Positions 1 through 32,000 of a stretch of DNA of 32,000 nucleotides are shown here, one piece after another. A program made the position numbers and the translations under genes. The first letter of the stretch is position 1, and each line of letters begins with the position of its first letter. The notes below the pieces were generated by a model, which saw only the letters and a program-made list of their open reading frames with translations, had not been told where the DNA came from and searched no databases. Origin of the DNA: Mucisphaera calidilacus (GTDB lineage: Bacteria; Planctomycetota; Phycisphaerae; Phycisphaerales; Phycisphaeraceae); assembly GCF_007748075.1 (NCBI RefSeq), contig NZ_CP036280.1:2130001-2162000 (forward strand), in the 5' to 3' direction.

Positions 1-1121
1 GCCTGGTCCTCGGTGACGCGCTGGATCATCACGCTGTCCCCGCCCGAGAAGAAGGAGCCGAAGAACTTGCCCGAGGCGTCGTCGCCGTCGAACGCCGCGA
101 TGCCCTCGTTGCTCGGTGTCGACTGCGGGAAGGCGTTGCTGAATGCCTTCCAGCCGCCGGTGAAGTTCCCTTCGTCGGGCACACCGAACTCCGGGCCGGG
201 GTCGGGTGTGAAACTTGAGTCGATCAGGAGGTTGTCGCCACGCACGGTCGTCGAGAGATTGCTGTCGAAGGCCGCTGCCTTCTCGGTCACCTTGATGTAA
301 TCGATGTTGGCGTCAATAGCCTGATTCTGCGCCTCCACCGAGGTGGGCTGCAGGCTGGCGTCGTACGCCTCACTGAATCCGGCGTCGGTTGCCCAGATGT
401 TCGCGCGGAGCGTCATCGGATCGTCGGGGACGTTCTCCGTCTCGGTGCGCACGAGCACGTCATCGACGTACCAGTCAACACGATCACGATGCCAATCGAC
501 TCGGTAGGTGTGGTAGGCGCCCAGGTCGGACACGGGTGTCACGAAAGCACCGTCGCCGGTCACGCCGTTGAAGCCTTCTTCGGAATAGATGTTGGTGAAG
601 GGGCGATCCTGACCGGAGACCAGTTCGTTGGTGAGCAGTTCGAAGTCGATCTCGTCGCGGACCGGCTCGTTACTGCTGTCCGAACGGGTCACGTCGTAGG
701 TGAACAGGCCGTTGACGATGCCGCCGACGCCAGCGGGCACGGTGCTCTCGTCGATGCGGGACCGCCACTCGAAGCTCACGCCGCCGCCACGCGCGAAGAC
801 GCGTTTGGAGATCATCTCGTGACCGTGGAAGGCCTCGCCCGGGTCATCGGGGAAGTAGGTATCGAGGGTGAGGGTCGCGTGGCCGTTCTCCTGCTGCGGG
901 GTATTCGCGGCGGGATCGACCTTGGCCTGCGTGCGGCCATAGAACGCGGCCGGCCCGTCGGCGGGCAGACGCCAGTCTTCGTAGGCGACATTGCCCGAGC
1001 CGTTGAACTGATCGTCGAGCAGGACCTGCGGCGCATCGGCGATGGCCAAGGCGGGCAGGCAGCCGAGAAGCGTAAGGGTGAGCAGCGAGCGCGTGGTGTG
1101 TGGATTGTGGGACGCAAGCAT
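1..1121 (-). CDS. Secreted GH16-family beta-glucanase (EIDFE-type active site) with a C-terminal CBM4/9-like module; the 3' end runs off the left edge of the window
   Basis: This ORF is absent from the ORF track because it is open at the window edge. I translated the minus frame by hand from the ATG at 1119-1121. It begins MLASHNPHTTRSLLTLTLLGCLPALAIADAP, which looks like a signal peptide. It contains RDEIDFELLTN, the GH16 ExDxE catalytic motif, with EIDFE at 639-653. It then continues with NLLIDSSFTPDP...GGWKAF, a CBM4/9-like start. I saw no stop codon down to position 3. Confidence 0.8.
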   Translation of the reverse strand, partial: MLASHNPHTTRSLLTLTLLGCLPALAIADAPQVLLDDQFNGSGNVAYEDWRLPADGPAAFYGRTQAKVDPAANTPQQENGHATLTLDTYFPDDPGEAFHGHEMISKRVFARGGGVSFEWRSRIDESTVPAGVGGIVNGLFTYDVTRSDSSNEPVRDEIDFELLTNELVSGQDRPFTNIYSEEGFNGVTGDGAFVTPVSDLGAYHTYRVDWHRDRVDWYVDDVLVRTETENVPDDPMTLRANIWATDAGFSEAYDASLQPTSVEAQNQAIDANIDYIKVTEKAAAFDSNLSTTVRGDNLLIDSSFTPDPGPEFGVPDEGNFTGGWKAFSNAFPQSTPSNEGIAAFDGDDASGKFFGSFFSGGDSVMIQRVTEDQ

Positions 1122-1191
1122 CTCTGTAACCTTTCGGATAATCCGATATTGCTGACACTGTGAAGAACGTAAGAACAGGGTCTTAAACGCT

Positions 1192-1215
1192 CCGTGCCCC
1201 CTCGCGAGGGCACGG
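1192..1215 (-). terminator. Possible hairpin terminator after the CBM/PEP-CTERM gene
   Basis: The stem is CCGTGCCC/GGGCACGG (8 bp) around an 8-nt loop, located 19 nt downstream of the stop at 1234. The trailing T-tract on the minus strand is only weak (GAGCGTTTAAG). Confidence 0.3.
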
Positions 1216-1233
1216 GACGTGATGGAGTTGTCT

Positions 1234-1914
1234 TCAGCGGCGGCGAATCAGGGCCGCGCCACCAAGAGCCAGCAAGCCTGCGCTGGCCGGTTCGGGGACA
1301 ATGGCGAACGATGCGGCGTCAACACCCACCTGGATGTTGGCGAAGTTGCCGTCGTTGGTGAAGCTCTGGACGGCGAGGACGACCTTGGCGTTCACGGCGT
1401 CGTCCGGGGCCACGGTTTCGTTGGTGTACTTGGCCCAGTCGCCGGTGAGTTGATCCTGCAACTCGATGTTGTTGCGGCTGATCTCGCCGCCAACCGCGTT
1501 GATCCACTCGATGCGGAACTCGAAGACGTTGCCGTCATTGACGAATTCACGGGCCCAGATCGAGAAGGCGTAGAGCTCGCCGCCGACGATGCCGGAGACG
1601 TCCTGAACGTGGCCAGCGAAGGCATCAAAACCCGGCGTCACATCGCCCGCAGCGGGGTTGTTGTTACCGGCGATCCGCAGTAAGAGAGCCTTGTCGCCCT
1701 CGAAGACCTCTGTAGCGGGGAGTTGATCGTTGAAGGCGGCGAGTTGCGTTCCGGGAGGGCCTCCGAAGAAGCCGTTCCAGTTGGTGATGTCGGCGAAGTC
1801 GAAGCCGAGATCGCTTTCGAAACCGGGGTTGTTCAGCATGTTCGCTGAGGCGGCCGACGACAGGCCCGCGAGGGCGACGGCGGCAACAAGGGTAAGGGTG
1901 CTGGTTCTCATCAT
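1234..1914 (-). CDS. Secreted CBM4/9-like carbohydrate-binding module protein with a PEP-CTERM sorting tail
   Basis: This is ORF 1234..1977. I prefer the start at MMRTSTLTLVAAVALAGLSSAASA (1914), which is preceded by GGGAGGAAAAAGAATC (a GGAGG ribosome-binding site). The sequence NMLNNPGFESD resembles a CBM_4_9 start. The C-terminus VPEPASAGLLALGGAALIRRR has the PEP motif, a TM helix and a basic tail. Confidence 0.8.
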   Translation of the reverse strand: MMRTSTLTLVAAVALAGLSSAASANMLNNPGFESDLGFDFADITNWNGFFGGPPGTQLAAFNDQLPATEVFEGDKALLLRIAGNNNPAAGDVTPGFDAFAGHVQDVSGIVGGELYAFSIWAREFVNDGNVFEFRIEWINAVGGEISRNNIELQDQLTGDWAKYTNETVAPDDAVNAKVVLAVQSFTNDGNFANIQVGVDAASFAIVPEPASAGLLALGGAALIRRR

Positions 1915-2017
1915 GATTCTTTTTCCTCCCTGTGCTGGGGCGTCTACGAGACGCTGAAACGGTGTGAATGGGGACATGAACGAGTCACGAAATCACTTGA
2001 TACTTGACTCAACAATA

Positions 2018-3031
2018 CTAGGCCGCGGGTACCGCCGCGGTCGTGCCATTAACCTCAAACCACGCACGGAGCGATTGACCGACGGGTGCCGTGTCGCGGA
2101 TATTCGCGGGCGAGTTGACCAGATCGCTGAGCAACTCGAGCGATACCTTGCCCAGACGCTTGGCGTCCTGGCATACCGCCGACATCTTGGGATAAATCGA
2201 AGATCGCAATTCCGCGTCATCGAAGCCGATCAGCGACAGATGACGCGGTATATCCAGCCCCATGGCCCGTGCCTCGTTCATCGCGCCCAGGCTGGTAAAG
2301 GGGTCGGTGATGAAAATCGCTGTGGGTCGATCCGCCATCGTCATGATCCGGCGGATCAGCTGGCTGCCGCCTTCGAGGTGCGCGGGCGTCTGGATGACCA
2401 GGCGAGGGTCGATCGTCAGGCCGGCGTCGCTGAGCGCCTGCTTGTAGCCCTCGATGCGGTCGCGGTGGTCGGTGTCCTCGACGACGTTGGTCGCGAGCGC
2501 GATGCGTGTGTGGCCCAACTCGATCAAGTGCTCCACGGCTTCGCGGCTGGCGTCGCGCGATTCGTAATCGACGTAGCGGACGTGCTCCCCCTCGAAACGA
2601 TCGCCGACCACGACGGCGGGGAAACCCTCGTCGGCGAGCGACTCGCAGTAATGACGCGTGGACTCGGTGGTCCGCACCACCACGCCGGAGACGCCCTTAC
2701 GCATAAAAAGCTGCGTCAGCGTCTCGCCGGTCTGTCGGGCCTGCCGGGCGTTGAGGACCATCAGGTCAAGTTCGTGCTGCTCCAGCGTCTCGAAAATGCC
2801 CTGGATGATCGAGGCGTCGTAGGGCGAGTCGAGGGTGGTCACGTCGGTATAGACGTAAGCAACGTTCCCGGTCGAGCGACGACCAACGGTGGGAACGTAC
2901 CGCGATTCGTTGGCAACCATGAGGACCTTCTGACGGGCTTCATCGCTGACGCGGGGGTGGTTGTTCAGGACGCGCGAGACGGTCGCCGTGGAAACCCCGG
3001 CCCGCTTCGCGATGTCTCTGACTGATGCCAT
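2018..3031 (-). CDS. LacI-family transcriptional regulator
   Basis: The N-terminal helix-turn-helix is MASVRDIAKRAGVSTATVSRVLNNHPRVSDEARQKV. The rest looks like a periplasmic-binding-protein-like sugar sensor domain. Total length is 337 aa. Confidence 0.9.
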   Translation of the reverse strand: MASVRDIAKRAGVSTATVSRVLNNHPRVSDEARQKVLMVANESRYVPTVGRRSTGNVAYVYTDVTTLDSPYDASIIQGIFETLEQHELDLMVLNARQARQTGETLTQLFMRKGVSGVVVRTTESTRHYCESLADEGFPAVVVGDRFEGEHVRYVDYESRDASREAVEHLIELGHTRIALATNVVEDTDHRDRIEGYKQALSDAGLTIDPRLVIQTPAHLEGGSQLIRRIMTMADRPTAIFITDPFTSLGAMNEARAMGLDIPRHLSLIGFDDAELRSSIYPKMSAVCQDAKRLGKVSLELLSDLVNSPANIRDTAPVGQSLRAWFEVNGTTAAVPAA

Positions 3032-3078
3032 GCTTGGTTACCTGCGTGGAAAAATGATGCGTGCAACTGATTCGTTCA

Positions 3079-3222
3079 TGTAACATATCACACACGGCAA
3101 CGATGTCAATTTGTAACACATAGATTTTTTTGGCGATTTATTCGGCTTTTTATGGATCTGAATCGTGTAACACCATGTAACAATGTATTCTCTCAACTAA
3201 GAGTTCTCCGCTGACCGTTACA
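3079..3222. promoter_or_regulatory. AT-rich divergent control region carrying four direct TGTAACA heptamers and one inverted TGTAAC copy (candidate operator or promoter elements)
   Basis: TGTAACA occurs at 3079-3085, 3112-3118, 3166-3172 and 3176-3182. GTTACA (the inverted copy) occurs at 3217-3222. All lie between the divergent LacI gene and the 1163-aa gene. Confidence 0.5.
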
Positions 3223-3230
3223 GCGTTCTG

Positions 3231-6200
3231 TTGTTCCGGATATCCGCTTCACCCGCTCCGAGTCTCACCATGACCTCCACCCTGCACCGTGACCCGGCCA
3301 CGACATCCGCGACTGCCACAGCGACCTTCGAGCGCGAAGGCCTCTGCAAGCTGGACGGTCTTGATGCCTACGCGATCCCGGACTTTGACCGCCTTCCGCC
3401 CTTTCTGATCAGCCTGCTGAGCGAGGGCGACGTCTGGTGCTATATCTCGAGTCGTTTCGGCCTAACCGCGGGCCGTATCGAGCCCGCCAACTGCCTGTTC
3501 CCCTACTGCACCGACAACGAGCTGCACCTGGTCCACCCGCACACCGGCCCCATCACGACCGGGCACGTGCACCGTGCCGGCCAGCCGCCACGCTTATGGT
3601 CGCCGCTCCGGGACGCGCCTCGCCCCGCCAGCCGACGACGGTTGATCAAGACCGTTCTGGGTGATCGCCTGCTGGCCGAGGAGATCCAAGAAGATCTAGC
3701 CCTGCGTTACTCGATGCGGCTCGCACCGACCGCGACACTCGGCCTTATCCGCACCGTCACCATCGAGAACCTCTCCGCCGGCGACGCGGTGCGGCTTGAC
3801 CTGATGGACGGCTACCTCGGCCTGCTGCCATCGGGCTTCGCGCTGCCGATCCTGAAGAACGGCAGCTGCCTTGTGGATGCCTACACGCAGGCTGAGGTTG
3901 ATCCGGAGACCGGCCTGGCGATCTTCGCCCAGACCGCCGGCATCGTAGACACGCCCAAGCCCTCGGAATCGCTCTACGCCAACATCGCGTGGTCGACGGG
4001 TGCTACGGCTGCGTCCGTCACCCTTGATCACGACCACCTGACGTCGTTCCGCCGCGGCAAGGAACCGGCCAGCACGCGTCTGCTTCAGGGCCGGCGGGGT
4101 GCCTACCTCGTACACCGCCCGATCGATCTGGCCCCGGGTCAGTCCATCGTGTGGCACGTCGTGCTCGACGCGCGGCGCACGCAGACCCAGACCGCGGACG
4201 CTATCACTCGCCTCCACAAGCCAGAGCGGATCACAGAGTTGATCGAGCGATCGCTCACGAGCACCAGCAAGGCCCTGAAGGCCAACGTCGGCAGCACGGA
4301 CGCGTGGCAGGTCACCGGGAGTCCACGCGCTGCGCTGCACCACGCCGCCAATGTTCTGTTCAACAATGCCCGAGGCGGCGTGCCCAACGATGGCTACAAG
4401 GCGCCCCGACACGACGTGCTCGATTTCATCAGCACACGCAACCACGCGGCAGGCCCGGGCTTCGAACGGCTGCTTGGTGACCGGGGGAGCGACGTCGACG
4501 TCCTCGAAATGAAGCGACGCGCCCACGCCGCGGGCAACGCCAGCCTCGCGCGGCTCGCCGACGAGTACCTGCCACTGACTTTCGGCCGGCGTCACGGCGA
4601 CCCGAGTCGTCCCTGGAACCAGTTTGCCATCCGTGTTGCTGACGATCAGGGCAACCCCGTTCTGAATCATCAGGGCAACTGGCGCGACATCTTCCAGAAC
4701 TGGGAAGCGATGACACTGAGCTTCCCCGGCTACCTGCGCTCGATCATCTCCAAGTTCCTCAACGCCACGACCATCGACGGCTTCAACCCCTATCGCATCA
4801 CCCGCGACGGCATCGACTGGGAGCGTCCCAACCCGGATGACCCCTGGGCCCACATCGGCTACTGGGGCGATCACCAGCTCATCTATCTGGTCCGTCTGCT
4901 CGAACAACTCGCGGTGCACGATCCTCATCAACTCGCCGCCATGGCGCGCACCGACTGCTACGCCTTCGCCGACGTGCCCTATCGGCTCGTGACCTACGAC
5001 CGCATCGTCGCCAACCCGCGCGAGACCATTGAGTTCGATGCCGAGCATGACCGAGCGATCGAGCGACGCGTCAAGAGCATGGGAACCGACGCACGCCTGC
5101 TCGGCGACGAACGTGGCGGGATCCTCCACGCCGGGCTCATCGAGAAACTGCTCATTCCGATGCTGAGCAAGCTCTCGGCCCTCGTGCCGGATGGCGGCAT
5201 CTGGATGAACACCCAGCGACCCGAATGGAACGACGCCAACAACGCGCTTGCCGGCTACGGGCTCTCCGTGGTCACCCTCGCCTACCTCCACCGCTACGCG
5301 CGGTTCCTGCGGAAGCTCGTTGAGACGCTTGGCGACGCTCCGATCACGATGAGTCAGCCCCTGGATGCCTGGTTGACGGAGGTCAGCACGAGCCTCGCGG
5401 GGCTAGGCGGGCGCGTAGCCGCGGGTCTCTCCCCAACCGAGCGACGCGCGGTCATGGATCGACTGGGGCGCAGCTTCGAGACCTATCACACCGCGATCAA
5501 CCAGCATGGCCGCGGCGACAGTAAGACCGTCGATCACGCCCGGGTCATCGAGCTGCTCGACCACGCTCTCGACGCGAGCGAACAAGGCCTGCGTGCCAAC
5601 CTCCGCGAGGACGGGCTGATCCACAGCTACAACACACTCCGTCTCGCTGATCACAGCGCGGCGGTCGAACGACTTCCGCTGATGCTCGAGGGCCAGGTGG
5701 CGGCCCTCTCGTCGGGCATCTTCACACCCGATGAGTGCGCTTCGATGCTCGACGTGCTCTTCGCGTCCGATCTCTACCGTGAGGATCAACAGAGCTTCAT
5801 TCTCTATCCACGCCGGACGATGCCCGGCTTCCTCGACAAGGGACGCATCCCGCAGGAAGTCGTGGACGCTACCCCCCTGCTCACGAAACTCGCCCAAGCC
5901 AAGGCGAACTCACTCGTCGAGGCAGACGCCACGGGCACCCTACGTTTCGCCTCCGGACTCGAGAACCACGAAGCCCTCGACCGGGCCATCGACCGACACG
6001 GCTCGCTCTCAACCGAACAACGCGAATCCCTGCACACGGTCTACGAAGGAATCTTCAACCACCACGCCTACACCGGCCGCTCCGGCAGCATGTTCGCTTA
6101 CGAGGGCAACGGCAGCATCTACTGGCACATGGTCTCGAAGCTCCTGCTCGCTGTTCAGGAAGTGCAGATCGCTTCCGAGGATGGCGGTTCCTCGCCCGAA

Positions 6201-6722
6201 ACCAGCCGACGCCTCCGAGCGCACTACGACCGTGTGCGACACGGCATCGGGTTCAACAAGACGGCTTCTGAATACGGCGCTTTCCCGCTCGATCCCTACT
6301 CCCACACGCCACACGGCCGGGGCGCTCAGCAGCCGGGCATGACCGGCCAGGTGAAGGAGGAGATCATCACTCGGCGTGCCGAACTCGGCATCTTCGTGGA
6401 TCGAGGACGCTATCGCTTCGCCCCCGAGAAGGTTCGGTCTGATGAGTGGCTGGATGCCGACACGAGCGTCGCACTCGATACAACCAACGGGATCATCGAA
6501 CGCGAACTCTCCCCCGGGTCACTCGCCTTGACTCTCTGCCAGACGCCGGTCATCTACACCCAGGCCGAAGTTGATGAACCCCTGATCGAGATCCATGCTT
6601 CCGACCAGAGCACCAGGCAGCAGCCGGGGCTTACGCTTTCAGCCGACGACAGCCGGGCCGTCCAGAATCGCGACGGCAGCATCAGGCTCATCATCGTGAA
6701 AACGCCACCACTGAATACCTGA
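3231..6722 (+). CDS. Large cytoplasmic (alpha/alpha)6-type glycoside phosphorylase/hydrolase-like protein; candidate beta-glucan or oligosaccharide phosphorylase of the GH94/GH149/GH161 clan, family unassigned
   Basis: This is a 1163-aa ORF with a TTG start at 3231. An alternative ATG at 3270 begins MTSTLHRD. There is no signal peptide. The motifs GNWRDIFQNW (R485), RPEWNDANNAL (E665) and QPGMTGQ resemble, from memory, the GH94-clan G-x-RD-x-x-QD, DWND and phosphate-site T-G signatures. The gene is flanked by GH16 genes and LacI. Confidence 0.85.
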   Translation: MFRISASPAPSLTMTSTLHRDPATTSATATATFEREGLCKLDGLDAYAIPDFDRLPPFLISLLSEGDVWCYISSRFGLTAGRIEPANCLFPYCTDNELHLVHPHTGPITTGHVHRAGQPPRLWSPLRDAPRPASRRRLIKTVLGDRLLAEEIQEDLALRYSMRLAPTATLGLIRTVTIENLSAGDAVRLDLMDGYLGLLPSGFALPILKNGSCLVDAYTQAEVDPETGLAIFAQTAGIVDTPKPSESLYANIAWSTGATAASVTLDHDHLTSFRRGKEPASTRLLQGRRGAYLVHRPIDLAPGQSIVWHVVLDARRTQTQTADAITRLHKPERITELIERSLTSTSKALKANVGSTDAWQVTGSPRAALHHAANVLFNNARGGVPNDGYKAPRHDVLDFISTRNHAAGPGFERLLGDRGSDVDVLEMKRRAHAAGNASLARLADEYLPLTFGRRHGDPSRPWNQFAIRVADDQGNPVLNHQGNWRDIFQNWEAMTLSFPGYLRSIISKFLNATTIDGFNPYRITRDGIDWERPNPDDPWAHIGYWGDHQLIYLVRLLEQLAVHDPHQLAAMARTDCYAFADVPYRLVTYDRIVANPRETIEFDAEHDRAIERRVKSMGTDARLLGDERGGILHAGLIEKLLIPMLSKLSALVPDGGIWMNTQRPEWNDANNALAGYGLSVVTLAYLHRYARFLRKLVETLGDAPITMSQPLDAWLTEVSTSLAGLGGRVAAGLSPTERRAVMDRLGRSFETYHTAINQHGRGDSKTVDHARVIELLDHALDASEQGLRANLREDGLIHSYNTLRLADHSAAVERLPLMLEGQVAALSSGIFTPDECASMLDVLFASDLYREDQQSFILYPRRTMPGFLDKGRIPQEVVDATPLLTKLAQAKANSLVEADATGTLRFASGLENHEALDRAIDRHGSLSTEQRESLHTVYEGIFNHHAYTGRSGSMFAYEGNGSIYWHMVSKLLLAVQEVQIASEDGGSSPETSRRLRAHYDRVRHGIGFNKTASEYGAFPLDPYSHTPHGRGAQQPGMTGQVKEEIITRRAELGIFVDRGRYRFAPEKVRSDEWLDADTSVALDTTNGIIERELSPGSLALTLCQTPVIYTQAEVDEPLIEIHASDQSTRQQPGLTLSADDSRAVQNRDGSIRLIIVKTPPLNT

Positions 6723-6769
6723 TAGTCGCCCGCACGGCCCGAGACATCCGTACCCGCAAAGGCTTTCCC

Positions 6770-8308
6770 ATGTTGCGCATCACACCGCCCCTCCTGCTAC
6801 TCGGCCTCTCCTGCTCGGTGGCCGCCGCCAACGGTCTTGATCGTGAGGGTTTCAACTTCCTCTGGGAAGACCACTTCAACGGTAACAGCCTCGACACCGC
6901 ACGCTGGGAGGCCATCAACCGCCGCGACAGCTACAACAACGAAAAGCAGTACTACCACCCCGACCAGGTGGCGGTCGACAACGGCAATCTCGTCATCACG
7001 ACGACCGACGAGCCGCTCGCCGGCAAGGACTACCGCTCGGGGCTCGTGCGCACCCACACGGAACAGGCGTACGGCCGCTGGGAGGTCCGCGCCGACCTGC
7101 CGACCACCCAAGGCATGTGGCCCGCCATCTGGCTGCTGCCCGACTCCAAGCCATGGCCATCGGGCGGGGAGATCGACATCATGGAAAACCGCGGCAGCGA
7201 GCCGTGGAAGGTCTCCAGCGCCTATCACTGGGGCCCGAGCTGGCCCAGCAACTTCGTCTACGACAGCACCTACGCCACCGGCACGAGTTATCACGACGGC
7301 TTCCACACCTACGCCGTCGAGTGGGAACCCGACCAGATCCGCTACTACGTCGACGACCAGCTCCACTTCACCGTCAACGACTACACCGCGCCGATCTCCA
7401 GCACGCCGATGCACCTGATCATCAACCTCGCCATCGGCGGGGACTATGGCGGCGACCCCAACCACACCACCAGCTTTCCGCAGACGATGGAAGTCGACTA
7501 CGTCCGCGTCTGGGAACTCGACCAGCCCGAACGACCGCCAGCCGTCGCCGAGCAGAACCTGATGCCCGGCAGCACCTTCGAGGCCGAGGACGGTGGGCTT
7601 GATAACTGGCACCCCTTCGGCAGCGAAGCCAGCGTCGGCCTCACCACCGACCACGCTCACCTCGGCGATCAGTCGCTGCGCATCACCGGCTCGGGCGGCG
7701 GCGGAACCAGCTACTCGGGCGTCGCGCAGGGCAGTTATCAGGTGGAACCGGGCCAGAAGATCCGTGTCTCCTCCCACGCCATGATCCCGAGCCTGGACAG
7801 CCTCATCGGCACCGACAACTTCGTCACGATGAAGCTCGAGTTCTACAGCGTCCTCGGGGGCCAATTCTTCTCCGAGGACATGATCTCCTTCATCGAGACC
7901 ACCATCGCCAGCAGCACCAGCGACCTCGACACCTGGTTGCTCAACACCCTCGAAGCCACCGTTCCCGAAGGCGCCGTCGAGACGCGCCTCGCCTTCGTCT
8001 TCGTCCAGAACGACGGTGCGCCCGGAACGGTCTACATCGACGACGCGACCCTTCAGGTCCTCCGCGACGCCGACCCCGGCGACGCCAACGCCGACGGAGA
8101 AGTCAACCTCCTCGACCTCTCCGCACTTGCCAGCAACTTCGGCGGCACCGGCGCATGGGTCCAAGGCGACTTCAACGCCGACGGCAACGTCGACCTGCTC
8201 GACCTCTCCCTCCTCGCCTCGGGCTTCAACACCGACGCCGTCCCCACCCCCGGCAGCGCGATGCTCCTGCTCGCGTCATTCGCCGGCGTCTCAAGACGCT
8301 CGCTCTGA
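6770..8308 (+). CDS. Secreted GH16 laminarinase-type beta-1,3(4)-glucanase with CBM4/9-like module, dockerin-like repeat pair and variant PEP-CTERM tail
   Basis: The signal peptide is MLRITPPLLLLGLSCSVAAANG. The sequence WPAIWLLP...GGEIDIMENRG carries the catalytic EIDIME motif at 7169-7186. NLMPGSTFEAEDGGLDNW resembles a CBM start. The dockerin-like pair is DANADGEVNLLDLSALASNFG...GDFNADGNVDLLDLSLLASGF. The tail is VPTPGSAMLLLASFAGVSRRSL. Confidence 0.9.
   Translation: MLRITPPLLLLGLSCSVAAANGLDREGFNFLWEDHFNGNSLDTARWEAINRRDSYNNEKQYYHPDQVAVDNGNLVITTTDEPLAGKDYRSGLVRTHTEQAYGRWEVRADLPTTQGMWPAIWLLPDSKPWPSGGEIDIMENRGSEPWKVSSAYHWGPSWPSNFVYDSTYATGTSYHDGFHTYAVEWEPDQIRYYVDDQLHFTVNDYTAPISSTPMHLIINLAIGGDYGGDPNHTTSFPQTMEVDYVRVWELDQPERPPAVAEQNLMPGSTFEAEDGGLDNWHPFGSEASVGLTTDHAHLGDQSLRITGSGGGGTSYSGVAQGSYQVEPGQKIRVSSHAMIPSLDSLIGTDNFVTMKLEFYSVLGGQFFSEDMISFIETTIASSTSDLDTWLLNTLEATVPEGAVETRLAFVFVQNDGAPGTVYIDDATLQVLRDADPGDANADGEVNLLDLSALASNFGGTGAWVQGDFNADGNVDLLDLSLLASGFNTDAVPTPGSAMLLLASFAGVSRRSL
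8081..8305 (+). other. Dockerin-like EF-hand repeat pair (8081-8230) plus PEP-CTERM-like tail (8241-8305) within the GH16 CDS
   Basis: Two D-x-N-x-D-G-x-V-(N/D)-LLDL repeats are followed by VPTPGS, a hydrophobic helix and RRS. Confidence 0.7.
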
Positions 8309-8311
8309 CAC

Positions 8312-8340
8312 AAAAAAGAGCCGCCCGAAAAACGGACGGC
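8312..8340 (-). terminator. Rho-independent terminator for the small minus-strand gene, sited between convergent genes
   Basis: On the minus strand the sequence reads GCCGTCCG-TTTTT-CGGGCGGC (8-bp stem with one mismatch) followed by TCTTTTTTG. Confidence 0.55.
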
Positions 8341-8367
8341 CCCGTGTGAGATGACATGAGATGGGGC

Positions 8368-8559
8368 TTATGCCGAGGCCGCCTCGAACTCGCTGCAGCC
8401 GCTTATCGGCGTGACGATCAGATTCAGCGGAACGTTCTTGGGATGGCTGCACTCCTCGGTCACCTCAGGCGATGCCTGGTGCGTTTTGAGGATCTGCTCA
8501 ACCTGATGGATCTCGAAGTGCTTGCAAAGCCCACACTGACCTTCATTGACCTGTGCCAT
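8368..8559 (-). CDS. Small hypothetical Cys-containing protein (63 aa)
   Basis: This is ORF 8368..8607. I prefer the start at MAQVNEGQCGLCKHF (8559), which is preceded by GAAAGGAAAGATC (a purine-rich ribosome-binding site). There are four Cys residues, including a CxxC pair. Its own terminator lies downstream. GC3 is lower than in neighbouring genes. Confidence 0.5.
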   Translation of the reverse strand: MAQVNEGQCGLCKHFEIHQVEQILKTHQASPEVTEECSHPKNVPLNLIVTPISGCSEFEAASA

Positions 8560-8825
8560 GATCTTTCCTTTCAGTTCCTGGGAACAACAGCCATCATCGT
8601 CCAACACTACGCAGCATCAACCCCTTTGTTCACATGTATTTACAGATGATACTGAGTCTCTGGATCAGCCTGCCGCCCATCGCCCTCCAAGTCCCCGCAG
8701 CGGGGATCAGCAGACTTTATGCTGACAAGGTGTGTTCATCCGGCTTCGCCACAGCCACCATCCATCGACAGAAATACGGAACAGACACCTTTCCAGATCC
8801 GTTTTTGTTCGTATGATTTTAGGGT

Positions 8826-10067
8826 ATGGCCGACGACTTCTGCCGCTACCTCTACGTCGATATCAACGGCTACTTCGCCTCCGTCGAGCAGCAGATGCGT
8901 CCCGAACTGCGCGGCCGACCCGTCGCCGTCGTCCCCGTCAACACCGAGGCCACCTGCTGCATCGCCAGCAGCTACGAGGCCAAGGCCTTTGGCGTCAAGA
9001 CCGGGACGATGGTCCCCGAGGCCAGACGGCGTTGCCCCGACATCACCTTCGTCCTCGCGCGCCACGAGCTCTACGTCCGCGTCCACCACGCCATCATCGA
9101 AGCCGTCGAACGCTGCGTGCACGTCGATCAGGTCTGCTCCATCGACGAGATGTGCGCCCGGCTCATGCGCAACGAACGCGCCCACGAGCAGGCACACGCC
9201 ATCGCCGTCGCCGTCAAGCAGGCCATCCGCGAGGACGTCGGCCCGCACGTGCGCTGCTCCGTCGGCGTCGGGCCCAACCCGTGGCTCGCCAAGGTCGCCA
9301 CCGACCTCGAAAAACCCGACGGGCTCGTCGTCCTCCGCCCGACCGACGTCCCCCACCGGCTCTACGAGCTCGAACTCGACGACCTGCCCGGCATCGGGCG
9401 ACGCATGAACGCACGCCTCGCACGCGTCGGCGTCACCACCGTCGAACAACTCTGCGCCCTCACTGAACCCGCACTCCAGACCGTCTGGGGCAGCCGTGTC
9501 CTCGGGTCCGTCTGGTACCACCAGCTCCGCGGCGAACAGATCGATGACCGCCCCACTCAGCGGCGAACCGTCGGGCACTCCCACGTCCTCGCGCCGGAGT
9601 ATCGAACCCAGGACAAGGCACGCAACGTCATGGCCCACATGATCCACAAGGCCTGCCGACGCCTGCGACGACTCGGCTACCACGCCGGCCGCATGATCCT
9701 CGCCATCCGCTACGTCGACGGCACACGCTGGCACGCCGACGTCCCCCTGCCCGCCATCCGCGACACCGTCACCATGGTGCGCGCCTGCGTCGCCGCCTGG
9801 CCGAAGCAGGGCAGCTCCGCACCCATGAAAGTCTCGGTCACCCTTACCAGCCTCACGCCCGACGCCGCCACACCCGAATCGCTCTTCCCCGAGCAGCGCG
9901 AACTCGACAACCTCGCCAACGCCATGGACCGCATCGAACAGCGTTTCGGCAACAACGCCGTCTTCCCCGGCGAGATGCTCGGCGCCAACGACAGCGCGCC
10001 CCTGCGCATCGCGTTCACTCAGATCCCCGACCTCATCGACTGCGAAGAGTCTCCCGAAGACGTATAA
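8826..10067 (+). CDS. Y-family DNA polymerase (DinB/UmuC-like translesion polymerase)
   Basis: YLYVDINGYFASVEQ contains the catalytic Asp and the aromatic steric-gate position. ASSYEAKAFGVKTGT matches the family. CSIDEMCARL carries the catalytic D-E pair. Length is 413 aa. Confidence 0.85.
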   Translation: MADDFCRYLYVDINGYFASVEQQMRPELRGRPVAVVPVNTEATCCIASSYEAKAFGVKTGTMVPEARRRCPDITFVLARHELYVRVHHAIIEAVERCVHVDQVCSIDEMCARLMRNERAHEQAHAIAVAVKQAIREDVGPHVRCSVGVGPNPWLAKVATDLEKPDGLVVLRPTDVPHRLYELELDDLPGIGRRMNARLARVGVTTVEQLCALTEPALQTVWGSRVLGSVWYHQLRGEQIDDRPTQRRTVGHSHVLAPEYRTQDKARNVMAHMIHKACRRLRRLGYHAGRMILAIRYVDGTRWHADVPLPAIRDTVTMVRACVAAWPKQGSSAPMKVSVTLTSLTPDAATPESLFPEQRELDNLANAMDRIEQRFGNNAVFPGEMLGANDSAPLRIAFTQIPDLIDCEESPEDV

Positions 10068-10331
10068 ACAACGCGCAGACCTGTCGATAGAACCGCCACC
10101 CGACGACGGGACTACGTTCACGCAACCCAACGCGCCATTTCACGTTTCGATGACCTGCGCTCAAAGTAATATTTCCGCGTTTCTATAGCGATTTCTCACG
10201 TATTACGCATACTCATCTAGCTGTCTTCTAAAACTTGGTATCTATCCTTCTCATTCTACATCCCACCTTGGTATTGATATGAATGACATTCGTATTCATA
10301 CCATTTCCCCCTAACCGGAGGTATCGAGATT

Positions 10332-11378
10332 ATGTCTTCGTCCAAGCTATCCTGCGCTCTCATCGCAGCCTGTGTCAGCAGCCTCGCCGCCACAGACACA
10401 GCCAGCGCCGAGGCCTTCTCCCTCGTCGCCCTGCCCGACACCCAGTTCTACAGCCGCTACCGGCCTGCGTCCCAATACCTCAATTTCGAGAACCCTTACC
10501 TCACGCAGATGAACTGGCTCGTCGACAACGCGGCGGCACGGAACATCGCCTTCACCATCCACCTCGGCGACGTGGTCGACCAGTCGTGGGTAGAGGAAGA
10601 ATGGGTCTTCGCCGACCAGATGCACCAGATCCTCGACGACGCCGACATCAACTACGGCGTTGCACGCGGCAACCACGACCTCTACGGCGACAGCTTCGTC
10701 ACCCACTTCGGCCCCCACCGCTTCGCGGACATGCCCACCTATCAGGGCTCCGACCCCAGCGGCATCAACAGCTACCACGTCTTCGAGGGCGGCGGTCGCG
10801 AGTTCCTCGTCCTCTTTACCGACTGGCGCAACAGCGCCGAGGAGATCGCCTGGTTCCAGAGCGTCCTCGACGCCAACCCCGACAAGCCCACCATCCTCGT
10901 CTCCCACGAGATCCTCGGCCCCAACCACGCCAACCCCGATCAGCCCAATGTCTCGGGCAACGGCCAGCTTCTCTGGGACGAGATCATCGCCGACAACGAC
11001 CAGATCTTCATGACCCTCAACGGCCACAACCAGGGCAACGCCAAGCAGGTCGTGCTCAACAACCATGGCAACGAGGTCATCCAGATCCTCGCCGACTACC
11101 AGTTCAACCCCTTCAACGGCACCGGCTACCTCCTCGAACTCACCTTCGACGACGAGGCCAACACCATCGAGGCCAACACCTTCTCGCCCTGGATCACCGC
11201 CGCCAACGAGGCCGGCATCGTGATCCCGCCCTTCTTCAACGTGCCCGAGGAACTCACCGACCCCGCCGCCAGGTTCGTCTACGAGGTCAACTTTGACGAG
11301 CGCTTCGGCGTCGTCCCCGAACCCGCCAGCCTCGCGCTGCTGACGCTCGGCGCCCTCGGCACCCTGCGTCGCCGCTGA
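10332..11378 (+). CDS. Secreted calcineurin-like metallophosphoesterase with PEP-CTERM tail
   Basis: A GGAGG ribosome-binding site lies at 10316-10320. The signal peptide is MSSSKLSCALIAACVSSLAATDTASA. The motifs LPDTQF, HLGDVVD, RGNHD, SHE and LNGHNQ match a metallophosphoesterase metal-site pattern. The tail is VPEPASLALLTLGALGTLRRR. Confidence 0.85.
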   Translation: MSSSKLSCALIAACVSSLAATDTASAEAFSLVALPDTQFYSRYRPASQYLNFENPYLTQMNWLVDNAAARNIAFTIHLGDVVDQSWVEEEWVFADQMHQILDDADINYGVARGNHDLYGDSFVTHFGPHRFADMPTYQGSDPSGINSYHVFEGGGREFLVLFTDWRNSAEEIAWFQSVLDANPDKPTILVSHEILGPNHANPDQPNVSGNGQLLWDEIIADNDQIFMTLNGHNQGNAKQVVLNNHGNEVIQILADYQFNPFNGTGYLLELTFDDEANTIEANTFSPWITAANEAGIVIPPFFNVPEELTDPAARFVYEVNFDERFGVVPEPASLALLTLGALGTLRRR

Positions 11379-11481
11379 TCCCACCTTCTGACGGAGCGAG
11401 TTCCGTAACACGCCTCCGTTGTTCTCTCTCGAACCCGACCCAACCACGGTCAACACGACCATTACCCCAAGGAGATTTGTT

Positions 11482-12369
11482 ATGTCCATCCGTACCACCG
11501 CCCTCGCGGCTTCCGCACTCACCCTGATCGCCGGCGTCGCCCAGGCCGACGTCGTCGCCCACTGGACCTTCGACAGCGAAGCCGACTTCCTCGCCGGCAT
11601 GGTCAAGGATGTCACCGGCAACGGCAACGACCTCTATATCAAGGACGGCGGCACCGTCACCCCCGAGTTCGCGGCTCAGTTCAGCAGCGACTCCTTCAAC
11701 ACCCCCTATGTCAACAACGGCTCGGTCAAGTTCAACGGCGGCCGTGACGCCTCCAACAGCCAGGCCGGCCAGTTCTTCCAGACCATGGTCGACGCCCCCG
11801 TCAACGCCATGACCTTCGATGACGGTTACACCGTCGAGATCATGTTCAAGCTCGAGGACGTCTACGACTCCAGCGTCAACCGCTGGATGGGCATGCTCAG
11901 CCGCACCGAGAAGCCCAACGGCGACTCCCCCGCCACCTTCGCGATCTCCAACCTCGGCGAGGTCCAGTGGCAGACCCAGGACGCCGACCGCGAGGTCGAA
12001 CGCGCCGTCTGGTCGCCCGTCCTCTTCACCCCCGGCCAGCCGAACACTCTCGACTTCATCCACGTCGCCGCCGTCAACTACGAAGACGCTGCCGGCTGGC
12101 ACGTCGACATGTACATCAACGGCTTCCTCGGTTCGCGCAACATCATCAACCCCGATCACAACGGCCTCGCCGCCTACCCCGATGGCCTGACCAACGTCGG
12201 CGCCAACATGTGGAACAACGGCATCGGTAACTACTTCAACGGCTGGATCGACGACATCAAGATCACCGACACCGCCATCGCCCCCAGCCGGTTCTCCTAC
12301 CTCCCCGAGCCCGCTTCCTTCAGCCTGATCGCCCTCGGCCTCGCCGGCCTCACCCGCCGCAAGGGCTGA
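11482..12369 (+). CDS. Secreted LamG/concanavalin-like domain protein with PEP-CTERM tail
   Basis: I prefer the start at MSIRTTALAASALTLIAGVAQA (11482), after the ribosome-binding site AAGGAG. HWTFDSE...DVTGNGNDL is a LamG_3-like opening, and GWIDDIKI follows later. The tail is LPEPASFSLIALGLAGLTRRKG. Confidence 0.8.
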   Translation: MSIRTTALAASALTLIAGVAQADVVAHWTFDSEADFLAGMVKDVTGNGNDLYIKDGGTVTPEFAAQFSSDSFNTPYVNNGSVKFNGGRDASNSQAGQFFQTMVDAPVNAMTFDDGYTVEIMFKLEDVYDSSVNRWMGMLSRTEKPNGDSPATFAISNLGEVQWQTQDADREVERAVWSPVLFTPGQPNTLDFIHVAAVNYEDAAGWHVDMYINGFLGSRNIINPDHNGLAAYPDGLTNVGANMWNNGIGNYFNGWIDDIKITDTAIAPSRFSYLPEPASFSLIALGLAGLTRRKG

Positions 12370-12399
12370 GCCCCCACAACCCAGGATCCTCCAGAACGA

Positions 12400-12436
12400 C
12401 CCCGGCTGCGCATCGCCGCGATGCGCCCGGGGTTTT
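12400..12436 (+). terminator. Rho-independent terminator after the LamG gene
   Basis: The sequence is CCCCGG(CT)GCGCATCG-CCG-CGATGCGCCCGGGG followed by TTTT. Confidence 0.6.
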
Positions 12437-12599
12437 CGCTGCGCCCGTGTAACTGCCGCGGACGAGCGAACAGGCTCCCAGACCGATCCTGATAGATTGA
12501 TGCCGGTAACGATCATCGCCGATGGGATTCAAGCACGTTTCCCGATAGGACTGATCACGGGAAGACCTACCACCATCAGCAGAGCAGGGTACGGCCTGG

Positions 12600-13982
12600 A
12601 TGCTCTTCAACTCCGTTGACTACCTGATCTATCTGCCGCTGGTCTGCTGGGTCTATTACGCCCTGCCGCGCAGCGGCCGCAGCCTCTTCCTGATCGGGAT
12701 GAGCTACCTTTTCTACTGGTGGTGGAGCATCCCCCTCTCGTTGCTACTCGTCTTCTCGACCGTCGTCGATTACTCCGCCGCCCTCATCATCGACAACGCC
12801 CGGCACACGCTCACGAGGCGACTCGCCCTGCTCGCCTCACTCACCGCGAATCTGGGCATGCTCGCCCTGTTCAAGTATGCCGATTTCTTCGTCACGTCCG
12901 TTAACACCGCTCTCGACCAGAGCCTTCTGCCCACGCTCAATCTTGTCCTGCCCCTTGGCATCAGCTTCTACACCTTCCAGACCATGAGTTACACCATCGA
13001 CGTCTTCCGCGGTCAGTTGCGTGCCTCGCGCAATCCGCTCGACGTTGCGCTCTACGTCTGCTTCTTCCCCCAACTCGTCGCCGGGCCGATCGTCCGTGCC
13101 GACACGCTCATCCCCCAGTTCCGAAAGCACCCCGAGGCCGACTGGCAGCAGGTGCGCTCGGGCATCGCTCAGATCCTCTGGGGGTTGGCCAAGAAGGTCT
13201 ACATCGCCGACAGCATGGCACACGTTGCCAACGAGGCCTACAGCAATCCCGGACAGATGTCCGGGCTGGCTCTTGTCTTCGCCACCTACGCCTTCGCCGT
13301 CCAGATCTACTGCGACTTCTCCGGGTACAGCGACATCGCCATCGGCTCCGCACGCATTCTCGGCTTCGAACTGCCCGTCAACTTCCGTTCCCCCTACCTC
13401 GCCTGCTCCATCCGGGAGTTCTGGCGTCGCTGGCACATCTCCCTCTCCACCTGGCTCCGCGATTACCTCTATATCCCGCTCGGCGGCAACCGAGGCACCC
13501 TGCTCCGGACCCAGGTCAACATCATGATCACCATGCTCCTCGGCGGCCTCTGGCACGGTGCCGGCTGGAACTGGGTCGTGTGGGGTGGGCTCCAGGGGCT
13601 CTTTATGATCGCGGAGCGTCTCTCGGGCATGAGCGAACAGCACCCGCCGCAGCTTTTCTGGAAACTGACACGCTGGCTCGTGACCTTCCACCTCGTCTGC
13701 GTCTCCTGGGTTCTCTTCCGAGCCGCCAATCTTGACGACGCCCTCGTCGTCTTCGAGCGCATCGCCACCCTGGCCGACGGACTCAGCTTCGACCTCACCC
13801 GGCCCGCGGCGGCGCTTGCCATCCTGCTCCTGGCCGAGTTGATCGACGTCCGCAGGCACGTCACCGGCTGGATCCAGCGGTCGCCTACCACCTGCCTGTG
13901 GGTCACGCTCGCCGCCATCCTCATCCTGATCCTCACCTACAAGGACGCTACGAACCCCGAGTTCATCTACTTCCAGTTCTGA
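12600..13982 (+). CDS. MBOAT-family membrane O-acyltransferase (AlgI/DltB/PatA-like)
   Basis: The protein is 460 aa and polytopic. It contains FYTFQTMSYTIDV, and FWRRWHISLSTWLRDYLYIPLGGNR holds the conserved MBOAT His. Confidence 0.9.
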   Translation: MLFNSVDYLIYLPLVCWVYYALPRSGRSLFLIGMSYLFYWWWSIPLSLLLVFSTVVDYSAALIIDNARHTLTRRLALLASLTANLGMLALFKYADFFVTSVNTALDQSLLPTLNLVLPLGISFYTFQTMSYTIDVFRGQLRASRNPLDVALYVCFFPQLVAGPIVRADTLIPQFRKHPEADWQQVRSGIAQILWGLAKKVYIADSMAHVANEAYSNPGQMSGLALVFATYAFAVQIYCDFSGYSDIAIGSARILGFELPVNFRSPYLACSIREFWRRWHISLSTWLRDYLYIPLGGNRGTLLRTQVNIMITMLLGGLWHGAGWNWVVWGGLQGLFMIAERLSGMSEQHPPQLFWKLTRWLVTFHLVCVSWVLFRAANLDDALVVFERIATLADGLSFDLTRPAAALAILLLAELIDVRRHVTGWIQRSPTTCLWVTLAAILILILTYKDATNPEFIYFQF

Positions 13983-13984
13983 TC

Positions 13985-15178
13985 ATGAAACGCATGCTCA
14001 CACCGGCATTGAAACTCCTCTGGCAGCAGCGCATCGCGCTGATCACCGCCCTGCTGCTGCTGCTCGTTGGGGAATTGACCCTTCGAACCCTCGCCCCGGA
14101 GTACACCAACCGGGTCTACGACGCCTACTACACCGGCGGACACCCCATCAACACCTCTGCCGACGACACGCGCGGACGCCCGCTCGATGAATCAGCACGC
14201 AATGCAAACGTGCGCATCCTCGCGCTGGGCGATTCCGTCTCCTTCGGCACCGGTGTCGCCGAAAGCGATACCTGGCCACGACAACTCGAAGCCCGCCTCG
14301 AAAACCGTGCCGTCGACGCCGCCGTCCTCAACACCAGCCGCCCCGGGCTCGACCTCGATCAGGCACGCCTGCTCCTCGAAGATCGCTTCACCGAGTACCG
14401 GCCCACTCACGTCGCCGTCGTGGTCTCGGGAAACATGGTGTCACTCGCGTGGATCCGCCAGCACGACGAACCCCGCCTGCCCGACGTTCAGCCCCAACGA
14501 ACCGCCCCCGACGCCTCACTCAAGAGCCGGCTCAGGCGTGCCTACCACCAGTTCGCGCTGCCCGGTTTCTTGACGATCAACATCGAACGCTTCACCTACG
14601 CCATCGGCCTCCGCGTCCACAACGTTGACCCCCAAGCCCCCTTCGGATCGCTACTCGCCTACGGCTACCGGCAGAACGACCTCGACCCCGGGACACCCGC
14701 CGAGGCATGGTCCCTCCTCGCCGCGCAGATTGACCGCCTGAACCGGTCCTGCAACCGCATCGGGGCAAAGCTCCTGCTCGCCTACGCACCCAGCGAGTTT
14801 GCCCTGAATGAGAACTGGATCAACAACCTCAAATCCGTGCCGCGTGCGCGACTGACGCTCGATCCCGAGGAACAACTGAGTCTCTCGGCCGCCAGGATCG
14901 ATCCGTCCGTCACCTTCATCCCGCTCCACCAAGCGCTGGCCGATGCCGCCCACAAGGATGGTCTCTACATCCTCAACGACTACACGCACTTCAATCCTCG
15001 GGGCCACAGCGTGATCGCCGAGAGGTTCTCAGAGCATTTTGGCGCATCAACGCAACCCCTCACCGCCGACGCATCACACCGCCGATCACAGCCAGCCCCA
15101 GCAGGCCAGCCGGCTCGGGCACAGTCGTCTGACCGAAGTGACTCGCCAGGATCGACAGGTCCAGCAGGTCGACGCTGA
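13985..15178 (+). CDS. Membrane-anchored SGNH/GDSL-family hydrolase (acetyltransferase/esterase partner of the MBOAT)
   Basis: The ATG at 13985 lies 2 nt after the MBOAT stop and begins MKRMLTPALKLLWQQRIALITALLLLLVG (a TM anchor). ILALGDSVSFGTG is the GDS block I. DYTHFNPRGH is the DxxH block V. The last ~40 codons overlap the convergent gene. Confidence 0.8.
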   Translation: MKRMLTPALKLLWQQRIALITALLLLLVGELTLRTLAPEYTNRVYDAYYTGGHPINTSADDTRGRPLDESARNANVRILALGDSVSFGTGVAESDTWPRQLEARLENRAVDAAVLNTSRPGLDLDQARLLLEDRFTEYRPTHVAVVVSGNMVSLAWIRQHDEPRLPDVQPQRTAPDASLKSRLRRAYHQFALPGFLTINIERFTYAIGLRVHNVDPQAPFGSLLAYGYRQNDLDPGTPAEAWSLLAAQIDRLNRSCNRIGAKLLLAYAPSEFALNENWINNLKSVPRARLTLDPEEQLSLSAARIDPSVTFIPLHQALADAAHKDGLYILNDYTHFNPRGHSVIAERFSEHFGASTQPLTADASHRRSQPAPAGQPARAQSSDRSDSPGSTGPAGRR

Positions 15179-16634
15179 AGTCGGCGTTGAAGTTCCCGTC
15201 GGACCAGCCCCACGCGCCCGCACGGCCGAAGCGGCTCGCGAGCATCGACAGGTCCAGCAGGTTGACCGAGCCATCAAGATTCGCGTCGCCCATCAGAGCA
15301 TCAAACCCGTTCGGGCTTTCCACGAGCAGCGTCAGGTCATCAAGGTCCGAATCGCCATCGCCGTCGAGGTCGTAATCCGGGTTGCCGAGGTTGTAGCGCA
15401 GCATGTCGAGGTCCGCGATGGTCAGCTCCCAGTCCTCGTTGAAGTCACCCGGGATCGTCTGCGGGATGTACTCGATGCTCAGCAGCGGCCCGTCGTCGTA
15501 CGCCGTGCTGTCATAGCCCACCTGCCCGTAGATCCCGAGCGTCGAGAGCCCGAGTATCGAGCCCGTCCCCAATCCCAGAAACAGGTTGTCCAGGTCAAGG
15601 TCATACCGCACAGGCCCCAACGCCGACGTCTCGATCTGCCGAGCCACGGCCAGCCCCGAATACTCCGCGTCCGTCAGCTCCGCGACCCCATTACCCGAAT
15701 AAGCAGCGATGTAGTGCAACGCGTGACCCTGCGTGCTGTCGGTCGTCAGCAGATTGACGTCCGCGTCGAGCTTCGCCCCCACGATTCCAGCGTTCCAGGG
15801 CAGCACCGACAAGTCGTACTCCATGAAACTCCGTCGGTCGATCGTGGTCGAACCCGCATCGACATACTGCGTCACCAGCCGGTCCGGCGAAACATCGACC
15901 ACCGGCTGCGCCGCGGCCATGTCCACCATCGCGTCGAACAGCGGCTCGATCGTCATCGTCCGACGCCGATCGAACAGGCCCGAAGGCGAGGCCACCACCA
16001 ACTCAGCCGCAACTTCCACGCTGTCGTACGACGCACTCACGAACGGCTCGTAGCTCGTTCGGCTGTCGATCCGAGGCGAGATCCACAGATTCTCCGCCTG
16101 CACCGTGCTCGAATCGAGCAAGACCCCCAGCTGATACGCATCGCCAGCGTAGGCCGGCAGACCCGTCTGGAACCGCAGGAAGTACGACTTGCCCGCCTGC
16201 AACTCGATGTCACGCGACGAGAAATCAAGGTCATACCGCTGTTGTGCGTTGAAGGGCATCGAATCGCTGTACACCTCGATCTTGCCCAGACTCGGGCCCA
16301 GCACGTCGAACGCCACACGCTCGTGAACCGAGACCTCAAGCGATTCCACGGCGAACGAGGCACCGAGATAGCACCCGACCGTCTCGAGCTTCCCGCTTGC
16401 CGACGCCATGAACGGCTGGGCCGTCGAGCCGTTGGTGATCCCGCCGAAAAAATCCTGATATCCCACCCCGATGTAGTACCCCGACCCCGATGGCGGCAGG
16501 TTCCACGGCACGTTGCTGTACGCCACCGCGAGACCGTCGTCATCCGCTACCGCGACCGACGCCCCGCTCGTCAGCGACGCTGTCATCACACACGCCAGCC
16601 AAACACCGCTTCCGTTGCCCTGAAACACTGTCAT
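15060..16634 (-). CDS. Secreted hypothetical protein with dockerin-like repeats and PEP-CTERM tail
   Basis: I prefer the start at MTVFQGNGSGVWLACVMTASLTSGASVAVA (16634). The C-terminus is GDANLDGSVNLLDLSMLASRFG...GNFNADFSVDLLDLSILASHFG followed by VPEPAGLLGLAVIGGVMRRR. The ~400-aa N-terminal region is unassigned. Confidence 0.8.
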   Translation of the reverse strand: MTVFQGNGSGVWLACVMTASLTSGASVAVADDDGLAVAYSNVPWNLPPSGSGYYIGVGYQDFFGGITNGSTAQPFMASASGKLETVGCYLGASFAVESLEVSVHERVAFDVLGPSLGKIEVYSDSMPFNAQQRYDLDFSSRDIELQAGKSYFLRFQTGLPAYAGDAYQLGVLLDSSTVQAENLWISPRIDSRTSYEPFVSASYDSVEVAAELVVASPSGLFDRRRTMTIEPLFDAMVDMAAAQPVVDVSPDRLVTQYVDAGSTTIDRRSFMEYDLSVLPWNAGIVGAKLDADVNLLTTDSTQGHALHYIAAYSGNGVAELTDAEYSGLAVARQIETSALGPVRYDLDLDNLFLGLGTGSILGLSTLGIYGQVGYDSTAYDDGPLLSIEYIPQTIPGDFNEDWELTIADLDMLRYNLGNPDYDLDGDGDSDLDDLTLLVESPNGFDALMGDANLDGSVNLLDLSMLASRFGRAGAWGWSDGNFNADFSVDLLDLSILASHFGQTTVPEPAGLLGLAVIGGVMRRR

Positions 16635-16756
16635 GAGTTCGCTCCCGAAAGGACCTCTGAACACTCCATCCGATAACAGGTTATCTCAAGACACACCCAT
16701 CCTCAATAGCCACGACCCCGAAATCGCAAGATTTCCGTTAAACCTGAGCTCTGTAC

Positions 16757-16785
16757 AAAAAAAAACCCGCCCTGATGAGCGGGTT
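16757..16785 (-). terminator. Rho-independent terminator downstream of tRNA-Ala
   Basis: On the minus strand the sequence reads AACCCGC-TCATCAGG-GCGGGTT followed by a run of nine T. Confidence 0.75.
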
Positions 16786-16790
16786 CTCAA

Positions 16791-16863
16791 TGGAGCAGAG
16801 GAGGCTCGAACTCCTGACCTTCGCCATGCCATGGCGACGCTCTCCCAACTGAGCTACTGCCCC
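16791..16863 (-). tRNA. tRNA-Ala (anticodon GGC)
   Basis: The reverse complement is GGGGCAGTAGCTCAGTTGGGAGAGCGTCGCCATGGCATGGCGAAGGTCAGGAGTTCGAGCCTCCTCTGCTCCA. It folds as a cloverleaf with anticodon loop AT-GGC-AT, a G3:U70 Ala identity pair, a GTTCGAG T-loop and discriminator A. CCA is not encoded. Confidence 0.93.
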
Positions 16864-16905
16864 GAGTTGTCCTCCGGCCGGCCAAAGCCGAGTCCAGAGC
16901 CACAC

Positions 16906-16933
16906 AGTATACCGGTGAGGCGATCATCGGCAA
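16906..16933 (-). promoter_or_regulatory. Candidate sigma70-like promoter for tRNA-Ala
   Basis: On the minus strand the sequence reads TTGCCG-N16-TATACT. The -10 element ends about 43 nt upstream of the mature tRNA 5' end. Confidence 0.3.
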
Positions 16934-17046
16934 GACGGCCTGCCGGCTTGCCACCCGCCTCCGCGATTCAAAGATTTCACCACGCCCCGTGGGGCTCGGC
17001 GTCGGTTCTGCTAATATCGTATCTCCCTCAATTTGGAGACCCAGGC

Positions 17047-17805
17047 TTGGCCCTACAGGATCGGATACGTGACCTCTCCCTCGCTGATCAGGCTGTCCGC
17101 GGACTGAGCGGCCGACTCGAAGCCAACCAGCGTCGACAGAAATCCCAGCAGCGAAAGCTCGACCAACTGCTCAACAAGGCCGCCGAGGTCAGCGAGCAGC
17201 TCAAGCAGCAGCAGGCCATCGTCACCACGATGGAGAAGCAGATCGGCGAGATCGACCTCAAGGTCGCCAAGCACCGCGAGCAGATGAACACCGTCACCAG
17301 CAACAAGGAATACTCCGCCCTGCTGGTCGAGATGAACACGCTCAAGGTCGAGAAAACCAAGATCGAGGAGAAGATGCTCGTCGAGATGGAACGCCTGGAG
17401 GAACTCAAGAACCAGGCCGCCGAACTCGACGAACAGTCCGGTAACCATAAGAAACTCGTCCAGAAGGCCGAGGCCGATGTTATCGAGGCTCGTGAGGAGG
17501 TCGGCGTCAAACTCGACGAGGCCATCGCCGAGCGCGAGAAGGCCACCATCGACATCCCGCCCGACGTCCTCACCATGTTCGAACGCCTTGGCGAGTCCTA
17601 CGAGGGCGAGGCCGTCGCGCCCATCGAGGAACAGGACCGACGACGACGCGAGTACAACTGTGGCGGCTGCTTCATGTCGCTGCCCGTCGAGATCATCAAC
17701 GGCCTGATCATGCGCCGCGACGAGGTCATCACCTGCCCCAGCTGCCGACGCATCCTCTACATCAAGCAGGACCTCATGCAGGCCATCGGCGCCAAGGGCG
17801 GCTGA
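17047..17805 (+). CDS. COG1579/DUF164-type coiled-coil protein with C4 zinc ribbon
   Basis: The track ORF starts at 16633, but that N-terminus runs antisense through the tRNA. I prefer the TTG at 17047, which lies 7 nt after GGAGA (17035-17039). The protein has a long coiled coil and ends with YNCGGCFMSLP...ITCPSCRRILY. Confidence 0.75.
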   Translation: MALQDRIRDLSLADQAVRGLSGRLEANQRRQKSQQRKLDQLLNKAAEVSEQLKQQQAIVTTMEKQIGEIDLKVAKHREQMNTVTSNKEYSALLVEMNTLKVEKTKIEEKMLVEMERLEELKNQAAELDEQSGNHKKLVQKAEADVIEAREEVGVKLDEAIAEREKATIDIPPDVLTMFERLGESYEGEAVAPIEEQDRRRREYNCGGCFMSLPVEIINGLIMRRDEVITCPSCRRILYIKQDLMQAIGAKGG

Positions 17806-17814
17806 GTCTCCCCC

Positions 17815-18489
17815 ATGCGTGCGACGCTCCAGACCGACGGCGGATCACGTGGAAACCCCGGCCCCGCCGGTGCCGGCATCGTCCTGACCGACCCCGACAG
17901 CACACCCCTCGCCGAACTCGGGATCTACCTCGGTCGATGCACCAACAACGTCGCTGAATACCGGGGACTGCTCCGCGGGCTCGAAGTCGCCGCCGAGATG
18001 GGCATCACCGACCTCACGATCCGCATCGACTCCGAACTCATCGTCAAGCAGATCCGGCGCGAATACCGCGTGAAATCACCCGACCTTAAACCCCTCTACG
18101 AACAAGCCATCGAAAAGCTAGAAACCTTCGCTTCCTGGGACATCGACCACGTCCGACGCTCCGGCAACCAACGCGCCGACGAGCTCGCCAACATGGCCAT
18201 GGACCAGCGCAAGGACGTCACCGTCCACGAGGCCTTCGCCCGCACCGATGCCCCCGAACCCTCCGGCGAGCCCGAGCCCGCCGCCGGCTACCTCGACGCC
18301 AGCGGGCCCGAATGCCCCTGCGGCCAAACTGCTGGCGACGACCACGCCCTCACGCCCCTGCTCGATGCCGGCTGGTGCCCCCACGCCCTGATGGCCCTCT
18401 TCGCCGCCTGCCGTGGCGGATCCACCTCCACCACCTGCACCCGCTGCGAAGCACGCATCAAGTGGAATCGCGATCCGCTGAGTCACTGA
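17815..18489 (+). CDS. rnhA: RNase H (type 1, RNase HI-like) with an ~80-aa Cys-rich C-terminal extension
   Basis: The RNase H fold motifs are TDGGSRGNPGPAGAG, NNVAEYRGLLRGLE, IRIDSELIV and GNQRADELAN, giving a DEDD-type site. The tail from 18313 is ECPCG...GWCPHALMALFAAC...CTRCEARIKWNRD. Confidence 0.8.
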   Translation: MRATLQTDGGSRGNPGPAGAGIVLTDPDSTPLAELGIYLGRCTNNVAEYRGLLRGLEVAAEMGITDLTIRIDSELIVKQIRREYRVKSPDLKPLYEQAIEKLETFASWDIDHVRRSGNQRADELANMAMDQRKDVTVHEAFARTDAPEPSGEPEPAAGYLDASGPECPCGQTAGDDHALTPLLDAGWCPHALMALFAACRGGSTSTTCTRCEARIKWNRDPLSH

Positions 18490-19390
18490 CCGCAACACCC
18501 TCCGACCACGCAGCGCGAAGCAGAAGCAGACAGACCCCGCCCGAGATCATCACCACCGCCGTCTCGATCGCACGGTCCACCAGCGACACCGACGCCATCT
18601 GCTCCGGCTCGATCTCCCCCAGCCACATCGCGCTCGCCGCCAACGCCACCTCCGTCAGCCCCAGCCCGTTTGGCGTCAGCGAGGCCAGCCGTGTCAGCAG
18701 CCCGATCACCCCCATCGCCAGCGCCGCTCCCAGCGAGATATCAAACCCCAGCAACTGCCCCGCCACCATCAGCCGTGCCGCCTGTGCCACCACGTCCACG
18801 CTGCGCACCGCAAAGACAACCAGCACCCCCCCGCCCGTAACCGTCGCGAACCATCTCCGCATGATCGAAGCAACCGGCCAGGCGAGCACAACGACCATGA
18901 CCGCCCAGACACCGAACCCGACCCATAAGCCACTCACCAGCGGCAGACAGGCCAGCGGGAAAATCAGTGCCGACACCGCCAGCACCCAGCCCAGTGCCAG
19001 CGTCGAGTCTCGGATCGTGATGCCGTGCACCTTCTTCAGATAGATCGAACGCCCGAGCAGCCCCCACCGAGGGCCCGGAACCATGTTCATCAGAGCGCTG
19101 CCCACCAGCAGACACGTCATCCCGCGAAAGGTGATCGGCCGATCCGCGCTCAATGGCAGATGCAGCAGATACCACAACGCCCCAGCGAGAACGAGATTCA
19201 TCCCCACCAGCACCACGCCCGCCAGCCACCACCACGACAGCAGCTCCGCCGACGCCATGGCATCGCTCAACGTCGGCCACGCTAGAACCACCACCCACGC
19301 CATCAGACCCAGTGTGATCAGCCACACCGCCCCATGACGCAGCACCGTCGTAATCCCTGCCATCCCACCGAGTGTACGCTGGCGGTACAC
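18458..19390 (-). CDS. Polytopic membrane protein, possibly of the LPG-synthase-TM/UPF0104 flippase-like family
   Basis: The 310-aa protein has about 8 hydrophobic helices. It has a GTG start at 19390, with an alternative ATG at 19363 (MAGITT). The family assignment comes only from overall composition and topology. Confidence 0.6.
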   Translation of the reverse strand: MYRQRTLGGMAGITTVLRHGAVWLITLGLMAWVVVLAWPTLSDAMASAELLSWWWLAGVVLVGMNLVLAGALWYLLHLPLSADRPITFRGMTCLLVGSALMNMVPGPRWGLLGRSIYLKKVHGITIRDSTLALGWVLAVSALIFPLACLPLVSGLWVGFGVWAVMVVVLAWPVASIMRRWFATVTGGGVLVVFAVRSVDVVAQAARLMVAGQLLGFDISLGAALAMGVIGLLTRLASLTPNGLGLTEVALAASAMWLGEIEPEQMASVSLVDRAIETAVVMISGGVCLLLLRAAWSEGVAVSDSADRDST

Positions 19391-19480
19391 TGGGTGTACA
19401 TGCAGCGAGGGTCAGAGGTTGCCTGTCATCCGGACCCGACCGATTGATCCATAAGTTCATCTCCATCGAAGGACCGATGC

Positions 19481-20524
19481 ATGGCAGAATCACAGCCCCA
19501 GCAAGCACAACCCGCCCTGAAAAAACGCAGCACCAGCCCCGCGGTCCTGCTCTTCCTCGCGCTCCTGCTCATCACCATCTCCGTCATGCTCGCCGCCGCA
19601 GGACGGACCTACTTCGACCCCGAAGACATCATGGCCGAGCAGTCACGCGTCTTCCTCACCTACCTCGTCTACCTCCCCTCCATCATCTTCGGGCTCCTCG
19701 GCGTCACCATGCTCATCGCCTCAGGCGTCCGCTGGGCCATGATCGGCCTCTGGGGACGCGGCATCACCTCGGGTGACTCCGACGAGACCCTCAACCTCCT
19801 CCGCGTCATCGGCGACCGGCAGCTCATCAGCGAAACGGCCAAACGCGTCGCCTACCGCGACGCCGACGTCCAGCTCCTCCGCGACACCATCAAGGCCGAC
19901 ATCGCCAAGGCCGAGTTCGGGGCGGCCTTTGTCCTCCTCGACGAACTCGCCAAGACCTACGGCCACCGCGAGGAGGCCGAGGACTACCGCGACCAGATCA
20001 ACGCAGCCCGCAACGCCGAGCTCGAAGTCAAGGTCACCCAGGCCATCACCAAACTCGAAGAAACCATCTCGCGTCACGATTTCGAGGCCGCGCAGAAAGA
20101 CCTCGCACGACTCCAGCGGCTCTACCCCGAATCCCAACGCATCAAGACCCTCCCGCGTACCATCGTCCAGGCACGCGAGCAGTACAAACGCGACATCGAA
20201 CGACAGTTCCTCGACGCCTCCGGCAACGACAACGTCGACAAGGCCATGGAACTGCTCAAGGAGATGGACAAGTACCTCACCGAGCAGGAGGCCGAGCCTT
20301 ACCGCGAGATGGCCCGGGGCGTCATCGGCAAGAAACGCGATAACCTCGGCGTCCAGTTCAAGATGGCCATCCAGGACACCGACTGGGTCCGCGCCGTCCA
20401 GGTCGGCGAGCAGATCATCGCCCAGTTCCCCAACAGCCGTATGGCCGACGAGGTCCGAGGCATGCTCGACGTGCTTCGCGAACGATCACAGGCACAGCTC
20501 GCCGCAGCAGCACGCTCGGTCTAA
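19481..20524 (+). CDS. Hypothetical membrane-anchored protein with a long helical (TPR/coiled-coil-like) domain
   Basis: Two N-terminal TM helices (VLLFLALLLITISVMLAAA and IIFGLLGVTMLIASGV) are followed by ~250 aa of charged helical sequence. Confidence 0.7.
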   Translation: MAESQPQQAQPALKKRSTSPAVLLFLALLLITISVMLAAAGRTYFDPEDIMAEQSRVFLTYLVYLPSIIFGLLGVTMLIASGVRWAMIGLWGRGITSGDSDETLNLLRVIGDRQLISETAKRVAYRDADVQLLRDTIKADIAKAEFGAAFVLLDELAKTYGHREEAEDYRDQINAARNAELEVKVTQAITKLEETISRHDFEAAQKDLARLQRLYPESQRIKTLPRTIVQAREQYKRDIERQFLDASGNDNVDKAMELLKEMDKYLTEQEAEPYREMARGVIGKKRDNLGVQFKMAIQDTDWVRAVQVGEQIIAQFPNSRMADEVRGMLDVLRERSQAQLAAAARSV

Positions 20525-20546
20525 CCACAGGATTGGATCGACAGAC

Positions 20547-21647
20547 TCACTCACCCGGCAACGCTAGCGGCGCCCGGTAACTCACCTCTGGCATGCCCAG
20601 CTCCAGCAGCGCCGCACGCAGCTCCCCAGCGTCCATTGTCAGCAGCGACTCCGGATCCGGGCCCGATGACCACAGCAGCGACCAGGGGCTGAACCCCTCC
20701 GGCTCCGTGATCAGCATCACCGCGGGGTCCACCGACGAAGGCACCCGCGCCAGTTCGACCGCCTTGTCGATGGCGTCCGTCAGATAGCCGATGCCATCGA
20801 CCAGCTTCGCGTCGAGCGCCTCCTGCGCCATGAAAATCTGACCCGTCGCCAGCTCACGCACCTCATCCTCGGTCAGGACGCCGTCGCGGCCCTCGGCGAC
20901 CACCGCGATGAACCGCTCGTAACCCGAGTCCAGCAGGCCGCGGATCACGTCACGGTCTTGTTCCGTCCACGGCCGGTACATGCTCCCGGTGTCCTTGTCC
21001 GTCGAGTTTGTCGACGCGATGATCTCAGGCGTCACGCCGATCTTGTCGAGCATCCCGCTGATCGTGAAGCCCGTCGCGATCACACCGATGCTCCCCGTGA
21101 TCGTCGTCGTCTCGGCCATGATGAAATCACAAGGCGTTGAGACGTAGTAGCCGCCGCTCGCCGAGACCGACCCGAAACTCGCCACCACCGGCACCTCAGG
21201 GTGTACCGCCCGGAACGACTTGAGGTGATGCCAGATCTGGTCCGACGCCGTGATCCCGCCGCCAGGCGAGGTCACACGCAACACGATCGCCGCCGGCGGG
21301 TTCGCCTCCAGCGATCGCAGACTCCGACGCACCTGCGACGCCGTCGCGTCGCCGATCGCGCCGTCCACCGGCAGAATCACCACCCGGTACTCAGGATCAC
21401 CCTCCCGGTAAACCAGCTCCGACGGGCCCGCGTACATCGAATACACGATCGCACCCAGGTAGAGGTTCAGCACGATCGAGAGGATCAGCACCGACGTGAA
21501 CACCGTCGTCATCAGCTTCGAGAAGATCCCACCGCCACGGGGCGGAGGAGGAGGCGGATAACTCGCCGGCGGCGAGGGCGGATTCGGACGGCGAGGCGGG
21601 AGAGGCGGTCGCTGCTCGGGACCACTGCTGGCCGGATGATCATTCAT
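20547..21647 (-). CDS. sppA: Signal peptide peptidase SppA (S49 family, 36K type)
   Basis: The protein has a Pro-rich N-terminus and a TM helix. It contains GGGITASDQI, FGSVSASGGYYVS and TGSIGV. Confidence 0.85.
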   Translation of the reverse strand: MNDHPASSGPEQRPPLPPRRPNPPSPPASYPPPPPPRGGGIFSKLMTTVFTSVLILSIVLNLYLGAIVYSMYAGPSELVYREGDPEYRVVILPVDGAIGDATASQVRRSLRSLEANPPAAIVLRVTSPGGGITASDQIWHHLKSFRAVHPEVPVVASFGSVSASGGYYVSTPCDFIMAETTTITGSIGVIATGFTISGMLDKIGVTPEIIASTNSTDKDTGSMYRPWTEQDRDVIRGLLDSGYERFIAVVAEGRDGVLTEDEVRELATGQIFMAQEALDAKLVDGIGYLTDAIDKAVELARVPSSVDPAVMLITEPEGFSPWSLLWSSGPDPESLLTMDAGELRAALLELGMPEVSYRAPLALPGE

Positions 21648-21695
21648 GGTGTGACTCCATCTGAAGAATCTCCCATCCTACGCGATCCCTGACCT

Positions 21696-22544
21696 ATGAT
21701 CTCAACCATGCCAACCCACCTTCATCTCGATCCCTTCAGCGGCATCGCCGGCGACATGACCCTCGGTGCCCTTATCCACCTTGGCGTCAAGCCCGAGGCC
21801 ATTGACCAGCCCCTCCAGGCCCTCGGCTTCGAGCCCGGCTTCACCCTCTCCGCCGAGCCCGTCAGCCGCCACGGCATCGGGGCCATCGACCTAACAGTCC
21901 ATGTCAACCACACCCACAAGCATGAACACAGTCACACGCATGCGCATGACCACGGCCACAGCCATCACCATGACCACGATCATGATCATGATCATGATCA
22001 CGGACACGATCACGGCCACGAACACCACCACCGCACCGCCAAAGACATCCTCGAGCTGATCGAGCGACTCGACGCACCCGACCGCGCCAAAGAACGCGCC
22101 CGCGCCATCACCCGCAAGCTCGCCGAGGCCGAGGGACGCGTCCACGGCATGCCGCCCGAAGACGTCCACTTCCACGAGGTCGGCGCCGTCGATTCCATCG
22201 TCGACATGCTTGGCGTCGCGCTCGCCCTCGAAGCCCTCGACATCGACACCCTCTCCTGCGGCCCCATGCCCATCTCACGCGGCTACGTCCGCTGTGCCCA
22301 CGGCCTCATGCCCGTCCCCGCGCCCGCCACCGCCTATCTCCTCGAAGGGCTCCCCACCGTCGGCGTTGACCGCACCGGCGAACTCATCACACCCACCGGT
22401 GCCGCCATCGCCGCCGCACTCGGCACCCACTTCGGCCCCACACCACCCATGAAAGTCCAGAGCGTCGGTTACGGTGCTGGCGACCGCGAAGACCCCAAGG
22501 TCCCCAACCTCCTGCGCGCCTACCTCGGGCACACTCACCCCTGA
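21696..22544 (+). CDS. larC: LarC-family (DUF111) nickel-insertion protein, N-terminal domain only, with a His/Asp-rich insert
   Basis: HLHLDPFSGIAGDMTLGALIHLGV is the DUF111 opening, and FHEVGAVDSIVDMLG follows later. The His-rich tract is HTHKHEHSHTHAHDHGHSHHHDHDHDHDHDHGHDHGHEHHH. The ORF stops after PNLLRAYLGHTHP, at about 282 aa rather than the ~400 aa expected. An alternative start exists at 21708. Confidence 0.75.
   Translation: MISTMPTHLHLDPFSGIAGDMTLGALIHLGVKPEAIDQPLQALGFEPGFTLSAEPVSRHGIGAIDLTVHVNHTHKHEHSHTHAHDHGHSHHHDHDHDHDHDHGHDHGHEHHHRTAKDILELIERLDAPDRAKERARAITRKLAEAEGRVHGMPPEDVHFHEVGAVDSIVDMLGVALALEALDIDTLSCGPMPISRGYVRCAHGLMPVPAPATAYLLEGLPTVGVDRTGELITPTGAAIAAALGTHFGPTPPMKVQSVGYGAGDREDPKVPNLLRAYLGHTHP
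21978..22001 (+). repeat. In-frame hexanucleotide microsatellite (GATCAT)n encoding (Asp-His)n
   Basis: The sequence reads gat cat gat cat gat cat gat cac inside the LarC His-rich tract. Each unit contains a GATC. Confidence 0.8.
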
Positions 22545-22562
22545 CGCGAGCGACATCCCACC

Positions 22563-23969
22563 ATGCCGCTCTACGCGCTCGCCCTCTTCGCCGCCCTTCT
22601 TGGCTACGACCAACTCGGCTTCCGGCCCGAGCCGGCCGACGCGACCCTCTGGACCGTCTCCATCGCCATCAAGATCGCCGTCGCCCTCGCATGGTGGCGT
22701 CTCTGCCGCAGGGTCACCAACAACTGGTCCGATCCAGGCATCACCCGTTCCATCAACCGCCTCTACCGCTTCGGCGACGCCTACGGGCCCGCCACCGTCC
22801 TGCTCTTCCTCCTCGACCTGGCCCTGGGCACCCTCGCCGCGACACGCAATCTCATGGGCGACCTCATCCTTCTCGATGAACTCGCCGCCCTGCTCCCCAC
22901 CCTGCTGCTCCTGACCTGGCGATGGGTCCCCTACGAGCCGATCGACCGCTGGCTACGCGAAGCCGTCATGACCCGCCGCATGATCGAGGGACAGCCCGTC
23001 TACCCCAGCGGCTCACGCACCCAGTACGTCACCGACCAGCTCCGTCACCAACTCGCCCCCATCCTCCTGCCGATGGTCCTGATACTCGGCTGGCTCGAAA
23101 CCCTCAACCTCCTCAACCCCGCCCCCACCACCGGGCTGATCCTGATGATCACCGGCGTCGCCGTCGTCATGCTCCTCGCCGCCCCGCTCATCCTCTCTGC
23201 TTGGCGCACCCAGCCCGTCGGCCCGGGTGAACTCCGCGACGACCTCGAAGCGCTCTGCGCCCGCCAGGGCGTACGCCCCGGCGGTTTCCGACTCTGGATC
23301 ACCGAGGGACGACTCGCCAACGCCGCCGTCCTCGGACTCGCATGGCCCCTCCGCTACGTCCTCATCTCCGACACCATCCTCGACCACCTGCCCAAGTCGC
23401 AGGTGCTCGGCGTCCTGGCCCACGAGGTCGCCCACGTCCGCGAACGACACGCCCTCTGGCTCGGGCTCGGCACCCTCGTCGTCGCCTGGGGCATCGAACT
23501 CGCTCTCTACGTCTCGCCCTTCGGCGAAGCGCTCGTCGAGGCCGCCACCGCAGCGCAGCCCGACACCAACCAGGTCCTCCTCCTCGCCACCCTCCCGATC
23601 CTCGTCGCCCTGCCCTGGATCCTCGCCATGGGCTTCCTCTCGCGACGCTTCGAGCGCCAGGCCGACGCCGCCGGCGCACGCGAACTCTCCGCACACCTCG
23701 CCCCCGACGCTCAGACCATCACACCCGAGGCAGCCGACACCATGTGTCACGCCCTCGGGCAGGTCGCCAGCCTCAACGGCATGAACCCCGCACGCTTCAT
23801 GTGGCGGCACGGCTCGATCCACGAACGACAGGTCCACCTTCGTTCCCTCGTCGGCAAGCCCCACGACCAGCTGCCCATCGACAACCTCATCACCAGCATC
23901 CGCCGGTCCATCATCGTCGCGGGTATCCTCGGCATCGCGATCGGATACACCACCGGCATGATCGGATAA
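22563..23969 (+). CDS. Membrane-bound M48-family zinc metallopeptidase
   Basis: The protein has multiple TM helices. LGVLAHEVAHVRERH carries the HExxH motif, and a downstream E lies in RRFERQAD. Length is 468 aa. Confidence 0.8.
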   Translation: MPLYALALFAALLGYDQLGFRPEPADATLWTVSIAIKIAVALAWWRLCRRVTNNWSDPGITRSINRLYRFGDAYGPATVLLFLLDLALGTLAATRNLMGDLILLDELAALLPTLLLLTWRWVPYEPIDRWLREAVMTRRMIEGQPVYPSGSRTQYVTDQLRHQLAPILLPMVLILGWLETLNLLNPAPTTGLILMITGVAVVMLLAAPLILSAWRTQPVGPGELRDDLEALCARQGVRPGGFRLWITEGRLANAAVLGLAWPLRYVLISDTILDHLPKSQVLGVLAHEVAHVRERHALWLGLGTLVVAWGIELALYVSPFGEALVEAATAAQPDTNQVLLLATLPILVALPWILAMGFLSRRFERQADAAGARELSAHLAPDAQTITPEAADTMCHALGQVASLNGMNPARFMWRHGSIHERQVHLRSLVGKPHDQLPIDNLITSIRRSIIVAGILGIAIGYTTGMIG

Positions 23970-23976
23970 TCCCACG

Positions 23977-24837
23977 ATGCAGTTCATCAAGATGCACGGC
24001 CTCGGCAACGACTACGTCTACGTCAACGGTTTCCAGGAGACCGACGTCGAGTCCCGCGACCTCAACCAACTCGCACACGCCATCGCCGACCGACACCGAG
24101 GCGTCGGCTCCGACGGCCTCATCCTCGCACTCCCCCCGGCAACCGCTTCAGCCCACGCACGCATGCGCATGTTCAACGCCGACGGCAGCGAGGGCGACAT
24201 GTGCGGCAACGGCATCCGATGCCTCGCCAAGCTCGTCCACGACGAGGGCGTCAGCACCGCCAAACCCCTCCTCATCGAGACCGGCAACGGCGTCCTCACC
24301 GTCGACTACACCACCGACACCCACGGCAAACTCAACACCGCCACGGTTGACATGGGCGAACCCCGCTTCGAGCCGCAGGCCGTCCCCCTCAACCTCGATC
24401 ACGCTGACCCCACCGACCACCCCGCCACCTGGACCCTTGACCTCGACAGCCAGCCCATCACCTTCGTCGCCGTCAACACCGGCAACCCCCACGCCGTCGT
24501 CTTTGTCGATGACCTCACCACCGTCAACCTGCACCACCTTGGGCCGCGCCTCGAACACCACGTCGCCTTCGCACGCCGTGCCAACATCCACTTCGCCACC
24601 GTCGAGGCCCCCGACTCTCTCCGCGTGCTCCACTGGGAACGCGGCTCCGGTCCCACCCTCGCCTGCGGCACCGGCGCTACCGCCGTCTGCGTTGCCGCCG
24701 CCGCCACAGGCCGGTCCGATCGCACCGTCACCACCCACCTGCCCGGCGGCCCGCTCCGGATCGAGTGGCGTGACAACAACCACGTCTTCATGACCGGCCC
24801 CGCCGAAGAGTCGTTCCGAGGCATCTGGCCGCTCTAA
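23977..24837 (+). CDS. dapF: Diaminopimelate epimerase
   Basis: The opening is MQFIKMHGLGNDYVYV. MCGNGIRC and LACGTGATA contain the two catalytic Cys residues. Confidence 0.93.
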   Translation: MQFIKMHGLGNDYVYVNGFQETDVESRDLNQLAHAIADRHRGVGSDGLILALPPATASAHARMRMFNADGSEGDMCGNGIRCLAKLVHDEGVSTAKPLLIETGNGVLTVDYTTDTHGKLNTATVDMGEPRFEPQAVPLNLDHADPTDHPATWTLDLDSQPITFVAVNTGNPHAVVFVDDLTTVNLHHLGPRLEHHVAFARRANIHFATVEAPDSLRVLHWERGSGPTLACGTGATAVCVAAAATGRSDRTVTTHLPGGPLRIEWRDNNHVFMTGPAEESFRGIWPL

Positions 24838-25652
24838 CGCCTGATCACACCCTTCTCACGAAGAAACCCCTCGATCGACAGCCAGAACAGCTCCTCCGTC
24901 CGGCCGTGCGCGATGTCGTTGTGACCCGTCATCGGCAGCGACACCAGCCGCGCGTCCGCCGCCGCCGCGACCAGCTCGCGCGACTGATCGATCGAGATCA
25001 ACGTGTCCGTCGTCCCGTGCAGCACCAGCAGCGGCGATTCAAGCCCACGCACCACCGCGAGGTTGTCGAACGGATCAACCGCCCACGAACCCGGGAAACC
25101 GAACCGCCGGTACATCGCACGCATGCTTGTGAAAGGCGACACCAGCACCAACGCCGCCGGCTCCTCCACAACCGCCAGGTCACATGCCAACCCCGAGCCC
25201 AGCGACCGGCCGTGATACACCAGCCGCTCCGCGTCCACCTCCGAACGCTCCGCCAGCATCGCGCGGAAACGCACCATGTCCTCCAGGAAGTTCGCCTGCG
25301 TCGGCCGGCCCGTCGCCCGACCAAAACCACGGAACTCCGGCACCAGCACCGAGACCCCCATATCCACGTAGCGCTCCGCCGCTTCGTAACACCCCTCGAT
25401 CAGCATCGCGCTGCCGTGGAAGTAGATCACCGCCGGGCCGGGGCGCTCCGGCGTGCACCCGCGACCCGCCCAGTAGAAGGCCGGCACCCGTGTCCTGGCA
25501 TCCACCTCCAGCCACAACTCCGTCGTCCCCTCGGGCGGCGCGTCCTCGGCCGACGGCAAGAACAAATCGCCGTGGTAGATCAACGCCCGCTGCAGCGTAC
25601 ACCCCCCCGACATCAGGCAGATCACCATCAGGAAGCAGGCAAGTATCCTCAT
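24834..25652 (-). CDS. Alpha/beta-hydrolase-fold lipoprotein (serine hydrolase)
   Basis: I prefer the start at MRILACFLMVICLMSGGC (a lipobox) at 25652, 14 nt downstream of the accC stop. The triad candidates are GRSLGSG (nucleophile elbow), HGTTDTLI (Asp) and GHNDI (His). Confidence 0.75.
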   Translation of the reverse strand: MRILACFLMVICLMSGGCTLQRALIYHGDLFLPSAEDAPPEGTTELWLEVDARTRVPAFYWAGRGCTPERPGPAVIYFHGSAMLIEGCYEAAERYVDMGVSVLVPEFRGFGRATGRPTQANFLEDMVRFRAMLAERSEVDAERLVYHGRSLGSGLACDLAVVEEPAALVLVSPFTSMRAMYRRFGFPGSWAVDPFDNLAVVRGLESPLLVLHGTTDTLISIDQSRELVAAAADARLVSLPMTGHNDIAHGRTEELFWLSIEGFLREKGVIRR

Positions 25653-25666
25653 CCGCAGCCCGCCTC

Positions 25667-27010
25667 TTAAAGACCCAGCAACCGCTCCACGAAGTTGATG
25701 TCGATGTCCGACTTGCGGAAGTTGCCGTTCTTCATCAGCCGGCTGTGCAGGCCCACCGTCGTCGCGATCGGCCCCACCTTGAACTCCGCGAGCGAACGGC
25801 TCAGCCGACTGATCGCCGTGTTCCGGTCGTCGGCATGAACGATCAGCTTGGCGATCATCGAGTCGTAGTTCGGCGGGACGCGGTAACCCGCATAGACGTG
25901 CGTGTCGACGCGCACGCCAAGACCGCCCGGCAGATACAGCTCGTCGATCGGCCCGGCACACGGCGCGAAGTTGCGGTCCGGGTCCTCCGCGTTGATCCGC
26001 GCCTCGATCGCGTGCCCCTTGATCTTGATGTCCTTCTGCGTGAAGCTCAGCTTCTCCCCGGCAGCGATCCGGATCTGCTCCTTCACGATGTCCACACCCG
26101 TGATCATCTCGGTCACCGGGTGCTCCACCTGCACACGCGTGTTGACCTCCATGAGATACATGTCGTTCTTCGAGTCCATCAGGAACTCAACCGTCGCCGC
26201 CGAGTAATAACCCGCCGCCGCGACCAGGCGTGCCGCCGACTTGCACAGCTTGTCCGCCGCGTCACGCGTGAGCACAGGGCACGGAGCCTCCTCGATCAGC
26301 TTCTGCTTGCGCCGCTGCATCGTGCAGTCACGCTCCCACAGGTGCACCACGTTGCCGTGCGAATCGCCCAGCACCTGCACCTCGACGTGACGCGCGCGGT
26401 CGATGAACTTCTCGACGTACACACTCCCGTCGCCGAACGCCGCCTGCGCCTCGGCCTGCGCCGCCTTGAGACCCGCACGCAGCGAGATGTCGTTGTTGGC
26501 CACACGCATGCCCCGGCCGCCGCCGCCCGCCGACGCCTTGATCATCACCGGATAGCCGATCTCGCGCGCGACCTTCAGCGCCGCCTCCTCGTCCTCGATC
26601 TTGCCCTTCGAGCCCGGCGAGGTCGGGACCTTGTTCTTCACCGCCAGCTGCTTGCACTTGACCTTGTTGCCCAGCGTCTCCATCGCATCGACCGGCGGGC
26701 CGATGAACTCGATGTTGCACGACCGGCAGACCTCCGCGAAATGCGAGTTCTCCGCGAGAAACCCGTAACCCGGATGGATCGCATCAACATTCGCGATCTC
26801 CGCAGCGGCAATGATGCGCGGGATGTTCAGATAGGATTCCGTCGCGGCAGGCGGCCCGACACAGATCGCACGGTCCGCCAGCTTCACGTGCATCGAGTTG
26901 GCGTCCGCCTCGGAATAGATAGCCACCGACTCCACACCCAGCTCACGCGCCGCACGGATGATGCGGATGGCGATCTCTCCTCGGTTGGCGATCAGGATCC
27001 TCGAAAACAT
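25667..27010 (-). CDS. accC: Acetyl-CoA carboxylase, biotin carboxylase subunit
   Basis: The opening is [25 protein letters not shown]. The protein has ATP-grasp motifs and is 447 aa long. Confidence 0.95.
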
Positions 27011-27096
27011 ACGGTCTCATCTCTCTGCGAGACGGGCCATGCCCGCCCGCGGGTTCCGTTGGGTCATCGACACAACCGTGCGCTCATCGCGGCCGA

Positions 27097-27594
27097 TCAG
27101 TTCGGGCGGATCTTCATGATCGGCTGGCCGAACTCGACCGCCTCGCCGTTCTTGACCAGGATCTCAGCCACGGTGCCGGATGCCTCGGCCTTGATCTCGT
27201 TGAAGACCTTCATCGCCTCGATCAGACAGATGACCGTCTCCGCCGTCACCGTGTCGCCCACCTTGACGTAAGCCGGAGCGTCCGGACTCGACGAGGCATA
27301 GTAGGTGCCCACCATCGGGCTGTTGATCGTCACAAGGTTCGGGTCCTCGGCAACAGGCGCCTCACCACCACCGGCGGGCGCCGCAGCTCCTGCAGCAGGA
27401 GCCGGAGCAGCCGGGGGCGCACCCGCAGCCGGGTTGAGCACCACCGTCGGAACACCACCACCCGACTCGACAGGCTTGCCGCCGCGACGAAGACGAACCT
27501 TGCCGTCCTCGCCCTCGACATCCACCTCCGTCAGGTCATGGTCAACCATCATCTTGATCAGTTGTCGCAGGGTCTTCAGATCAGTCATAGCCAT
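27097..27594 (-). CDS. accB: Acetyl-CoA carboxylase biotin carboxyl carrier protein
   Basis: The protein has an Ala/Pro-rich linker and the biotinylation motif CLIEAMKVFNEI. I prefer the start at MAMTDLKTLRQLI (27594). The track ORF extends to 27636. Confidence 0.9.
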   Translation of the reverse strand: MAMTDLKTLRQLIKMMVDHDLTEVDVEGEDGKVRLRRGGKPVESGGGVPTVVLNPAAGAPPAAPAPAAGAAAPAGGGEAPVAEDPNLVTINSPMVGTYYASSSPDAPAYVKVGDTVTAETVICLIEAMKVFNEIKAEASGTVAEILVKNGEAVEFGQPIMKIRPN

Positions 27595-27648
27595 CCATAT
27601 CAAGGCGTCGGCACGAGCACGCACCGACCGGGTCACTCTGGGTAAGCC

Positions 27649-28758
27649 CTACAGCGTCGCGGAATCCAGTCCCTTGGGCAAGTCACACAACACCTCGTGC
27701 CCCGACGCCGTCACCACCACATCATCCTCGATTCTAACCCCGCCCACACCCGGGAGATAGATGCCCGGCTCCACCGTCACGACCTGCCCGACCTCAAGTC
27801 GCCCCTTCGCCTTGCCCCACAGTCGCGGTTCCTCGTGAATCTCCAGGCCGATCCCGTGCCCCAGGCTGTGCAGGAATTCCTTGCCGTAACCCGCCTTGCG
27901 GACCACCTCACGCGCCGCCTCATCCACGTCACGCAGCTCAACACCCGGCGCGATCGCATCGATCCCCGCCAGCTGCGCCTCCAGCACGATCGCGTAAACC
28001 TCGCGCATCCGCTTCGACATACGCCCCATCACAACCACACGCGTCATGTCCGAGCAGTAACCGTCGTACTTCGCCCCCCAGTCGAAGAGCACCACCTGAT
28101 TCCTGCGGATCTTCGCCGAGGAAGGCATCGCGTGCGGCAGGCTCGAACGCGCACCCGCCGCGACAATCGTCGGGAAACTCACGCCCTCGCCGCCATGCAC
28201 CTTGATCCGGTACTCAAGGTAAGCAGCCACCTCCAACTCCGTCATCCCCACCTTCATCCAGGCAGTCGTCTCGACAAAGGCCAGTTGCTGGATCGCGATC
28301 GCCCGACGGATCAGCGCCAGCTCATCATCGCTCTTCACCGAGCGCTGCATCGACAGGCCGAGGCCCATGCCCACCAGCCTGGTCGGCTTCGACGCCTTCA
28401 CCAACCGATTCCGGTCGGTCACACTCAACTCCGAGGGATCAAAACCGACGCGCTCAAACCCACGCTTGCCAACCACCTTGCCCGTCATCGTCGCAATCGG
28501 CCCGTCACGCATCACCGCACGCGAACCCGACGCAGACGCAGCAATCTCCTCCTCGAACCGACGGTCGGAGATGATGACCGGCTTACCGCGACGGAGCGGA
28601 ACCAGCACCCACGAGTCCTCGCCCGAGAAACCGGTGAGGTAGCGCACGTCCACCGCGCGCGTGAGCAGCACCGCGTCAACCTTGCCGTCCCCGAGTCGCT
28701 TGCGGAGCGCCGTCACACGCCGGGCGTGCACGTTCACTGCCTTGTTCACACTTGCCAT
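27649..28758 (-). CDS. pepP: M24-family Xaa-Pro aminopeptidase
   Basis: The protein contains DWGAKYDGYCSDMTR, HSLGHGIGLEIHE and VTVEPGIY...RIEDDV. Length is 369 aa. Confidence 0.85.
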   Translation of the reverse strand: MASVNKAVNVHARRVTALRKRLGDGKVDAVLLTRAVDVRYLTGFSGEDSWVLVPLRRGKPVIISDRRFEEEIAASASGSRAVMRDGPIATMTGKVVGKRGFERVGFDPSELSVTDRNRLVKASKPTRLVGMGLGLSMQRSVKSDDELALIRRAIAIQQLAFVETTAWMKVGMTELEVAAYLEYRIKVHGGEGVSFPTIVAAGARSSLPHAMPSSAKIRRNQVVLFDWGAKYDGYCSDMTRVVVMGRMSKRMREVYAIVLEAQLAGIDAIAPGVELRDVDEAAREVVRKAGYGKEFLHSLGHGIGLEIHEEPRLWGKAKGRLEVGQVVTVEPGIYLPGVGGVRIEDDVVVTASGHEVLCDLPKGLDSATL

Positions 28759-28761
28759 GGC

Positions 28762-29163
28762 TTACTTCTTGTACACAGCATCGGGATCAAAAACCGGCTT
28801 CTCGACGATCGACAGACCATCGGCCTGCACCGTCCGGTAGAAGCACGTGTGATAACCGACGTGACACGCCGGCCCGTGCGACTTGCACCGCAGCAGCACC
28901 GTGTCCTGATCGCAGTCGATCCGCACCTCGACAATCTCCTGGATGTGACCCGACGACTCACCCTTCACCCACGTCTTGTCTCGCGAACGCGAATAGAACG
29001 TCGCCTTCTTCGACTCAATCGTGCGGTCGAGCGCGTCACGGTTCATCCACGCCATCATCAGGACCTCGCCCGTCTCGTGGTCCTGCAGGATCGCGGGGAT
29101 CAACCCCTGATCATTGAGCTTGAGGTCGAGGTCCGTTCCGGTTTCTCGTGCGTTGTCCGACAT
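28762..29163 (-). CDS. hisI: Phosphoribosyl-AMP cyclohydrolase
   Basis: The protein contains GLIPAILQD, MMAWMNRDAL, YSRSR..W.KGESSGH and RIDCDQDTVLLRC...GPACH. I prefer the start at MSDNARE (29163). Confidence 0.9.
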   Translation of the reverse strand: MSDNARETGTDLDLKLNDQGLIPAILQDHETGEVLMMAWMNRDALDRTIESKKATFYSRSRDKTWVKGESSGHIQEIVEVRIDCDQDTVLLRCKSHGPACHVGYHTCFYRTVQADGLSIVEKPVFDPDAVYKK

Positions 29164-29299
29164 GCGTCTGAGACTCCATCTCAAAAAGGCTTTTCCGTGT
29201 AATCAATCCATTTTACCGGATTTACAGCTCTCTTTCCCGCCATTTTTGACGCCCCAGGGGCTATACTCCACCGCATCACGCCGATGAGGATCTGCAACC

Positions 29300-29764
29300 A
29301 TGCCCGAAGGCGACGAAGCACCCAAAATCATTGTTGACAGCGACTGGAAAGCTCAGGCCCAAGCCGAGAAGCAGAAGCTCGCTGATCAGGCCAAGGCCAA
29401 AGAAGAAACCGCTGGCGGTGCCGCTGCCGGAGCGCCCGGCCAACTCCCGCCGGCCTCCTTCGAAACGCTGATGTCCTCCATGGCCACCCAGGCCCTGATG
29501 TCACTCGGCGCCTTCGCCGACCGACGAACCGGCCAGCCCATCCCGCCCGACCTGCAGATGGCCAAGTTCCACATCGATCTCCTCGGCGTCCTCGAAGAGA
29601 AAACCAAGGGCAACCTCTCCGACGAGGAAGCCGAAACCCTCAAGATGACGCTCCACGAACTCCGATTGCAGTTCGTACACATGGCCTCGCCCCCCGACGC
29701 GGGCGCTCAGGCCGCCGGTAACGCAACCGCCAGTAACAACCCAATCGATCCCACAATCGGCTGA
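29300..29764 (+). CDS. DUF1844 domain-containing protein
   Basis: PPASFETLMSSMATQALMSLG...DLQMAKFHIDLLGVLEEKTKGNLSDEEAETLKMTLHELRLQFV matches my memory of the DUF1844 signature. Confidence 0.75.
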   Translation: MPEGDEAPKIIVDSDWKAQAQAEKQKLADQAKAKEETAGGAAAGAPGQLPPASFETLMSSMATQALMSLGAFADRRTGQPIPPDLQMAKFHIDLLGVLEEKTKGNLSDEEAETLKMTLHELRLQFVHMASPPDAGAQAAGNATASNNPIDPTIG

Positions 29765-29827
29765 TTCGCCGAATAAGAGATCATGTGGTATTCTGTTTGA
29801 CAACCCTCACGCAACGACGCCACGACC

Positions 29828-30715
29828 GTGGCCGAGCAACCCCAAGGAACGATAGCCGTGTCTACCGCTGCCGCTGAATCTCAGGGTCTTCTCCAGAACC
29901 ATCACTTCCTCCTGCGTCGACTCCACTCCCTCACGGGCGTGATCCCCATCGGCGTTTTCGTGATGTTCCACCTCTTCACCAACATGCAGATGGCCTTTAA
30001 GCCGCTGGGCCTCGGCGACGAGTTCCAGCACGAGGTCGAGTGGATCCACAACACCATCCCCGCCATGTGGTTCGTCGAGATCTTCGGCCTCTGGATCCCC
30101 ATCTTCTTCCACGCGATCCTTGGCGTCGTCTATACCTTCACCGGCACCAACAACGTCAAGAGCTACAACTACGAGGGCAACGTCCGCTACGTCATCCAAC
30201 GCGTCACCGGCATCCTCGCCTTCATCTTCATCTTCCTCCACATCGCCACCCTCCGCTGGGGCTGGAACATCTTCGGCTGGTACACCCCCTTCTACGTCCA
30301 CGGCACCCTCGCCGACGGCACCGAAGTCCCCCTCTCCTCGCCCAGCCTCGCCATCGCCCTCCAGGGCGGCATCGAACAGAACATCGCCCTCGCCATCTTC
30401 GTCTCCGCGCTCTACGCCATCGGAGCCTTCTCCGCCGTCTTCCACTGGGCCAACGGTCTCTGGACCGCCGCCATCACCTGGGGCGCCACCACCACCGTCC
30501 AGTCCATGCGACGCTGGGGTTACGTCTGCATCGTCATCGGCGTCTCCCTCTCCTTCTTCACCGCCGCCGCCCTCTGGGGTGCCTGGGCCTACGAGCTCAC
30601 CGACGACGAAAAAACCGCCTACCAGCGGGCTATGAACGGCGAGCACGCCGCTCACGTGGAACACGCCGAAACCGGCGACCACAGCCACGCCACCACCATC
30701 GAACCAACGGACTGA
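29828..30715 (+). CDS. sdhC: Succinate dehydrogenase/fumarate reductase cytochrome b subunit (b558 family)
   Basis: The opening FLLRRLHSLTGVIPIGVFVMFHLFTN matches the b558 family, and there are five TM helices with conserved His. The GTG at 29828 is the track start. The GTG at 29858 is preceded by AAGGAA and may be the true start. Confidence 0.85.
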   Translation: MAEQPQGTIAVSTAAAESQGLLQNHHFLLRRLHSLTGVIPIGVFVMFHLFTNMQMAFKPLGLGDEFQHEVEWIHNTIPAMWFVEIFGLWIPIFFHAILGVVYTFTGTNNVKSYNYEGNVRYVIQRVTGILAFIFIFLHIATLRWGWNIFGWYTPFYVHGTLADGTEVPLSSPSLAIALQGGIEQNIALAIFVSALYAIGAFSAVFHWANGLWTAAITWGATTTVQSMRRWGYVCIVIGVSLSFFTAAALWGAWAYELTDDEKTAYQRAMNGEHAAHVEHAETGDHSHATTIEPTD

Positions 30716-30731
30716 TTTTCTTACCAGCAAC

Positions 30732-30804
30732 GGCTGCCACGCAGCCGGTCAGAGGACTAATGTCAGGTAATACCTGACCGTGTCGGACGACAGAGAAGTC
30801 CGAC
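30732..30804 (+). promoter_or_regulatory. Three consecutive stem-loops in the sdhC-sdhA intercistronic spacer
   Basis: The hairpins are GGCTGC-CAC-GCAGCC (30732-30746), GTCAGGT-AAT-ACCTGAC (30762-30778) and GTCGGAC-N9-GTCCGAC (30782-30804). The ribosome-binding site GAAAGGAAG follows immediately. Confidence 0.4.
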
Positions 30805-30819
30805 AGAAAGGAAGCCGCC

Positions 30820-32000
30820 GTGGGCACACAGCCTAGGGTCATCGTGGTCGGGGGAGGACTGGCGGGACTCGCCGCGTCCGTCCGTGTCGCCGAAGCAGGC
30901 ACCCCAGTCGACCTCTTCTCCGTCGTTCCCGTCAAACGCTCCCACTCCGTCTGCGCCCAGGGCGGCATCAACGCCTGCAACAAGGTCGCCAGACAGCAGG
31001 GCTACTCCGAGTGGCAGCACATGGACGAGACGCTCTACGGCGGCGACTTCCTCAACCACCAGCCGCCCGTGTACGAAATGGCACACTGGGCACCCAAGGT
31101 CATCGACCTCCTCGACCGCATGGGTGTCCCCTTCAACCGAACACGCGAGGGCGAACGCGATCTCCGTCTCTTCGGCGGCTCGCTCTTCAAGCGAACCCAC
31201 TTCTCCGGCGCCTCCACCGGCCAGCAGCTGCTCTACGCCCTCGACGAGCAGACCCGACGCTACGAGGCCGAAGGCAAGGTCACCAAGTACGAGTTCTGGG
31301 AGTTCCTCCGCCCCCTCATCAACGAGGATGGCGACTGCAAGGGCATCATCGCTCAGGACGTCCGGACCATGGAAATCCGGGCCTTCCCCGCCGACGCCGT
31401 CGTCCTCGCCACCGGCGGCAACGGGCTCATGTTCGGCAAGTCGACCATGTCCGTTATCTGCACCGGCGCCGCAGCGGCCCGCGCCTACCGGCACGGCGCC
31501 TGGCTCGGCAACCCCGAGTTCATCCAGGTCCACCCCACCGCCATCCCCGGCGAAGACAAGTGCCGCCTCATGTCCGAGTCGGCACGCGGCGAAGGCGGAC
31601 GCGTCTGGGTACCCCGCAAGAAGGGCGACACCCGACACCCCCTCGAGATCCCCGAGGAAGAACGCCTCTACTTCCTCGAAGAGAAGTACCCCGCCTACGG
31701 CAACCTCGTCCCGCGTGACATCGCCACCCGCGAGATCTTCTGGAAGTGTCAGGAGGGCTACGGCATCGGTGGCGGACGCATGGTCTACCTCGACGTCTCG
31801 CACCTCCCCACCGAGACCAAGAACAAGCTCAAGGCCATCCTCGAGCTCTACGAAAAGTTCACCGGCGACGACCCGACCGAAGTCCCCATGAAGATCTTCC
31901 CCTCCGTCCACTACACCATGGGCGGTCTCTGGACCACCTATCAGGAAGAGTGGCGCGACGCCGACCCCGCCTGCGATCCCTCCGACCGCAAGACCATCGT
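30820..32000 (+). CDS. sdhA: Succinate dehydrogenase/fumarate reductase flavoprotein subunit; the 3' end runs off the window
   Basis: I translated this by hand from the GTG at 30820, which follows GAAAGGAAG. It begins VGTQPRVIVVGGGLAGLAASVRVAEAG (FAD fold) and contains KRSHSVCAQGGINA (the covalent-FAD His region) and VHYTMGGLW. It is absent from the ORF track because it is open at the window edge. Confidence 0.92.
   Translation, partial: MGTQPRVIVVGGGLAGLAASVRVAEAGTPVDLFSVVPVKRSHSVCAQGGINACNKVARQQGYSEWQHMDETLYGGDFLNHQPPVYEMAHWAPKVIDLLDRMGVPFNRTREGERDLRLFGGSLFKRTHFSGASTGQQLLYALDEQTRRYEAEGKVTKYEFWEFLRPLINEDGDCKGIIAQDVRTMEIRAFPADAVVLATGGNGLMFGKSTMSVICTGAAAARAYRHGAWLGNPEFIQVHPTAIPGEDKCRLMSESARGEGGRVWVPRKKGDTRHPLEIPEEERLYFLEEKYPAYGNLVPRDIATREIFWKCQEGYGIGGGRMVYLDVSHLPTETKNKLKAILELYEKFTGDDPTEVPMKIFPSVHYTMGGLWTTYQEEWRDADPACDPSDRKTI

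Follow-up and report, generated by a model that had tools for sequence, protein, structure and literature searches.

The largest gene in the 32-kb stretch of Mucisphaera calidilacus DNA that we analysed (the window) very probably encodes an ordinary member of the described GH149 family, a cytoplasmic beta-1,3-glucan (laminarin oligosaccharide) phosphorylase whose activity class we take to be of the EC 2.4.1.97 type. We regard the enzyme with high confidence as an orthologue of the characterised proteins Pro_7066 and Euglena EgP1, which are biochemically demonstrated beta-1,3-glucan phosphorylases (PMC5827456). A first-pass annotation had described it as an unclassified enzyme and the candidate founder of a new family. 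The profile match, the full-length alignment to Pro_7066, the conserved active-site residues and the neighbouring genes that led us to a different assignment are presented below, and the features are collected in Table 1.

Reading frame and family membership

The gene was identified as the longest ORF of the window, with 1163 codons from a TTG (3231..6722, plus strand); the second-longest ORF has 695 aa. Translation from ATG 3270 (3270..6722, plus strand) yields 1150 aa, and this start is used by a deposited protein from Mucisphaera calidilacus that is 100% identical, 1150 aa long and labelled "hypothetical protein". Because of this deposited start, and because homology to relatives sets in only near residue 25-39, the originally given size of 1163 aa holds for the maximal ORF and not necessarily for the protein. 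The N-terminus (MTSTLHRDPATTSATATATFEREGL...), read from the sequence, has no hydrophobic signal-peptide core, as had been stated before.

Membership in GH149 was seen directly in the profile comparison. The NCBIfam equivalog model NF058639.1 ('GH149_beta_1_3', titled "1,3-beta-D-glucan phosphorylase, GH149 family") gave a score of 1257.4 bits, which exceeds its curated cut-off (1150) by only about 9%, and the match spans protein residues 39-1157 and profile positions 10-1132 of 1134. A phmmer search against the PDB aligned residues 8-1156 with residues 16-1167 of 6hq6/6hq8 (Pro_7066, GH149) at E = 1.2e-245, without large gaps across chain regions 389-447 and 871-957, which are the GH149-distinguishing inserts Dom 1 and Dom 2 (6hq6 chain numbering equals native Pro_7066 numbering + 19). 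GH161 and other chains reached only about 5e-12, with three short fragments against 9qqk/9h8v, and GH94 chains were absent from the matches at E <= 10. The Pfam scan returned no family for this protein even at E <= 1 and no GH94-type domain. A model for GH149 is missing from Pfam; this probably accounts for the 'hypothetical/unclassified' label, and the empty scan is no evidence of novelty.

The Foldseek ranking against the PDB agreed with the sequence comparison. The structures 6hq8/6hq6 came first (E = 8e-90, 37% identity, 1140 aligned columns), followed by GH161 at 1e-35 and the GH94 laminaribiose phosphorylase at 1e-24. Membership in GH161 was rejected on the basis of the fragmentary sequence matches, 14-15% Foldseek identity and a TM-score of 0.39, and membership in GH94 was rejected because neither Pfam nor phmmer gave a match and the resemblance does not go beyond the fold (8-13% identity, with E = 1e-24 or weaker). 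The protein shares with GH161 (PapP; PDB 9gy9, 9qqk) and with GH94 PsLBP (PDB 6ggy) the clan-level fold, the catalytic W-N-D loop and, as far as the predicted activity goes, beta-1,3-gluco-oligosaccharide substrates, but its sequence likeness to them is fragmentary and its structural identity 12-15%. Thus, the earlier guess of a beta-glucan or oligosaccharide phosphorylase of the GH94 clan was borne out by profile, alignment and structure ranking alike; of the two families then named, GH149 was right and GH161 was not, and the label of an unclassified enzyme or candidate new family is contradicted by the equivalog score and the full-length alignment.

The nearest non-identical relative has 54% identity, and homologues number thousands. 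For the analysis of conservation we used 36 homologues with 43-54% identity.

Predicted structure and active site

The AF2 monomer model (mean pLDDT 80, pTM 0.73) shows the same domain order as Pro_7066: beta-sandwich, helical linker, (alpha/alpha)6 domain with two inserts and jelly roll. The global TM-score to 6hq6 was just 0.59 with a large rmsd, probably because of domain placement in the monomer model, and we used the ranking and the alignment alone. The pLDDT falls below 50 precisely at the active-site loops (residues 437-475, 649-659, 933-945 and 1000-1025).

Table 1. Features of the window around the GH149 gene. Residues are counted from ATG 3270 unless TTG is stated (TTG number = ATG number + 13).
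Feature	Position	Strand	Equivalent or basis
Second GH16 gene, N-terminal 373 aa, runs past left window edge	3..1121	-	Signal peptide, DEIDFE motif, Pfam GH16 8e-17
Secreted 247-aa protein, PEP-CTERM-like C-terminal anchor	1234..1977	-	Sequence; PEP-CTERM E = 0.005, below cut-off; downstream of lacI
LacI-family regulator	2018..3031	-	Pfam LacI HTH and Peripla_BP_3/1; divergent from GH149 gene
TGTAAC(A)/GTTACA half-site cluster, candidate LacI operator and promoter region	3079..3222	.	Motif count, orthologous region
N-terminal beta-sandwich domain, aa 24-304	3339..4181	+	Pro_7066 residues 1-303; strand-rich in AF2 model; definition PMC6771811
Helical linker, aa 305-342		+	Precedes catalytic domain; AF2 model
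(alpha/alpha)6 catalytic domain, about aa 343-1038, with equivalents of inserts Dom 1 and Dom 2	4296..6383	+	Model helices, 6hq6 alignment, PMC6771811
R472-D473 'RD' motif (R485/D486 from TTG)	4683..4688	+	Pro_7066 R470/D471; predicted sugar 1-phosphate recognition; alignment, invariant in 36 homologues
W653-N654-D655, predicted catalytic loop	5226..5234	+	Pro_7066 W651-N652-D653; alignment, invariant in 36 homologues
D655, predicted catalytic acid (D668 from TTG)	5232-5234	+	Pro_7066 D653
E945 ... H953 (YEG...YWH block)	6102..6128	+	Pro_7066 E951 (donor-sugar contact) and H959 (phosphate recognition); invariant in 36 homologues
QPGMTGQ block	6330..6350	+	Identical in Pro_7066; Q, P, G, T, G, Q family-invariant
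C-terminal jelly-roll domain, aa 1041-1145	6390..6704	+	Pro_7066 residues 1046-1156; model, alignment, PMC6771811
Secreted GH16 laminarinase-type endo-beta-1,3-glucanase	6770..8308	+	Pfam GH16 1.4e-25, Dockerin_1, CBM_4_9; signal peptide; EIDIME motif

Three motifs had been read by eye in the sequence. RPEWNDANNAL was found exactly where it had been placed (nt 5217-5249, aa 663-673 in TTG numbering), QPGMTGQ lies near the C-terminus as described (aa 1034-1040, TTG numbering), and GNWRDIFQNW is present but begins one codon earlier than reported, at nt 4674-4703 instead of 4677-4703 (aa 482-491, TTG numbering). All three are located inside blocks that are invariant across the 36 homologues and are thus not chance occurrences. 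In the crystallised Pro_7066 the active site comprises R470/D471 for the sugar 1-phosphate, W651-N652-D653, E951 and H959 (PMC6771811), and the RD, EWND, YEG...YWH and QPGMTGQ blocks are identical in the two proteins. In the alignment, the residues of the -1 subsite and those for phosphate likewise agree without exception, and our residue assignments for the active site are predictions from this alignment.

The Glu that had been taken to replace the catalytic Asp is E652, the residue before W653. In the GH94 cellobiose phosphorylase of C. gilvus, the catalytic D490 stands two residues past the conserved W488 (PMC5827456, Table S3), and in GH94 and GH149 alike the D that closes W-N-D serves as catalytic acid, here D655, so that the wrong residue had been aligned. 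Because Pro_7066 itself reads RPEWNDANNAL and the Glu of EWND is invariant among GH149 homologues, EWND is the family norm and no deviation. A difference from Pro_7066 was found at its surface oligosaccharide-binding site, where E990, Y993 and E994 align with A, D and R in the M. calidilacus protein; judging from these substitutions, the handling of long chains may differ between the two enzymes.

Gene neighbourhood and comparison with published clusters

The GH149 gene is flanked by a divergent LacI-family regulator and, directly downstream, by a secreted GH16 protein, both as first annotated. The GH16 gene starts 47 nt 3' of the GH149 gene, a terminator scan found no terminator-like site between them, and the two genes probably form one operon. 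Both marks of a laminarinase are present in this GH16 protein, namely the E-x-D-x-x-E motif (EIDIME) and beta-1,3-glucanases as closest relatives, its best PDB matches being laminarinases/beta-1,3-glucanases at 4e-37. Apart from the GH16 domain it has a region resembling CBM4_9, a repeat of the dockerin type and, at its C-terminus, the PEP-CTERM-like sequence VPTPGSAMLLLASFAGVSRRSL; we expect it to fall into subfamily GH16_3. The second GH16 protein, encoded at the left window edge, has weak PDB relatives (1,3-1,4-beta-glucanases at 1e-9). A plus-strand ORF in that region (489..1163, 224 aa) was rejected as a gene and regarded as an antisense shadow of the minus-strand GH16 gene running past the edge.

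In the closest metagenomic relative (L082/L083), LacI, GH149 (54% identity) and GH16 genes are co-located. The LacI orthologue there is 75% identical and has the same position beside the GH149 homologue, and L082 carries a GH16-dockerin gene at the place matching the second GH16 gene. A 61% homologue of the 247-aa PEP-CTERM-like protein occupies the same position in L082/L083, and homologues with 31-34% identity lie near the LacI orthologues of L008 and L022; this protein is a conserved partner of the GH149 locus. More broadly, a GH16 gene was detected within 10 kb in 41 of the 83 GH149 loci examined.

All 4 copies of TGTAACA in the window fall inside the LacI-GH149 intergenic region, compared with 0.45 expected. 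The orthologous region of L082 contains four half-sites and a perfect palindrome TGTAACGCGCGTTACA, and half-sites also adjoin the LacI orthologues in L003, L008 and L022. In the intergenic region of the window itself, a search for the full 16-bp palindromic operator with up to 2 mismatches gave half-sites only.

Published GH149 clusters are of Type I, with an ABC transporter and a LacI/AraC regulator, or Type II, with a TonB receptor, GH16/GH17 and MFS genes, and GH149 also occurs in Bacteroidetes laminarin PULs (PMC5827456; PMC10108472). The M. calidilacus locus shares the LacI-type regulator beside GH149 with Type I clusters and the co-located extracellular GH16 with Type II clusters and Bacteroidetes PULs, but the 32-kb window has no ABC, MFS, TonB or SusCD transporter and no GH3, GH17 or GH30 gene; instead, two GH16 genes and the PEP-CTERM-tagged secreted protein are present. 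A search of the window for a sugar transporter, a beta-glucosidase and a phosphoglucomutase found none of them; the other genes present include DinB, MBOAT, GDSL, RNase H, peptidases and DapF, and the pathway around the GH149 enzyme is incomplete within the window. Like Pro_7066, which also lacks a signal peptide, the protein is tied to beta-1,3-glucan degradation genes; its host is a planctomycete, whereas the paper that founded GH149 discussed Proteobacteria and Bacteroidetes. The locus is a planctomycete-style variant of the GH149 cluster that is shared with L082/L083. A comparative-genomics paper on the Phycisphaerae (PMC11266412) mentions neither GH149 nor laminarin.

Proposed function and alternative readings

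The activity, chain-length preference, uptake route and regulation that we infer for the locus are as follows. The secreted and probably surface-anchored GH16 endo-glucanases, whose genes lie to either side of the GH149 gene, would cut laminarin-type beta-1,3-glucan into oligosaccharides, which would be imported by a transporter encoded outside this window. With inorganic phosphate, the GH149 enzyme would then remove glucose from the non-reducing end by the inverting mechanism of the GH94 clan, with D655 as general acid and R472/D473, E945 and H953 holding the glucosyl and phosphate moieties. The products would be alpha-glucose 1-phosphate and a chain shorter by one unit, so that this glucose would be phosphorylated at no cost in ATP. 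The divergent LacI-family protein, as a repressor, probably controls the cluster through operators of the TGTAAC type that lie between the two divergent genes.

A GH149-fold phosphorylase with another substrate, for instance one acting on a different beta-linked glycan, solely on branched beta-1,3/1,6-oligosaccharides or with a strict preference for disaccharides, is unlikely in our estimate. The protein belongs to an isolated planctomycetal lineage: no other sequence exceeds 54% identity, Pro_7066 has about 37%, and the surface-binding-site residues of Pro_7066 are not conserved; characterised GH149 enzymes number just two (PMC5827456), and the second GH16 protein is not clearly a laminarinase. 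Against these points stand the score above an equivalog-level cut-off, the complete identity of -1 subsite and phosphate residues with those of Pro_7066 and the laminarinase-like character of the adjoining GH16 protein. Equally improbable are the wider proposals that planctomycetal GH149 enzymes have a distinct substrate or chain-length specificity, or that the locus, which combines PEP-CTERM-anchored GH16 enzymes with the lack of a transporter gene, is a planctomycete-specific system for beta-glucan capture and import, governed by a LacI repressor whose operator is TGTAAC-N4-GTTACA.

A mainly synthetic role in vivo, in which Glc-1-P would feed a reserve of beta-1,3-glucan in the cytoplasm or supply a primer for the dense extracellular matrix of this organism, is consistent with the free reversibility of GH149 enzymes in vitro, which build chains to DP 11-12 (PMC5827456), and with the viscous extracellular matrix that M. 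calidilacus produces (PMC8882080). The flanking secreted endo-glucanases and the sugar-responsive LacI-type regulator form a catabolic arrangement, however, and glucan export or synthase genes are absent beside GH149, which makes such a role very improbable. That the protein is a hydrolase or founds a new family, the other option in the first-pass annotation, we consider scarcely credible: this reading arose from the by-eye comparison of EWND with DWND, and it is refuted at the sequence level by the presence of the W-N-D Asp, by the identical EWND in a proven phosphorylase and by the conserved phosphate-recognition His, in addition to the curated family threshold that the protein passes. The preferred reading thus remains that of a GH149 beta-1,3-glucan phosphorylase.

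Publications of 2018-2019 already described the GH149 family together with its mechanism and its association with GH16 laminarinases. The GH149-GH16 pairing was described in the founding paper (PMC5827456) and serves as a laminarin-PUL signature (PMC10108472), and GH149 is now a routine laminarin-locus marker in marine metagenomics. Beyond annotation, the significance of this uncharacterised addition to a known family is slight. For the reading of motifs, the lesson is that 'Glu replaces catalytic Asp' came from a misaligned motif residue. The deposited "hypothetical" protein can be confidently named a GH149 beta-1,3-glucan phosphorylase, and this naming adds the use of laminarin to the predicted abilities of Mucisphaera calidilacus.

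Assignment of the large open reading frame to GH149

An ORF search confirmed that the frame opening at TTG 3231 and ending with the stop codon at nt 6720-6722 is genuinely large, with none longer in the 32-kb window. The 1163 residues proposed in the first-pass annotation hold for this open frame (1163 codons) but not for the 100% identical deposited Mucisphaera calidilacus protein, a 'hypothetical protein' of 1150 aa that starts at ATG 3270; similarity to relatives begins only at about residue 25-39 of the longer frame. The translation contained the three motifs previously noticed (GNWRDIFQNW, RPEWNDANNAL and QPGMTGQ), and its N-terminus lacked the hydrophobic core of a signal peptide, as had been stated. 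The G+C content of the window is 63.8%, and that of the published 3.49-Mb genome of strain Pan265 (Planctomycetota, Phycisphaerae) is 63.9% (PMC8882080).

A Pfam scan of the protein matched no family. The NCBIfam equivalog NF058639.1 ('1,3-beta-D-glucan phosphorylase, GH149 family') matched nearly end to end with 1257 bits, the curated cut-off being 1150 bits. Among all PDB sequences, the top match by a wide margin was Pro_7066 (6hq6/6hq8; E = 1.2e-245; query residues 8-1156 against 16-1167), a crystallised GH149 beta-1,3-oligosaccharide phosphorylase (PMC6771811), to which identity is approximately 37%. An AlphaFold2 monomer model built from an alignment of 36 homologues (mean pLDDT 80, pTM 0.73) showed, in the order expected, an N-terminal beta-sandwich, a helical linker, a large helical domain and a C-terminal beta-domain. 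In a Foldseek search of the PDB with this model, GH149 6hq8/6hq6 ranked first (E = 8e-90, 37% identity, 1140 columns).

The protein is thus a member of GH149. Membership of GH161 was rejected because GH161, like other PDB chains, gave only fragmentary sequence matches (approximately 5e-12) and came second in Foldseek at E = 1e-35; GH94 was rejected because its best entry, a laminaribiose phosphorylase (E = 1e-24), ranked behind both, with the remaining GH94 enzymes lower still. The earlier guess of a beta-glucan phosphorylase was therefore correct, but the description as unclassified, or as a new family, was not, since the equivalog cut-off is passed and the match to Pro_7066 runs end to end. 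Within a collection of 5.8 billion proteins, the nearest relatives, from one Phycisphaeraceae MAG and one Mucisphaera sp., are 54% identical, and all others are at most 48% identical.

Active site and the EWND motif

In Pro_7066, the predicted catalytic residue is D653 of W651-N652-D653, R470/D471 recognise the sugar 1-phosphate, H959 recognises phosphate and E951 touches a ligand mimicking the donor sugar (PMC6771811). GH94 catalytic residues sit two positions past a conserved Trp, such as W488/D490 of C. gilvus cellobiose phosphorylase (Table S3, PMC5827456). Because of D653 and this spacing, we take the catalytic acid to be the last D of (D/E)-W-N-D rather than its first residue, at which the first-pass annotation had seen a Glu replacing the catalytic Asp. 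After correction for PDB chain numbering (native + 19, derived from the printed alignment), the Pro_7066 residues aligned with identical R472/D473, W653-N654-D655, E945 and H953 (numbered from the ATG), and both RPEWNDANNAL and QPGMTGQ read the same in Pro_7066. These active-site residues and the Glu of EWND are invariant in an alignment of 36 homologues with 43-54% identity to the query. Judged by sequence, EWND is normal for GH149 enzymes and the predicted catalytic machinery is intact, with D655 in place, which leaves no grounds for the suspected hydrolase.

The four segments with the lowest pLDDT (below 50; 437-475, 649-659, 933-945 and 1000-1025) carry the active-site residues, that is, the most conserved, invariant stretches. 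The residue assignments accordingly rest on alignment to the crystal structure, not on model geometry; possible reasons for the low scores are the shallow 36-sequence alignment or loops that become ordered only in a dimer. At the surface oligosaccharide-binding site, E990, Y993 and E994 of Pro_7066 are replaced by A, D and R; this site is poorly conserved among distant bacterial GH149 sequences (PMC6771811).

Gene neighbourhood and candidate operator

Features of the GH149 locus
Feature	Position (nt)	Strand	Remark
Second GH16 gene	3-1121	minus	beyond the 247-aa gene; continues past the left window edge
247-aa secreted protein	1234-1977	minus	downstream of lacI; PEP-CTERM-like C-terminal anchor VPEPASAGLLALGGAALIRRR
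LacI-family gene	2018-3031	minus	divergent from the GH149 gene
GNWRDIFQNW	4674-4703	plus	motif in GH149 ORF
RPEWNDANNAL	5217-5249	plus	motif in GH149 ORF
QPGMTGQ	6330-6350	plus	motif in GH149 ORF
GH16 gene	6770-8308		begins 47 nt past the GH149 stop codon

The divergent lacI and the downstream GH16 gene with its signal peptide were both found as first described, and the GH149-GH16 gap contained no terminator-like site. Besides the catalytic motif EIDIME, this GH16 protein has a region weakly matching CBM4_9, a dockerin-type repeat and a PEP-CTERM-like tail VPTPGSAMLLLASFAGVSRRSL; the latter two suggest cell-surface anchoring rather than free secretion. Among solved structures, its best matches are laminarinases/endo-beta-1,3-glucanases (4e-37). 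In the second GH16 protein (Pfam GH16, 8e-17), a signal peptide and the motif DEIDFE were recognised, and the solved structures closest to it, 1,3-1,4-beta-glucanases, match only at 1e-9; a plus-strand ORF at 489-1163 was rejected as its antisense shadow. The 247-aa protein had no Pfam domain above threshold and may, speculatively, be a cell-surface glycan-binding partner. Unrelated to the GH149 finding, a gene for an MBOAT-family membrane O-acyltransferase precedes one for a GDSL-like lipase/acylhydrolase at nt 12600-15178, a pair that resembles a polysaccharide O-acylation module.

The gene order is repeated around the 54% homologue (loci L082/L083): GH16, a 61% homologue of the 247-aa protein and then LacI again stand divergent from GH149. 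Weaker homologues of the 247-aa protein occur near the LacI orthologues of loci L008 and L022. Across 83 GH149 loci from many phyla (up to 10 kb fetched either side), GH16 homologues were nearby in 41 and LacI homologues in 19. GH149 clusters that include LacI regulators, and ones that include extracellular GH16, are known from the founding paper (PMC5827456), and GH149-GH16 serves bloom metagenomics as a laminarin-PUL signature (PMC10108472).

All four window copies of TGTAACA (0.45 expected) lie in the intergenic region between the LacI and GH149 genes, at nt 3079-3182, followed by GTTACA at 3217 (TGTAAC/GTTACA cluster 3079-3222), and a further TGTAAC (1125-1130) lies immediately upstream of the second GH16 start. 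Such half-sites also stand beside the LacI orthologues of four further planctomycete loci: L082 (7733-7900), whose orthologous intergenic region holds four plus the perfect palindrome TGTAACGCGCGTTACA, L003 (3513-3721), L008 (14925) and L022 (16958-18270). We regard them as a candidate operator of this LacI orthogroup.

Proposed route of beta-1,3-glucan use

From family knowledge, we infer that secreted or anchored GH16 enzymes would break up beta-1,3-glucan extracellularly, that a carrier would import the resulting oligosaccharides and that the cytoplasmic GH149 enzyme would release alpha-Glc-1-P from these step by step through phosphorolysis, using the inverting mechanism of the GH94 clan. 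The LacI repressor may gate expression, judged from TGTAAC-type motifs only. Published GH149 cluster types have ABC, TonB/MFS or SusCD systems, whereas genes for a sugar transporter, a beta-glucosidase or a phosphoglucomutase are absent from the whole 32-kb window. The protein belongs to an already known family, GH149, of which it is an uncharacterised planctomycetal representative; its gene lies in a laminarin-utilisation cluster of a familiar kind.
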